Virus record (IMG/VR): IMGVR_UViG_3300046171_000023
Location: 1 to 51,846 of that record
Length of the DNA: 51,846 nucleotides
Reading direction: 5' to 3' (one strand)
Source of the DNA: a virus
Taxonomy: Duplodnaviria; Caudoviricetes
In this document: piece by piece, positions 1-51,846 of the stretch
Position numbering within the stretch: the stretch's first letter is position 1
Layout of the letters: each line of letters begins with the position of its first letter
Notes under the pieces: model-generated
What the model saw: only the letters and a program-made list of their open reading frames with translations
Told to the model about the DNA's origin: nothing
The model's database searches: none
Position numbers and translations under genes: made by a program

Positions 1-2340
1 GAAGAACTTGGAAGTTCTTTATTACAACGACAATCAGATATAGCAGCACAAAGAGCTAAAGAAGCTAAAAAGAATAGAAAGTTTCAACAAGCTATAGGTT
101 TATTAACAGCAGGTCAAGCTGTTTTTAAAAATGCTGTTCAAAAAAGATTAAAAGAAGCAGACGATGAACTATCTTTTAATTTACAAGATAATGCTGAACA
201 ATCTCAACAAATAAAAACTTTAGGTAGAATAGGTGCAAACATGCCAGACAAAGCATGGTTTGCAGAAAGAAAAGATATGGATGTGAATACTCTAACTAAA
301 GAAATAATGGAAGATAATAGATATGGTAAAAATTTACAACAAAATTTAGCTCCTGTTATTGATGCAGCTATTAAACAAGGCATACCTGAAGAAGAATATC
401 CTTTGTTTAAAAAAGGCACATCTGAATATGATACAACTTTTCAACTTGGAATGCATAACTTAATTAGTAATTATGTTTCTCCTTATGTTGATTCAAAAGG
501 TAATAAAACAGGTAAACGTAATTTTGAAATGTACGAAATTGAATTAAGAAAGTTATTAAATGCAAGAGATTTAGATTCTGCAAAATTATATGAACAAGCT
601 ATAGCTATTACACCGGGTCGTTTAAATCAAGTTGAAAAAAGATATTATGCTAGATTAAAAGATGAATATGCTAATAGAGGATATATTGAAAGTTTTAAAG
701 ATATATTTAGAAAAGTAGGTAGAAGACAAGAACAACAAGGAAAATTAAATATATTTAGAGGTATAGAAAATACAGATGTTTATGGTTCTAATATAAATGA
801 TATCTTAACAACTTTAAATATTGAAGGTCCTTTAATTACTTCTATAGATAAATCATTAGCTCAATATAGAGGAAGTGCTACTCAAGCTTTAGTTAGTGCT
901 AAAGCAGACCCTGATTTAATAGCAAGAAGTTCTTTAGCTATTGATTCTTTTGGTAGAAATTTAGGTAATAAAAAATTATATAATTCTGATAATACTTTAA
1001 AAATGTCTGAACGTGGGTCTTGGTCTTGGGGAAGATTTATGACAGATATTAATAAAGATGAAGCTCAAAAACAAGCCTTTGCAAAAGACGTAGCTGGTTT
1101 AACTAACGCATTCCAAGATGATACAGACTTTGCTTTAGCTGCTTTTACTTCTTCATTAGAAGATAGAGGCGAAGAAGTAACCGATGATATGGTACAAGAA
1201 TTTTATCAAAAAATAACAAGCCCAGATAATGAAATGTATAGAATGAATATTGCAATAGCTGTAGCAGCTAATGAAGGTTTTCAAGAAGGAGGAGGGTTAC
1301 TTAAAGGTAAACCTGAATATTACAGAACTAGTTTTGATGAAGTAGTTCGAGATTATAAATACGATAGATTTAAAGGAAGCATACCTGTATTGTTAGGAGA
1401 AGGTATTGCTGTTCCGTCAGAAACTAATACAGGAAATTATCAAGAAGATGCAAGTTATAATAAAATGAGTGTTGAAGATAGAAAGATTGCATTTAATAAT
1501 CAATTAAAGTTTATTGAACAAAGTAAATTAAGTCAAACTTCAAAAATGAGATTAATTGAAAATTTATTTGATAATGTAAAACAACCAGAATTTACTACTC
1601 CTCAAGAATATTTAGAAGCTTACCCACCTGAAAGTAGAGTACAACAATCTAGACTTATATATATACCGGGACCGGGAGGAGGAAGTTTAGTTAGCGTCCC
1701 AACTAATGTAAGTCAAAAAAAAAATATAATAGTTGAAGATAAACAAGTAAGTGATTCTATTATGATTGCTCCTATAAATAATGATGTTACTGAGTTACAA
1801 AATAAACATTTAACACAAAAAAATAAAGATGGCACTCCTCGATTTACATATGATAATATTGACAATGCCCAACAAAAGTTATATGATTTAAGTTCTGTTT
1901 TATTATATATTGAAAGTGATGGTAACTTTGATGCTGCAAATCCAAATGATGCAGGTGTTGTAGATGAGCAGTCAGCAAGAGGAGGTTATCAATATAAACC
2001 ACCTTCAGTTGTACCTGCTGTAAATAGATTAGAAACAGTAATGGGTCAAATGCCTAGATTTGATGAGGTTAGAAAAACAGGTGATGTTAGAAGTTTAAGT
2101 GAAGCAGACCAAACTCTTTTAATGATGGCTGATATTTTACAAAAAACTGCTGTTGTAAAAGGTGATAAAAAACCGGGATTTGGAGATACTTTAATTCAAA
2201 ATTATTTAGATGCAGAAAGCCCAAAAGAAAAAAGAAATTCTGTATATGAAATTTATAAAATTTTACATCATGCAGGAGGTGGACTTCCACTCAAAGCTAA
2301 ATTTAATACAACCCGTAAACTAAGGAAATATTTTAACTAA
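1..2340 (+). CDS. Internal virion (ejection) protein with a putative C-terminal lytic transglycosylase-like domain; 3' part of a gene starting at 51793 (~797 aa total)
   Basis: Frame 1 is open from base 1 and continues in frame from ATG 51793. C-terminal LLYIESDGNFDAAN...SARGGYQY resembles SLT/lysozyme-like motifs. Lies in the ejection-protein block. Confidence 0.65.
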   Translation, partial: EELGSSLLQRQSDIAAQRAKEAKKNRKFQQAIGLLTAGQAVFKNAVQKRLKEADDELSFNLQDNAEQSQQIKTLGRIGANMPDKAWFAERKDMDVNTLTKEIMEDNRYGKNLQQNLAPVIDAAIKQGIPEEEYPLFKKGTSEYDTTFQLGMHNLISNYVSPYVDSKGNKTGKRNFEMYEIELRKLLNARDLDSAKLYEQAIAITPGRLNQVEKRYYARLKDEYANRGYIESFKDIFRKVGRRQEQQGKLNIFRGIENTDVYGSNINDILTTLNIEGPLITSIDKSLAQYRGSATQALVSAKADPDLIARSSLAIDSFGRNLGNKKLYNSDNTLKMSERGSWSWGRFMTDINKDEAQKQAFAKDVAGLTNAFQDDTDFALAAFTSSLEDRGEEVTDDMVQEFYQKITSPDNEMYRMNIAIAVAANEGFQEGGGLLKGKPEYYRTSFDEVVRDYKYDRFKGSIPVLLGEGIAVPSETNTGNYQEDASYNKMSVEDRKIAFNNQLKFIEQSKLSQTSKMRLIENLFDNVKQPEFTTPQEYLEAYPPESRVQQSRLIYIPGPGGGSLVSVPTNVSQKKNIIVEDKQVSDSIMIAPINNDVTELQNKHLTQKNKDGTPRFTYDNIDNAQQKLYDLSSVLLYIESDGNFDAANPNDAGVVDEQSARGGYQYKPPSVVPAVNRLETVMGQMPRFDEVRKTGDVRSLSEADQTLLMMADILQKTAVVKGDKKPGFGDTLIQNYLDAESPKEKRNSVYEIYKILHHAGGGLPLKAKFNTTRKLRKYFN

Positions 2341-5300
2341 TGAGAATACCATTTGGTCAAGCTACAAGTTCAATAATAGATTTATATAATGAACTAACTC
2401 AAGACGAGACTCAAAAGCCTAAAGATATGCAAGAGGGTATCAATCCTCTTTATCAACAAATACCAGAAGTTAAAACTGATGAAATACAACAGGCTAAAGA
2501 TTCTATTGTTGGGAATATTCAAAAAGAAATTAAAGAAACTATTACACCTCCAAGTACTGTTCAAACTAAAAAAAGTTTAACACAGTTAGCTGATGATGAA
2601 GAGTTTTCTACAAGAGCTGAAAGATTTTTAGAAGGTATTGAAAGTAATGAAAACATATTTGAATATCTTAGAGATTCTGAATATAGTTTAAGTTCTGCTG
2701 CTGTTCGTTCTTTTCAAACAGGTAAGTGGACAGAAGAACAAAAAGACGATTATGTTTATTTAAGAAACGAATTTCAAAATGCAAACCTTAAAGGCTTTAG
2801 AGAACATTTTGGTTTAGTAAAAGATTTATCAGGTGATTTACTTTTAGACCCATTAAATATTTTAGCTGCTATGTTTGCAATACCAACTGCCGGTGCTAGT
2901 GTAGCTAGTCGTGCTGCTTTAGGTGCTGCAGCTCAACAAAGCATGAAAGCTTTTACTAAATCTAAATTAAAAAAAGCAATTACTAAAGAAACTACAAAAG
3001 ACTTTGCTTTATTTGGAGCTGCTGAAGGAATGGCTTGGGAAGGACTCCATAATTATTTTATGCAAGATATGAATGTAGATTTAGATTTAATTGATTCTAT
3101 AGATTTATCTGAAATAAGTGCTTCTGCATTAATTGGTGGTACAATAGGTGCAGGTATAGGTGGGGCTGTTGGTGTAGGAATGGGTAGAAGATATTCTAGA
3201 TTTGCTGAAAAAGAATTTAGATATGCTAATGAAGATGCGTTTGGATTTGTAGGACCACAACAAAGAAAAGTAGAGTTAGAGCAGTGGGAGATTGACCAAG
3301 CTTCTCAGAATCCTTTAAACTTAGACGAAGAATTTGTAGGACCTACACAAGAATTTATTGGACCTTTACCAGAAACAGATTTTTTAAATAAACAATCTTT
3401 TTCACAAAGATTTAAAGAACGATTAAAAAAGAAAATTCCTTTTGATACTGAAAAAAGAAAAAGACAACATCAATTAAATTGGATAATGGCTAGAACAACA
3501 GGTAAAGCTACTACAGAATTTTTAGAATACGCTAAAGACTCTCCAGCATTACAAAACTTTTTAAGAAAAATAAGATATGATTATGATGTTGGTCTTATTA
3601 CTGTCGGTGAGAGAAGTGTAAAAAAAGCTACATTAAAAGACGGTACTGAAAGTAAATGGTCTTTTGGTGAATTTGTTGGAAGAAAGTTTGGTCAATATCA
3701 TTATGGACTAAATAAAGCTTTAAATACTTTATATAGAACTGGATGGTTTGCTCGTATAGATAAAGAACAAAACGATACTTTATATGCTTTATTGTCTGAT
3801 AAAAATATTGGTATTAAAAAAGGTGAAGGTAAAATTACTATAGATACTCTTTTAGAAAGAGGAAAGTATAATTCAAAAATTAATGAAACACCTCAAGTTT
3901 TTAAAATTGATGCTGATGTTGCAGATGCTTATAGAGGTGTAAGAGCATTACTAGATGATTCTTTTGATGATGCACAAGAACTAGGATTATTTAAAACAGG
4001 AACTCTTAATAAAGGTGGGTTTTTTCCTAGGCTTTATAAATTTGATGTTCTTTCTAAAAAATCAGATGTTTTTGCACAAAAATTAATTAGAGCAGGACAT
4101 GCAAACCCTGATAATTCAGTAGTCGAAATAGATATAATATTATCAGATGGAACTAAAGGTACTGGTAGACCTGCTGATGCTAAAACTATGGATGATGAAA
4201 TATTTCAATTAAGTGAAAAATATCAGGTAAATAGTTTTGAAGAACTAGCTAAAAAAGAATTAGACGTAGATGTAGCTGCTGGAAGAAAAACAACTTATAC
4301 TAAAAAAGAATTAGAAAATACAGCTAAAGAATTAAAAGCTAAAGAAATTGTTGAGGGAATGATTGATGAAAGATATACTCCTTATGAATTAAGAAAAGCA
4401 GGTGCTAATAACTCTTTAGGATTTTTTCAAGCTAGAAGATTTAATAATTTAAAAGATAGTGATATTGCAGAATTTTTAGAAACAGATGTTCAACAAGTAT
4501 TAGAAAATTATTTTACTAATATGGCACAATCACAAGGACGTAAAAAATATTTTGGAAATACTCTAAGAGAATTTGAAACTGAAAGACAATTAATAATGAA
4601 TGAGTTAATGGAATCAGCTTTAAACAGAGGTTTAAATAAAACACAAGCTAGACAAGAAGCTGAAGAAATTTCAAAAGGAATAGGTGATGTATTTAAAAAA
4701 GTTACTGGCTTAGAAACTTATCAAAATAGTGTGTTTAGAAATACAAAATTTGGTAGAGCATTTAGTGATGGTACTAAATTAGTACAACAAATGGCTCATT
4801 TACCTTTTGCAACTATTTCTAGTATAACAGAACCATTAATTTTATTAAGTCGTGCAAATCCCGGAGATGTAAAAGAAACTGCAAAAAGTATAGGTACAAG
4901 TATTGTATCAGAAGGTAAAAATACTTTTAAAAGATTATTTGACAATCTTTCAAGAACTCAAATAGGTGGTAAATACGGAACTCCTATTTTTAAAACTGGT
5001 AAAAAAATAAAAGGTTTTAAAGATATTGATGATGAAACATGGTCAGAACTTTATCAAACTGGATTAGCTTTAGAACAAGCAGTAATGCAAAGAATAGAGG
5101 GATTAGCTGGAGAAGCATTAGGTAATGAAAAACTTAGAAACATTCAACAAATGTTTTTTAAAACAAACATACTTACACAATGGACAAAGGCTGTTCAACT
5201 TGCTGCATTTACTACAGGTAAAAGATTAATAAAACAAAACGCAGAACAATTATATTATGGTAAAACTTTAGTTGGTAGAAAATTAACTAAACAAAATAAA

Positions 5301-6275
5301 AAGTATTTAATAAATCAATTAAATGAATTAGGTATTGATGAAAATGAAGCTTTAAAATGGTATAAAGGTTCATTAGATAAAAATGGTAAATATGATATAA
5401 ATAAAGCTAGAGGTATAAATAATAAAGGAGAAATTATTCAAGACCGATATGGTAATGTTACTTTTAATAGTAATTTTTATAGTAAAGATTATTTAGCTGC
5501 TGCAAATAGATTTACTAAAGAAATTATTTTAAACCCAACTACTGCAGAAGCTAACAGACCTTTATGGTTTTCACATCCAGCATCTCAATTTTTAGTACAA
5601 TTTGCTGGTTATCCTACTGCTTTTAATAATACAATTTTAAAAAGATTTGTTAATGAAGGACTTAATAATCCGGGAACAGCAAGAGAAAAAACAGTAGCAA
5701 CTGCTATGTTAATGACATCAGTAGCTTATTTAGGTAATGAACTTAGAAGTAATGGAAAAGCTACTATTGATTATGAAACAGGAGAAACAAAACCTATATA
5801 TCAAATAATGGGAGATGCTGCTAGACGTACTGGATTATATGGACCTATTGATTATGCATCTAGATTTAATTCTGAATTTAGTAGAAATTCAGGGGGAATT
5901 GCAGCAATTATAAAAGCTGTTGGTGGTCCAACTGTTCAAGATGGTGTTGATGCTCTTATTTATAGAAAAAATTTAGCAGAAGTAGGTATAACTAATGTAC
6001 CTTTTTATTCTGCTTATGATTTAATATTTGGAGCTGGTACTAAAAAGAATTTAAGAAGAATTGCTGCAGGTAGACCTAAAGAAAAATTAAAAAAATTCAC
6101 ACCTATTAAATATTCTAAAGGTGGGATAGTTAAAAATGTACCTAATGTTACAGACGAACCTGATGAAATGATAAATAGAAATACAGGATTACCGTTTAAC
6201 GCAACCTCAGAAGCTGCACAAGACATTGAAGATAGAGAACTTAAATCACAAATGGAAGGACTAGGATTAAAATGA
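2340..6275 (+). CDS. Large internal virion/ejection protein (T7 gp16-like position and size)
   Basis: 1311 aa, helical, Gly/Ala-rich hydrophobic segments; last gene of the ejection block; TAATG-coupled to the previous gene. Confidence 0.6.
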   Translation: MRIPFGQATSSIIDLYNELTQDETQKPKDMQEGINPLYQQIPEVKTDEIQQAKDSIVGNIQKEIKETITPPSTVQTKKSLTQLADDEEFSTRAERFLEGIESNENIFEYLRDSEYSLSSAAVRSFQTGKWTEEQKDDYVYLRNEFQNANLKGFREHFGLVKDLSGDLLLDPLNILAAMFAIPTAGASVASRAALGAAAQQSMKAFTKSKLKKAITKETTKDFALFGAAEGMAWEGLHNYFMQDMNVDLDLIDSIDLSEISASALIGGTIGAGIGGAVGVGMGRRYSRFAEKEFRYANEDAFGFVGPQQRKVELEQWEIDQASQNPLNLDEEFVGPTQEFIGPLPETDFLNKQSFSQRFKERLKKKIPFDTEKRKRQHQLNWIMARTTGKATTEFLEYAKDSPALQNFLRKIRYDYDVGLITVGERSVKKATLKDGTESKWSFGEFVGRKFGQYHYGLNKALNTLYRTGWFARIDKEQNDTLYALLSDKNIGIKKGEGKITIDTLLERGKYNSKINETPQVFKIDADVADAYRGVRALLDDSFDDAQELGLFKTGTLNKGGFFPRLYKFDVLSKKSDVFAQKLIRAGHANPDNSVVEIDIILSDGTKGTGRPADAKTMDDEIFQLSEKYQVNSFEELAKKELDVDVAAGRKTTYTKKELENTAKELKAKEIVEGMIDERYTPYELRKAGANNSLGFFQARRFNNLKDSDIAEFLETDVQQVLENYFTNMAQSQGRKKYFGNTLREFETERQLIMNELMESALNRGLNKTQARQEAEEISKGIGDVFKKVTGLETYQNSVFRNTKFGRAFSDGTKLVQQMAHLPFATISSITEPLILLSRANPGDVKETAKSIGTSIVSEGKNTFKRLFDNLSRTQIGGKYGTPIFKTGKKIKGFKDIDDETWSELYQTGLALEQAVMQRIEGLAGEALGNEKLRNIQQMFFKTNILTQWTKAVQLAAFTTGKRLIKQNAEQLYYGKTLVGRKLTKQNKKYLINQLNELGIDENEALKWYKGSLDKNGKYDINKARGINNKGEIIQDRYGNVTFNSNFYSKDYLAAANRFTKEIILNPTTAEANRPLWFSHPASQFLVQFAGYPTAFNNTILKRFVNEGLNNPGTAREKTVATAMLMTSVAYLGNELRSNGKATIDYETGETKPIYQIMGDAARRTGLYGPIDYASRFNSEFSRNSGGIAAIIKAVGGPTVQDGVDALIYRKNLAEVGITNVPFYSAYDLIFGAGTKKNLRRIAAGRPKEKLKKFTPIKYSKGGIVKNVPNVTDEPDEMINRNTGLPFNATSEAAQDIEDRELKSQMEGLGLK

Positions 6276-6721
6276 ACATAGAACTATGTAAAGAACAAAT
6301 TAAAAGACACGAAGGCGAAGTACTAAACATTTATGAAGATAGTTTAGGATATAAAACTCTAGGAGTTGGACATCTTTGCAAACCCGAAGACCCTGAATAT
6401 GGGTGGGCAGTAGGTACATCTGTATCTCAAGAAGTTGTAGACATGTATTATAAAAATGATTTTACTACACATTTAGCAGAAACTATACATATCTTTGGAA
6501 GTGACGAAGCTTTTTATAATTTACCAGAAAGAATACAACATGTATTAGTTAATATGTGTTTTAATTTAGGTGGCACAAGATTATCAAAATTTAAAAATAT
6601 GATTAAAGCTTGTAGAGAACATAACTGGAAAGAAATGGCTGTACAAATGGAAGACAGTCGTTGGTATGGTCAAGTAGGTAGAAGAAGTAAAGAATTACAA
6701 GATATAGTATTAGGAGTATGA
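6272..6721 (+). CDS. Endolysin, phage lysozyme (GH24/T4-like)
   Basis: HEG...YEDSLGYKTLGVGH catalytic E-x8-D-x5-T pattern; NMCFNLG; SRWYGQVGRR. Confidence 0.9.
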   Translation: MNIELCKEQIKRHEGEVLNIYEDSLGYKTLGVGHLCKPEDPEYGWAVGTSVSQEVVDMYYKNDFTTHLAETIHIFGSDEAFYNLPERIQHVLVNMCFNLGGTRLSKFKNMIKACREHNWKEMAVQMEDSRWYGQVGRRSKELQDIVLGV

Positions 6722-6722
6722 A

Positions 6723-7196
6723 ATGAAAGCATTATTAAAAAACATAGTTGGAGCTGTTGCACCTACATTAGGAACTGCATTAGGTGGACCAATGGGAGGC
6801 ATGGCAGCTAATATGATAGCTGATGTCTTAGGATGTCCTAACAATCCAAAGGCAATAGAGAAGGCTGTAGCAGAAGCTACTCCTGAACAAATGTTAGAAC
6901 TTAAAAAAGCTGAGAATGATTTTGAAATACAAATGAAAGAACTTGAAGTTGATGTATTTAAATTAGAAGTAGCTGATGGTCAAGATGCTAGGAATAAATT
7001 TAGTAAAGACTGGACAGCTCGTATAATGGGCATAGCTGTTGTTGGTGGATTTATGGGATACATATTTCTTGTTACTTTACAACCACCAGAACAAAATAGT
7101 GAAGCTTTAATAAATTTAGTATTAGGTTACCTTGGTGGTTTAGCTAGTGCTGTTATTAGTTTTTACTTTGGTGCTTCAAACACAACAGATAAATAA
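6723..7196 (+). CDS. Holin-like membrane protein
   Basis: Follows the lysozyme; Gly-rich N-terminus, coiled region, two C-terminal TM helices ending ISFYFGAS. Confidence 0.65.
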   Translation: MKALLKNIVGAVAPTLGTALGGPMGGMAANMIADVLGCPNNPKAIEKAVAEATPEQMLELKKAENDFEIQMKELEVDVFKLEVADGQDARNKFSKDWTARIMGIAVVGGFMGYIFLVTLQPPEQNSEALINLVLGYLGGLASAVISFYFGASNTTDK

Positions 7197-7206
7197 AGGA
7201 GATAAA

Positions 7207-8271
7207 ATGTCAAGAGGAGATATAAATAAAAATTTTTTTGGACCATTACTTATATTAAGTTTATGGGCAATGTCGTTTACTTTAAGTGCAGATGACTGTA
7301 CTGCAGGTACACAGTATTGTGAAGACAATGAATTAACTACTACTAATACTACTACTACTACAAATACTAACACTAATAATAATACTAATAATAATACAAA
7401 TACAAACACTAATACAAACAATAATACAAATACTAATACTAATAATAATACTAATGTTAATACATCAACTAACACAAATAACAATACTAATAATTCCACG
7501 TCTACTAGTACTAATACCAATACTAACAACAATAATAACACATCTACATCTACATCTAACTCTACTGTAAACTCTACAGTAAATCAAAATGTAAACAACA
7601 ATAGTAATTCTACTAGTAATAATACAAATACTAATAATAATACTAATGTTAATCAATCTACTTCAGATTCTAATGTTACTACTGATAATACTAATACCAA
7701 TAATAACAATACAAAGTCTGATAATACTAATAGAAATATTAACGAGTCTAACTCTACACAAACAATCAACCAGAATGTAAAAAGCAAAGCACCTCCTGCT
7801 TCTGCTATAGCACCTAGTATTATGTCTTACTCCCAAGACCTTTGTACTGTGGGTCGTTCTGGTGCTTATCAAGGGCAAGTATTTGGGTTCTCTACAGGAC
7901 GTACAGTTACTGATACTAACTGTGAACGCTTAAAACTTTCCAAGTATCTCTATGATACCGGTATGAAAGTAGCTTCAGTTTCAATACTTTGTCAAGACCC
8001 GAGAGTATTTAAGGCTATGGAAATGGCTGGTACTCCTTGCCCTTACCAAGGTCAGATAGGTAAAGAAGCTACCAAAGCTTGGGCAGAAAACAAATCTAAA
8101 AGACCTGATGCTAAAGACCAAGAGAAACTTTTTATACAGCAATGCACACACGACAGAAATCCTAACAGAGACAAGATAAACAAAGATGTTGTTGGGGCAG
8201 TCAAAGTTATTTATACAACTAAAACTAAAACTAAAAGGCAATGCAGAAAAGAATTCTATGCTACGCAGTAG
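7207..8271 (+). CDS. Secreted protein with Asn/Thr-rich linker and Cys-rich C-terminal domain
   Basis: RBS AAGGAG before ATG 7207; signal-peptide-like PLLILSLWAMSFTLSA; APPASAIAP...CERLKLSKYL...LCQDPRV...GTPCP domain. Confidence 0.7.
   Translation: MSRGDINKNFFGPLLILSLWAMSFTLSADDCTAGTQYCEDNELTTTNTTTTTNTNTNNNTNNNTNTNTNTNNNTNTNTNNNTNVNTSTNTNNNTNNSTSTSTNTNTNNNNNTSTSTSNSTVNSTVNQNVNNNSNSTSNNTNTNNNTNVNQSTSDSNVTTDNTNTNNNNTKSDNTNRNINESNSTQTINQNVKSKAPPASAIAPSIMSYSQDLCTVGRSGAYQGQVFGFSTGRTVTDTNCERLKLSKYLYDTGMKVASVSILCQDPRVFKAMEMAGTPCPYQGQIGKEATKAWAENKSKRPDAKDQEKLFIQQCTHDRNPNRDKINKDVVGAVKVIYTTKTKTKRQCRKEFYATQ
7330..7770 (+). repeat. Asn/Thr/Ser low-complexity coding tract
   Basis: Degenerate AAT/AAC/ACT/ACA triplet repeats encoding NTNNNT-like runs. 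Confidence 0.9.
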
Positions 8272-10205
8272 CGTGTCTATTAAGTCTTAATGTCTTTAGT
8301 CAGTATATCTACGAAGGCAATCAGTCTTTAGTAGACCTCACAAACGAATCAAATACAACCAGTCTAAACTCAGGAGACGACCAGCTTTCGTCTGCTTTTA
8401 ATTTAGATTTTACATTTACTTTTTACGATAAACAATTTACATCTGCTCGTATGGCTACGAATGGTTGTCTTCACTTTGGGTTAGGCACAGGTAATGTAAA
8501 CTATAATAATTACTGTGGTGATTATACACCTGACCCACTACCACAATACAACTACACACTGTTTCCGTTCTGGACTGACTTGATAAGAGATAACAACTCT
8601 AAAATGTTAGCCAAAAACTTTAGTGATAAGACAGTCTTTGGTTGGTACGATATGCGTGAGTATAATCGTAGTAATACTGATAACAGTTTTGAAGTAATAC
8701 TTTGGACTAACTCTACCTTTGATTTTAGATATGGTGACTTAAATATTATACAGCATGATGTTCTTATTGGACAACAGAAAGATTCAGATACTTACTATCA
8801 ATACTTGTTTCACGATGAATGTAATACAGGCACAACCAATACTAGTTCTTGTGTAAGTAAGGACTGGAATAGCACTACATCAAATACTTTATTAGAAGCT
8901 GGTGGTTCGTTGTATGGTACAAGCGAGACTATTGACTGTAGTAATCCTTTAAATGATTTAAGCTGTGCAGGGTACTGGGAAGCCTATGATGATTTTCAAT
9001 GTGACCTAGACCCACAGTATGGACCGTTTTGTCAAGGCTATCGACAAGAAGAAGATATAGGATACTATCAAGAAGAAGAATACTTTGACTACGGATACGA
9101 AGAAGAACTGTTTGACTATGGCTACGAAGAGTATGACATGTATGACACTTTTGAAGAGCCAGAAATCTTTGAAGAGTATATCTTTGAACCTGAGTATGAC
9201 ATCTTTGAAGAGCCTGAGTTAAGTATTTGAAGAAGAAATAATCTTTGAACAGTTTCAACCACTTGAAGAATTTGTAGAACCTCTTCCGTTTATACGTGAA
9301 GAAGAAGTCTTTATACCAATTGAAGAGTTAATGATTGAGGAGTTTGTATTTCAAGAAACATTTATTGAAGAAGTGGAGGAGTGGTTTGAGGAAGAGACAA
9401 TTGTGGAAGAAGAACTTGCGTATGCAGAAGAGCCGGAAGAAGAACTTATTGAAGAACTCGTTGAAGAAGAAGAGGTTATAGAAGAAGATATAGAAGAAGA
9501 GCTAGTTGCTGAAGAAAAAAGCTCAAGTCTAACAAAAGAAAAATCGTTAGCTGTTGTTGCATCTACAATTAAAACAGCAAGAAACAGTATATACACGACA
9601 ACAAGTGGTAATACATCGACAAACTCTAGCTCAAATTTAGCTACATCTGGTTCAACATCAGCTAGTTCAACAGGAAGTCTTAGTAATTCACCAAGTATAT
9701 CTGACCAGTTTTCGTCTTCAACTGCACAAACAAACCAGTTGCTAGATATGAGTACAACAGTTACAACTACAGTAACTTCAACAAATTCAATAGATTCTAA
9801 TATGAGTTCTACCACAAGCACAACATTTAGTTCTAACACCAATACAACAATAGTATTCAAAATCAAATTGATACATCTGTTTCTAGTGGTGGAGATACAG
9901 ATGCTGAACAGTTAGTAGAAAATATTATAGCACAAAACCTACAAGCTGCACAAAATGATGTCGAAGCTAAACAAGAAGAAACAGGTGAGTATGGGTCAGA
10001 GAATACTATCATAGCTTACATGGGGTTTGTTCCTAACTTTAATAACTATAGGTTAGTAACATTACCCGAACAAGAAACATGGTACGAGTCTACAGATATA
10101 TATGCCAACAATATGTTGTCAGATAACATCGAAGGCTTTTATCAAATGGCAGGTCAGAGTTTAGAAACACTGATTGAAATGAAAGAACTACAACCAAAAT
10201 TATAG
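8241..10205 (+). CDS. Large secreted protein (NIDO-like N-terminal domain, Cys-rich segment, Glu-rich stalk, Ser/Thr region), broken by two apparent indels (~9221, ~9845)
   Basis: ORFs 8241..9230, 9331..9915 and 10020..10205 join into one reading with single-base shifts; signal peptide; DDQLS..F.L.FTFTFY..NG.LHF..LFPFWTDL resembles NIDO-like domains. Confidence 0.6.
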
Positions 10206-10214
10206 GAGAATATT

Positions 10215-10557
10215 ATGAATTGGTTTGAAAACAAAACTACACAACTTATTGCTTTGGTAGGTATAGTAGGAACACTAGCCGGATTTGGTTATCAAGGAGC
10301 AGAGTACGTTAATAGATTAGAAAATCTTGAAGCTGCTGTTGGTGGTATTGCAGATACCGAAGATGCTCAAAAGATAATTGAAGAAAGGTTTGGTAAGATA
10401 GAAACATCGGTTCAATTTCTAGAAAAAGAAATAGACAACATATCTATTCCTGATGTCACTGAAATTAAAACCGACATTGCTACCATTAAAGCAGGACATT
10501 CAAGTTTAAATATAAGAAATAGATAAACTAGAAACTGGTAATCCTTTAGCAGGTTAG
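10215..10557 (+). CDS. N-terminally membrane-anchored coiled-coil protein, frameshifted near 10495-10515
   Basis: RBS AGGAG; TM LIALVGIVGTLAGFGY; heptads; an alternative frame continues EIDKLETGNPLAG-stop at 10557. Confidence 0.6.
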
Positions 10558-10774
10558 TTTTTTAAAAATTTAAACTCTCTTTGAAAGAAGTTATGTAAAT
10601 CTCCAAGCTTATGATTACCGTGCGGAGGATTGGTTTGATTACGTCTCTCTCATCAAGAGGGAATATTTACATCAACCATATCCTCCGGTATCATACTAAA
10701 CTCTGTAACTATTCATTGTTCCGTGTAAGAAGCACTTTAAAACTTACTAAGTTCGCTTCACTTTTATTAACCAT
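10554..10774 (-). CDS. Hypothetical protein, last gene of the minus arm, with apparent indels
   Basis: RBS GGAGAG then MVNKSEANLVSFKVLLTRNNE; shifted frames give VTEFSMIPEDMVD... and ...FFQREFKFLKN-stop. Confidence 0.45.
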
Positions 10775-11750
10775 TATCACTCTCCAAGTTTGCAAAGGTT
10801 ATTTTATCCTGTCTACCACGTAGTCCTGCTTTCATATAAGAAGTAGCACGACCTTCAAAGAAGTTCTGATGTTCAACACCCATCACTTCATCCAACCAAC
10901 CTAAAGGATTCTCACGTTGGTCATAGTTTGTTTTAAGACCAAGCTGTAACAATCTTCTATCGGCTATGTATCTATTGTAAGCATACATATCTTTCTTGGT
11001 AAGACCTTCAAGGTCTCCCATATCAAACACTAGGTCTAAGAATTTATCTTCTAGTGTTACCATCTGTCTACAAATCTCATAGAGTTCTGCTTTAAAATCA
11101 TCTGTCCATATCTCTATGTTCTCTTGGATAAACTCTCTAAACAACTTAGTCATAGCTTCAACGTGCATAGACTCATCACGTATAGAGTAAGTAACTATCT
11201 GTCCCATACCTTTCATCTTACCAAACCTTGGAAAGTTTAACAAGATTGCAAAGCTTGAGAACAACTGTAGTCCTTCTGTAAAAGCTGAATAGACTGCTAA
11301 AGTTTTTGCAATACTTTTCTTATCAGACTTAGTTGTTTTAATCTTGTGAACATACTCGTGTTTGTCTGCCATCTCCTCGTACTCGGCAAAAGCTTTGTAC
11401 TCTATCTCAGGCATACCAACTGTATCAAGCAGTAAGCTGTATGCATGTTGATGAATAGATTCCATGTTTGCAAACGAACCCATCATCATTCTTGCTTCTG
11501 GCTTTTTAAATATAGGCATATACTTATCTATATATCCTGAAGCTACATCTACATCTGATTGAGTAAACAATCTAAATATTTGTGTAAGTAAATGTTTTTC
11601 TTCAGGCGATACATCTTGCCAGTCTTTAACATCTGTATGCAAAGGTACAGATTCAGGCATCCAATGCATTTGATTTTGTAATTTATAATACTCATACATC
11701 CATGGGTATTCGAAAGGTTTATAATAATCTCTAGTCTTGAGTAAACTCAC
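10767..11750 (-). CDS. nrdB: Ribonucleotide reductase class I beta subunit
   Basis: HWMPESV, ESIHQHAYS (metal ligands and radical Tyr), EGLQLFSSF, RDESMH, NFFE motifs. Confidence 0.95.
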   Translation of the reverse strand: MSLLKTRDYYKPFEYPWMYEYYKLQNQMHWMPESVPLHTDVKDWQDVSPEEKHLLTQIFRLFTQSDVDVASGYIDKYMPIFKKPEARMMMGSFANMESIHQHAYSLLLDTVGMPEIEYKAFAEYEEMADKHEYVHKIKTTKSDKKSIAKTLAVYSAFTEGLQLFSSFAILLNFPRFGKMKGMGQIVTYSIRDESMHVEAMTKLFREFIQENIEIWTDDFKAELYEICRQMVTLEDKFLDLVFDMGDLEGLTKKDMYAYNRYIADRRLLQLGLKTNYDQRENPLGWLDEVMGVEHQNFFEGRATSYMKAGLRGRQDKITFANLESDNG

Positions 11751-11952
11751 GGAAGTTCTCCTGTAATGTTGTTAATAATTCTGATGCTTCAGCATAATCT
11801 TTTAATAAATTATCTATTGTTTCAATAAAGTTAGGATGGTCAGCCACTCCTACTTGATAATCTAATAGAACATCTAAGTTTGCTTTAGCTACTTGTTTGT
11901 CTGCTTCATATTTTAATTCCAAAGCACGGAATAAGTTTTGTCTTATATTCAT
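11731..11952 (-). CDS. Hypothetical protein (73 aa)
   Basis: Tightly packed ORF in the operon; GVADHP motif. Confidence 0.75.
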   Translation of the reverse strand: MNIRQNLFRALELKYEADKQVAKANLDVLLDYQVGVADHPNFIETIDNLLKDYAEASELLTTLQENFREFTQD

Positions 11953-12638
11953 ATTTTATCCTTGTTAAAACAATTTAAATTAGCAGCTACAGTTCTACGT
12001 TCTCCTTTACCAAAAAAAGGATATACCATGTGCTGTAACCATGATGGAAACATAAGTTGTCGTCCTACTTTAGGTTGCATTACAACTGATTGAGAGGGTC
12101 TTAATCTTTCAGAATCCATTAAACTATTTATTCCATAATTAAATGCAATAAAACCGTCACATGCTCCTGAACTATTATATAAGTCATAGCTTTCCAAAGG
12201 ATTTTCTCCTTGCTTTCCTATTTGTTTAGGAACTTTAGTCCATGCAGTTGTACTGATACCCATAAAAGTTTTAGTTCCGTGGTCATGTATAGGATTGTAG
12301 TCTCCTTCATAACTATGAACAGACCATAACTCATCTATGTCTATCATCTTACCTGTATGTCTTGTACCTGTTACATTATTATAAACATCTAAATAATTAA
12401 CTGCCATGCTTGTAATAAATTTATAATACTCTTCTAGTAGAGGGTCTTCGTGGTCCATTAATAATTGTTGTCCTCTATGTATTTGACCAACTAAAGTACC
12501 AGCTAAAGACTTTCTTTTTTTATCTTTGTACAGTTTATCTAAATAATTATTTAAACTATCTATCATTTCTTCGGGGAGTTGTGCCTCTAGCATAATAACA
12601 GAAGGCAACGAATGAACTTGTATTTTTATATCTTCCAT
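11949..12638 (-). CDS. 2OG-Fe(II) oxygenase superfamily protein
   Basis: GDYNPIHDH (HxH), LMFPSWLQHMVYPF, ERRTVAAN. Confidence 0.85.
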   Translation of the reverse strand: MEDIKIQVHSLPSVIMLEAQLPEEMIDSLNNYLDKLYKDKKRKSLAGTLVGQIHRGQQLLMDHEDPLLEEYYKFITSMAVNYLDVYNNVTGTRHTGKMIDIDELWSVHSYEGDYNPIHDHGTKTFMGISTTAWTKVPKQIGKQGENPLESYDLYNSSGACDGFIAFNYGINSLMDSERLRPSQSVVMQPKVGRQLMFPSWLQHMVYPFFGKGERRTVAANLNCFNKDKI

Positions 12639-12639
12639 A

Positions 12640-14535
12640 CTATCCTTCACATGCTATACATTCTACATCGTCTAAACGAATCCTTGGAATTTTTGTGTTT
12701 ACATTTTCTACGTTTCTAGCTGCATTAGTTCTAAAGTAATACAACGATTTTAATTTATTCATACCATACCAATGTACATCATTTACATATTGCATATATT
12801 CATCATGCACTTTTTGCGACTCTGTACTTTTAGGTAAAGTAAAAAATAAATTTACTGACTGAGCTTGACAAACAAACTCTTGTCTTTTATAAGCATGTTC
12901 TACAATCCATATCTGATTTATTTCATTAGCAGTTTTAAATATTTCTTTTTCTTTATCAGTAAGTATATCTAGGTGTTGTACTGAACCTTCATTAGCTGAT
13001 ATATCTTTCCAAACTGTATCTAATTTTTTGCCTTTAAGTCCTTTACTTTTAAAAACCTTTTCAAGGTACTTATTTTTAACTTGGTAAGAACCGGATAAGG
13101 TTTTGTGAGTATAGCAATTAGCCCTATAAGGCTCAATACTAGGGGAAGTACCACTACATATAATCCCACTACTAGCATTAGGAGCAATAGCCATAAGGTT
13201 AGCGTTACGCTTCCCCGACCCATGGATATCAGGAGCTTCCCCACGTTCAATAGCCAACTCTTTAGTCGCATCGTTAGCTTTTGATTTGATATAAAGAAAT
13301 GCTTTATAGTTAAAGCCAGTTGCATAGATACCTTCAAAAGGTATGTTCCTAGATTGGAGATATGCATGGAAGCCCATTGCACCCAACCCCAAGCTTCTCT
13401 CTCTATACGCCGAATACGCAGATTTAGTATATCCTTCTTTACCTTCTCTAACATATTTTTGGAATCTTTTAAAATTTGCACTATATTCTCCTAACTGTGT
13501 TGTGTCTATTGCGTTGTCAATATAATGTTGTAATACATTATCAAGCATGATTATTAAATCTGATATAAAGTCATCATCTTTGGACCACTTATCAAAGTGT
13601 TCTAAGTTTACAGATGATAAACAACATACTGCTGTTCGTTCTTCATCAGTTGGTAAAGTAATCTCTGAACATAAATTACTTTGTTTTATTTTAAGACCTA
13701 AATCTTTTTGTCCTTTAGGCATAGCTTCATTACATGTATCTATATTAATCATATAAGGCTCACCTGTTTCAGCTCTTGCATGAATAATCTGCCACCATAA
13801 ATCTCTAGCATTTACTATCTTAACAGCTTCATTAGTTTTAGGGTCAATCAATCTCCAATCTTCATCAAGTTCTACAGCTTTAAGAAAAGCATTAGTAATA
13901 TTAATACCATTGTGAAGATTAAGATTCTTTCTGTTTATATCTCCACCCGATTCTTTTCTCATGTTTATAAACTCTTCTATCTCTGGGTGGCTTATGTCCA
14001 TGTAAGCAGCATAGCTTCCTCTTCTTGTTGTGCCTTGATTAAAGGCTAACATCTGTGAGTCTACAACATGGATGAAAGGAATGCTTCCAGTAGAACGACT
14101 GCCATGAGCAGTTGAAATACCATTGCTCCTAATATCGCCCCAATATCCACCGATGCCTCCACCTGAACTTGCCAACCATATATTCTCGTCATAGTGAGCA
14201 GATAAACCACTCCTACTGTCAGGAACATAATTGAGGAAGCAACTGATAGGAAGCCCACGACTTGTGCCCCCGTTACTAAGTATAGGAGTGCTGAACATGA
14301 ACCAACGAGAGGAAGAGTAGTTGTAAAGTCTTTGAGCCAATTCAAAATCTGTCTCACCTTTGTATGTTGCTCCGAAGACGGAGGCTCTTGCGAATGCTTC
14401 TTGTGCATGTGTTTCGTTCTCCCAAAAATATCTATCTTTTAATGTGTCTAGACTAAACTTATCAAATGTTTTTTCTTTGTCGTAGTCTATTTCAATTCCT
14501 AAGTAAGGCTTAGTTCCTATCTTGTCTTCAATCAT
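12640..14535 (-). CDS. nrdA: Ribonucleotide reductase class I alpha subunit
   Basis: STPILSN, PISCFL, GGGIG, SNLCSEI, CCLSSVNL, APNASS, KSLYY, C-terminal ECIACEG; no ATP cone evident. Confidence 0.95.
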   Translation of the reverse strand: MIEDKIGTKPYLGIEIDYDKEKTFDKFSLDTLKDRYFWENETHAQEAFARASVFGATYKGETDFELAQRLYNYSSSRWFMFSTPILSNGGTSRGLPISCFLNYVPDSRSGLSAHYDENIWLASSGGGIGGYWGDIRSNGISTAHGSRSTGSIPFIHVVDSQMLAFNQGTTRRGSYAAYMDISHPEIEEFINMRKESGGDINRKNLNLHNGINITNAFLKAVELDEDWRLIDPKTNEAVKIVNARDLWWQIIHARAETGEPYMINIDTCNEAMPKGQKDLGLKIKQSNLCSEITLPTDEERTAVCCLSSVNLEHFDKWSKDDDFISDLIIMLDNVLQHYIDNAIDTTQLGEYSANFKRFQKYVREGKEGYTKSAYSAYRERSLGLGAMGFHAYLQSRNIPFEGIYATGFNYKAFLYIKSKANDATKELAIERGEAPDIHGSGKRNANLMAIAPNASSGIICSGTSPSIEPYRANCYTHKTLSGSYQVKNKYLEKVFKSKGLKGKKLDTVWKDISANEGSVQHLDILTDKEKEIFKTANEINQIWIVEHAYKRQEFVCQAQSVNLFFTLPKSTESQKVHDEYMQYVNDVHWYGMNKLKSLYYFRTNAARNVENVNTKIPRIRLDDVECIACEG

Positions 14536-14794
14536 CTTGAATGTCCTGTAAATGTATAGCCATTATAGCATAATGAATTATTTTTAGCAAGTCTGCTTGA
14601 TTATATCCATTCTTTTTTCCATACCTCATAGCATACTTTATAATGTTACCAATACAAAATCCTTCTCCATGTCCGTTATCAAATATAACATCTGTTGCTT
14701 GATAATCTCCATAAGCATAATGTTTCTCATAAGTTTTATCTACATATCTTTGTATTTGTTTTATTGTTTCCCCTTCATTAAATTTATAATTCAT
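14528..14794 (-). CDS. DUF3310 / T7 gp1.7-like protein (possible nucleotide kinase)
   Basis: HY...GFCIGNIIKYAMRYGKKNG...DLLKIIHY signature. Confidence 0.75.
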   Translation of the reverse strand: MNYKFNEGETIKQIQRYVDKTYEKHYAYGDYQATDVIFDNGHGEGFCIGNIIKYAMRYGKKNGYNQADLLKIIHYAIMAIHLQDIQDD

Positions 14795-15221
14795 TACTTT
14801 TCCACTCCTTCGGTAAACTTTCTTCGTTATACCATGTAAAATTATTTGTCTCTGCCCATTCAGCATGAGTTCTTTTTGTTCCGTCTTTTCTTTTCTTTGC
14901 CTGTGGCATTGGGGCAAAAGGTTTCTGAAATAAAAACACTAACTCATAATCTTTTGGCAAAGCCATTCGTATATGTATATATTTACTATACTCTGCGTAA
15001 TCCCAAAACCTTCCTTTAGCTTCTATTAAAATAGTTTTATTATCTATTACTTTAACAAAGTCAGGTTCATACTTATGCTTAACAATATAATCTATATTAT
15101 CCCAATGATGTTTCCAATCTTTGAGAAGTGTTTGATGTATTTCATATTCCCAAATACTATCATACCCTTTAGGTACTCCAGTCTTTTTAGGTCTAGGTTT
15201 TCTTGGTACTCTTTTAGGCAT
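14784..15221 (-). CDS. Endonuclease I (T7 gp3-like Holliday junction resolvase)
   Basis: GYDSIWE, YEPDF, LIEAKGRF, WAE motifs. Confidence 0.85.
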   Translation of the reverse strand: MPKRVPRKPRPKKTGVPKGYDSIWEYEIHQTLLKDWKHHWDNIDYIVKHKYEPDFVKVIDNKTILIEAKGRFWDYAEYSKYIHIRMALPKDYELVFLFQKPFAPMPQAKKRKDGTKRTHAEWAETNNFTWYNEESLPKEWKSNEL

Positions 15222-16020
15222 TATCCCACTCATAATTTTTTACAAGCTGCCAATACTTTAATATACTATTAAACATTTCTATATGTTTATTGTGTGATTC
15301 TAAATCCCAGATATGAAACAATATAATACTTGTATCTTTTCTGTCTATAAATATAGATACTCTTGTAGGATAATCTATTCCCATACCTTGACCATAAGCA
15401 GACAACTGCATACCATGTTCATCATAAACTAATTTAGCAGGGTCTTTGCCTTCAAGATTATCTTTAGTTTTAAAATCTATAAAAATATTATTAGAATATA
15501 AATCTATCTTACCACCATAGCCTTGAGGTGCACAGAAAGAATCTTCTGCTATCCATTTTTCATCAGGAAAGTTTTCATCTAACCACTTCTTAATAATTTT
15601 ATAAGGTTTGGTTTTCTTACCACCTAAAAATCCTGTTTCTATTTGACCATGGATTTTAGTTCCTTCTTTAGCTGCATTTAATCCTATGCTTTTAGCATCA
15701 GATTTACATTTATAAATAAATGATTCTAATGTTTCATCATTATAATTAGCTGCTAAATTAATAGCAGCTTTTATAGCTTGTGTAATCTTCCAATTTTCTA
15801 ATGCAGGTTTTGCAACCATGCCTAAGATAGTAGTCACAGAAGGAACAAGTCCTAAACTTTTAGCGTCTCTTAAAGTAGTATTTCTTTCTTTACCATTAGC
15901 CCCTATTAAAGTATACATTGGGTCTCCCTCTTGAGTATACCAATGTCCTGACTCGGACGTAAATTTATTATAACTATCTAATTTAGTTTTGTCAATAAGT
16001 TCTTCTTTTTTATTTGTCAT
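15214..16020 (-). CDS. PD-(D/E)XK exonuclease (RecB/Cas4-like)
   Basis: PSVTTIL, GTKIH, YGGKIDL, IDFKT, QLSAY motifs. Confidence 0.85.
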   Translation of the reverse strand: MTNKKEELIDKTKLDSYNKFTSESGHWYTQEGDPMYTLIGANGKERNTTLRDAKSLGLVPSVTTILGMVAKPALENWKITQAIKAAINLAANYNDETLESFIYKCKSDAKSIGLNAAKEGTKIHGQIETGFLGGKKTKPYKIIKKWLDENFPDEKWIAEDSFCAPQGYGGKIDLYSNNIFIDFKTKDNLEGKDPAKLVYDEHGMQLSAYGQGMGIDYPTRVSIFIDRKDTSIILFHIWDLESHNKHIEMFNSILKYWQLVKNYEWDNA

Positions 16021-16328
16021 TATGTTCCACCCATCTTAATTTTCTTGTATCAGGTAAGTATAATAAATACTTAACGTCTGCTTTTATTTGTTTTTTAGTT
16101 CTTGTTGTTCTTGATGTATAAGAATCTTCAGTTCTGTAATCTCTTCTAGCAGTCTTTACATCTATTAATGTTATCTTTCCTTTAGGGTCTCGAGCTACTA
16201 AGTCAATGAAACCCATCACACCCACAATTTTTAAATACTTCATAGCCATTATCCCATAACCAAGTGACTGCATAAAATTCTGCAAGGTCTCCCTTTCTAT
16301 TTGTTGAATGTTCTTTAGTGCGTTTCAT
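16010..16328 (-). CDS. Small PD-(D/E)XK endonuclease, one apparent indel near 16208
   Basis: MKRTKEHSTNRKGDLAEFYAVTWLWDNGYEVF joins IDLVARDPKGKITLIDVKT after a 1-nt shift. Confidence 0.7.
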
Positions 16329-18051
16329 ACCAATTCTCTCCTATTTTGTATTCTCCTGTTAGAGGACAACGCATGTTAAAGTGTTGACTTGCTTTTCTAT
16401 AGCCTTCAACTCCTAGTTGCTCCTACAAATTCAGCTTGAGTTTCATGTACTTGCTATCTGCCATTCGTCATGAATGTTAGCTACAAACTTAGCATCAAGA
16501 GTATTTAAGTTTATTAAATCTTGTAAGATACACATAGCTTTCTTCATAGCTATTGCACCACCACCTTGTAATAAAGTATTAAGTGCAGCATGTTGACTAC
16601 GTACATATATCTTACGACCATCTAATCCTTTTAGAATCCTCGTTCAGAAGCTTTCTGTACTTTATCTTTTAAAGTTCTAAGTGAAGGTAAGTTCTTGAAA
16701 GAAAGTTTGTTTTAGTTCTTTACCTTTCTTTAATCCACCACCTGCTACACTACCTATCTTAGCATCACCTGCACCATAAACTAAAGCATATATAAATGTC
16801 TTAGCTTGGTCTCTAGTCTTTAGACCTGCAAGATTTTGATTAGTAGTATGTATGTCTCCATTAATAACTTCTTCAATATAATCAGGGTCATTCATGTAGT
16901 GTGCTAACATTCTAAGTTCTAATCCACTAGCATCTATACCTACAAGCTTTATATCCTTCAGGTACAGTCCAACATGAACGACACTCTTTACCATATGGGC
17001 TACCTGCATTAGGTACTTGTGCCATGTTAGGATTTCTATGTGTCATTCTACCTGTAATAGTACCATTAGGTATTACACTACCATGTACTCTATCTTCTTT
17101 GAGTTCATCTATCCATGATGTTACTTGAGCAATCCTCTTTTGATATAGTAAAAAGTCTGCAATTAACTTAGCTTCACGGATATGTTTAATCTTTTTCAAA
17201 GTACCTTCATCAACAATAGGCTGACCTGTAGGTGTAAATTTTACAGGCTTCCAACCAAAGTCAATAAGATATTCTCCTATTTGTTTACGACTACCAAGAT
17301 TAAAGTCTACTAGTTTTTGTCTAGTAAATGGTTTAACATTTTCTGTAGTTAAACATCTATTATATTCTTCATCAGTTAAACCACGCTTAGATAACTGTCC
17401 GTCTTTTCTAACATAAGGTGTAACTAATTTATCATCAACTAGTTTAGGTTTAAATGTATTATGAACTTCATCTTCAACAGCAAGTTGCTTTGCTTTAAGT
17501 TCAGCTAATAATTCCATAGCTTGTTTAGTATTAAAAAAGAACCCAGTCTTTTCTTGTTCTTTCATTATCTTAGCTACATCATGTTCAAGTTTAATAGATT
17601 CTTTACTAAATATATTACCTTCTTTTAATAGATAATGATATACAGATTCATTTAACTTAACATCTTGAACACAATATTCTAACATAGCAGGTGTATATTC
17701 ATCAAAGGTTTCAGGTTGTTCTTGTTTTAAAGAACCAACACGCCAACCCCAAGCTTTTAAACTATGTCCATTCTCACGAACAGGATTAAATAACCTTGAC
17801 ATTACTAGTGTGTCTTCAATACTACAATCAAACTTAGCACCATATAACTTTTCTAATACAGGAATGTCATAGCCTATAATGTTATGACCTATTAATGTAT
17901 CAGCAGTTTGTAAAAACTTAATGCCTTCTTCTATTTGAGTATTGTCAAACTTATATATATCTCCTGATACTTCTTTAGCTACAATACACCACACATTATT
18001 AGGGTCTAGTCCGTCAGCTTCTATATCAAATACTAATTTAAAATTGCTCAT
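16315..18051 (-). CDS. polA: Family A DNA polymerase (T7-like, with 3'-5' exonuclease), several apparent indels between 16400 and 16950
   Basis: Exo motifs FDIEADG, GHNIIGYD, YCVQDV; TGRMTHRNPN; motif A DASGLELR; motif B RDQAKTFIYALVYG (Tyr at the 762-equivalent site, as in T7); motif C IHDEWQ; ends NWYETH. Confidence 0.92.
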
Positions 18052-19702
18052 TGTCAAATGTCTCCTCTTCTGATACTTCAAATAATCTACCAGTATCAGT
18101 ATTATATCTAAGACCACAAGCTAATCCTGTGTCTCCTGTATACCTAGATTTTAGTACACGAACCTTAGTTGTATTAGCTTCTTCAGGATTAGTTGCTTGT
18201 TGATTTCTCTCTAATGCAATTACAGAATCTGATAGTTGAGCTATACCTTGTGAGCCTTTAAGATGAGATAAAGAAACTTCTATTCCTTGTTCATGTCCTT
18301 TATCTCCTGCTGCTCTTCTAAGATGAGATACTAATATCATACCAACACCTGTCTCTTCTACAAGACTACGTAATTTATTCATAAGCATATCAATACCTCG
18401 TCTCTCGTCTCCTTCATGGAGTACATTAACAAGCATATGTAAGTGGTCAACTATAACCCATTTACATTCACAACCTACAATAATATATCTAAGCTTGGCA
18501 AAGATATCATCAATGTCAGTAGCACCTAAATGAGAATGAATGAATACTCTGCCTTTAGGTATAGCCTTATCAAACAAACCCAATAGGTCATCGTCTGTAT
18601 AATTCTTACGTTTCTCTGATAAATATATTCTATCGTTAGCTTCAATAGATAAAATACCGTCAGCAGTTCTTAACCAATTCTCTTCAAGTGCTACAATACC
18701 TACATTGTCTTTTGTATTTTTGATAAGCCAATGCTCTAGCTCTCTAGTAACACTAGACTTACCAAGACCTGTGCCACCTGTAAGGGTAACAAGTTCTCCT
18801 TTACGCATACCATATAGTTTCTTGTTCAAGCCTTCCCATGGATATGCAATACTTTCCTTCTCTTCTCTATGTAACCAATCGCCTTTTTGTGATGATAGCT
18901 CCATGATTCCTGAAGGTGTATATGTCTTAGCATTCCACCAAGCCTGAGTAAACTCTTGGAATTTCTTTTGTTTAAGCATTTCATTTGCATCTTTGAATCC
19001 ATTTGGAAATGACATGATTCTAGTTTTGTTAGGCTTTAGTATTTTAGCTACAGCTTTAGCTGCTTGTTTACCTGCCTTGTCATTATCAAAACATAGAACT
19101 ACATTGTCAAATGATTCTACAAATTCTATACTCTCTCGTATATCTTTAACAGCAGCCGAAGCTCCACGCTTTAAAGATACTACTGACCACTTACCTTGAA
19201 AGAGTTCATGTACTGCCATAGCATCACACTCTCCTTCGGTAATAGTCAAGTACTTACCACCTGTATTTCCATACAGTTGCTCTCCAAATAAACCTGTGTT
19301 TTCAAATGTACCATTACATGCAAAGTTTTTGTTAGATACAAATCTTGTTTTAGTACCAACAATCTCACTACCATTAAAGTATGGGTAGATGTGTTGAGTA
19401 ACATTATTGTTTCTATCCTTTACCATTTTAACACCGAACTTAGTTGCTGTATTTTCAGAGATACCTCTGTCAGTTAAAGCACCATAAGCACCAGTATAAG
19501 ATGTAAGGAATGTATTATCAGGTTTAGGTTTACTCGTCATCTCAACTACCTTACCAGTTGATTCATTGTCATAGTCTGTAAAGAATGTATTACAACTAAA
19601 ACATTTAGCAGAACCATTCTCATTTAGAGAAACAGCATCACTGCTACTACATTTAGGGCAAGGTAATTTGTGTTTAATAAATTGAGTTCTTTCTTGTTGC
19701 AT
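18038..19702 (-). CDS. Primase-helicase (T7 gp4-like)
   Basis: Zn finger CPKC...CFSC; TOPRIM TEGECDA and FDND; Walker A GGTGLGKS; VDHLH; LKGSQGIAQLSD. Confidence 0.95.
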   Translation of the reverse strand: MQQERTQFIKHKLPCPKCSSSDAVSLNENGSAKCFSCNTFFTDYDNESTGKVVEMTSKPKPDNTFLTSYTGAYGALTDRGISENTATKFGVKMVKDRNNNVTQHIYPYFNGSEIVGTKTRFVSNKNFACNGTFENTGLFGEQLYGNTGGKYLTITEGECDAMAVHELFQGKWSVVSLKRGASAAVKDIRESIEFVESFDNVVLCFDNDKAGKQAAKAVAKILKPNKTRIMSFPNGFKDANEMLKQKKFQEFTQAWWNAKTYTPSGIMELSSQKGDWLHREEKESIAYPWEGLNKKLYGMRKGELVTLTGGTGLGKSSVTRELEHWLIKNTKDNVGIVALEENWLRTADGILSIEANDRIYLSEKRKNYTDDDLLGLFDKAIPKGRVFIHSHLGATDIDDIFAKLRYIIVGCECKWVIVDHLHMLVNVLHEGDERRGIDMLMNKLRSLVEETGVGMILVSHLRRAAGDKGHEQGIEVSLSHLKGSQGIAQLSDSVIALERNQQATNPEEANTTKVRVLKSRYTGDTGLACGLRYNTDTGRLFEVSEEETFDNEQF

Positions 19703-19722
19703 TCTATCTCCATTAGAAATGT

Positions 19723-19744
19723 GGCTAGGCTTTTACACCTAGCC
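19723..19744 (-). terminator. Stem-loop between the SSB operon and the primase gene (weak terminator or processing site)
   Basis: GGCTAGG-N8-CCTAGCC inverted repeat; only a weak U tract follows. Confidence 0.45.
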
Positions 19745-19753
19745 GATTTATAT

Positions 19754-19999
19754 TTACTCAGAGTCTTCTGATGTTTCTGATTCATCTTCTTGTTCAACTA
19801 CTGCTTCAGGAGATTCCTTTAGCAAAGCTTCAAGATTATTTTGATGACCTTGTGAAGCAAAGTTTAAAGCCTCTACTAACACATTCAATGTACCTATCTT
19901 ACTGATAGATATGTTAGCACCTGCTTTCTTTTCTTCATCCTCAATCTTTGAAACATCATAGACTGATTCACCATTATCATTTTTAATAGTAATAATCAT
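19754..19999 (-). CDS. Hypothetical protein with acidic tail
   Basis: RBS GAGGA, start MIITIK directly after the SSB stop. Confidence 0.75.
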   Translation of the reverse strand: MIITIKNDNGESVYDVSKIEDEEKKAGANISISKIGTLNVLVEALNFASQGHQNNLEALLKESPEAVVEQEDESETSEDSE

Positions 20000-20000
20000 A

Positions 20001-20414
20001 TTAAAATTCCTCGTCTTCGTCAAAGAATTCAGAGCCATCTTGCGATTTATACTCCACCAAGTCTACAATTTGAACAGCTTGTAAGTCAAGACCTTTTCCT
20101 GCTTTACCTTTCCATTCCCAATCGTATTCATTATATTGGACTCTAACTTTAGAGCCATTACCTACAGCAAGATGTACTTCCTGTTTGTTTTGGTCTAGTA
20201 ATCTAGGAGCAACTCTGACCATACCATTTGGTCCATTGACTTTCCTTTTAATTACTATAGCAGAACCTTCATCCATCTGCTTAATAGTATGTCCACGAGA
20301 AGCAAAGTCATTTGCTGTCTCTTCATCAACAACTAAGTTGACTGTGTACATTGGTTCATAAGTTGTATTAGGCTCTTTAATACTTGCCCAATACGCAGTT
20401 CCTTCTACTATCAT
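20001..20414 (-). CDS. ssb: Single-stranded DNA-binding protein (T7 gp2.5-like)
   Basis: VGNGSKVRV, LQAVQIVDLVEY, acidic tail ending in Phe; strong RBS AGGAGGT. Confidence 0.85.
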   Translation of the reverse strand: MIVEGTAYWASIKEPNTTYEPMYTVNLVVDEETANDFASRGHTIKQMDEGSAIVIKRKVNGPNGMVRVAPRLLDQNKQEVHLAVGNGSKVRVQYNEYDWEWKGKAGKGLDLQAVQIVDLVEYKSQDGSEFFDEDEEF

Positions 20415-20460
20415 ATTTACCTCCTACGGTTTAGTTATTATTAGAAGTCGTTAAAACTGG

Positions 20461-20491
20461 GAGAGTTTTGAGCTGACTACTCTCGGAGTCA
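20461..20491 (-). promoter_or_regulatory. H-type RNA pseudoknot in the ssb leader
   Basis: Minus strand TGACT-CC-GAGAGT-AGTCA-GCTCAAA-ACTCTC: two perfect interleaved stems. Confidence 0.7.
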
Positions 20492-20572
20492 TGGACTGAA
20501 GCCAAACCAAATAGTTTTATATTTGGAGATAGAGGGCTTAAAGTTCTTTGGTTACTCGATGTCATGTTGCAC

Positions 20573-20601
20573 ATTCTACACTAATCCTTGATGAATGTCA
20601 A
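20573..20601 (-). promoter_or_regulatory. Sigma70-type promoter for the replication operon
   Basis: TTGACA-17 nt-TAGAAT. Confidence 0.85.
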
Positions 20602-20782
20602 GCAAAATATCATTTAATGTATAAATGCTTTCATCATAAAGTTTAACATAATAATATTCATCCTCTTTCCAACGAACTTCATAAGCTATCTTGTTCTCAT
20701 AAAGCTCTTGATTATTATTCTGAATCCAAGATTCAAACTCTCGGTATTCATCTTTGTCTAATTTTTTATATCCTTCATACAT
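20576..20782 (-). CDS. Hypothetical protein
   Basis: RBS GGAG before MYEGYKK; packed against the upstream gene. Confidence 0.65.
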   Translation of the reverse strand: MYEGYKKLDKDEYREFESWIQNNNQELYENKIAYEVRWKEDEYYYVKLYDESIYTLNDILLDIHQGLV

Positions 20783-20783
20783 A

Positions 20784-21272
20784 TTATAGTCTCCACCATG
20801 TTGGTTGTTCTCTGTTCTTGTTCCATTGTGCATAATGTTTTTCATGTATAACATAATTTCTGTAAGCCACAATAGGATTATCATCTTTATATTCATCAGG
20901 CATAGCCTGTGCTAGTGGTGTCAATCCTTTGTCTTCAATGTTATCAGGATGAAAAAACAAAGCATCTTTAAGTTTAGTAACACTTGCATGAGTCTTACCA
21001 TATCTATAAGTATATTCCATACCAAGTGCTAAGAAGTGTGTGTATAACCACTTGTAATTACCACTAGATTGTCTAGTCCAAACAGTACAAGGATGATTCT
21101 TGTATGCTTCTTTATATAATCCAAACTTATCTGCATACTCATCACCATCTAACACTCTATGTGCAGTACATAACATTTGTGCAGTTTCAAGTGGCATCTT
21201 CACTAACATCTTATCAGGTTGTGCTTCTGCTGATACAACTGGACACTCATCAAAATAAAATATGTTCATCAT
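20784..21272 (-). CDS. Pyrimidine-dimer DNA glycosylase-like (DenV family) protein
   Basis: MNIFYFD...DKMLVKMPLETAQMLCTAH...YKNHPCTVW...EYTYRYGKTH...AMPDEYK pattern. Confidence 0.7.
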   Translation of the reverse strand: MMNIFYFDECPVVSAEAQPDKMLVKMPLETAQMLCTAHRVLDGDEYADKFGLYKEAYKNHPCTVWTRQSSGNYKWLYTHFLALGMEYTYRYGKTHASVTKLKDALFFHPDNIEDKGLTPLAQAMPDEYKDDNPIVAYRNYVIHEKHYAQWNKNREQPTWWRL

Positions 21273-21278
21273 TCCCTC

Positions 21279-21518
21279 CTAAATAAATAATTTAATTATA
21301 CCTGTCAGTAATACAAAAGTTGCTACTGCATTTAAAACTATCAAAGCTCTGTCGTTCCATAATAAACCTACTAAAGTCCACATAAAACATCCTATAAAAC
21401 TTAGTATTAAATCTATTTCTGGAAACTCTTGTAATGACCTGAAACAAATTGCTAGTATTATAAAGCAACTTGCAATCCATTTCAAGTACCAATCAGTCGT
21501 CTTTTCTTTTCTTGTCAT
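21279..21518 (-). CDS. Small 3-TM membrane protein, paralog of 22884..23129
   Basis: DWYLKWIAS...DLILSFIG...WNDRALIVLN. Confidence 0.8.
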   Translation of the reverse strand: MTRKEKTTDWYLKWIASCFIILAICFRSLQEFPEIDLILSFIGCFMWTLVGLLWNDRALIVLNAVATFVLLTGIIKLFI

Positions 21519-21609
21519 AATTACTATCTGCTAGTATTATTCCAACACCTGCTATACAGAATAACATAAAGCCTATTACAAATACAAGTCCTATTAGTTC
21601 GCCTATCAT
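21493..21609 (-). CDS. Small single-TM protein (38 aa)
   Basis: RBS GGAGGAG; MIGELIGLVFVIGFMLFCIAGVGIILADSNYDKKRKDD; below the ORF-track cutoff. Confidence 0.65.
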   Translation of the reverse strand: MIGELIGLVFVIGFMLFCIAGVGIILADSNYDKKRKDD

Positions 21610-21845
21610 TTATCTCCTCCTTGCACAACATATTTATACTTGTCACTACTCCAACCTAAGTCAAGTAAGTCTACAACTTCATATCTTAATTTCTCAAGTG
21701 TTGTAATGTCTGATAAATACATATCATTTATCTCATGTAATGTGTTAAGTATTCCATTGAGTTGATTAATTCTGTTTACTAAATCATAATAATCTTCTTT
21801 ACTTGTTTCAATTATTACTTTAGTTTTTAAATGTTTTACTTTCAT
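21606..21845 (-). CDS. Hypothetical protein
   Basis: ATGA-coupled ORF in the early operon. Confidence 0.7.
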   Translation of the reverse strand: MKVKHLKTKVIIETSKEDYYDLVNRINQLNGILNTLHEINDMYLSDITTLEKLRYEVVDLLDLGWSSDKYKYVVQGGDK

Positions 21846-21997
21846 TTTCCTTGCCCTCTATATTTCTTATGGTTAGCTTTCTTATTCTTATTCATGGTAG
21901 AGTAGCCAACATTACCTCTACCTTGACTTGTTCTCTTACCTCTAACACCTGTTGCTGAAGTATGAGATTGACTAAATGCTTTTGACTTAACTGCCAT
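21842..21997 (-). CDS. Small basic protein (51 aa, KRTSQG...KKYRGQGK type)
   Basis: Translated by hand; fills the gap with an ATGA overlap at its 3' end. Confidence 0.75.
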   Translation of the reverse strand: MAVKSKAFSQSHTSATGVRGKRTSQGRGNVGYSTMNKNKKANHKKYRGQGK

Positions 21998-22002
21998 AAT
22001 TA

Positions 22003-22179
22003 TTACCTATGTTTTTCATAAAATGATTCACAAAATTCAGGTTCTTCTACCACATCTGCAAAACATTTTGTTATTCTACTAAAAGAATCTTGTTTGTATT
22101 GAACATTCATAACAACAATAGTAATTACTAATGCTATAATAATTCCTAAATAATTAAAATCTTTTATATCAAATTTCAT
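22003..22179 (-). CDS. Small membrane protein (58 aa)
   Basis: RBS AGGAG; TM LGIIIALVITIVVM; two Cys. Confidence 0.65.
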   Translation of the reverse strand: MKFDIKDFNYLGIIIALVITIVVMNVQYKQDSFSRITKCFADVVEEPEFCESFYEKHR

Positions 22180-22370
22180 TGTATTCTATTTTCTCCTTTT
22201 TTCTTTTATCGTTATATTCTGTAACTTCTTTACCATTCATATAACCTGTTTTAACTTCAGTCCATTTACCCTCATTGAATCTTACCTCAATAAATTTTAC
22301 AGTCTTGTCAATCTTTTCTTGTTCTAATTCTTGTTTTTCTTTTTTCTACTTTATCAGTGTGTTGTGTCAT
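22176..22370 (-). CDS. Hypothetical protein with a homopolymer frameshift near 22340
   Basis: RBS GGAGG; MTQHTDKVEK then QELEQEKIDKTVKFIEVRF in a shifted frame. Confidence 0.5.
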
Positions 22371-22626
22371 GATATACTTCCTCCACAACTTTAAAAGCAT
22401 CTTGTAAGTCTGTCTCAGGTATATAACCTCGAAGCTCCCTCAATCTTATAATGTCCATATCTTTAACATCCCATATTTTACCGTCTAAACTTCTTGTTAT
22501 AGTTTTAATGTCCTCAACCATGTCTATACCTATCATGCTATCTACAGCAGAATATACAGAGCCACACCAAGTCTTAAGACTATCTGGTTTTCCATTAATT
22601 ACTACATCTATTATATACTCATCCAT
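22354..22626 (-). CDS. Hypothetical protein
   Basis: RBS GGAG; packed ORF. Confidence 0.75.
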   Translation of the reverse strand: MDEYIIDVVINGKPDSLKTWCGSVYSAVDSMIGIDMVEDIKTITRSLDGKIWDVKDMDIIRLRELRGYIPETDLQDAFKVVEEVYHDTTH

Positions 22627-22882
22627 TATTTGATATCTCCATTAGTTCTTTGTATGTTGTTATGTTTGGATATTGTTTTAAATATTTCATTATCCATTTG
22701 TCTGTCATGTATGACATATGTAATTGTCCTTGACCAAAAGCATGTGTCTGTTCAGGAAGTAGTCCCTCAACATTGCCTATATTAATATCTTTTGCTTGGT
22801 CTTCAGGCAATAGTTCCTTCAACCACTCAACCTGTATAGGTTTGACTAGCTTCCTAAGTTTTTTAATTTGTTTTGCGTTCAC
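22619..22882 (-). CDS. Hypothetical protein
   Basis: GTG start with RBS AGGAG. Confidence 0.75.
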   Translation of the reverse strand: MNAKQIKKLRKLVKPIQVEWLKELLPEDQAKDINIGNVEGLLPEQTHAFGQGQLHMSYMTDKWIMKYLKQYPNITTYKELMEISNNG

Positions 22883-22883
22883 A

Positions 22884-23129
22884 CTAAACTCCTATAAATA
22901 ATTTAATTAATCCTGTAAGTAATACAAAAGTTGCTACTGCATTTAATACTATCAATGCTCTATCGTTCCACATCAATCCTACTATAGTCCACATAAAACA
23001 ACCAATAAAACTTAACACTAAATCTATTTCAGGAAAGTTTTGAACAGACCTAAAACAAATTGCTAGTATTATAAAGCAACTAGCAATCCATTTTATATAC
23101 CAGTCTGCTGTTTTTTTTTCTACTTCCAT
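22884..23129 (-). CDS. Small 3-TM membrane protein, paralog of 21279..21518
   Basis: Near-identical protein to the 21279 ORF. Confidence 0.8.
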   Translation of the reverse strand: MEVEKKTADWYIKWIASCFIILAICFRSVQNFPEIDLVLSFIGCFMWTIVGLMWNDRALIVLNAVATFVLLTGLIKLFIGV

Positions 23130-23464
23130 GCTTTAAATTCCATGTAAGGTGTTTCTCTGTGTCCTTCAGGTAACCATTCTACCACATCTTTTATCTCTTG
23201 TAAAGATAAAGTTGTAGAAACACTATTACCTTCAACATCATGACTCATTATAAGACCTCTACCTGCTATAGGTTTACCATAAATAGTAAAGTATCTATTA
23301 TCTTTTAATAGTCCTTCATCATCAACATATAAATCATCTTTATTTGAAAGTGCTACAACATCAAATGTGCTACACTCTGTTAATAAATATATGTCCTCTA
23401 TATTTCCTAGTATGTTTACCTCTTTGACTGTTTCATCAAATGGATTTATTAATATTCCTTTCAT
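23120..23464 (-). CDS. DUF3846-like protein
   Basis: MKGILINP...DLYVDDEGLL...PIAGRGLI pattern. Confidence 0.65.
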   Translation of the reverse strand: MKGILINPFDETVKEVNILGNIEDIYLLTECSTFDVVALSNKDDLYVDDEGLLKDNRYFTIYGKPIAGRGLIMSHDVEGNSVSTTLSLQEIKDVVEWLPEGHRETPYMEFKAWK

Positions 23465-23466
23465 TA

Positions 23467-23655
23467 TTATAACCTCTCAGTTTCAAATATATTTTCTGCA
23501 ATAAAGAATAGTATATCTTCTCTATCATCATCTTCATGTAAATTATATATCTCAGAAATAAAACTTACGTGTTCTTCTAGTTCTCCTTGTTTATCAAGTT
23601 CCTCTACCTCTTGCATTATCTTTTCAAATTCTTTTTCATTGTGTTGGTTGCTCAT
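23467..23655 (-). CDS. Small highly acidic protein
   Basis: RBS GAGGAGG; D/E-rich 62 aa. Confidence 0.75.
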   Translation of the reverse strand: MSNQHNEKEFEKIMQEVEELDKQGELEEHVSFISEIYNLHEDDDREDILFFIAENIFETERL

Positions 23656-23869
23656 TATATACCTCCTCTAAATAATACTCAACATCTTCTTCGCTATAAC
23701 CTTTTTCATTTATAAGCCATTCGCCAAATTCTTTTTTATTATTAGGCATCTGTTTTAAATAATAATTTGATAGTACAGACACAACAAATTCTTCAGCATC
23801 ATAACTATTAACATCATCATAGGCTTCTTCTTCTGCCCATTTTCTTTTGAACTCTTTAAAAGTTTTCAT
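23636..23869 (-). CDS. Small acidic protein
   Basis: RBS GGAGGG before MKTFKEF. Confidence 0.7.
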   Translation of the reverse strand: MKTFKEFKRKWAEEEAYDDVNSYDAEEFVVSVLSNYYLKQMPNNKKEFGEWLINEKGYSEEDVEYYLEEVYNEQPTQ

Positions 23870-23873
23870 ATCT

Positions 23874-24053
23874 TTATCCCTCCATTTCTCCATAATATTT
23901 TCTTATAATTCTAATCGCATGGATTATATCTAGTTCCATGATGTCTACCCATTCATCACGACTATCACTATGATACACCCATTTCTCTGCCATGTCAACA
24001 GGTATTTTATTACCTAATACTTCTTGTATTTTTAATGCTTGTTTAAGTTTCAT
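23874..24053 (-). CDS. Hypothetical protein (59 aa)
   Basis: RBS AAGGAG; MKLKQALKIQEVLGNKIPVDMAEKW...; just under the ORF-track cutoff. Confidence 0.7.
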   Translation of the reverse strand: MKLKQALKIQEVLGNKIPVDMAEKWVYHSDSRDEWVDIMELDIIHAIRIIRKYYGEMEG

Positions 24054-24085
24054 TGTTATCTCCTTATATAAAAATTAATATACTT

Positions 24086-24196
24086 AAAAGGACAGGTAGC
24101 CACATAGTTTGAGAGCTACTCATTGACAAAGTTTATAACCTTTGCACTAATCAGATATAAAGTTCAGGAACTTGTCATCTACTTTATATACCTTTT
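24086..24196 (-). ncRNA. Candidate structured RNA (closing stem plus three hairpins)
   Basis: AAAAGG/CCTTTT encloses ATATAAAGT/ACTTTATAT, GCAAAG/CTTTGT and GTAGCT/GGCTAC stems. Confidence 0.4.
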
Positions 24197-24264
24197 CAGA
24201 CTACTCACACTAGGAAACTTATTTAAAACTTGTTTCTTTGTGTATTTCTGCCCTTGTAAATACA

Positions 24265-24972
24265 TTAAACATGTATTACAAAGCCTGACATATCATGTCT
24301 AGCTTTACCTTTTGCTTTCAGACCAACAATAACATTGTCTTTATCTAAAAATCTTAAATCTGTTTCATCTCCATCTACTACTTCCCTACCCTTGAAATAT
24401 ATAGGAAGAACACCATTGAATACTACTGCTATGTTGTATGCTATCTTATCATACCATGCTGTATACTTTGCATTGGCTTCCGAGTATGACCATGTCAAAT
24501 GATAGTTCTTGATATGAGATACTTTTCTTGTAGGTATCTTAGTATAATCATAGAACTGTATATCTGGGAAGTGTTCAAACATAGTCTTACCTTTGTATAG
24601 TTTGTGTTCCCATTGTATATCACTTGTACCATTCAATCTAAATGCTGGTGTTATATCCTTCTTGTTGCAGTAGTTTATAAACCTTGTCATTTCTGTATGT
24701 AATAATTCCATGAAGTTATCATAGTCTTCCAAATACATATCAGTTCTACGCTGTCTAGCATCTTGTATTCTATTGGTATCTTCTCCTTTCTTAAAGATAC
24801 CACCTCTTCCTGCTGTGTTAAGACACGCAGTCTTACAAGATGCTATATCCTGAAATGGACATATCTTTGTACTAACAGGTCGCAAGTGCATGATAGCTGT
24901 AAGTATATTGTTATACTTCTTGAAACCTTTTATAGTCTTTGGATTGTTTGTTGTTAATAGTTTGTATGACAT
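24265..24972 (-). CDS. Gp88-like phage protein (Cys-cluster, radical-SAM-like)
   Basis: CP-x5-C-x3-C, FRLNGTSD, FYDYTK, YHLTWSYSE, DGDETDLRFLD, GLKAKG. Confidence 0.7.
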   Translation of the reverse strand: MSYKLLTTNNPKTIKGFKKYNNILTAIMHLRPVSTKICPFQDIASCKTACLNTAGRGGIFKKGEDTNRIQDARQRRTDMYLEDYDNFMELLHTEMTRFINYCNKKDITPAFRLNGTSDIQWEHKLYKGKTMFEHFPDIQFYDYTKIPTRKVSHIKNYHLTWSYSEANAKYTAWYDKIAYNIAVVFNGVLPIYFKGREVVDGDETDLRFLDKDNVIVGLKAKGKARHDMSGFVIHV

Positions 24973-24973
24973 A

Positions 24974-25159
24974 TTATATCTCTTTATTTATTGCTTTAAC
25001 AAATGCAAGTATTGTATCTTCCTGCTTTTGAATCATGAAACTATCAAGTGGTTCATCATTTTCTACAGCTTGTTGAACTAATCCTGCAAGTATACTTCTA
25101 TGTTTCTTTAATTCTTTTTTCATATAAGTTTTATTATCAAATGTCATATTTACCCCCAA
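24974..25159 (-). CDS. Hypothetical protein
   Basis: Packed ORF in the early operon. Confidence 0.65.
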   Translation of the reverse strand: MGVNMTFDNKTYMKKELKKHRSILAGLVQQAVENDEPLDSFMIQKQEDTILAFVKAINKEI

Positions 25160-25428
25160 TGTAATTTTGTTAATGTATCTAATTTCTTTTTATGTGCTTC
25201 CGATACTTCTACAGGTTCTGGCATATCATCTGGATATAATACATATTCTATTTCATTAACATAAACACTTCCCATGTCGGCAAAGTATCCATTCTTTTCG
25301 TCAATATGCACCATTCTAGTAATACCTTTCATGTTATCCATGATTGTAGCAGTTCTAGGTGCATTTGAAATCACAGGTATAGGTGTTAGCTGAACTCTCA
25401 TACCTTTCTTTAAATCATTATGTGTCAT
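25150..25428 (-). CDS. Hypothetical protein
   Basis: RBS AGGAG before MTHNDLKKG. Confidence 0.75.
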   Translation of the reverse strand: MTHNDLKKGMRVQLTPIPVISNAPRTATIMDNMKGITRMVHIDEKNGYFADMGSVYVNEIEYVLYPDDMPEPVEVSEAHKKKLDTLTKLHWG

Positions 25429-25429
25429 A

Positions 25430-25852
25430 TTATTCTCCTGTAAATTGACTAGCAATACTTGCAATAATTTCAGGCAATCTTTCTTGCCAATCATTTGATA
25501 GTAAAGCTATTGCAAGTTTATTTTCAATGTTCTGTTTAATCTCCCAATCATTAGTTGACCATGAAATATTATCATCATAATCTGAATGTATTTTATAATT
25601 AGTAGTAAGACTTAAAGTTCTATTAAAGTTTTTAATAGCTATATTCATTTCATCTATAAGAATTCTTCTTTGTCTATAAAGTTCTCTTTCTTGGTCTTGA
25701 ATACCCTCTGCTTTAGTATGTAGCTTACGAATATTTTTAAGTTCCTTACTACTTTTTTCCATAGCTTGTTGCTCTTTAGAATTACTAACTTTAATAGTAT
25801 CTAATATCTCTTTGGCTATTGCCTCTTGTTCAAATTTTCTCATCTGTGTCAT
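25430..25852 (-). CDS. Hypothetical coiled-coil protein
   Basis: RBS GGAG; 140 aa. Confidence 0.8.
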   Translation of the reverse strand: MTQMRKFEQEAIAKEILDTIKVSNSKEQQAMEKSSKELKNIRKLHTKAEGIQDQERELYRQRRILIDEMNIAIKNFNRTLSLTTNYKIHSDYDDNISWSTNDWEIKQNIENKLAIALLSNDWQERLPEIIASIASQFTGE

Positions 25853-25885
25853 AATATATCTCCATATATAATTTAGTTAATAAAA

Positions 25886-26113
25886 ATGTGATTATTGAAG
25901 TCGTTGGTGTAGTTCTCATACTTCATTTATCCTTAACCTTTTTTTCAAGGTTTTTACAAAGGCTCATCTTATAATCACAAGGCAGTTTTTGGTTAGTGAT
26001 ACCTAGCACTATAATTATAATGGGCAGTTGGATTAACTATGGATAGTTCATTAACTGCTAATTTCCCTATCAACCCTCGCATTATAATGGCAGTTTTTTC
26101 AGCAGGTCTGCCA
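25886..26113 (-). ncRNA. Structured intergenic region with three AACTGCC repeats
   Basis: No long ORF; several stems, one candidate pseudoknot, repeated motif. Confidence 0.4.
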
Positions 26114-26126
26114 ACTTCTATATTTT

Positions 26127-26531
26127 TTAAGCAAACAATCTGCTAAATGTTAAGCCTAATCTAGCAAAGAAACCATTGGTTGTGTAATACTCATAGTCAT
26201 TAATAATTTCTAAAGTATCTTGAACATCAATGTTCGTAGCTACTTCAAGTATCTGCATACCTTTGTTATCTTTACCAAGAGGTGTTCTTCTTACAAAATG
26301 TAAGGGCTTACTTGGATTAGATTTCTGATTATATACTGATACTCTACCAGCATGATACCCATTAAAAGTATCTCCTGTAGTAGTTTCATACCTTTCTTTG
26401 TTAGCTCTAACTCTAACAATATTTACACCTAAAAAGTTTGCTTTATTCCAAAGTGTTTGAATACTTTGTGGTGCTTTTTCTATTGATACTACAGTTGCAG
26501 TATCTCTTTTTCCATATACAATTTTACTCAT
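26127..26531 (-). CDS. Hypothetical protein
   Basis: RBS GGAG; 134 aa. Confidence 0.8.
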   Translation of the reverse strand: MSKIVYGKRDTATVVSIEKAPQSIQTLWNKANFLGVNIVRVRANKERYETTTGDTFNGYHAGRVSVYNQKSNPSKPLHFVRRTPLGKDNKGMQILEVATNIDVQDTLEIINDYEYYTTNGFFARLGLTFSRLFA

Positions 26532-26534
26532 ATT

Positions 26535-26744
26535 TTATCTCCATTCTTTATTATTATAAACTAATTTACCTGCTGACTTGTCATCAAGAAATAAATTAAT
26601 CGCCGTTTTGGTAGCAATTCTTCTACCTAACTCATAATTATATTCGTCATTATGAATTACTAAATCCCTAACTGAAAAACCATTATGGTCTTTTCTTTTA
26701 AGAACTTCTATTTTAGTCACATTGTGAAAACTTACATCTGCCAT
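26535..26744 (-). CDS. Hypothetical protein
   Basis: RBS GAGG; 69 aa. Confidence 0.75.
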   Translation of the reverse strand: MADVSFHNVTKIEVLKRKDHNGFSVRDLVIHNDEYNYELGRRIATKTAINLFLDDKSAGKLVYNNKEWR

Positions 26745-26745
26745 T

Positions 26746-27045
26746 TTAATATACCTCTCTTGTTAATTTTACATCTAATACATAGCCTTCTTTCATTTGA
26801 TTAATTTCATCTTTTAATCCTTGAAAATCATTTTCTAAATCAGTTCTGATATTATCAGTTGCATATTCAAAATCATCTGCTTTTTCATTTAAATCAGCAA
26901 TTTGCTGTTCTAAATCTTCTGCAAGATATTTAGTATCTTCATATTGTGATGACATATCTTCTAATTCTCCTCTCAACTCTTGCATTTCAGCATATAGATT
27001 TTTTAATCCAAGTAATGCAATCAGTTTATTTTTTATAAATTCCAT
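26746..27045 (-). CDS. Acidic coiled-coil protein
   Basis: RBS AGGAG; heptad pattern, D/E-rich. Confidence 0.8.
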   Translation of the reverse strand: MEFIKNKLIALLGLKNLYAEMQELRGELEDMSSQYEDTKYLAEDLEQQIADLNEKADDFEYATDNIRTDLENDFQGLKDEINQMKEGYVLDVKLTREVY

Positions 27046-27166
27046 ATCTATCTCCTGTAGTTGGGTTAATATCTTCAGCTAATTCTTTATTAGCTTCTTC
27101 TGTTTCAGATTTTAATTCTTGTTCAGTCATAAAATCTAAAAAATCTATGTGGTCTATATCTTCCAT
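27026..27166 (-). CDS. Small acidic protein, first gene after a consensus promoter
   Basis: RBS AGGAG before MEDIDHIDF. Confidence 0.65.
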   Translation of the reverse strand: MEDIDHIDFLDFMTEQELKSETEEANKELAEDINPTTGDRYGIYKK

Positions 27167-27220
27167 AATATCTCCTATATTTATGAGACTTTGAAGTCTC
27201 GGTTGGTTGCTGACCGACAA

Positions 27221-27249
27221 ATTATATGTTTTTTCTCGGCAGATGTCAA
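27221..27249 (-). promoter_or_regulatory. Consensus sigma70 early promoter
   Basis: TTGACA-17 nt-TATAAT, perfect consensus, with an AT-rich upstream element. Confidence 0.92.
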
Positions 27250-27282
27250 GCGTTTTAACAAACTTAAGATATATTTATAATC

Positions 27283-27564
27283 TTAAAATTTAGATACAGT
27301 CCAAACTGTTCCCATTTCCATAGTCGTATCACTCAAATAATCATAGTTAGATTTTAAAAACACATGTCCCATTTTAGGAAACTTATGTCTATAAATTACT
27401 GACCTATCTTCTTTGAAAGCATTTCTGACTTTGAAAATGTAGCCTAACTCATTGATATACCGTTCAACTTTGTCAAGACTGTTAAACTTTAAAGTCTTGA
27501 GTTTTGCATCTTCAATGACTTGCATATTAGATTTACCATTTGGGTTTTTACATTTAATTTTCAT
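27283..27564 (-). CDS. Hypothetical early protein
   Basis: RBS AGGAG before MKIKCKNP; lies between the two repeated promoters. Confidence 0.75.
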   Translation of the reverse strand: MKIKCKNPNGKSNMQVIEDAKLKTLKFNSLDKVERYINELGYIFKVRNAFKEDRSVIYRHKFPKMGHVFLKSNYDYLSDTTMEMGTVWTVSKF

Positions 27565-27622
27565 AATATCTCCTGTTGTATTGAAAATAAAAGCAAGGAT
27601 TGTTCCCTGCCATGCCGAACCC

Positions 27623-27650
27623 ATTTTACCGACCAAGCCAAAAAAGTCAA
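27623..27650 (-). promoter_or_regulatory. Sigma70-type early promoter
   Basis: TTGACT-16 nt-TAAAAT; shares its upstream repeat with the 27221 promoter. Confidence 0.75.
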
Positions 27651-27770
27651 GCGTCTTAACAAACTTAAGATATACTTATAATTTTAAGATTGCTAGGACT
27701 TAAACACAACTTTAAAATTATACTTAAATTATACTTAAATTTAAAAGTGCAAAAACTTAAAATTAAATTT

Positions 27771-27844
27771 AAATTCACAGGTTATCCACAGATATTTTAT
27801 ACTTATCCACAGGTAATTAACAGGATATACATAAGATATACACA
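27771..27844 (+). promoter_or_regulatory. DnaA-box array in AT-rich DNA (candidate origin or DnaA-binding locus)
   Basis: Perfect TTATCCACA at 27782 and 27803; degenerate boxes at 27771, 27814, 27825 and 27836. Confidence 0.7.
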
Positions 27845-27939
27845 GATTTGCCCTCAATTACCTGCCCAAATTTTAAAAATCCCTCAACCACCTGCAATGA
27901 ACTTAAAACTCGAGCTTAAACTTAAACTTAATTAAATTA

Positions 27940-27968
27940 ATTATTTCTTTGGTATGGTATCCTGTCAA
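27940..27968 (-). promoter_or_regulatory. Possible sigma70 promoter firing toward the DnaA-box array
   Basis: TTGACA-17 nt-AATAAT. Confidence 0.5.
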
Positions 27969-28040
27969 TTATAAAAAGCAATTACGAAGTAATTTCACTA
28001 TTAAGAATCAGATTTGTTTTAAAATATAACTTATAGACAT

Positions 28041-28073
28041 AAAAAAACTCTCCCACTTGTAAGGCGAGAGAGT
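28041..28073 (-). terminator. Rho-independent terminator of the two-gene unit
   Basis: ACTCTCTCGC-loop-GTGGGAGAGT followed by a T run, 10 nt after the stop codon. Confidence 0.85.
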
Positions 28074-28083
28074 CTTTGAGGCT

Positions 28084-28356
28084 TTAGTTAGCCTGTTGTT
28101 TGAGATACGAAGCTATCTTGTCAAGATATACTTTTGGAAGAGATTTGCCTGTAATAAGCGAATGAGCTTTCTTGAAGGTTAGTCTTTCTTCTTTAGCAAG
28201 GCTATAAAGACAGCCTGTAATTTGCTTTTGAAGCTTCCAGTTCATCTTAGTACCATTCTTAGCGAATTTGTACCCAATGGCTTGACATTGACGGAACGAA
28301 GCTGGGCTTGAAGTTCTGTCTTTGTCGAACGTGTTTATATCAAATGTATTTTCCAT
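28084..28356 (-). CDS. Hypothetical basic protein (90 aa) inside the fold-back
   Basis: RBS AAGGAG, followed by a terminator; PASFRQ...LTFKKAHSLI. Confidence 0.85.
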   Translation of the reverse strand: MENTFDINTFDKDRTSSPASFRQCQAIGYKFAKNGTKMNWKLQKQITGCLYSLAKEERLTFKKAHSLITGKSLPKVYLDKIASYLKQQAN

Positions 28357-28367
28357 ATTTTTCTCCT

Positions 28368-28550
28368 TTAAGAAATGGATTTATAAATACCTGCAATGTA
28401 GTCTTGCAAGTGGTTAGTATCAGAAGCATTAGTGCATCTGACTTTCACAGCATGAATGCCACTTATGAATAAATCCATAGTGTACATTTGTGCTGAAGAA
28501 ATTGTTGGAAACTCTAGGGTTTCGTTGTTTGAGTAGCTGACTAGTATCAT
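28368..28550 (-). CDS. Hypothetical protein (60 aa) inside the fold-back
   Basis: RBS TAAGGAG; stop overlaps the RBS of the next gene. Confidence 0.75.
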   Translation of the reverse strand: MILVSYSNNETLEFPTISSAQMYTMDLFISGIHAVKVRCTNASDTNHLQDYIAGIYKSIS

Positions 28551-29528
28551 AGTATCTCCTTATTAAATAGGTTCTTTTGCACATGAAGATTTTCAAGTAC
28601 AAGTGCTTGAGTTTTGTGAGGTTTTGGGAACAAAAGTTTTATAGATTTCCGAGTCTTCGAGGAAATACTGTAAACACTTGTACTTTAAAATCTTTATGTA
28701 ATTGTAAACCTGTTTAATGGAGATGCATATGATTCTTGTTAGGTACTTAAGCGACTAAGCCCAGAGTTTCCACGATTTATTAGTGCAAGTGTGCAGTATG
28801 GTTTTAGTCGTTAGTGGGATTTATGTTGTGGAACAAAAGCATGGGCTAATGCAAGGATGCTAAACACTTGGAAGGCTTTACAATTGCAGAGTATTTATGG
28901 ATTTGTTTCTTGAAGGAAGGGAAAATGTGAGAAAATCCTTTTGATATAGATGCGTTTGAGAACGACTAGAACTTCAGTTCAGATTTGTTTTGTCGGTGTC
29001 TCGCCATTGGTTATACAAATTACGTTAAGAGTGGTGCTTTAGTTGAACTAGGAAGGTTTTAAAGTAGATTAGAGGTTGTCAATGACATAGTCTTGATAGA
29101 GAAGGAAGACTCTTAAGCACCTTCAAGAAAGATTATTTGGGCATTTAAAATTTAGGCAAATCCCAAAAGTGTATCTTAGCACGATAGATTTGTGTCCAAA
29201 GAACAGAGCTGAGTAATGCCCAAAGAATCCGAAGCCTTCCAAGTGGGAGAGAAACCACAAAGGTCTAAAGTTATACTCCACTCAAATATGATTTATAAGG
29301 TGGGCAGGAGACCATACCCTCTACCCTATATATCTATAGCATGATTATACATTTTCTAGGATAATGGTCATTAACCAGAACTAGTTAACGCCCCGACATT
29401 AAAACTCTAAAGTCTTTGTAGTATTTAAAGGTATTTATTACACCCACAATATAGTCTCTCTACTAGGGAGCCAATAGTTTTGGAGGGGGTGTGTTTTGGT
29501 TATATTGAACCCGGGAGGGCACAATGTT

Positions 29529-29557
29529 AGTATAGCATCTAAATCACGATTTGTCAA
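29529..29557 (-). promoter_or_regulatory. Leftward sigma70 promoter of a back-to-back pair
   Basis: TTGACA-17 nt-TATACT. Confidence 0.8.
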
Positions 29558-29571
29558 TACCTAATTTAAAC

Positions 29572-29600
29572 TTGACAACTTTAAAATTAGAGTGTATACT
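29572..29600 (+). promoter_or_regulatory. Rightward sigma70 promoter of the late arm
   Basis: TTGACA-17 nt-TATACT; ATG begins 7 nt after the -10. Confidence 0.85.
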
Positions 29601-29606
29601 AGATTC

Positions 29607-30035
29607 ATGGCTATATTACCAAGTGTTGATACTACAACAACAAAAAGAGAACTAACAGATAAACAGAAGTCTTTCCTAGAGCACCTAGTTAATACTAGTG
29701 GTGATGCTAAGAAAGCTGCTGAACTTGCTGGTTATTCTTCACATTATCATCATGTTGTAAAGACTTTAAAGTCTGAGATACTAGAACTCACTCAAGAGAT
29801 ACTAGCAAACTCTGCACCTAAAGCAGCTTTTAAACTTGTAGAGATAATGGAATCTAAAAAACCTATAGTACAAGCAGCAAATAAACTTACTGCTGCACAG
29901 ACTTTATTAGATAGAGTTGGTGTTAGTAGAGTAGATAAAGTAGATGTAAATCATAACATGGCTAGTGGTGGTATCTTTTTGATGCCTGATAAAGCTCCTG
30001 TAGTTATAGATGCAGAGGATGCAGAGTATGACTAA
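29607..30035 (+). CDS. terS: Terminase small subunit (probably leaderless)
   Basis: LTDKQKSFL...AKKAAELAGYS HTH pattern; AAQTLLDRVG; first late gene. Confidence 0.75.
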   Translation: MAILPSVDTTTTKRELTDKQKSFLEHLVNTSGDAKKAAELAGYSSHYHHVVKTLKSEILELTQEILANSAPKAAFKLVEIMESKKPIVQAANKLTAAQTLLDRVGVSRVDKVDVNHNMASGGIFLMPDKAPVVIDAEDAEYD

Positions 30036-30204
30036 ACTTTGGATAACTGAACATGTTAATGAAGATGGAGCTGCAATAGGTCCATACATTAAAGCTGATA
30101 CAGTTGCTGAAGCAAATAGAATAGCTATACAATATGGGTTGTTAGTTTTAGGAGAGATTCAAGAACTACAACACGATAACTTTAAAGAAGAGGTAATACA
30201 CTAA
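30028..30204 (+). CDS. Hypothetical protein
   Basis: MTKLWITEH...; overlaps flanking start/stop codons. Confidence 0.7.
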   Translation: MTKLWITEHVNEDGAAIGPYIKADTVAEANRIAIQYGLLVLGEIQELQHDNFKEEVIH

Positions 30205-30491
30205 TGGCTAAAAAGAAAGATTCAAGATTAGCAAAAGCAGGAGTAAGTGGTTATAACAAACCTAAAAGAACTCCAAGTCACAAAACTAAATCACATGTAG
30301 TTGTTGCTAAAGTTGGCGATAAAATTAAAACTATTAGATTTGGACAACAAGGTGTGCGTGGTGCTGGTAAGAATCCAACAACTGCAAAAGACAAAGCTAG
30401 AAAAAAATCTTATTATGCAAGACATAATGCACAAGATTCTAAACCTAGTAAGTTAAGTGCAAGGTATTGGTCACATAAAGTTAAATGGTAA
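30204..30491 (+). CDS. Small basic protein
   Basis: KTIRFGQQG...RKKSYYARH...ARYWSHKVKW. Confidence 0.8.
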   Translation: MAKKKDSRLAKAGVSGYNKPKRTPSHKTKSHVVVAKVGDKIKTIRFGQQGVRGAGKNPTTAKDKARKKSYYARHNAQDSKPSKLSARYWSHKVKW

Positions 30492-30561
30492 AAATGTTTA
30501 ATAAGTTACACAAGTTTATGAAGTGTGGTAGAATAAATAAAGTTTGGAAACTATTTGGCTA

Positions 30562-30981
30562 ATGGCATATTCACAAAAAGTAGTTGATAGGTTTGAAAGT
30601 GTTTTAAACAATCCACAGAAACATTCTGTTGGAAGGTTTGACCCCAAAGACCCTAATGTTGCTACAGGAATAACAGGTGCTCCTGCATGTGGTGATGTTA
30701 TGAAACTACAAATTAAATTAAACAATGATGTTATAGAAGATGTCAAGTTTAAAACATATGGATGTGGAAGTGCTATTGCATCTTCTACTATGTTTGTAGA
30801 AATGTTAAAAGGTAAAACTATAGCAGAAGCTAAACTTATTAAAGATAAAGATATAGCAGAAGCTTTAGAACTACCACCAATCAAACTACATTGTAGTGTA
30901 TTAGCTGAAGATAGTATTAAAGAAGCTATAAAGAATTGGGAAGAAAAAATAGCACACAGGAAACATAATCATTATGGGTAA
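30562..30981 (+). CDS. iscU: Fe-S cluster assembly scaffold IscU
   Basis: MAYSQKVVD, GAPACGDVMKLQI, FKTYGCGSAIASS, LELPPIKLHCSVLAED; all three Cys intact. Confidence 0.93.
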   Translation: MAYSQKVVDRFESVLNNPQKHSVGRFDPKDPNVATGITGAPACGDVMKLQIKLNNDVIEDVKFKTYGCGSAIASSTMFVEMLKGKTIAEAKLIKDKDIAEALELPPIKLHCSVLAEDSIKEAIKNWEEKIAHRKHNHYG

Positions 30982-31156
30982 ACAAATAGGAAGTGATGAA
31001 AAACCCATGGTGTTTAGAAAAAGTATTTATGGTAAAAGCGATGGTGGTAAAGGAGCTAGACCTAGAATAAATATTTTTTCAAAACAATATCAAGATAACT
31101 GGGATAAGATTTTTAATAAAGGAGAAAATAATGCCAAGAAAAAAAACAACGACTAA
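30974..31156 (+). CDS. Hypothetical protein
   Basis: GGKGARPR...YQDNWDKIF. Confidence 0.7.
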   Translation: MGKQIGSDEKPMVFRKSIYGKSDGGKGARPRINIFSKQYQDNWDKIFNKGENNAKKKNND

Positions 31157-31331
31157 AAAGAAAAAGTCAACCGTTAATAAAGCTGGTAATTATACTAAGC
31201 CTACAATGCGTAAGAGGCTTTTCGAGAAAATCAAAGCCGGTTCTAAAGGTGGTAATTCCGGACAATGGTCGGCTCGGAAAGCCCAGATGTTAGCTAAACA
31301 ATATAAAGCTGCAGGTGGTGGCTATAAATAA
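31131..31331 (+). CDS. Small basic protein (DUF5872-like)
   Basis: NYTKPTMRKRL...GQWSARKAQMLAKQYKAAGGGY. Confidence 0.75.
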   Translation: MPRKKTTTKKKKSTVNKAGNYTKPTMRKRLFEKIKAGSKGGNSGQWSARKAQMLAKQYKAAGGGYK

Positions 31332-31642
31332 TGCCAACAAAAAAGAAAGACCCTAAAACAGGAACAGGAAAAAAACCCAAAGGAAGTGGGAGGAGATTAT
31401 ATACAGATGAAAATCCAAAAGATACTATCAGCATTAAATTTAAAACTGCAGCAGATGCTAGAGCAACTGTGGCAAAAGTTAAAAGGATTAAAAAACCTTT
31501 TGCTAGAAAAATTCAAATACTTACAGTTTTGGAACAAAGAGCAAAAGTTGCCGGTAAAACGCAACAAGCGAAAATCGCCAAGCAAGGCAAAGAAGCAATA
31601 AGGAAAAAACATGGCACTAAAAAAGTCTCAAAAAAGTCTTAA
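31331..31642 (+). CDS. Small basic protein
   Basis: GTGKKPKGSGRRLYTDENP; TAATG coupling. Confidence 0.75.
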   Translation: MPTKKKDPKTGTGKKPKGSGRRLYTDENPKDTISIKFKTAADARATVAKVKRIKKPFARKIQILTVLEQRAKVAGKTQQAKIAKQGKEAIRKKHGTKKVSKKS

Positions 31643-31853
31643 GACTTGGACTAAACAAAAGTGGAGAACTGCTAGTGGAAAAAAATCTTCTAAGACTGGT
31701 GAGGTTTATGCTCCTGCTCAAACAATAGCAAAGCTTAAATCCACTGCAGCAGGTCGTAAGAAACTTGCAGCAGCTAATAAAAAGAAAAGAGCAGCTACTA
31801 AAAAAGGTAAGCAACATGCTAAACATGGTTTACATAAAGGTAAAAAAAGATAA
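31611..31853 (+). CDS. Small basic protein
   Basis: SQKSLKTWTKQKWRT...SKTGEVY. Confidence 0.75.
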   Translation: MALKKSQKSLKTWTKQKWRTASGKKSSKTGEVYAPAQTIAKLKSTAAGRKKLAAANKKKRAATKKGKQHAKHGLHKGKKR

Positions 31854-32098
31854 TGAAAGAAGGTTATATAACTAGAGCTTCTTCAACTATACCATTTGGA
31901 TATGAAATAGATGAAGAGTCTAGTTCTTTTTTAAAACCTATAGAGGATGAGTTAAAAATATTAAAAGAAGTATCTGAGGCTGTGTTTCATAATGAAATTA
32001 GTTTGGGTGTAGGAGTAGACTGGTTAGAAGCAGAGACAGGTAAAAGAATGTCTAGACCGGGATTAAAGAAACACGTAGATAAAGTATATGGAAGATAA
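31853..32098 (+). CDS. Small putative DNA-binding protein
   Basis: TIPFGY...WLEAETGKRMSRPGL resembles recombinase-associated HTH modules. Confidence 0.55.
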   Translation: MKEGYITRASSTIPFGYEIDEESSSFLKPIEDELKILKEVSEAVFHNEISLGVGVDWLEAETGKRMSRPGLKKHVDKVYGR

Positions 32099-33725
32099 TT
32101 CTAAAAAGTACTTGACAAACCCAGATGGAAGTTATATACTAAAGAAAGACGGTACACCAAGGCTTAAACCGGGTAGACCAAAGAATTCAGAACTTTCTGA
32201 TATTAAGTTAGCTTTACAAGCAAAGAATAAACTTAATAAAAAAAATAAGAAAGTTAAAAAGCTAACAAGAAATTTAGCTAGAGTCAAGAAAGAACTTGAC
32301 AAAGAAGAGAAAGTTTTAACATCTAATGTTATAACAGAATCAGAAGCAAAAGAGCTTCCTGATGCTATACAACAACATTTAGATACTACTGGTTCTCATG
32401 TGGCTTTTATGCCAAACGAAGGACCACAAACAGACTTTCTAGCTGCAGGTGAGAAAGATGTTCTTTACGGTGGTGCAGCAGGTGGTGGTAAAAGTTTTGC
32501 AATGTTAATAGACCCATTGCGTTACTGTCACATAACAGAGCACAGAGCTTTGATACTTAGAAGGTCTATGCCAGAACTAAGAGAACTTATAGATAAGTCT
32601 CGAGAGCTTTATCCGATAGCTTTTAAAGGTGCTAAGTTTAAAGAAGTAGAAAAGTTATGGCAGTTCCCAAGTGGAGCAAAGATTGAATTTGGGTTCTTGG
32701 AACGAGATGCAGATGTTTATCGTTACCAAGGACAAGCGTACAGTTGGATAGGTTTTGATGAGATAACTCATTTACCTACAGAGTTTGGTTGGAATTATTT
32801 AGCATCAAGACTAAGAACTACTAACCCAGCTATAAAAACTTATTTAAGATGTACAGCTAACCCGGGTGGTGTAGGTGCACATTGGGTTAAAAAGAGATAT
32901 GTAGAACCTTCAGAGTTTAATAAAACTTTTGAAGGTAAAGACGGTCTCTCTAGAAAGTTTATACCAGCATTGTTACAGGATAATCCTCACCTTGCTGAAG
33001 ACGGTGAATACGAAAGGATGCTACAATCCTTACCAGCCATACAACGTAAACAGTTGTTGGAAGGTAACTGGGATATCTCAGAAGGTGCAGCATTTGCAGA
33101 ATTTGAAAAAGACGTACACGTTATTCCACCTTTTGAATTACCGAGTTGGTGGGAAAGAGTTAAAGCAGTAGACTACGGTTATGCTGCAGAAAGTTGCTGT
33201 CTTTGGGCTGCTATCGACCCTGAAGATAAGACCATTATTATATATAGAGAATTATACAAAAAAGGTCTAACAGGAGAAGCACTCGGGGACACCATTACAG
33301 AAATGGAAATGGACGAGATAAAATCCATAGCTGGAGTACTTGATACAGCAGCATGGTCTAGGACAGGCTATACAGGTCCTACGATTGGTGAAATCTTAGT
33401 GAATAAAGGACATAGATTAAGAAGAGCTGATAAAAATAGATTAGCAGGTAAAACTCAAGTACATGAGTACTTAAGAAAGAATAATAATACAGGAAGACCT
33501 AAGTTACAAATATTTAATACATGTGTAAACTTAATAAAAGAAATACAGGCTTTGCCTCTTTCTAAAACAAATCCTGAAGATGTGGATACTCATGCAGCAG
33601 ACCACGCTTATGATGCTTTAAGATATATGTTAATGAGTAGACCTAGAATGGACCATCCTCATGAAAGGATGTTAAGAATAAAAAACGATTTATATAGACC
33701 TGCTGATACAGGCTTTGGATATTAA
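32088..33725 (+). CDS. terL: Terminase large subunit
   Basis: Walker A YGGAAGGGKS, Walker B IGFDE, TANPGG, nuclease VDYG and DHAYDALRY. Confidence 0.95.
   Translation: MEDNSKKYLTNPDGSYILKKDGTPRLKPGRPKNSELSDIKLALQAKNKLNKKNKKVKKLTRNLARVKKELDKEEKVLTSNVITESEAKELPDAIQQHLDTTGSHVAFMPNEGPQTDFLAAGEKDVLYGGAAGGGKSFAMLIDPLRYCHITEHRALILRRSMPELRELIDKSRELYPIAFKGAKFKEVEKLWQFPSGAKIEFGFLERDADVYRYQGQAYSWIGFDEITHLPTEFGWNYLASRLRTTNPAIKTYLRCTANPGGVGAHWVKKRYVEPSEFNKTFEGKDGLSRKFIPALLQDNPHLAEDGEYERMLQSLPAIQRKQLLEGNWDISEGAAFAEFEKDVHVIPPFELPSWWERVKAVDYGYAAESCCLWAAIDPEDKTIIIYRELYKKGLTGEALGDTITEMEMDEIKSIAGVLDTAAWSRTGYTGPTIGEILVNKGHRLRRADKNRLAGKTQVHEYLRKNNNTGRPKLQIFNTCVNLIKEIQALPLSKTNPEDVDTHAADHAYDALRYMLMSRPRMDHPHERMLRIKNDLYRPADTGFGY
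32112..32140 (+). promoter_or_regulatory. Sigma70 promoter inside the 5' end of terL
   Basis: TTGACA-17 nt-TATACT, same hexamers as the 29.5 kb pair. Confidence 0.65.
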
Positions 33726-33727
33726 AA

Positions 33728-35932
33728 ATGGAAGAAACAAATACTTTTTTAAATGCTGATTCTATTTATGAAGAAGTAGACGGAGAAGTTGGAAAAACAT
33801 TAACTCTTCCAGAAGACCAACAAAGAAATCTTATTGGTATTATTAATGATAGATTTGCTGTAGCTGAAGATGCTAGACAAACTGATGAAACTCGTTGGTT
33901 AAAAGCATATGAAAACTATAGAGGTTTATATTCTAAAAATATTAAGTTTAGAGAGTCTGAAAAGTCTAGAGTATTTGTAAAAGTTACTAAAACTAAAGTA
34001 CTAGCAGCTTTTGGACAGCTAGTTGATGTTATCTTTGGTACAGGGAAATTTCCGATAGGAATTTCGGAAACTAAAATACCTGAAGGCGAAACAGACTATG
34101 CATACTTAGACACTTCTAATCCTATACCCGGAATAGAAACATCAGAAGAAATGCCTGATGATATAGGTAATAGAGAAGGCACTAATGTAAATCCATATGA
34201 TGTTGGTTATGAAGGTGATGGTAAAACTTTAAAACCCGGAGCTACATATTATAATGGTATCTTTGAAGATAGTTTAGAAGATAAAGCTGAAAAACTAGGT
34301 ATATTAAAAGACGGAGCTAACCCAGACCCACAAGTTTTAGAAATATCTCCTGCACAAAAAGCTGCAAGAAGAATGGAAAAACTTATCCATGACCAGATTG
34401 AAGAATCTAATGGTAATTCAGAATTAAGAAATGCTTTACTAGAATCAGCTTTATTAGGTACAGGAATTGTTAAAGGACCATTTAATGTAAATAAAAAAGT
34501 ACATAAATGGGATACAGACGAAGAAGGAAATAGAAATTATAATCCACTAGAAGTTAGAGTTCCACGTATTGAGTTTGTTAGTTGCTGGGATTTTTATCCA
34601 GACCCTAATGCTACTACTATGGAAGAATGTGAATATGTAATACATAGACACAAAATGAATCGTAGTCAACTTAGACAACTTCGAAACATGCCATACTTTG
34701 ATGAAGATGCAATACGTAATGCAATTCAAATGGGTGCTAACTATCAAGAAAAAGATTTTGAAAGTCAATTAAAAGATGATTCAAGATATGATGAAGAAGT
34801 AGGTACTAACTTTGAAATCTTAGAGTACTGGGGTATCATGGATGCAGAGTATGCAAGAGAAGTAGGTATTGATTTACCTAAATCTATAGATGACTTAGAT
34901 GAAGTACAAGTAAATGTATGGACATGTGGACATTATATTTTAAGAGCTGTTATTAATCCATTTACTCCTTATAGAATACCGTATCATTCTTTCCCATACG
35001 AAAGAAACCCTTATAACTTTTTTGGTATTGGTGTAGCTGAGAATATGGATGATAGCCAACAGATTATGAATGGTCATGCTAGAATGGCAATAGACAATTT
35101 AGCAATGGCTGGGTCATTAGTATTTGATGTAGATGAATCTGCTTTAGTTGGTGGACAATCAATGGAAATATATCCCGGAAAGATATTCCGTAGACAAGCA
35201 GGAATGCCCGGACAAGCTATACATGGTTTAAAGTTTCCTAATACATCACAAGAAAATCTAATGATGTTTGATAAGTTTAGACAACTTGCAGATGAACAAA
35301 CAGGAATACCTAGTTACTCACACGGACAAACAGGTGTTCAAAGTATGACAAGAACTGCTTCTGGTATGTCAATGTTACTTGGAGCATCAAGTTTAAATAT
35401 TAAAACAGTTATCAAAAATCTTGATGACTTTTTATTAAGACCACTTGGAGAAGCTTATTTCCAATGGAACATGCAATTTCTAGAGGACGAGTTGGATGTT
35501 AAAGGTGATTTAGAAGTTAAAGCTACAGGTACTAATAGCTTGATGCAAAAAGAAGTTAGAAGTCAAAGACTTACTATGTTCTTACAAACTGCTCAGAATC
35601 CTGCTGTTGCTCCTTTTGTTAAGATTTCTAAACTCGTTAGTGAACTTGCTTATAGCTTAGACTTAGACCCTGATGAAATACTCAATGACCCTGAAGAAGC
35701 AGCTATGATGGCACAAATAATAGGAATGCAAAATGCTGGACAAACAAATAGCGAAGAAACTCAACCCACTAGTCAACAGTCCCCAATGGGAGGCGTTCAA
35801 GGAACACCTGAACAACCTCAAGAACTTGGAGTTACAGGCACTGGTGGTGGCAACATCGGAATCGGAAATGTTCCGGTTGCAGGGGAAAGTGAATTCTCTG
35901 GTACGCCTAGAGCAGTTGGACCTACAGGTTAA
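33728..35932 (+). CDS. Portal protein
   Basis: Follows terL; GTGIVK, DFYPDP, FFGIGVAE, RTASGMSML; low-complexity tail. Confidence 0.9.
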   Translation: MEETNTFLNADSIYEEVDGEVGKTLTLPEDQQRNLIGIINDRFAVAEDARQTDETRWLKAYENYRGLYSKNIKFRESEKSRVFVKVTKTKVLAAFGQLVDVIFGTGKFPIGISETKIPEGETDYAYLDTSNPIPGIETSEEMPDDIGNREGTNVNPYDVGYEGDGKTLKPGATYYNGIFEDSLEDKAEKLGILKDGANPDPQVLEISPAQKAARRMEKLIHDQIEESNGNSELRNALLESALLGTGIVKGPFNVNKKVHKWDTDEEGNRNYNPLEVRVPRIEFVSCWDFYPDPNATTMEECEYVIHRHKMNRSQLRQLRNMPYFDEDAIRNAIQMGANYQEKDFESQLKDDSRYDEEVGTNFEILEYWGIMDAEYAREVGIDLPKSIDDLDEVQVNVWTCGHYILRAVINPFTPYRIPYHSFPYERNPYNFFGIGVAENMDDSQQIMNGHARMAIDNLAMAGSLVFDVDESALVGGQSMEIYPGKIFRRQAGMPGQAIHGLKFPNTSQENLMMFDKFRQLADEQTGIPSYSHGQTGVQSMTRTASGMSMLLGASSLNIKTVIKNLDDFLLRPLGEAYFQWNMQFLEDELDVKGDLEVKATGTNSLMQKEVRSQRLTMFLQTAQNPAVAPFVKISKLVSELAYSLDLDPDEILNDPEEAAMMAQIIGMQNAGQTNSEETQPTSQQSPMGGVQGTPEQPQELGVTGTGGGNIGIGNVPVAGESEFSGTPRAVGPTG

Positions 35933-35963
35933 AGAAGCAATTAATAGAAAAGAAGAGGGATAA
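35733..35963 (+). CDS. Small helical head-associated protein overlapping the portal 3' end
   Basis: AGGA upstream; FRLQGKVNSL pattern typical of small post-portal proteins; stop abuts the next ATG. Confidence 0.7.
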   Translation: MLDKQIAKKLNPLVNSPQWEAFKEHLNNLKNLELQALVVATSESEMFRLQGKVNSLVRLEQLDLQVKEAINRKEEG

Positions 35964-36830
35964 ATGGATTATTTAGAAGCATTAAGTAAATTAAATAAGA
36001 AACAAAAAAAAGATATTTTAAATATTATAGCTCAAGACCGTATTGATGAATATGGTGCTGCAGGTAAAGCAGCTAATTTAGGTGATAGAGCTTTTAGTAT
36101 TTTAGGTGGAAGTGGTAATAATATAAGATTAAATCCTACAGAAGAAGAAAAATTTATTAGTTTAACTATGGAAGCATTAAAACCTAAAAGAAAAGGAAGA
36201 GCTAATGGAGGTAATATACTTGAAGATGATAATTCTAGATATGGTATGTTATTAGGTGGTCAATCTAAACTTGACATGAATAATAGTGGTGATTTAGATG
36301 CTGAAGATTTTGAAATGTTAAGAGACCAAAATGCAGAAGGTGGTCCTATGAATATGGATGACCAAATGGTAATGGTAATGACACCTCCAATGAAATCTGA
36401 CGATGACATGGAAAAAGATTATACAAGATTTATAATGGATGAAGCATTAAGTGAAGAAGAAGAAGATATGCTTGTATCCAAACTAGAACAAGATAAAGAA
36501 CTACAAATGTTATTTGATAAAGTAATAGATGTAGCACAAGAATTTGCTGGTTCTGGTCCTGTTGATGGACCGGGAACAGGAGTCTCTGATGATATACCTG
36601 CAAGGTTATCGGATGGAGAATTTGTCTTTACTGCAAAAGCTGTAGAAGAAATCGGAGAAGACGCTTTAATGTCTATGATGAAAGAAGCTGAAGCTGCTGC
36701 AGATGAAAGACAAGGATTTGCTATAGGAGGAATGAATAGGCTAGAAGATGAAATATCAGATGAGGAATCTGATGATGTTTCTGACGATATGCGTAAAGTT
36801 AATCCTAGATTAAATCCAAATGTAAGATAA
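35964..36830 (+). CDS. Acidic head-morphogenesis protein
   Basis: GPGTGVSDDIPARLSDGEFV motif; EF-hand-like DMNNSGDLDAED; lies between portal and scaffold. Confidence 0.6.
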   Translation: MDYLEALSKLNKKQKKDILNIIAQDRIDEYGAAGKAANLGDRAFSILGGSGNNIRLNPTEEEKFISLTMEALKPKRKGRANGGNILEDDNSRYGMLLGGQSKLDMNNSGDLDAEDFEMLRDQNAEGGPMNMDDQMVMVMTPPMKSDDDMEKDYTRFIMDEALSEEEEDMLVSKLEQDKELQMLFDKVIDVAQEFAGSGPVDGPGTGVSDDIPARLSDGEFVFTAKAVEEIGEDALMSMMKEAEAAADERQGFAIGGMNRLEDEISDEESDDVSDDMRKVNPRLNPNVR

Positions 36831-36935
36831 AGCTACCCTGAAATATCAGGCACTTTATCAAAATAATAACCGAAAGGCTACCTTTACAATACAAGCCCTC
36901 TAGTCGACATAGAGCTACCTTGTAAACAAAGCCCC
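36826..36935 (+). promoter_or_regulatory. Structured leader with three repeated asymmetric internal loops
   Basis: GCTACC paired opposite GCAC/GCCC in three stems, ending just before the scaffold RBS. Confidence 0.6.
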
Positions 36936-36951
36936 AATTAGGAGAAAGAAT

Positions 36952-37839
36952 ATGACTAATAAAGTCAAAAGAGAAGAAGTACCAAACCCTTATAATCAAA
37001 AAAAGGATTGGCACACAGAAGATGTACCTTTTACATCATCTAATAACTTATACTTTGAAGAGCCTTCTGAAAAGAATAAACTTTTTAAAAGTAATGACAT
37101 AACTGAAGTTGAAGCTGAAGGAAGTGTTAATGTTGAAGAACTGGAAACTACTAAGGATGCTCCTTATAAAAGACCAGACTACAAAAAAAGATATGATGAT
37201 TTAAAAAAACATTATGATAATAAACTTAACGAGTTTAAATCTAGAGAACAAGAGTTAATAGAAGAAGCTGCAAATAGTAGACCAACCTATAAAGCTCCTA
37301 AATCTCCAGAAGACTTAGAACAATTTAAGAATGAATATCCTGATGTTTACGATGTCGTAGAAACTGTTGCTCATATGCAATCGGAGTCTAAAGCAAAAGT
37401 TCTAGAAGAACGCCTTAGTAAACTCCAAGAACGTGAGAATCAATTAATACGAGATAATGCAGAAAAAAGGTTAATAGAAAGACATCCTGATTTTGAAGAT
37501 ATCAGAAACAGTGACGACTTTCATGAATGGGCAAAAGAACAACATGCATCTATCCAAGCTTGGGTATATGACAATAATGACGATGCCGATTTAGCTTCAC
37601 GTGCTCTTGATTTGTTTAAAAAAGATATTGGTATGGACATTCCTAAAACTAAGTCATCTTCTAAAAAACCGACAAGACAATCTGCTGCAGATATGGTCTC
37701 TACTAAAACACAAAGTATAGAACCAAAGCAACAGAAAATCTGGTCTTTAAAGGAGATAGAAGCTATGTCTGTACAAGAATTTGATAAACACGAAAGTGAA
37801 ATATCAGATGCTATGCAGAACGGGCTTATATCAGATTAA
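36952..37839 (+). CDS. Capsid scaffolding protein
   Basis: Directly before the capsid gene; YKKRYDDLKKH coiled coil; C-terminal EISDAMQNGLI. Confidence 0.8.
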   Translation: MTNKVKREEVPNPYNQKKDWHTEDVPFTSSNNLYFEEPSEKNKLFKSNDITEVEAEGSVNVEELETTKDAPYKRPDYKKRYDDLKKHYDNKLNEFKSREQELIEEAANSRPTYKAPKSPEDLEQFKNEYPDVYDVVETVAHMQSESKAKVLEERLSKLQERENQLIRDNAEKRLIERHPDFEDIRNSDDFHEWAKEQHASIQAWVYDNNDDADLASRALDLFKKDIGMDIPKTKSSSKKPTRQSAADMVSTKTQSIEPKQQKIWSLKEIEAMSVQEFDKHESEISDAMQNGLISD

Positions 37840-37867
37840 ACTATATTAACTTAAAGGAGAAAGTATC

Positions 37868-38842
37868 ATGGCTCAATTTTTTGAACCCTCAACGGATACA
37901 AATGCTAACTTTGCAAACTCTGTAAGTGGACAAACAAATAGTTTCTTCCTACCTTCGGTTTACTCTAAAAAGGTTTTAAACTTCTTTAGAAAAGCCTCAG
38001 TAGTAGAAGCTATCACAAACACCGACTATGCCGGTGAGATATCCTCTTTCGGAGACTCAGTAAAGATTATCAAAGAACCAGTTATTTCAGTGTCAGATTA
38101 CACAAGAAATAGCGACACAACTGAAACTAGACTAACAGACCAAGAAATTACTTTGGTTGTTGATAGTGCTAAAGCTTTCAAATTCATCGTAGATGATATT
38201 GAAACTAATATGTCACATGTCAACTTTAAAGAAGTTGCTTCCAGCTCTGCTGCATATGCATTGAAAGATTCATATGATGCTGCTGTATTAGCAACTATGT
38301 TTTCTGGTTGTTCAGCTTCATCACCTAATCACATTTTAGGTTCTGACAATGCTACTGATTTAGCAGCAGGAACTTTTGATGGAACAGGTAACTTAGATAT
38401 TGGTTTTGATTCTAACGAACATGACCCAATAGATATCATGGGTAGAATGGCAAGACTATTAGACGAACAAAATGTACCTGAAGAAGGTAGATGGTTTGTT
38501 GCAGGTCCTGATTTCTATGAAGTTCTAGGACAATCTAGTTCTAAATTACTATCTGTCGACTATAATGGTGGACAAGGTTCTATTAGAAATGGATTAGTAT
38601 CAAGTGGAAAATTACGTGGATTTAACATGTATAAGTCAAATAACATTGCTGCACCATCTAATGCTGCTGGTAAAGTTTTGGCTGGTCACATGTCTTCAAC
38701 TGCAACTGCTAACACTATTCTTTCAACAGAAGTATTGAGAGACCCAACATCGTTTGGTGACATAGTTAGAGGCTTACATGTCTATGGTGCGAAAGTACTT
38801 AGAGATGAAGCTTTAGTAAGTGCATTCTACGGTATTGACTAA
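37868..38842 (+). CDS. Major capsid protein
   Basis: 324 aa; FLPSVYS, GDSVKI, LDEQNVPEEGR, LHVYGAKVLR; strong RBS; followed by a terminator. Confidence 0.92.
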   Translation: MAQFFEPSTDTNANFANSVSGQTNSFFLPSVYSKKVLNFFRKASVVEAITNTDYAGEISSFGDSVKIIKEPVISVSDYTRNSDTTETRLTDQEITLVVDSAKAFKFIVDDIETNMSHVNFKEVASSSAAYALKDSYDAAVLATMFSGCSASSPNHILGSDNATDLAAGTFDGTGNLDIGFDSNEHDPIDIMGRMARLLDEQNVPEEGRWFVAGPDFYEVLGQSSSKLLSVDYNGGQGSIRNGLVSSGKLRGFNMYKSNNIAAPSNAAGKVLAGHMSSTATANTILSTEVLRDPTSFGDIVRGLHVYGAKVLRDEALVSAFYGID

Positions 38843-38853
38843 ATAGTAAGTGC

Positions 38854-38882
38854 GAGGGAGTCTTCGGACTCCTTCACTTTTT
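38854..38882 (+). terminator. Rho-independent terminator after the capsid gene
   Basis: GAGGGAGTC-TTCG-GACTCCTTC (cUUCGg loop) plus T run. Confidence 0.85.
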
Positions 38883-38911
38883 AAACATAAATTTTACGAG
38901 AGGTAAATAAA

Positions 38912-39388
38912 ATGGCAATTGTAAATATAAGAGATACTGGACGTAACTCAGCAAGAACAAATGATGTTCGTGAGTTAGCTACTAAAGTCCAGAAACCTTC
39001 AGATACAGAAGCAATAACTGCAGCTAATACAATTACAGCAGCAGAATCAGGCACTCGTTATGTTTTAAACGTAGCAGCAGCTAAAATACAAACTCTTCCT
39101 ACTCCAGCAGCAGGATTAGAGTATTGGTTTTATGTTGGAGCAACAGAACCTACAGGAACACATACAGTAGTAACAGCATCTAGTGCTAATATTATTGTAG
39201 GTAACGTATCTTCTCCGGAAGATGCAGCAGGTTCAGTAGCTACGGTTACAGACGCAGATACTATTTCATTTGTTGCTAACAAAGCTGTTCATGGAGATTT
39301 TGTCCATGTATGGTCTGATGGCACTAACTGGTATCTTAACGGACAGTGTAAAGTTCAAGACGGAATTACAACCACACAAGCTGGTTAA
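38912..39388 (+). CDS. Putative capsid decoration/spike protein
   Basis: TITAAESG...TLPTPAAGLEY...SDGTNWY beta-sandwich pattern; follows the capsid gene. Confidence 0.55.
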   Translation: MAIVNIRDTGRNSARTNDVRELATKVQKPSDTEAITAANTITAAESGTRYVLNVAAAKIQTLPTPAAGLEYWFYVGATEPTGTHTVVTASSANIIVGNVSSPEDAAGSVATVTDADTISFVANKAVHGDFVHVWSDGTNWYLNGQCKVQDGITTTQAG

Positions 39389-39477
39389 TAATTAAGTCTA
39401 CGGTATTAACTGATACCAACACGGAGGAGTTTAATTATTCCTCCACCTAATTTAAAAATATTTTACAGGAGAAAAAT

Positions 39478-39636
39478 ATGATGTACGGTAATATGAAAAG
39501 ACAAAAGAAAATGAAAGGTGAAATGGTTGAAAAACCAAGAAAAAAAGCTAACATGGGTAGAATGATGTACAACAAAGGTGGTCCAACTCAACCTGAATAT
39601 AAGTCTGGTGACATGCCTAAAGCTATGCCTAACTAA
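39478..39636 (+). CDS. Small Met/Lys-rich protein (52 aa)
   Basis: RBS AGGAG; MMYGNMKRQKKMKGE...RMMYNKGG. Confidence 0.7.
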   Translation: MMYGNMKRQKKMKGEMVEKPRKKANMGRMMYNKGGPTQPEYKSGDMPKAMPN

Positions 39637-39638
39637 GA

Positions 39639-39812
39639 ATGAAAGGCGTACCACATTATAAAAAAGATGGAACTGAATGGAAAGGCAATACTCATAAAAT
39701 GCCTAACGGTAGTTTACATACAAATAAATCTCATACTAAAACAAGTGTTAAACTTGTTCATTTTAAAGAGTTAAGTAAAAAAGCAAAATTAAAAGCTAAA
39801 GGTAAAAAGTAA
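39639..39812 (+). CDS. Small basic His-rich protein (57 aa)
   Basis: MKGVPHYKKDG...THKMPNGSLHT; TAATG-coupled to the next gene. Confidence 0.7.
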   Translation: MKGVPHYKKDGTEWKGNTHKMPNGSLHTNKSHTKTSVKLVHFKELSKKAKLKAKGKK

Positions 39813-40585
39813 TGGCTACAACATATTTAGGTTTAACAAATGAAGTGTTAAGAGAACTCAATGAAGTTGTCTTAACTTCTGTAAATTTTGGTAGTGCTAC
39901 AGGCATACAAGCATTTATAAAAGATGCAATTAATAAATCTATATTTGACATAGCTAATGAAGAACCACAACTACCTTTTTTCTCAGCAGGAGTTAGTGGA
40001 GGAACAGACCCTTTTTATGGTAATGTAACTGTTGCTTCAGTAGCAGGAACTAGATGGTATACTCTTAAATCAGATAGTTCTAGTATAACAACTGATTATT
40101 CTTCAGTAGACTGGGATGATTTTTATTTAACAACAATAAATGTAAGTGGAGAAACTACTCCTTATGTTTCTAAAGGTTTAAAATTTTTAACACTAGCAGA
40201 TTGGAAAAGATATTATAGAGATAGTGAAAACTCAGATGACGCAGAAGGTTCAGATGCTTCACATGGAGAACCTGTGTATGTTATTAAAAGTCCAGACCAC
40301 AGAAAATTTGGATTAAGTCCAATACCAGATAAAGTGTATAACGTACATTTTTATGCTTTTACAAAACCTACATCTTTATCAGCACATGGAGATACTATTG
40401 TTTTACCAGAACAGTATAGCAATGTTATAACAGCACGGACAAGATATTATGTGCATCAGTTTAAAGAAAATATTCAACAAGCAGCTTTTGCTCTTGACGA
40501 ATACAAAAAAAATATGAGGACTATGAAATCTAATTTAATTAATCCTACTCCTAAATATATGACAGACGACAGGACTTATTTCTAA
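39812..40585 (+). CDS. Head-tail adaptor / tail tubular protein A
   Basis: TYLGLTNEVLRELNE start; LSPIPDKVY; position. Confidence 0.7.
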   Translation: MATTYLGLTNEVLRELNEVVLTSVNFGSATGIQAFIKDAINKSIFDIANEEPQLPFFSAGVSGGTDPFYGNVTVASVAGTRWYTLKSDSSSITTDYSSVDWDDFYLTTINVSGETTPYVSKGLKFLTLADWKRYYRDSENSDDAEGSDASHGEPVYVIKSPDHRKFGLSPIPDKVYNVHFYAFTKPTSLSAHGDTIVLPEQYSNVITARTRYYVHQFKENIQQAAFALDEYKKNMRTMKSNLINPTPKYMTDDRTYF

Positions 40586-42187
40586 ATGGCATCAGGACAA
40601 CCTTTTTCAGTAGCTTTAGTTGGTGGATTAAATAAATCTACTAACTCTTCAGCCTTGTTAAAGACACCGGGAGTTGCTACTAAACTAAGAAACTTTGAAG
40701 TATCTGATGAAGGTACTTATAGAAGAATAAATGGTTTTACTTTGTTTGGAGATACATTACCTAATTCTACAGAAGATATAGAAGGTTTATTAGTTTATGC
40801 AGATGGTGTAATAGCTGTAGCAGGTAACGATATATTTTTTAGTCAAGACGGAGAAAGTGCTTGGTTACAATTAAACAAAGATAGTGTTTCAGGTAGTGGA
40901 GATAATTATTCTACATTTACAGGCAGAAGTGAACTATCTTTAACAAGCGTAGACCAGTGTGAGTTTGCTATCTTTGAAGGTGCTTCTGATTTTGGTGAAG
41001 TAATTATAACAGATAATAGTGGTAACAATAAACCATTTTTATTTAAAATGACTGGAACAGACACAGATGTTACTAATAGAACTTTTTTTGCAAGTCAAAT
41101 AACTATTAGTGGTTCTACCAAAGCTAAGTTTTGTACAATACATGACCAGCATTTAGTAGTAGCTGGAGACCCTACTACACCTAATACAATTTATTATAGT
41201 GGTACTAATGATATAGATAGTTTTAGTAGTACAGGTTCAGGTAGTATTACTTTAGAAGATAAAGTAGTAGGATTAAAAAGTTTCCGTAATGAACTATTTA
41301 TATTTTGTCAAAACTCAATATTTAAGTTGCAAAATATAAATGATTCTAATTCTGTAGCAGTTGTACCTGTTACTAAAAACGTAGGTTGTTTAGATGGTAA
41401 AACAATTCAAGAGATTGCTGGTGACTTAATATTTTTAGCACCTGATGGATTTAGAACAGTTGCTGGTACATCAAGAATTGGTGACGTTGAGTTAGGAACT
41501 ATTAGTCAAGCTATACAACCAATAATAAATGATATTGCTAATAACGCTGATAGTTTACAATTTAGCAGTGTTGTATTAAGAAATAAATCACAATACAGAA
41601 TGTTTTATAGTAGAGTAACAGATAGTCAGTTTGTTGCAAAAGGTGTTATAGGGACACTAAGAAGTAATGGATTTGAATGGTCAGAAACATTAGGAATATT
41701 AGCACCTGCTATTACATCAGGATTTACTAGTTCAGGAGTAGAAAAAGTATATCACGGTGATAGAGACGGTAAAATATATAATCATAACACAGGTAATAGT
41801 TTTAATGGTACAAGTGTTGAAGCAGAATATCAATCACCTGATTATGATTACGGTGATTTAGGAACTCTAAAAACTTTAGATTACGTTAAAATTGCTTTTA
41901 CTCCAGAAGGAGAATGTCAACCTTCACTTAGAGTTAGATTTGATTATGACAGTTTAACTAGTGCACAACCTGCTGACATAGTTTTAGATGCAATACCAGA
42001 ACCTGCTATTTTTGGAACAGCAGTATTCGGAACTCAAAAACTTGGAGCAACTGAACAACCTTTAGTAAGACAAGTTTTAACAGGTAGTGGACACAGTAAT
42101 TTTTTTAAAGTATTTAGTAATGATACTAATGCACCATATTCAATTAACGGACTATATGTAAATTATAGACCATCAGGAAGACAATAG
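40586..42187 (+). CDS. Tail nozzle / tail tubular protein B
   Basis: GGLN start, beta-propeller-like repeats, VGCLDGKTIQE..GDLIFLAPDG. Confidence 0.75.
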   Translation: MASGQPFSVALVGGLNKSTNSSALLKTPGVATKLRNFEVSDEGTYRRINGFTLFGDTLPNSTEDIEGLLVYADGVIAVAGNDIFFSQDGESAWLQLNKDSVSGSGDNYSTFTGRSELSLTSVDQCEFAIFEGASDFGEVIITDNSGNNKPFLFKMTGTDTDVTNRTFFASQITISGSTKAKFCTIHDQHLVVAGDPTTPNTIYYSGTNDIDSFSSTGSGSITLEDKVVGLKSFRNELFIFCQNSIFKLQNINDSNSVAVVPVTKNVGCLDGKTIQEIAGDLIFLAPDGFRTVAGTSRIGDVELGTISQAIQPIINDIANNADSLQFSSVVLRNKSQYRMFYSRVTDSQFVAKGVIGTLRSNGFEWSETLGILAPAITSGFTSSGVEKVYHGDRDGKIYNHNTGNSFNGTSVEAEYQSPDYDYGDLGTLKTLDYVKIAFTPEGECQPSLRVRFDYDSLTSAQPADIVLDAIPEPAIFGTAVFGTQKLGATEQPLVRQVLTGSGHSNFFKVFSNDTNAPYSINGLYVNYRPSGRQ

Positions 42188-42200
42188 GAGATATATATAA

Positions 42201-45200
42201 ATGGCTACTTATGTAAGACAAAGTTCATTCAGTGATGGAGATACAATCACTGCTGCACTATTTAATAATGAATTTAACCAATTAGTAAACGCATTTAATG
42301 TAAGCACAGGACATACCCATGATGGTTCTACAACTGGTGATGGTGGTCCAATTTCTAATTTATTTAGTAATGCTTTAGTATTTGGTACAAATGCCAACAC
42401 AGATATTGCTATAACATTTAACGCCACAACAAACGATGGTGTTTTAACTTGGAAAGAAGATGAAGATTATTTTGAATTTTCAGATGACTTATTAATTGCT
42501 ACAACAGAAAAAATACAGTTTAGAGATACAGCTATATATATTAATTCTAGTGCTGATGGACAATTAGATTTAGTAGCTGATACAGAAATACAAATAGCAG
42601 CAACTACAATAGACATGAATGGTAACGCTGATATATCTGGTAACTTAGGTATAGGTGGTAATCTAACAGTAACAGGTACTACAACTTTTAATGGTGGTAC
42701 AATTACTATGGGAGATGCAGCTACTGACAATGTTGTATTCGGTGCTGACGTAGACTCTAACATTATTCCAGATGATGATAATACTTATGACTTAGGTAGT
42801 TCTTCACAACAATGGAAAGATATTTATATTGATGGTGTAGCTTATTTAGATGCAATAGACTTTAACGGAACAACAATTACATCTACTGCTGCCGAGCTAA
42901 ATATATTAGACGGAGTAACATCCACAGCAGCCGAGCTCAATATTCTTGATGGAGTTACCTCAACTGCTGCTGAACTAAATATATTAGACGGAGTTACAGC
43001 AAGTGCTACAGATATTAATCTTATTGATGGTATAACTAACGGTACGGTAATCGCAAGTAAAGCAATTATTACTGACTCTAATAAAGATATTACAGGTGGT
43101 AGAAATATTACTATTACTGGTGAACTTGATGCAGCTACATTAGATATATCAGGCAACGCAGATATTGACGGTACACTTGAAACAGATGCACTATCTATAA
43201 ACGGTACAACAATTACAAGCACCGCAGCTGAGTTAAATATATTAGACGGTGTAACTTCAACTGCAGCTGAACTTAATATCCTTGACGGTGTTACAAGCAC
43301 TGCAGCAGAGTTAAACATTTTAGATGGTGTTACAGCTAGTGCAACAGACATTAATCTTATTGATGGCATAACTAATGGAACTGTCATAGCTAGTAAAGCT
43401 ATTATAACAGATGCTAATAAAGATATTACTGGTGGACGAAACATTACAATTTCTGGAGAACTTGATGCAGCTACACTAGACATTTCAGGTGATGTAGATA
43501 TTGATGGTACTTTAGAAGCTGATGCTATTACAGTAAATGGTACAACATTAGCAGAAACAATTAGTGATACTGTAGGTGCTATGGTAACAAGTAATACTGA
43601 AAGTGGTATTACAGTAACATATGATGATTCAGATAATACATTAGACTTTACAGTAGGAACACTTAACCAAGATACAACAGGTACAGCAGCAGTAGCTACA
43701 ACAGTTACTATTACAGATAACGAAAACACAAACGAAAATAACGCACTTATCTTTACAGCCGGTGGAGATTTAGATGGTGGTAATTTAGGTTTAGAATCAG
43801 ACGGTGATTTAAAATACAATCCAAGTACAGGAACATTAAGCGTACCTAACGTATCAGTAAGTGGCACATTTAGTACAGTCAATAGTGTTACTATGGATGC
43901 TAATAATGCTGTAATCTTTGAAGGTGCTACAGCTGATGCACACGAAACAACTTTAACATCTATTGATGCTACTGGTGACAGAACAATTAGTTTACCTAAT
44001 GTATCTGGAACACTACCAGTTTTAGCAGCAGCTTCAGCTACAGCAATTACTTCTACACCTGAAGAGTTAAATATTCTTGATGGAGTTACATCAACTGCAG
44101 CAGAACTAAACATACTTGATGGAGTTACTAGTACTACTGCCGAACTTAATATACTTGATGGTGTAACAGCTACTGCAACAGAAATAAATCTTATAGATGG
44201 CGTAACTGCAACAACTGCAGAGTTAAATATTCTTGATGGTGTGACAGCTACAGCAGCAGAAATAAATGCTCTTGATGGCATTACTTCAACGGTTGCAGAA
44301 CTTAATATCCTTGATGGTGTTACAGCTAGTGCAGCAGATATAAATCTTATAGATGGTATAACAAATGGAACAGTAATAGCAAGTAAAGCTATTATAACAG
44401 ATTCAAACAAAGACATTACTGGTGGTAGAAATATTACTATTAGTGGTGAATTAGACGCTGCTACTTTAGACATCTCAGGCGATATAGACGTAGACGGAAC
44501 TACTAACCTAGATGTAGTAGATATAGACGGAGCTGTAGATATGGCTTCTACACTTACTATTGCAGGTGCCATTAATGGTGCAACTATAAAAGCTGATACT
44601 ACCAACTTTGTAAATAGTTATTTAATTAGCCAAGATGCAAGTACAGGAACTTTATCAAGTGCATCAAACAATACAGGGTTAGGCGATAGTGTTTTTGCTG
44701 CATTAACCTCAGGCACACATAATACTGGTATAGGTAATGTCGCTTTAAATGCAAATACCACAGGTGGCGGAAATACAGCTATTGGTAGTTTTTCATTAAA
44801 TGATGCAACTACTGGCGATAATAATACTGCCGTTGGTTTTCAAGCATCAAGATACCTTACTACAGCTTCATCTACAACTGCTATAGGATATAGAGCAGGA
44901 GCAGGTGCGGGTGGTTCTAGTGTAATGACTGGTGATAACAATACATTAGTTGGACTTGATGCAGGTAGGTTAATAACTTCAGGTCATAGTAATACAGCAA
45001 TAGGTGCAGAAGCCCTAGATGCTAATACTGATGGTGTATCAAATACAGCAATAGGTATGCAATCTTTAACTTCAAATACCTCAGGTATAAATAACGCAGC
45101 AGTTGGTAGATATGCTTTATATAATAATACAACTGGTGGTTCTAATACTGCTATGGGTTTACAAGCACTCTTTACAGCAACTACTGCAAGTGAAAATACA

Positions 45201-46709
45201 GCTTTTGGTTTTCACGCCTTATTAGCAAATACTTCGGGTGCAAACAACGTGGCAGCTGGTTATCAAGCCATGGACGCAAATACAACTGGTGGTTCAAACA
45301 CAGCAGTCGGTTCAGCAGCTCTTGGTGCTAATACCACCGCATCAAATAATGTAGCGGTTGGTAATGGTGCTATGGCAGCTAATACGACAGGCGACCAAAA
45401 TGTAGCAGTAGGTGCTATATCACTAGATGCGAATACGACAGGAATAAGAAACACAGCAGTTGGTTATGAAGCATTGACCGACAGCAATGGAACAAATAAT
45501 ACTGCTTTAGGTCATACAGCCTTAGCAAATCTCACCACAGGAAATTCAAATACCGCAGTTGGCTATAACACCTTAACAGCTCTTACTACAGGCGGGTCTA
45601 TGGTTGCTGTAGGAACAGATGCTTTTGCCGCAAATACAAGCGGAGATAAAGGTACAGCTATTGGTTTTGCAGCTTTAGCAGCAAATACTACTGCCGTTCA
45701 CAATACAGCATTGGGTTATCAAGCTCTCACAGCAAACACAACTGGCGGAAACAACACCGCAGTTGGTAAAGGTGCATTAGATGCGAATACTACAGCTACG
45801 AACAATACAGCTATGGGTGTAGATGCTCTAGGAGCAAACACTACAGGTGAATATAATACCGCAATTGGTCGTGAAGCACTTAAAGTAAACACTACTGCTG
45901 CTGCAAACACAGCTATAGGTAATCAGGCATTAGTTGCAAACACAACAGGTCAATATAATACTGCTCTTGGTTCAGGTGCTTTGCTTTCTAATACTACAGG
46001 AGACCTTAGTGTAGCGGTTGGTCTGAACGCTTTGGTATTAAGCACCACAGGTTATCAAAATACTGCTGTTGGTTATAACGCACTTGATGCTACAACGACA
46101 GGATTTCAAAACACAGCTATAGGTTTAAATGCTGGTACTTCACACACTACAGGAGATGGTAATATTTTTGTAGGATTTGAATCAGGTGAAGATATGACCA
46201 CAGGTTCAAACAATACTATTATTGGAAAACAGGCTGCAAAAAACGGTACTACTGGTTCAAATAATACTTGTTTAGGTTATTTAGCAGGTCATTCTAATTC
46301 ACCTTTTACACTTACTTCACAGAGTAATAAAGTTGTTATAGGTGATGAAAATGTAGATGCAGCTTATATACAAGTTGACTGGACTATAGCCTCAGATGCA
46401 AGAGATAAAACTGAAGTAGAAAACATATTAGTAGGCTTAGATTTAGTTAATGATTTAAGACCAGTATCTTTTAAATATACAGACAATAGAGAAAATAATA
46501 ATCCTGTAGGAAAAACTAAATACGGATTTTTAGCACAAGAAATTTTAGCACTTGAAGGTGATAAACCAGTTATAGCTGATAATGAACAAGAAGATAAATT
46601 AAAAATTACCAATAGTAATTTAACAGCAGTATTGGTAAAAGCAGTTCAAGAACTATCTAGTCAAGTAGATGAATTAAAAGCTGAAATAATAACTTTAAAA
46701 GGAGAATAA
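42201..46709 (+). CDS. Tail fibre with C-terminal intramolecular chaperone (peptidase S74-like)
   Basis: N-terminal anchor (NNEFNQL, GHTHDG), repeat shaft, SDARDK autocleavage motif, YGFLAQE, terminal coiled coil. Confidence 0.9.
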   Translation: MATYVRQSSFSDGDTITAALFNNEFNQLVNAFNVSTGHTHDGSTTGDGGPISNLFSNALVFGTNANTDIAITFNATTNDGVLTWKEDEDYFEFSDDLLIATTEKIQFRDTAIYINSSADGQLDLVADTEIQIAATTIDMNGNADISGNLGIGGNLTVTGTTTFNGGTITMGDAATDNVVFGADVDSNIIPDDDNTYDLGSSSQQWKDIYIDGVAYLDAIDFNGTTITSTAAELNILDGVTSTAAELNILDGVTSTAAELNILDGVTASATDINLIDGITNGTVIASKAIITDSNKDITGGRNITITGELDAATLDISGNADIDGTLETDALSINGTTITSTAAELNILDGVTSTAAELNILDGVTSTAAELNILDGVTASATDINLIDGITNGTVIASKAIITDANKDITGGRNITISGELDAATLDISGDVDIDGTLEADAITVNGTTLAETISDTVGAMVTSNTESGITVTYDDSDNTLDFTVGTLNQDTTGTAAVATTVTITDNENTNENNALIFTAGGDLDGGNLGLESDGDLKYNPSTGTLSVPNVSVSGTFSTVNSVTMDANNAVIFEGATADAHETTLTSIDATGDRTISLPNVSGTLPVLAAASATAITSTPEELNILDGVTSTAAELNILDGVTSTTAELNILDGVTATATEINLIDGVTATTAELNILDGVTATAAEINALDGITSTVAELNILDGVTASAADINLIDGITNGTVIASKAIITDSNKDITGGRNITISGELDAATLDISGDIDVDGTTNLDVVDIDGAVDMASTLTIAGAINGATIKADTTNFVNSYLISQDASTGTLSSASNNTGLGDSVFAALTSGTHNTGIGNVALNANTTGGGNTAIGSFSLNDATTGDNNTAVGFQASRYLTTASSTTAIGYRAGAGAGGSSVMTGDNNTLVGLDAGRLITSGHSNTAIGAEALDANTDGVSNTAIGMQSLTSNTSGINNAAVGRYALYNNTTGGSNTAMGLQALFTATTASENTAFGFHALLANTSGANNVAAGYQAMDANTTGGSNTAVGSAALGANTTASNNVAVGNGAMAANTTGDQNVAVGAISLDANTTGIRNTAVGYEALTDSNGTNNTALGHTALANLTTGNSNTAVGYNTLTALTTGGSMVAVGTDAFAANTSGDKGTAIGFAALAANTTAVHNTALGYQALTANTTGGNNTAVGKGALDANTTATNNTAMGVDALGANTTGEYNTAIGREALKVNTTAAANTAIGNQALVANTTGQYNTALGSGALLSNTTGDLSVAVGLNALVLSTTGYQNTAVGYNALDATTTGFQNTAIGLNAGTSHTTGDGNIFVGFESGEDMTTGSNNTIIGKQAAKNGTTGSNNTCLGYLAGHSNSPFTLTSQSNKVVIGDENVDAAYIQVDWTIASDARDKTEVENILVGLDLVNDLRPVSFKYTDNRENNNPVGKTKYGFLAQEILALEGDKPVIADNEQEDKLKITNSNLTAVLVKAVQELSSQVDELKAEIITLKGE
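42860..44500 (+). repeat. 14-aa TSTAAELNILDGV repeats nested in three larger modules
   Basis: Each module ends NGTVIASKAIITDxNKDITGGRNITIxGELDAATLDISG. Confidence 0.9.
44665..46290 (+). repeat. NTTGxxNTAxGxxAL 14-aa repeats (beta-roll/beta-helix shaft)
   Basis: Dozens of degenerate tandem copies in the translation. Confidence 0.9.
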
Positions 46710-46710
46710 T

Positions 46711-47055
46711 ATGGCAGTAACAAAAACAATAACTAAATGCACACCTTATGAAAATGCATCTAGTAAAGTAGATAAGTGGGAAATAGAAATGACGTATAAA
46801 AATGATAGCGAGGGCGATAGCACTTACTATACTAATACTTTTAGCACTACAGTTAATCAAACAGATACTAATGCAGATGGTAGTACAACCACTAACTTTA
46901 CACTAAAAGCTAAAGGCAGTTGGACTAACGCTAACTTAGTAGCAATATGTCCTGTATCACATTGGGACACAGTATTTGCTAGTCAAGTAGATAGCGTTAT
47001 TACTAATCCAGTAGTGCAAAGCTCACCAGACCAAGCATTTAGCGTACCTAGCTAA
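46711..47055 (+). CDS. Tail-fibre-associated protein
   Basis: RBS AAGGAG; directly follows the fibre gene. Confidence 0.55.
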   Translation: MAVTKTITKCTPYENASSKVDKWEIEMTYKNDSEGDSTYYTNTFSTTVNQTDTNADGSTTTNFTLKAKGSWTNANLVAICPVSHWDTVFASQVDSVITNPVVQSSPDQAFSVPS

Positions 47056-47060
47056 GTACA

Positions 47061-47303
47061 ATGGAACTAACACCTTACTTATTTTGGAACATCTTTATAA
47101 CTTTGGTACTTGCACCAGTCTTATTTAGTATTAGACAAAATGCTTCAGAGTCTAAAAGAATCGACATACTCTTAAACAAAACTCGTGAAGAGATGGCAAA
47201 AGATTATGTTACCAAATCAGAACTTAAAGATGACATGGGAATCCTCATGGATAGAATAGATAAAATTGGTGAAAAACTTGACAAACTCTTTGAAGTCAAG
47301 TAA
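47061..47303 (+). CDS. Small TM plus coiled-coil protein
   Basis: N-terminal TM; TREEMAKDYVTK...KLDKL. Confidence 0.7.
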   Translation: MELTPYLFWNIFITLVLAPVLFSIRQNASESKRIDILLNKTREEMAKDYVTKSELKDDMGILMDRIDKIGEKLDKLFEVK

Positions 47304-47306
47304 AAT
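47278..47306 (+). promoter_or_regulatory. Sigma70 promoter for the ejection-protein block
   Basis: TTGACA-17 nt-TAAAAT just upstream of ATG 47325. Confidence 0.7.
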
Positions 47307-47324
47307 ATATTTATAGGTATTTAA

Positions 47325-50222
47325 ATGAAAAAGAAACAACAAAAGAAAAGAAATAAAAAATATCAACCATTAAAAAAATATAATGCCGGTGGTAGAATTT
47401 CTTATGCTAAAGGTGATAGAGTTCGGAATTTAAATTCATCAGAACCAAAAGCACCCGATGAAAATAATAAAGGAAAAGCAGTTAAACCACCATTAATAGG
47501 TGGTATCGGTGGTGGTCAAGATAATGTAGTAAATGAAGAACCTATAGCACCTCCTCCATCTTCTCCAACAATGCCTCCACGTGACGATATAGACCCAATA
47601 CTTCCTTCAAAAGAAGGACCAGTAGGAGACCCAGTAGACCAACCCGGATTTACCCCAAACGTTCAAGACCCAGTAGACCAAACAAGTACTACAACTCAAA
47701 CTGCAACAGATACAGCTAGAGAAGAAAGAGTTGCTAGAACTGGAACATCTGCAGAGTTAACAGCACAAGGAATACTTCCTGCTGATACTCCACAAATTCC
47801 AACACCTGCTACAATAGGTAGAGAAGACACAGAAATCGCAAAAGAAGATGTACCTCAAATGGGAGATACTGAAAGAGGCGTAGCTGTAGATGTAGATGAA
47901 GTAAGCAAAGAACAAGTAAAAAAAGGAGTAGCAGATACTACTGATGATACTGAAGTTGCAGGAGTTGTAAAAGCTCCTACTACAACTGTATCAGGAACTA
48001 AAGTAGCTGTAAATGCTGCAACAGGAACATTATCACCAGAAGCACAAGCTTCAGTAGAAGAAATAAGACAATTATCTGGAAACGCAGTAGCTGCTCAAGT
48101 TGAAAATAATGTAAGAGACGCAGCAATGGCTACAGATGTTAATGGAGTTTTATCTGCAGGTGCATTTGCTCCAGAAGTAACAGGAGCTAAAGTACAAATA
48201 TCTGAAACTCCAAATGCAGAAGCACAATCACGTGAAGCTATAACAGGTCAACCAGCTAATGCTGGACAAGCTGTGCAAATTATAGGAACAGTTGGTTATG
48301 AAGCTGCACAACAAAGAGCAGTAAAAGGTATTGAAGCTAAAGGTGCTGCTGCTACTATGATAGCTGAAGTTGGTAATATACCACAAGATATAGCTGCTGC
48401 TATTGTAGAAGACCCTGCAACTTTAGAAGCTCAAGTAGATAATAATCCTGTAGAAGTTAATGCTGCTATTGCTGCATTACCTACAGAAGCTTTAGTATCT
48501 TCACAAATGGAAAGTTTATTAGGTGGTATGGAAGATGGAACAATACCTTCATGGGCTAAACCTGCAGTAGACGCTGTTAATCAAAGAATGTCTGCTAGAG
48601 GAATAAGTGTTTCTAGTGTTGGTAGAGATGCTTTGTTTAATTCTATTATACAATCAGCTATGCCAATGGCTCAAAGTAATGCACAAGCTTTACAACAAAG
48701 AGCAGCTCAAAATTTAAGTAATGAACAACAAGCAAACTTGCAACAAGCTAATCAAGAACAACAGTTAAGAATGCAAAACTTAGCAAATCGTCAAGATGCT
48801 GCAAGTCAAACTGCACAAATGTCTCAGCAAATGAGAACAATGCAAAGTCAATTTACACAACAATCTATACTTACTACTGCTCAACAACAGCAACAAACAA
48901 GAATAGCTAACTTGCAAAATCAACAACAAGCTGCTTTAATAACTTCTCAAAATCAACAACAAGCTAATATGGCTAATCTTGGTAATGAGCAACAAATTAA
49001 TATGGCAGAGCTTCAAATAGAAGCACAAGTTCAAGGAGCTAATCAAACTGCAACTAATCAACAACGTATTTTAGAAATGCAAAGTGCTGCAGATTTCTTA
49101 TCTAAAAATGCTGGATTTAAACAGCAAATGGATTTAGCTAATTTAAATACTGACCAACAAATGAGACTTGCAAACTTGTCAGCTATAAATCAAGCTGGTT
49201 CACAAAATCTTAGTGCTGCTCAACAAACAGAACTTGCAAATCTTAACAAACAAATGCAGGTTAATATTAAAAATGGTGAATTAGCTCAATCAATGGGATT
49301 AGCTCAACTTAATGTTGACCAACAAAGAGCTATGCAAAATGCTAATATTACTGCTAATATGGATATGGCAAACTTTAGTGCTGACCAACAAAGAGTATTA
49401 GCAAATAGTAAGTTTATGCAGACAGTAGCTATTACTAATATGAATGCTGAACAACAATTAATTATGCAACAAGCTACAGCATTAGCTTCACTTGATATGG
49501 CTGCTGTAGACCAAAGAACAAAGTTATCAATTAGTAATGCTCAAAACTTTTTACAAATGGATATGACAAACTTATCAAATGAGCAACAAGCAAGTATGAT
49601 GCGAAGTCAACAAGAACAACAAAGATTATTATCAGACCAGTCTGCTATGAATGCTCAAGCACAGTTTAATGCTACAAGTGAAAATCAAGTTAATCAATTT
49701 ATAGCTAACTTAGAACAACAAAACAAACAATTTAATAGTAGTCAATTAAATGCTATGGAACAATTTAATGTAGCTAATACAAATGCTGCTGAAGCAAGAA
49801 GAGTTGGTAATGAATTTGAAGTTGAAAAATTAGAAGCACAATTACAAACAGATATGTCTAAATTTAATTCACAGCAAGATTTTGCAAAAGAACAATTTAA
49901 TACACAAAACGAAACAGTAATTGCACAGTCAAATGTAGAATGGAGACGTAAAGCTAATACTGCAGATACTGCTGCTTTTAATGCAGTTAATCAACAAAAT
50001 GCACAAAATGCTTTTGGTCTTACTGCTTCTGCTAATAATTTTTTATGGCAAGAACTTAGAGATGAAGCAGATTTTGATTTTAAAAGATGGGATAACGAAC
50101 AACAACGTAAAGCTTCTTTACTTATAGCTGCTTTAGGAAATACTGAAGCTGTAAATAAAAAAGATTATTGGGATAACAATGTATCTAGTATTGCTAGATT
50201 ATTAGATGGATGGTTAACATAG
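47325..50222 (+). CDS. Gln/Asn/Ala-rich internal virion (DNA ejection) protein
   Basis: Long Q/N-rich coiled coil after the tail genes, like DNA pilot/ejection proteins. Confidence 0.65.
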   Translation: MKKKQQKKRNKKYQPLKKYNAGGRISYAKGDRVRNLNSSEPKAPDENNKGKAVKPPLIGGIGGGQDNVVNEEPIAPPPSSPTMPPRDDIDPILPSKEGPVGDPVDQPGFTPNVQDPVDQTSTTTQTATDTAREERVARTGTSAELTAQGILPADTPQIPTPATIGREDTEIAKEDVPQMGDTERGVAVDVDEVSKEQVKKGVADTTDDTEVAGVVKAPTTTVSGTKVAVNAATGTLSPEAQASVEEIRQLSGNAVAAQVENNVRDAAMATDVNGVLSAGAFAPEVTGAKVQISETPNAEAQSREAITGQPANAGQAVQIIGTVGYEAAQQRAVKGIEAKGAAATMIAEVGNIPQDIAAAIVEDPATLEAQVDNNPVEVNAAIAALPTEALVSSQMESLLGGMEDGTIPSWAKPAVDAVNQRMSARGISVSSVGRDALFNSIIQSAMPMAQSNAQALQQRAAQNLSNEQQANLQQANQEQQLRMQNLANRQDAASQTAQMSQQMRTMQSQFTQQSILTTAQQQQQTRIANLQNQQQAALITSQNQQQANMANLGNEQQINMAELQIEAQVQGANQTATNQQRILEMQSAADFLSKNAGFKQQMDLANLNTDQQMRLANLSAINQAGSQNLSAAQQTELANLNKQMQVNIKNGELAQSMGLAQLNVDQQRAMQNANITANMDMANFSADQQRVLANSKFMQTVAITNMNAEQQLIMQQATALASLDMAAVDQRTKLSISNAQNFLQMDMTNLSNEQQASMMRSQQEQQRLLSDQSAMNAQAQFNATSENQVNQFIANLEQQNKQFNSSQLNAMEQFNVANTNAAEARRVGNEFEVEKLEAQLQTDMSKFNSQQDFAKEQFNTQNETVIAQSNVEWRRKANTADTAAFNAVNQQNAQNAFGLTASANNFLWQELRDEADFDFKRWDNEQQRKASLLIAALGNTEAVNKKDYWDNNVSSIARLLDGWLT

Positions 50223-50231
50223 GAATATATT

Positions 50232-51155
50232 ATGGGTAAATTAAGAAAAATAGGTAAAAAAATAAAAAAAGGATTTAAAAAGATAGGTAAAAAACTTAAG
50301 AAAGGTTTTGGTAAATTTGCTAGAGCTTTTGGTAAATTAGGTCCTTTAGGTTCTATTGCACTTTCTTTTTTACTTCCGGGTATAGGTAGTGTGTTATCGG
50401 GATGGTTAGGTCAAATGGGACCTGTCGGTGAATTTATTTTAAATATTGGTGCTAAAATTCAAAAAGGTGCAAACTGGGTTAAAGATGGAGTTGGTAGAGT
50501 TTTTAACAGAGTTACAGATGCTATTGAATATGGAATGAATTCTGTAAGTAAAACTGGTACAGCAGGTAGTAGTTTTAGAAACTGGGTAAGTGAACAAACT
50601 AAAGGATTTATTGACCCGTCTAAACAAGGCGTTGAAGATATTAAAGTTCCGGGACAAGATAAAATAATTAAAGCTTCGGATGATTTTACATCAGGAGAAA
50701 TTAAAGTTACTGATACTTCAAGTTCTAATGAAATAACTCAAGGAGCTAAAGACAGTGTTGCAACAATGGACAAACGAATAGAAGAAATTAATGCAGAAAA
50801 AACAACTATCGGAGCAGATACAAATATAAAAACAACAAAAGCTGAAACAAAAGGATATTTTGATTTTGATAAAGGAAAAGAAAATTATGCATATATAAAA
50901 CCTATTACAAAAGCAGGTGGTAAAATTCTTGAAGATGAAAGTGATGCAGCTTATGCTGATTATTTAATGAAAAGTAATAATGCAGCTAGAGCTGGAGCAA
51001 TAGCAGAAGAAACTTTATCTATGGTTCCTACTAATACATATACTTATGCACCACAAAATTTTATTGATATGAATAGTTTAGATAATAATCCAAATTCAAT
51101 GGTACAAATGACTTCAGGTTATGGTCTTATCTTAGAAGATTTTTACGCAACATAA
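50232..51155 (+). CDS. Internal virion protein with basic amphipathic N-terminus and hydrophobic segment
   Basis: KIGKKIKKGFKKIGKKLKKGF then GPLGSIALSFLLPGIG. Confidence 0.6.
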   Translation: MGKLRKIGKKIKKGFKKIGKKLKKGFGKFARAFGKLGPLGSIALSFLLPGIGSVLSGWLGQMGPVGEFILNIGAKIQKGANWVKDGVGRVFNRVTDAIEYGMNSVSKTGTAGSSFRNWVSEQTKGFIDPSKQGVEDIKVPGQDKIIKASDDFTSGEIKVTDTSSSNEITQGAKDSVATMDKRIEEINAEKTTIGADTNIKTTKAETKGYFDFDKGKENYAYIKPITKAGGKILEDESDAAYADYLMKSNNAARAGAIAEETLSMVPTNTYTYAPQNFIDMNSLDNNPNSMVQMTSGYGLILEDFYAT

Positions 51156-51169
51156 TAAAAGGATAACAC

Positions 51170-51790
51170 ATGGAAAGTAAACCAATATCACCATTAATAG
51201 AACAAACAGCTTTTGAAGCTCCAATACCGGGACAGTCTTTAACTAATAGTCCTGAAAATAATTATGCTTGGGAAAAACCACCTGAGATGGTAGATTTAAA
51301 TACAGCTAGACAAAAAATATTTTTAAATTTATTAGAACCTAAAAATCTAGAAGAAGTTCAAAAACTTATGATTAATGAAGTTCCAGTAGATGCTATAGCT
51401 CAAACAGTATTGGTAGAAGGATTTAGGCAAGGTAAGTTTAATCCTGATTTAGCTTTACAATTATTAGAGCCTACTATGTATATGTTATTAGCTATTGCTG
51501 AAAAATCTGGAATAGAACCTACATTAGATGCAGAAGGTGATGAAGATGATGAAGACCTTGATGCAGAAGAAGCTGCACAAGTAAAAGCAGATAGTAAAAC
51601 ATTTATGAAAGAAAGGGGTCGAAGATTTCAAGATGCTAGAGTTTTTAAACCTCAATCTGCTTCAGTTGGTGTAGATATAAAAGAACAATTAGATAAATTA
51701 GATGTAGAAAAAATGCAACAAAGTATTTTACAAAAACCTAAACCAGAACTACAATCACAAGAAAGTTTGTTAGGTAAAACAGGAGTTTAA
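51170..51790 (+). CDS. Hypothetical virion-associated protein
   Basis: APIPGQSLT...WEKPP...G.FNPD; within the ejection block. Confidence 0.65.
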   Translation: MESKPISPLIEQTAFEAPIPGQSLTNSPENNYAWEKPPEMVDLNTARQKIFLNLLEPKNLEEVQKLMINEVPVDAIAQTVLVEGFRQGKFNPDLALQLLEPTMYMLLAIAEKSGIEPTLDAEGDEDDEDLDAEEAAQVKADSKTFMKERGRRFQDARVFKPQSASVGVDIKEQLDKLDVEKMQQSILQKPKPELQSQESLLGKTGV

Positions 51791-51792
51791 AG

Positions 51793-51846
51793 ATGGCTGA
51801 TGATACTATGGAAAATTTAATCAGTAACTATGGAGATATGAGTATT
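51793..51846 (+). CDS. 5' end (18 codons) of the gene continuing at position 1
   Basis: RBS AGGAG; MADDTMENLISNYGDMSI joins EELGSSLLQRQ in frame. Confidence 0.8.
   Translation, partial: MADDTMENLISNYGDMSI

Follow-up and report, generated by a model that had tools for sequence, protein, structure and literature searches.

Why would a compact phage genome keep a long, non-coding, inverted copy of two of its own small genes, and in which molecule would such a copy matter? The question is raised by a locus in the 51,846-nucleotide stretch of viral DNA analysed here (the window), where a leftward replication and early module meets a rightward packaging and structural module; its carriers are uncultured relatives of HTVC103P-type pelagiphages. 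A preliminary description had read the locus as a colinear, indel-rich inverted copy of a complete two-gene operon. Global alignment of one arm (27951-28655) to the reverse complement of the other (28656-29318) bears this out, with 491 matches, 134 mismatches and 118 gap columns, and an independent repeat search agrees, recovering five colinear inverted blocks in the element (I1, I6, I18, I2 and I4) and, among its inverted blocks, the closing pair 27951-27980 / 29289-29318. Arm-to-arm identity is 78.6% by the global alignment and 78-79% across alignments. The parts of the element are as follows.

27951..28655, + strand: arm A, which carries the two genes; their template (antisense) strand is the + strand.
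28043..28077, - strand: intrinsic terminator of the two-gene operon, within arm A; near-invariant in 13/13 aligned elements.
28084..28356, - strand: gene for a 90-aa protein, with a Shine-Dalgarno sequence; predicted four-helix protein (ORF list, structure prediction).
28368..28550, - strand: gene for a 60-aa protein, with a Shine-Dalgarno sequence; predicted beta-beta-alpha-beta-alpha fold (ORF list, structure prediction).
28645..28666, + strand: apex hairpin, ATTTCC (28645-28650)-GAGTCTTCGA-GGAAAT (28661-28666); within a three-way branch of the predicted fold.
28656..29318, + strand: arm B, non-coding; mirrors the operon with its ribosome-binding sites and terminator, and extends some way past them (alignment to arm A).
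29221..29251, + strand: mirror of the terminator in arm B, with one stem half swapped (CCGAAGCC) and no T run (block I2).

The apex is predicted to fold as first described, inside a three-way branch that it shares with a side hairpin specific to arm A (~28611-28637), and its stem covaries in relatives, where ATTTCC/GGAAAT exchanges with ATTTTC/GAAAAT as read off a multi-element alignment. The flanks on either side of the element are unrelated to one another. The outermost ~90 nt of pairing in the window (27951-28040) depends on a 29-nt gap, and the outer boundary is not fixed, as local alignments in relatives stop 35-133 nt past the stop codon. Across elements the whole structure measures 1006-1368 nt, half of it coding, and the non-coding mirror of two small genes takes up 2-3% of a compact genome. 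Arm B holds no intact paralogue: its longest ORFs, in 60 distinct elements, encode 28-90 aa and are dissimilar to the arm-A proteins.

The fold-back is not an assembly artefact, because 71 independent IMG/VR contigs share its architecture. Continuity across the apex, which had been left to be confirmed by mapping reads, is seen in a 2197-nt contig from DNA run X1 (possibly the source sample) that covers 27636-29832 with zero differences.

Both genes appear to be under protein-coding selection. The 60-aa ORF could be searched for in 59 loci and is intact in every one, with dN/dS of 0.28-0.41 in deep comparisons; for the 90-aa gene dN/dS is 0.08-0.25, and the N-terminus MENTFDIN is invariant in 30/30 aligned sequences. 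The disabled mirror of the terminator leaves a 4-nt internal loop in the fold-back, and this too is conserved in 13/13 elements. Neither small protein has a family in PHROGs or Pfam or a match at E <= 0.001 in Foldseek searches of PDB and BFVD, and the ESM Atlas gave no usable match for them. Searches of cultured phages (blastn, tblastn) returned no match to the region or the 90-aa protein, and Rfam has no family at the element (E up to 1) apart from a chance miRNA row. The Foldseek output for the 60-aa model includes weak rows for T7 Gp2 (E 1.9-2.2) and one BFVD row, at rank 18, named 'inhibitor of host RNA polymerase'; neither was built upon.

If the mirror were useless, relatives should lose it or let it drift away from their own genes. 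Instead, every related IMG/VR locus with upstream sequence has its own arm (71/71, comprising 59/59 and a further 12/12), and arm-to-arm identity stays at 75-89%, also among relatives whose 90-aa proteins share only 45-50% identity, with synonymous sites saturated between genomes (dS up to 0.95-2.65). The arms also change together. At sites where two genomes differ in arm A, they also differ at the arm-B partner in 47-82% of cases, compared to 1-25% where arm A is the same, with pairs taken from pairwise alignments in which gap placement is ambiguous. Most coupled changes are exactly compensating: between the window and L001, 14 of 33 compensate fully and 6 by half, and between the window and L004, 27 and 7 of 46. 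In 13 elements, 136 pairs changed on both sides, a count reached by 0/500 shuffles (82.6 +/- 5.1). With the window's own structure as the reference, pairing is found in 81.5% of cells over these 13 elements and falls to 39-46% once partners are shifted by 1-3 columns. The arms were aligned separately and then paired genome by genome, as a joint alignment under-aligned arm B (identity 0.67 vs 0.79 pairwise). Sequence comparison thus indicates that the fold-back is maintained and is not a decaying duplicate, because the arm is found in 71/71 relatives and arms track their own genes site by site, as the idea of a selected element and its proposed check on homologs had anticipated.

The two arms do not evolve at the same pace, arm B changing ~2x faster than arm A (B-B identity 61-85% vs A-A 78-92%). 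Nor do they form the near-perfect dyad of a cruciform or hairpin-telomere target, given 75-89% identity and 23-49 gap openings; in 30 elements the longest perfect run between arms reaches 12-26 bp and does not exceed shuffle expectation, which argues against large gene-conversion tracts. The sequences flanking the element are mosaic (61-83% identity), and polarising substitutions in them was not workable. The cultured relatives examined (HTVC115P, HTVC103P, HTVC033P and HMO-2011) appear from their sequences to be without the element: HTVC033P and HMO-2011 have no fold-back at the equivalent junction, and the scores of HTVC103P, like those of HTVC115P when its tail was compared with its start, stayed within shuffle background. 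The AT-rich junction of HTVC115P, compared to its own inverse, scores ~4-5 sd above a mononucleotide shuffle, which was judged to reflect low complexity.

The mismatches that remain between the arms are strongly asymmetric with respect to strand. In the window element, 57 are G.T on the + strand (33 + 24) vs 10 A.C, and 59 vs 11 in a second alignment, so that the asymmetry noted earlier for part of one gene extends over the whole element. Over 25 representatives, G.T exceeds A.C by 737 to 279 (in 20 representatives vs 5), G.G exceeds C.C by 198 to 57 (21 vs 3) and A.G exceeds C.T by 460 to 283 (19 vs 4), with A.A and T.T unbiased (297 vs 322); the representatives are not phylogenetically independent, and sign tests on these counts therefore overstate significance. 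At least eight separate clades share this direction. In roughly half of the lineages there is little or no asymmetry, ~12/25 representatives having <=20 G.T, and A.C exceeds G.T in five (L012, L055, L054, L057 and L052). Within G.T-rich clades, exchanges between Watson-Crick and G.T pairs outnumber those between Watson-Crick and A.C pairs by 29:3, 39:5 and 28:4, which indicates that the bias is ongoing. Polarised changes in the window's clade, mostly in arm B, are on the + strand A>G (21) and C>T (11) vs G>A (1-2) and T>C (1).

This bias is confined to positions that pair. At aligned arm-B positions the + strand G:C ratio is 2856:2044, compared to 153:159 at unpaired arm-B insertions (Fisher p = 0.0017), and in the G.T-rich representatives it is 1300:776 vs 61:69 (p = 0.0005); the 180-nt spacer beside arm B has a GC skew of -0.12. 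As the G excess is missing from both insertions and spacer, a regional mutation bias is excluded. A C-rich, G-poor leader for Rho loading was considered as a cause of the asymmetry and ruled out, the unpaired arm-B bases and the spacer being without the skew. Four-fold sites are 90-93% A+T and non-coding DNA here is 63-74% A+T; for this reason, use of the former as a neutral equilibrium was dropped.

The predicted folds follow the mismatches. Over the whole element, the + strand folds at -675 kcal/mol with RNA parameters (15 shuffles, -336; z -31) and -326 with DNA parameters, vs -448 (z -25) and -232 for the - strand. Both strands are thus predicted to form a rod, that of the + strand being by far the stronger; the RNA fold of the - strand has 472 arm-to-arm pairs. 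Equal folding of both strands, named at the outset as a finding that would speak against the idea, is not the pattern among relatives, since the + strand RNA minimum free energy lies below that of the - strand in 22/25 representatives (1.02-1.54 fold); in the other 3/25 the + strand folds no better.

The features that neighbour the element are given below.

27705..27845, + strand: origin-like region, AT-rich 11-nt-phased repeats (27705-27775) followed by an array of DnaA-box-like 9-mers (repeat and box scan).
27940..27968, - strand: leftward promoter-like site TTGACA-17-AATAAT, for downstream early genes (promoter scan).
29319..29528, no strand assigned: non-coding spacer from arm B to the promoters; on the + strand its GC skew and that of paired arm-B positions have opposite signs.
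29529..29557, - strand: leftward sigma-70-like promoter TTGACA-17-TATACT (with TG), reading into the spacer, arm B and then both genes (promoter scan).
29572..29600, + strand: rightward promoter TTGACA-17-TATACT, ahead of the small-terminase gene and late module (promoter scan).

An equivalent of the leftward promoter at 29529 lies 190-290 nt beyond arm B in 27/27 elements scanned. No consistent -35/-10 pair was found in the promoter scan between the apex and the 60-aa gene in either arm, and 'inside' hits are sporadic, 100-300 nt from the apex. Early - strand mRNA should therefore carry both arms, as judged from promoter positions, and in its predicted fold the Shine-Dalgarno sequence of the 60-aa gene is buried, pairing with AUCUCC of arm B. 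The -35 of the promoter-like site at 27940..27968 falls within the closing stem of the window's fold-back; most relatives have leftward promoter-like sites to the left of the element, at a distance of 100-400 nt. To the left of arm A, 13/27 elements have a rightward promoter-like site (TTCACA-18-TATACT in the window; matching at 12/12 in L054), and promoter-like matches are near chance in this AT-rich DNA, with 12 found in the window region vs 9.4 +/- 3.2 expected. The DnaA-box-like array contains two perfect copies of TTATCCACA, at 27782 and 27803, and strict DnaA boxes number only 2 + 2 in the whole window. In relatives, strict boxes lie left of the element in 24/47 loci; because they are missing in 23/47, including several G.T-rich clades, the link of the element to an origin appears loose. 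Among the proteins scanned, a subset of the window's ORFs, are a T7-like primase-helicase (18038-19702) and a family-A polymerase.

To account for the observed conservation, covariation and strand bias, and for the restriction of that bias to paired positions, we tentatively favor a selected, strand-specific fold-back of the + strand, which we take to be single-stranded DNA (ssDNA); it is our leading explanation and far from a secure one. Arm B would have no coding role and would be kept only for pairing with arm A when the + strand is single-stranded. That strand would be exposed as DNA when replication crosses the junction of the early and packaging modules, beside which a putative DnaA-box array lies in about half of the lineages. 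Protein-coding selection would hold arm A and arm B would follow, with compensating changes probably arising from short template switches between the arms and then being retained by selection. As G.T, G.G and G.A would hardly weaken the + strand helix, they would be tolerated or favored, and their mirror images A.C, C.C and C.T would be removed. The outcome would be a + strand rod of >500 pairs in a duplex whose perfect repeats are no longer than 12-26 bp. The rod might serve as a signal for loading or priming, cause a pause on the template of the lagging strand, or fold back an end that has been resected.

From sequence features, the folded molecule would more likely be ssDNA than RNA. Three weak pointers lead there: only 13/27 elements have a rightward promoter-like site on the left of arm A, DnaA boxes are found beside the element in 24/47 loci, and T.T is not preferred over A.A. 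In RNA, U.U is favored over A.A. Against the DNA reading, a role in mRNA on the - strand is anatomically more obvious, because the leftward promoter puts both arms in the early mRNA, where the fold has a z of -25 and a Shine-Dalgarno sequence is buried. Moreover, a stable hairpin on the lagging-strand template is normally harmful, so that a benefit must be assumed for the ssDNA reading.

The preliminary description knew of no comparable phage element, and our literature searches agree: main texts on pelagiphages and bacteriophage genomes gave no description of one, and that of PMC9038755 makes no mention of an inverted repeat, hairpin, promoter, terminal repeat, origin of replication or 'palindrom-'. 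The element points to a selected single-strand structure of a previously undescribed kind. It is possible, if doubtful, that it represents a new class, a kilobase 'mirror arm' whose sole purpose would be to fold one DNA strand of an operon into a rod when the genome replicates or its ends are processed, rich in wobble pairs and, as duplex, too mismatched to recombine or extrude. That the mirror has stayed in register while synonymous sites turned over completely amounts to an unusual and very strong constraint, one that ties protein-coding evolution to nucleic-acid structure over >500 positions; the element offers a natural example of how wobble-pair design separates single-strand folding from duplex homology. 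The element marks the junction of replication, early transcription and packaging, and the function of its rod could explain how replication begins in these phages or how their first genes are timed. If replication began or were controlled at the rod, in a phage group that is among the most abundant in the sea, this would be the first single-strand signal with a set of genes as its stem, and it would exceed all known ones tenfold in size. The covariation data are also extensive enough to test models of long-helix upkeep, by selection vs template switching.

One known likeness is to the Frpo and ssi elements of plasmid leading regions, which passages of PMC11541004 describe as strand-specific, imperfect fold-backs of one strand, Frpo acting only when its strand is single-stranded; regulatory regions of 50-350 bp were searched there, and the stem rebuilds -35 and -10 hexamers. 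Our element resembles Frpo in that one strand folds better in most representatives (22/25). It is unlike Frpo in being 1006-1368 nt and partly coding, with a whole operon in one arm, in rebuilding no consistent hexamer pair from the apex to the first gene, and in being carried by a dsDNA tailed phage for which single-strand entry is not known.

The single-strand origins (sso) of rolling-circle plasmids and the complementary-strand origins of filamentous phages are imperfect palindromes in folded ssDNA that start synthesis of the other strand in an orientation-dependent manner; they are non-coding, roughly 150-300 nt long, and belong to replicons with an obligatory ssDNA stage. Our element is likewise an orientation-dependent imperfect palindrome near a replication region, but it is ~5x longer than sso and half coding, in a phage with a T7-like primase-helicase and family-A polymerase. 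Fold-back inhibition and cis-antisense leaders of bacterial mRNAs, such as hok mRNA with its fbi element, silence the message by pairing its translation start, over tens of nucleotides, with a remote stretch of the same transcript; the first gene's Shine-Dalgarno sequence is similarly paired in our predicted mRNA fold, but here ~500 pairs extend over two genes and the wobble pattern favors the strand opposite the mRNA. Hairpin-RNA and proto-microRNA loci of plants and flies arise by inverted duplication of a target gene, with both arms non-coding and the RNA diced. As in these loci, an inverted gene copy forms a long, imperfect fold-back that evolves with the gene; unlike them, with their arms apart from the target gene, the working gene is itself one arm, and the bacterial host has no dicing pathway. 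A diversity-generating retroelement was rejected, the differences being of all kinds and in both directions, with many indels, and not at template adenines; no reverse transcriptase was found among the window proteins scanned (a subset of ORFs).

Of the other explanations, one places the pairing in the early mRNA itself, where the ~650-nt arm B would be a cis-antisense leader that pairs with the coding region behind it, hides both ribosome-binding sites, offers a long duplex to RNase III, and so limits or times both early proteins, the pairing being the regulator. The anatomy fits well: the leftward promoter is present in 27/27 elements with none consistently closer to the genes, the terminator lies inside arm A so that promoter to terminator forms one unit, and the mirror spans both ribosome-binding sites, both ORFs and the terminator. 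As in mRNA fold-back inhibition, both partners would lie in one transcript and a ribosome-binding site is predicted to be paired, that of the 60-aa gene with AUCUCC of arm B, in a fold of 472 arm-to-arm pairs (z -25). Covariation of the arms is seen as well, and symmetric lineages fold alike on both strands (L004 1.02, L012 1.00, L052 0.99). However, a leader should keep G.U and remove A.C on the mRNA strand, and the reverse is seen (737 vs 279, with exchanges up to 10:1); the G.G/C.C and A.G/C.T classes also disfavor the mRNA strand. Pairing runs 35-133 nt past the stop codon, beyond the terminator in many loci, and the mirrored terminator is conserved in its disabled state, which an RNA ending at the true terminator would hardly need. 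We regard a cis-antisense leader as unlikely.

The strand bias would instead suit a + strand RNA that starts in the origin-like region, runs rightward, crosses the operon in antisense and continues through arm B. This RNA would form a long G.U-rich duplex and could act as an antisense that sequesters itself, as a regulatory RNA after processing, or as a decoy. Its predicted fold is the more stable one (-675 vs -448 kcal/mol), and the disabled terminator mirror would let it read through. The promoter-like sites left of arm A in 13/27 elements are in its favor, but 14/27, several G.T-rich elements among them, have no rightward promoter at >=10/12, and such matches are near chance (12 vs 9.4 +/- 3.2 in the window region). 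No terminator follows arm B, so that the RNA would enter the late promoter region; T.T is not preferred over A.A, and Rfam has no family at the element. A rightward hairpin RNA is less probable again.

More doubtful still is that the structure has no function, an old inverted duplication having been kept similar by quasipalindrome correction, template switching or short-patch conversion, with the asymmetry a bias of the mechanism. Quasipalindrome correction is a known mutational route that rewrites one arm of an imperfect repeat to match the other, and passages of PMC8794818, PMC8604942 and PMC7202029 describe template switching as homogenising imperfect inverted repeats and able to make compensating changes, so that covariation can arise without selection for structure (PMC8794818). 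The ~2x faster evolution of arm B agrees with this, and family and structure searches assigned no function to the element or either protein. In these passages, however, the process is a mutation mechanism of short repeats and not a functional element, and alone it predicts neither a pair-specific strand bias nor identity bounded at 75-89%, with no element near 100% and no long perfect tracts. A useless arm of 0.5-0.7 kb would also have been retained in 71/71 compact phage genomes despite saturated synonymous divergence, with its internal loops and apex conserved; and a copying mechanism does not predict a G excess limited to paired positions or a bias that runs the same way in at least eight separate clades.

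The alternative raised in the preliminary description, a decaying inverted duplicate (a pseudogene arm) under strand-biased deamination of an exposed strand, fits the C>T and A>G excess of the window taken by itself but is rejected as very improbable, since the arm is kept and co-varies in 71/71 relatives, distant ones included, the G excess departs from regional bias, being confined to paired positions and missing from unpaired arm-B positions (153:159) and the spacer (skew -0.12), four-fold sites of genes on either strand lack such a + strand bias, and A>G exceeds C>T by 21:11 in a genome of ~32% G+C.

RNA runs X15, X16 and X18, available as contigs without strand information, cover the late genes from ~29700 rightward, with a depth of 1.2 in one bin of the fold-back; their missing cover there was not taken as evidence. 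RNA contigs from two studies start near 29701-29703, where the DNA contig goes on, a weak hint.

The fold-back element consists of a coding arm (arm A), an apex and an inverted mirror of the coding arm (arm B), and its parts and surroundings are as follows.

Features of the window and of cultured relatives
27705-27845, left of arm A: origin-like region, AT-rich 11-nt-phased repeats followed by DnaA-box-like 9-mers
27951-28655: arm A
28084-28356, minus strand, in arm A: 90-aa gene with a good ribosome-binding site
28368-28550, minus strand, in arm A: 60-aa gene with a good ribosome-binding site
In arm A: intrinsic terminator of the two-gene operon
28656-29318: arm B
29529-29600, both strands: back-to-back near-consensus sigma-70 promoters, TTGACA-17-TATACT each, -35 boxes 14 nt apart
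L063 1-589, L064 1-720, L140 908-1704 (records of cultured relatives): AT-rich junction at the record ends of HTVC115P and HTVC103P

Full-length alignment of arm A with the reverse complement of arm B gave 491 matches against 134 mismatches, with 118 gap columns, and one contig from a DNA run spans the whole element without any difference, confirming the inverted mirror of an operon reported in the preliminary description. Arm B mirrors both genes, their ribosome-binding sites and the terminator, yet is non-coding: the longest ORFs it contains in 60 distinct elements measure 28-90 aa, the larger ones being unlike the arm-A proteins. The arm-B copy of the terminator (29221-29251) is kept in a disabled form in all 13 aligned elements, one stem half being swapped for CCGAAGCC, which holds a C-GAA-G motif. 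A further hairpin with this motif, AATTAC-GAA-GTAATT (27980-27994), lies in a partnerless segment of arm A and occurs only in the window and the related locus L001. The folding energy of the whole element is -675 kcal/mol (RNA) or -326 (DNA) for the plus strand, which is antisense to both genes, and -448 (RNA) or -232 (DNA) for the minus strand, all four values being 18-31 sd lower than those of shuffles.

Scanning IMG/VR with the 90-aa protein yielded 60 loci; when a 30-sequence alignment served as the query instead, these 60 came back together with 12 that are more distant. One of these 72 contigs has no upstream sequence. All 71 remaining loci carry their own inverted copy upstream of the operon (75-89% identity), including those where the 90-aa protein is just 45-55% identical to that of the window. 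As dS between genomes reaches 0.95 and is saturated beyond, arm B has tracked arm A through complete silent-site turnover. In a joint tree of the arms, arm B clusters at deep levels with arm A of its own genome or clade, on much longer branches; arm-B copies diverge at about twice the rate of arm-A copies.

The two arms also covary. When pairs of genomes were compared, 47-82% of the sites that differed in arm A differed at their arm-B partner too, versus 1-25% of the sites unchanged in arm A, and most double changes regained a Watson-Crick pair. In a 13-element alignment (546 pairs), 81.5% of cells were paired, compared to 76.9% in shuffles (0/500 reached the observed value) and 39-46% in slid controls, and 136 pairs had changed on both sides, compared to 82.6 +/- 5.1 (0/500) and 37-51, respectively; because the pairing was taken from the window itself, this count favors that sequence, a bias of which the slid controls and pairwise counts are independent. 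The apex stem covaries as well among the aligned elements. The longest perfect arm-to-arm run is 12-26 bp in 30 elements, no more than expected from shuffling the same mismatches, so fresh conversion tracts are absent, and arm identity exceeds 89% in no lineage.

The mismatches that remain are distributed unevenly between the strands. Read on the plus strand, 57 of the window's 134 mismatches are G.T and 10 are A.C, and among 25 representative elements G.T outnumbers A.C (737 vs 279), G.G outnumbers C.C (198 vs 57) and A.G outnumbers C.T (460 vs 283), the plus strand having the less disruptive mismatch in all three lopsided classes; A.A and T.T (297 vs 322) show no bias. RNA folding energy is lower for the plus strand in 22 of the 25 (1.02-1.54 fold), the advantage being missing in L012, L052 and L055. 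At least eight separate clades of the arm-A tree, including all 12 most distant loci, show the bias strongly; in other clades it is weak or missing, with a slight reversal in five representatives. Exchanges between Watson-Crick and G.T pairs exceed those between Watson-Crick and A.C pairs by 29:3, 39:5, 28:4 and 12:1 in G.T-rich clades, as compared to about 2:1 in two G.T-poor groups and about 1:1 in two others, the bias in the G.T-rich clades being an exchange still under way. Plus-strand changes in the window's clade, mostly in arm B, comprise 21 A>G and 11 C>T versus 1-2 G>A and one T>C.

This asymmetry is confined to positions that have a partner. The plus-strand G:C ratio is 2856:2044 at partnered arm-B positions and 153:159 at partnerless arm-B insertions (Fisher p = 0.0017); for the G.T-rich representatives the figures are 1300:776 and 61:69 (p = 0.0005). 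The 180 nt adjoining arm B have a skew of -0.12, despite a common transcription and replication regime, and genes of neither orientation showed the plus-strand G excess at their four-fold sites. Since the excess is restricted to partnered positions, the asymmetry is a property of the pairs, as selection for stability of the plus-strand helix predicts, with the caveats that gaps can be placed in more than one way, that the representatives have ancestors in common and that the neutral mutation spectrum is not established. On this comparative evidence we consider it probable that selection for pairing keeps and steers arm B and that the plus strand is the one whose pairing matters, which supports the strand-specific, selected giant hairpin first proposed for this element.

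An alternative is that arm B serves as a cis-antisense leader of the early mRNA, pairing with the coding region behind it. The back-to-back promoters lie approximately 190-290 nt past arm B in 27/27 elements scanned; the predicted start of the rightward one falls at or just ahead of the point where the small-terminase ORF is annotated to begin, and the leftward one is predicted to read through the spacer, arm B and the apex into the two genes, as far as the terminator. Because this leftward promoter is conserved and no promoter nearer to the genes is consistent among these elements, the early mRNA is predicted to carry both arms, and its predicted fold hides the first Shine-Dalgarno sequence, which is the strongest point against a plus-strand DNA function. 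The wobble pattern argues that the early mRNA is not the molecule under stabilizing selection, and we regard the leader explanation as unlikely. Substitutions that spare the plus strand loosen the mRNA fold in G.T-rich lineages, and this loosening may be useful in itself. Short template switches between the arms could plausibly supply the compensating changes (parts of PMC8794818, PMC8604942 and PMC7202029); alone, they leave the pair-specific bias and the bounded identity unexplained. Had an exposed strand been deaminated regionally, or leader-RNA base composition been selected, all arm-B bases and their surroundings would bear the mark; the unbiased partnerless bases and adjoining 180 nt rule this out. 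The decaying duplicate under strand-biased deamination, offered as the alternative in the preliminary description, is rejected by retention of the arm in 71/71 loci and the confinement of the bias to pairs.

If the plus-strand fold is selected, that strand possibly acts as DNA rather than RNA, a tentative reading that we base on three observations: there is no consistent rightward promoter (a promoter-like site left of arm A scores 10/12 in just 13/27 elements), an origin-like array adjoins the element, and the mismatch hierarchy suits DNA no worse than RNA. The array holds two perfect copies of TTATCCACA, 21 nt apart. Strict DnaA boxes, of which the entire window has four, occur at this place in 24/47 loci, all within one part of the tree and spaced 21, 43 or 54 nt apart; the other 23 have none there. 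The sign of the GC skew switches at approximately 28000. As candidate roles, the rod might signal loading or priming on the lagging-strand template, impose a programmed pause, or let a resected end fold back. The element shares with Frpo/ssi promoters the logic of a strand-specific ssDNA fold, and differs from them in size and in promoter hexamers; single-strand origins were also compared, the window's replication genes being a T7-like primase-helicase and a family-A polymerase. For each of mRNA fold-back inhibition, diversity-generating retroelements, cruciform palindromes and decaying duplicates, at least one tested defining feature is lacking. The literature searched, supplementary files aside, does not describe such an element for pelagiphages or other phages.

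Both genes are intact at every locus where they are readable, and dN/dS in deep comparisons (90-aa gene, 0.08-0.25; 60-aa gene, 0.28-0.41) indicates purifying selection. The predicted structures, four helices for the 90-aa protein (pLDDT 83.5) and beta-beta-alpha-beta-alpha for the 60-aa protein (pLDDT 92.1), gave no significant match in structure or family searches. Non-significant matches of the 60-aa fold include T7 Gp2 (PDB ranks 2, 3 and 5; E 1.9-2.2) and one BFVD inhibitor of host RNA polymerase (rank 18); a likeness to Gp2, itself such an inhibitor, is a lead only. The 90-aa protein begins with the same eight residues, MENTFDIN, in 30/30 sequences, even at 49% overall identity. As the DNA for these residues (28333-28356) and its arm-B partner (~28925-28950) are near-invariant in both arms, a nucleotide-level signal may overlie the coding constraint here.

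The window comprises an entire IMG/VR virus record (51,846 bp), estimated to be 98% complete. Leftward genes run from ~28550 down to 10767 and include ribonucleotide reductase and the replication genes, and rightward genes run from 29592 on, beginning with small terminase, large terminase and portal. In its large terminase the phage shares 65% identity with Pelagibacter phages HTVC115P, 103P and 104P and 47% with HMO-2011, and this likeness alone makes SAR11 the putative host. According to parts of the preprint describing the HTVC103P-type group, these phages combine a T7-like replication module with an HMO-2011-like structural module and are very abundant in marine viromes. The gene pair and the fold-back are both missing from the cultured relatives examined, so no laboratory system has the element yet. 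In HTVC115P and HTVC103P, an AT-rich non-coding stretch of 590-800 nt separates the small-terminase gene from the first early genes, and their GenBank records start and finish there; no significant fold-back was found at this junction, though it is unusually long in these phages as well.

The first rightward genes include a NifU-like iron-sulfur cluster assembly gene (30544-30981; PHROG 8429, E 4e-27), and some contigs of the DNA run X1 omit it or nearby stretches (joints 30491-31140, 30492-31397 and 30550-30974), which marks this part of the genome as variable among related phages. Three metatranscriptome runs, belonging to two studies, have contigs that cover 29618-32000 at 90-100% likeness, with a summed depth of up to ~990 (RNA run X15); relatives of the window phage therefore occur in marine RNA libraries. 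Across the window's coding regions, A+T makes up 90-93% of four-fold degenerate sites whichever way the genes run, far above the 63-74% of non-coding DNA in the same genome, and the fold-back's two genes are less extreme at these sites (72% A+T, 58 sites).

Follow-up and report, generated by a model that had tools for sequence, protein, structure and literature searches.

The window, as we call the whole stretch of 51,846 nucleotides analysed here, is the DNA of an HMO-2011-type marine podophage, a member of a phage family whose hosts are very likely SAR11-type marine bacteria. Its large terminase shares 65% identity with its counterparts in the Pelagibacter phages HTVC115P, HTVC103P and HTVC104P. 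Among its products are a T7-type primase-helicase, a family-A DNA polymerase, a ribonucleotide reductase and a T7-type endonuclease I, and neither a phage RNA polymerase nor a reverse transcriptase or an integrase was found among the ORFs scanned. All genes to the left of about 27640 are read leftwards, all genes to the right of 29607 are read rightwards, and the cumulative GC skew reaches its lowest point near 28000. From left to right, this region carries DnaA boxes, CCCTCAAY repeats, an AT-rich stretch, an imperfect foldback of about 1.35 kb (27950-29319), a near-invariant block and back-to-back consensus promoters. At the site of the DnaA boxes, relatives have up to 4-5 copies of the box, or different iterons. 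We infer that the DnaA boxes, the iterons, the AT-rich stretch and the turn of the skew make up a putative replication origin, which adjoins the foldback on its left. Given the polarity of the helicase, a fork moving rightwards from this origin-like region would make the + strand of the foldback the lagging-strand template. The GC skew of the + strand is +0.12 over the minus-strand genes of the cassette in the window; over all 55 elements, the left arm has a median of +0.04 and the right arm one of +0.13 (positive in 43/55 and 51/55 elements, respectively). The genes of a cassette without mirror have a skew of +0.01, and the minus-strand genes left of the origin range from -0.16 to -0.28. The features of the region are collected in Table 1.

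Table 1. Features of the origin-like region and of the foldback cassette (positions in the window)
Feature	Positions	Strand	Remarks
Two perfect DnaA boxes, TTATCCACA	27782..27811 (starts 27782, 27803; 21 nt apart)	+	Sole perfect copies in the window
Two CCCTCAAY repeats (27851, 27881), then AT-rich stretch	27851..27947	+	Remainder of the origin-like region
Left half of outer inverted repeat	27950..27966	+	Consensus of relatives GGTATGGTC-GA-CTGCC; window GGTATGGTATCCTGTC
Side hairpin AATTAC-GAA-GTAATT (AATTACGAAGTAATT)	27980-27994	+	6-bp stem, GAA loop, C-G closing pair
Intrinsic terminator of leftward unit	28043..28077	-	14-pair stem, then T run
Left arm of long foldback	28048..28608	+	Bears two minus-strand genes
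90-aa orphan gene	28084..28356	-	Invariant MENTFDIN start; good ribosome-binding site
60-aa gene	28368..28550	-	Own good ribosome-binding site; start region ATGAT(A/T)... kept in most displayed relatives
Apex hairpin A, TTTTGT-GAGGTTTTGGGA-ACAAAA in the window	28612..28635	+	C-GNA-G triloop in many relatives, including GCGAAGC
Apex hairpin B	28645..28666	+	ATTTCC stem, tandem G-A/A-G, TCTT loop; good form on + only
Right arm	28672..29251	+	Non-coding mirror of left-arm genes; mirrored ribosome-binding site and ATG
Near-invariant non-coding block	29296..29420		Homology to cassette-less relatives begins here
Right half of outer inverted repeat, GGCAG-GA-GACCATACC	29303..29319	+	Co-varies with left half
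Leftward sigma-70 promoter, TTGACA-17-TATACT with TG	29529..29557	-	Kept in 19/19 displayed relatives
Rightward sigma-70 promoter for terS (ATG 29607)	29572..29600	+	Kept in 19/19 displayed relatives

The two arms of the foldback differ in coding content. The median length of the longest stop-free run in the right arm is 51 codons on the + strand, compared with 55.5 and 55 codons for the other non-gene frames and 97 codons for the gene frame. The apex is made of two small hairpins rather than of a simple loop, and its minimum free energy (MFE) with RNA parameters is -13.7 on the + strand vs -5.1 on the minus strand. The 90-aa protein is modelled by AlphaFold as a five-helix fold (pLDDT 80.6), for which Foldseek gave no PDB match (best E-value 4.2), and a tblastn search with this protein gave no match. 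Neither the 90-aa nor the 60-aa protein has a Pfam or PHROG match, the ESM Atlas gave no usable match, and blastn of positions 27600-29700 against 50,697 phage records gave no match either.

Relatives of the cassette were fetched with the 90-aa protein, which yielded 60 IMG/VR loci with identities of 97-48%. All 59 loci with enough upstream sequence (one locus being too short) carry the gene a second time in inverted form, 510-640 nt upstream, and the mirror persists down to 39-52% protein identity. For the covariation analysis, 60 elements including that of the window were reduced to 55 unique ones, and to 51 after four partial elements had been dropped; in these 51 elements, 378 of 560 paired columns show at least two Watson-Crick pair types, each present in at least two loci. 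Moreover, 14 non-overlapping sister pairs contain 144 compensated double changes from one Watson-Crick pair to another. Comparison of these loci shows that the mirror follows the two small early genes by compensatory change across this marine HMO-2011-type family.

The cassette is also exchanged as a block. Loci L003 and L004 are identical over 400 nt on each side, and their elements diverge throughout. A set of 80 terS-related loci was taken among the matches listed (224 further loci are outside this count); 16 were too short, and the 64 with at least 1750 nt upstream comprise, among the matches listed, 50 with both gene and mirror and 14 with neither. Nine of these 14 cassette-less loci were aligned to the window, with homology resuming at 29296-29303. 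Since close relatives (14/64, among the matches listed) live without it, the cassette is not needed for replication. No long inverted repeat is present at the same divergent region of the cultured relative HTVC115P, and the 80 loci retrieved with the neighbouring 95-aa protein (L061-L140) share that gene only, an inverted repeat of at least 150 nt being found in 0/80 of them. The orientation of the cassette is the same in all loci; this constancy, and the lack of any such gene in the ORFs scanned, led us to reject readings that involve a protelomerase, an invertase or an integrase.

The cassette is flanked by an outer inverted repeat of 16-20 nt, the two halves of which co-vary (GGTATGGTC/GACCATACC, GGTGTGGTC/GACCACACC, GGAGTGGTC/GACCACTCC and GGCATGGTC/GACCATGCC, for example). 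The right half was matched by pattern in 59 of the 64 terS-related loci (among the matches listed), 14 of them without mirror, and a left partner is present 1111-1883 nt away in all 59. In the relatives devoid of mirror, the outer stem closes a non-palindromic loop of more than 1 kb (1.1 kb). Long-range pairing, such as that of this outer stem, whose halves co-vary over a distance of 1.1-1.9 kb, is more usual for RNA. The consensus outer stem of the relatives, like apex hairpin B, includes a tandem G-A/A-G on the + strand, which would be C-U/U-C on the minus strand. The motif TGGTC, which we take to match the T7 primase site, occurs on opposite strands of the repeat in 50/59 loci. The idea that the outer repeat provides T7-type primase sites is nevertheless weakened by the lack of TGGTC in the left half of 9/59 loci and of the window, whose left-half variant, GGTATGGTATCC, is also carried by L175 and L176.

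An earlier note on this DNA had counted 13 non-wobble mismatches between the arms, seven of which would be G-A or G-G on the + strand. A strict alignment of the arms, in which both kinds of transition are scored alike, gives 571 pairs, of which 450 are Watson-Crick, 62 G-T and 59 non-wobble mismatches (A-C 7, and 52 of the transversion type: G-G 12, G-A 11, C-T 8, T-T 15, A-A 6, C-C 0). A looser alignment has 625 columns (488 Watson-Crick, 60 G-T, 11 A-C and 66 of the transversion type, hence 77 mismatches) and 105 gap columns. The mismatches thus number 59 (or 77), and the share of G-A and G-G is 36-39% instead of 54%, but these two kinds remain well in excess of the complementary ones: G-G plus G-A vs C-C plus C-T is 23 vs 8 in the strict alignment. 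Compared with the outgroup L004, the G-T pairs of the window arose by changes in the right arm, C>T in 10 cases and A>G in 18. A G-T excess similar to that of the window is present in L001-L003, L005, L016, L030, L032-L047 and L044-L050, and G-G is more frequent than C-C in most loci. In the 14 sister pairs, exchanges between Watson-Crick and G-T pairs number 165 and exchanges between Watson-Crick and A-C pairs 33; G-T turnover is the higher in 11/14 pairs, reaching 57:2 in one, and the reverse is true in 3/14. This 5:1 ratio exceeds what we would expect from DNA mismatch energies as they are commonly given.

Folding energies point to the same strand, as the MFE is lower on the + strand than on the minus strand in 17/19 loci with RNA parameters and in 18/19 with DNA parameters; in the window, the minus-strand hairpin falls short of the + strand one by 226 kcal/mol (-402 vs -628 kcal/mol). 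The bias is not general: G-T and A-C counts are about equal, without excess, in L004/L008, L006, L012-L015, L019-L029 and L051-L059, and the mismatch spectrum of such symmetric clades is near-neutral, close to that of terS fourfold sites. A polarised triplet substitution spectrum gave right-arm counts of 249 A>G vs 133 T>C and 116 C>T vs 133 G>A, and serves as a rough control only, since the alignment is noisy with about 45% transversions. Comparison of the relatives shows that, in the clade of the window and in at least three other clades, it is the + strand pairs that are kept, and these sequence data strongly support the proposal that the + strand is the one that folds. In conclusion, the claim that the + strand exists as structured single-stranded DNA stands, for the window and its relatives, as far as the folded strand is concerned, but on the choice between DNA and RNA the evidence is split. 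The tolerance of G-G, G-T and G-A, which had been taken as a sign of DNA, is seen in the window but fits DNA and RNA alike.

Loop types bear more directly on this choice. The window has three C-GNA-G hairpins with a stem of at least 4 bp on the + strand vs none on the minus strand, one of them in the cassette region. For 59 unique related loci, the count over the element regions (104,809 nt) is 25 on + vs 0 on minus, and outside the element in the same loci (286,374 nt) it is 9 vs 2; the 25 hairpins of the elements occupy just two positions in related sequences. Restricted to the 55 unique elements, again with stems of at least 4 bp, the count is 23 on + vs 0 on minus; the apex accounts for 15 and the left edge for 8. 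On the + strand, the loops are GCA, GAA and GTA, and the exact sequence GCGAAGC is present in three distant loci (L054/L056/L058). None of the 55 elements contains a cUUCGg loop with a stem of at least 4 bp, and they have 16 GNRA loops on the + strand vs 29 on the minus strand. The examination of loops and mismatches across homologues that the earlier note had proposed, which also includes the large excess of G-G over C-C, therefore comes out on the DNA side. In a 2026 review of mini-hairpin DNA, melting temperatures are 76.5 °C for d(GCGAAGC) and d(GCGAAAGC) vs 39.0 °C for r(GCGAAAGC) (PMC13037366), and loops of this type are placed at the origins of G4, St-1 and alpha3, within ssiA of RSF1010 and in the promoters of the N4 virion RNA polymerase (PMC13037366). 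Counting against single-stranded DNA, the apex has its GAA loop on the minus strand, with a 2-bp stem, in L004/L007/L008/L011/L028, an arrangement that would be expected should the apex be turned round by recombination between the arms.

Energies do not lean in the same direction. L003, with 66 G-T pairs, and L004, with 10, have + strand energies of -643 vs -655 with RNA parameters and of -321 vs -428 with DNA parameters, so that G-U swaps are energy-neutral with RNA parameters only, which favours RNA. This is the only informative comparison of this type, as across 19 loci the MFE per nucleotide varies about equally with DNA or RNA parameters, and nearest-neighbour folding of the apex gives no preference for DNA over RNA. 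Searches of Rfam yielded no match at the gathering score in the whole window and, at E <= 1 over 27600-29700, three chance matches to microRNA hairpins; membership of any Rfam family was rejected, as there was no covariance-model match.

The minus strand of the cassette is clearly transcribed, judging from a consensus promoter at one end and a terminator at the other. The leftward promoter is predicted to drive a minus-strand RNA across the right arm, the apex and both genes. The stem of the leftward terminator co-varies, at least eight different stems being found among the 19 displayed relatives, and clustered mismatches (28066-28072 / 29227-29233) disrupt its mirrored copy in the right arm, so that the minus-strand RNA should be able to pass the right arm. 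For the + strand, the best promoter-like sites upstream of the foldback are at 27774-27803 (10/12 consensus positions) and 27690-27718 (9/12), with 12 promoter-like matches overall vs 9.4 +/- 3.2 in shuffled sequences. Other promoters of this phage match 10-12 of 12 positions (the main ones 11-12) and are conserved. The site at 27690-27718 is kept in the close relatives of the window, and the candidates are lost in clades with other iterons. The previous failure to see a TTGACA-type rightward promoter upstream is thus confirmed at the level of consensus promoters, and a weak one is possible. Four RNA libraries (unstranded contigs, depth 2-5) cover 28097-28474, 28902-29080 and 29526-29754; the last contig bridges the gap between the divergent start sites, and could be a read-through + strand RNA or a carry-over of DNA.

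The foldback recalls several known systems and is a member of none of the families with which we compared it. The RSF1010 origin contains two single-strand initiation signals, which are hairpins of one strand with GNA or GNNA mini-hairpin caps, according to the review (PMC13037366). As at the G4, St-1 and alpha3 origins and in RSF1010 ssiA/ssiB, GNA-capped + strand hairpins lie here beside an origin-like region, and a one-strand hairpin with a GNA/GNNA cap is indeed found in the relatives (23 vs 0), that of the window having one G-C pair. However, those signals are 40-100 nt long and gene-free, whereas the present element, at 1.35 kb, is more than ten times longer, contains two genes and is dispensable. 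The N4 virion RNA polymerase promoters are described in the same source as single-stranded DNA with a 5-7-bp stem and a 3-nt purine-centred loop, GGA or GAA (PMC13037366). With a 6-bp stem and a GAA loop, the side hairpin at 27980-27994 has this shape, but it is present in a single copy, lost outside close relatives and not located upstream of a gene. No N4-type virion RNA polymerase was found when the large ORFs (1311, 1502, 965 and 699 aa) were scanned against PHROG and Pfam; for lack of a conserved multi-copy set and of a polymerase match in these scanned ORFs, an N4-type hairpin promoter was rejected.

Frpo and ssi elements of the leading regions of conjugative plasmids are long imperfect DNA hairpins formed by one strand near early genes, the template strand of which they hold. 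The foldback is likewise a long imperfect hairpin on one strand that includes the template strand of its genes; in contrast with a conjugative plasmid, the phage genome enters double-stranded. A single-strand promoter of the Frpo type was rejected, as the right arm, which would be the non-template arm, has a -35-like TTGTCA with no -10 at 16-18 nt. In long hairpin RNAs and RNase III processing stalks, such as the stems flanking rRNA operons and the sites of T7 early mRNAs, long-range stems bracket a transcribed block. Here too a co-varying long-range stem encloses a transcribed block, with tolerance of G-U pairs, but there is no consensus + strand promoter, RNA-type tetraloops are not enriched and one arm codes for proteins on the opposite strand. 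The ends of Streptomyces linear replicons and the parvovirus hairpins are single-stranded DNA foldbacks with GCA-type triloops and a sheared G-A closing pair; they lie at the physical ends of replicons, whereas the present foldback is internal, with unique sequence on both sides.

We lean, tentatively and well short of certainty, towards a + strand fold that is selected as single-stranded DNA, that forms as the origin fires rightwards and that acts as an origin or fork signal. Behind the T7-type primase-helicase, the + strand would be the lagging-strand template or the displaced strand of the rightward fork, and the first 1.3 kb to be exposed would at once fold back into a hairpin that has DNA-type GNA mini-hairpins at its cap and flanks and that tolerates G-T, G-G, G-A and tandem G-A. 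This hairpin may serve as a single-strand origin or as a fork signal, holding the opened origin apart and/or marking the start of priming; such a role is a guess, made by analogy with the G4 origin and RSF1010 ssiA/ssiB. A single-stranded DNA fold is favoured by the restriction of GNA triloops to the + strand, the lack of a conserved + strand promoter, the position next to the origin, the skew pattern and the presence of the primase-helicase, and also because a minus-strand RNA is clearly made, yet the minus-strand pairing is the degraded one. It is weakened by the symmetric clades, the energy neutrality obtained with RNA parameters only, the outer stem of mirror-less relatives, the dispensability of the cassette and the single G-C pair of the side hairpin. 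A more ambitious version, in which the foldback would be a new kind of origin-side single-strand DNA device, with a 600-bp duplex that holds the origin open and joins the outer half-sites, seems unlikely to us; accessory early genes lodged inside an origin hairpin would then have to carry a non-coding mirror, which would co-evolve with them. It is also conceivable, if somewhat unlikely, that the + strand folds as RNA. A rightward transcript from the origin region, initiated at a weak or regulated promoter (27690-27718 or 27774-27803), would run antisense through the genes into their mirror and form a G-U-rich hairpin of about 600 bp, for which the outer stem would be a processing stalk. Such an RNA would account for the predominance of Watson-Crick to G-U turnover (165 vs 33 for A-C), for the neutrality of the L003/L004 difference with RNA parameters only and for the co-varying outer stem that closes a 1.1-kb non-palindromic loop in mirror-less relatives. 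Wobble pairs would reduce the palindrome at the DNA level yet keep the RNA duplex, and they are introduced for this purpose in the design of hairpin-RNA transgenes. The two promoter-like sites upstream, of which 27690-27718 is kept in close relatives, and the contig that crosses the divergent start sites (unstranded, of low depth and possibly carried-over DNA) are also in line with a + strand RNA. Nevertheless, no consensus + strand promoter is conserved and the candidates are missing in clades with other iterons, the loops are GNA triloops and not GNRA or UUCG, Rfam gave no match, and transcription would proceed head-on against a strong leftward unit; in addition, G-G and G-A are about as well accepted as G-U relative to the terS fourfold spectrum, in a rough comparison of pairs that are not independent.

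The minus-strand mRNA is another molecule that could fold, its 600-nt 5' leader, namely the mirror, pairing with the coding region and masking both ribosome-binding sites. This would set the timing or the level of the two early proteins, and the + strand bias would be a by-product. The conserved promoter (29557-29529) and the terminator (28077-28043) bracket exactly that RNA, which can pass the spoiled mirrored terminator, the mirror pairs with the ribosome-binding sites and the start codons, and symmetric clades fold equally well on this strand (in L004, -641 for minus vs -655 for plus). We regard this explanation as very doubtful, because the changes that would give harmless G-U pairs on the minus strand are the rare ones (33 vs 165), because this strand carries the worst kinds of mismatch (C-C, C-U and C-A), and because the left outer stem and the side hairpin lie beyond the terminator. 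Finally, the foldback may have no single-strand function and be a quasipalindrome kept by template switching or gene conversion, in which case the bias would stem from a mutation pressure that replication exerts on the + strand rightward of the origin. Quasipalindromes are known to undergo template-switch repair, the mismatch spectrum of symmetric clades resembles that of fourfold sites, both arms are G-rich on the + strand (by the median skews given above), and the cassette is dispensable (14/64 loci lack it, among the matches listed) and swapped as a block in L003/L004. Yet to explain a ratio of 5:1, and of 57:2 in one sister pair, mutation would have to favour one strand far more than the rough polarised counts indicate, the mirror persists to 39-52% protein identity, and only one of the strands has the tandem G-A and GNA motifs, so that we consider this origin of the foldback quite improbable.

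A search for the term 'inverted repeat' in the HMO-2011 and pelagiphage literature found no mention of it among the matches listed, and we found no described phage element of such a kind, whichever molecule folds. In this family of double-stranded DNA phages, a hairpin of 1.2-1.35 kb, with pairing tuned to one strand, is kept, with a non-coding arm that mirrors two protein genes and follows their evolution. In the case of a DNA fold, a single-strand DNA structure of kilobase size would be under selection at a phage origin; in the case of an RNA fold, the phage would make a very long strand-specific hairpin RNA. The foldback family is thereby a clean natural test case for distinguishing DNA from RNA folds by comparative data.

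The side hairpin, on which the earlier note was centred, is a minor, lineage-restricted feature at the left edge of the 1.35-kb foldback cassette. It had been placed in a left-arm segment without partner, correctly so, as the stretch of about 32 nt that holds it (27975-28005) aligns to a gap in the right arm. The unusual stability expected from its C-GNA-G loop is another matter: the class is confined to the + strand, but this copy is weak, with a single G-C pair in its stem, and occurs in some lineages only. The presence of two G-C pairs is indispensable for unusual stability, according to the mini-hairpin DNA review (PMC13037366). Nearest-neighbour energies of -1.8 (DNA, +), -2.1 (DNA, -), -1.3 (RNA, +) and -1.6 kcal/mol (RNA, -) show no strand preference and none for DNA over RNA. 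Perfect hairpins that combine a 6-bp stem with a 3-nt loop number 25 in the window, compared with 24.0 +/- 5.2 in 30 dinucleotide shuffles, so that the side hairpin alone is no rarer than chance. As the minus strand continues with GCTTTTTATA after it, the side hairpin may simply be a second, weak terminator for leftward transcription; it was not called in the terminator scan, and the T run is missing in L025/L032-type loci. Other clades lack the side hairpin or have different hairpins in its place, and it is retained in the close relatives L001, L002, L007 and L048, the version in L004 having an AAA loop.

Phages that are otherwise identical swap, as one block, the cassette enclosed by the outer repeats (L003 versus L004, compared over the element region), and in 14 of 64 relatives its position is filled by unrelated small leftward genes (for example at 1140-2240 of L143), which carry their own promoter and terminator and have no mirror. 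Among the terS-related loci (L143-L222), the left half of the outer inverted repeat has TGGTC on the + strand in 50 of 59 loci. In the right half (29303-29319 in the window) the minus strand carries this word in 59 of 59, and the bases beside it co-vary. TGGTC is absent from the window's own left half (27950-27966). TGGTC is a recognition site of T7 primase, and the phage encodes a T7-type primase-helicase.

At the right edge of the cassette, a non-coding block at 29296-29420 is conserved above the level of the adjacent genes in all relatives, including those that lack the cassette; the motifs within it are listed in the table, together with a divergent promoter pair. The -10 of the rightward promoter stops 6 nt ahead of the terS ATG (29607), which would give terS a transcript with little or no leader.

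To the left of the foldback, 27700-27947 is probably a replication origin: it contains DnaA boxes, repeats and an AT-rich stretch, and the cumulative GC skew of the window turns there. In some relatives the DnaA boxes are swapped for other repeats, of the GTGACAATT... type.

Sequence features in and around the putative origin, the conserved non-coding block and the terS start
Feature	Position in window	Strand	Remarks
Perfect DnaA boxes	27782, 27803		only two perfect copies in window
CCCTCAAY repeats (n = 2)	27851, 27881		within 27700-27947
TGTATAAT	29351-29344	minus	inside 29296-29420 block
Palindrome TTAACCAG...CTAGTTAA			inside 29296-29420 block
Back-to-back consensus sigma-70 promoters (n = 2)	29529-29609		spacing 14 bp

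Many short IMG/VR contigs among the loci found with the 90-aa protein (L001-L060) end at two places, one close to the start of terL, about 3.3-3.9 kb rightward from the 90-aa gene, and the other just left of the element, at the origin repeats. Candidate causes are repeats at which the assembly broke off, regions of variable sequence, and the ends of genomes. Further left, the window has two copies (27246-27290 and 27645-27690) of a module about 45 nt long (GTCAAGCGTYTTAACAAACTTAAGATATAYTTATAAT), and each copy directly precedes a leftward promoter. The module might be a site where a regulator binds, or it might consist of two divergent promoters.

At the apex of the foldback, the window has a single copy of the G-rich word GAGGTTTTGGGAG (28618-28629), which occurs twice at the apex of some relatives (L017, L048) and there provides four G runs on the + strand; on sequence grounds, the doubled word might form a two-tetrad G-quadruplex. 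The right arm (28672-28712 in the window, and in relatives) retains conserved words of its own, two TGTAAAC about 37 nt apart, which are not imposed by pairing with the left arm.
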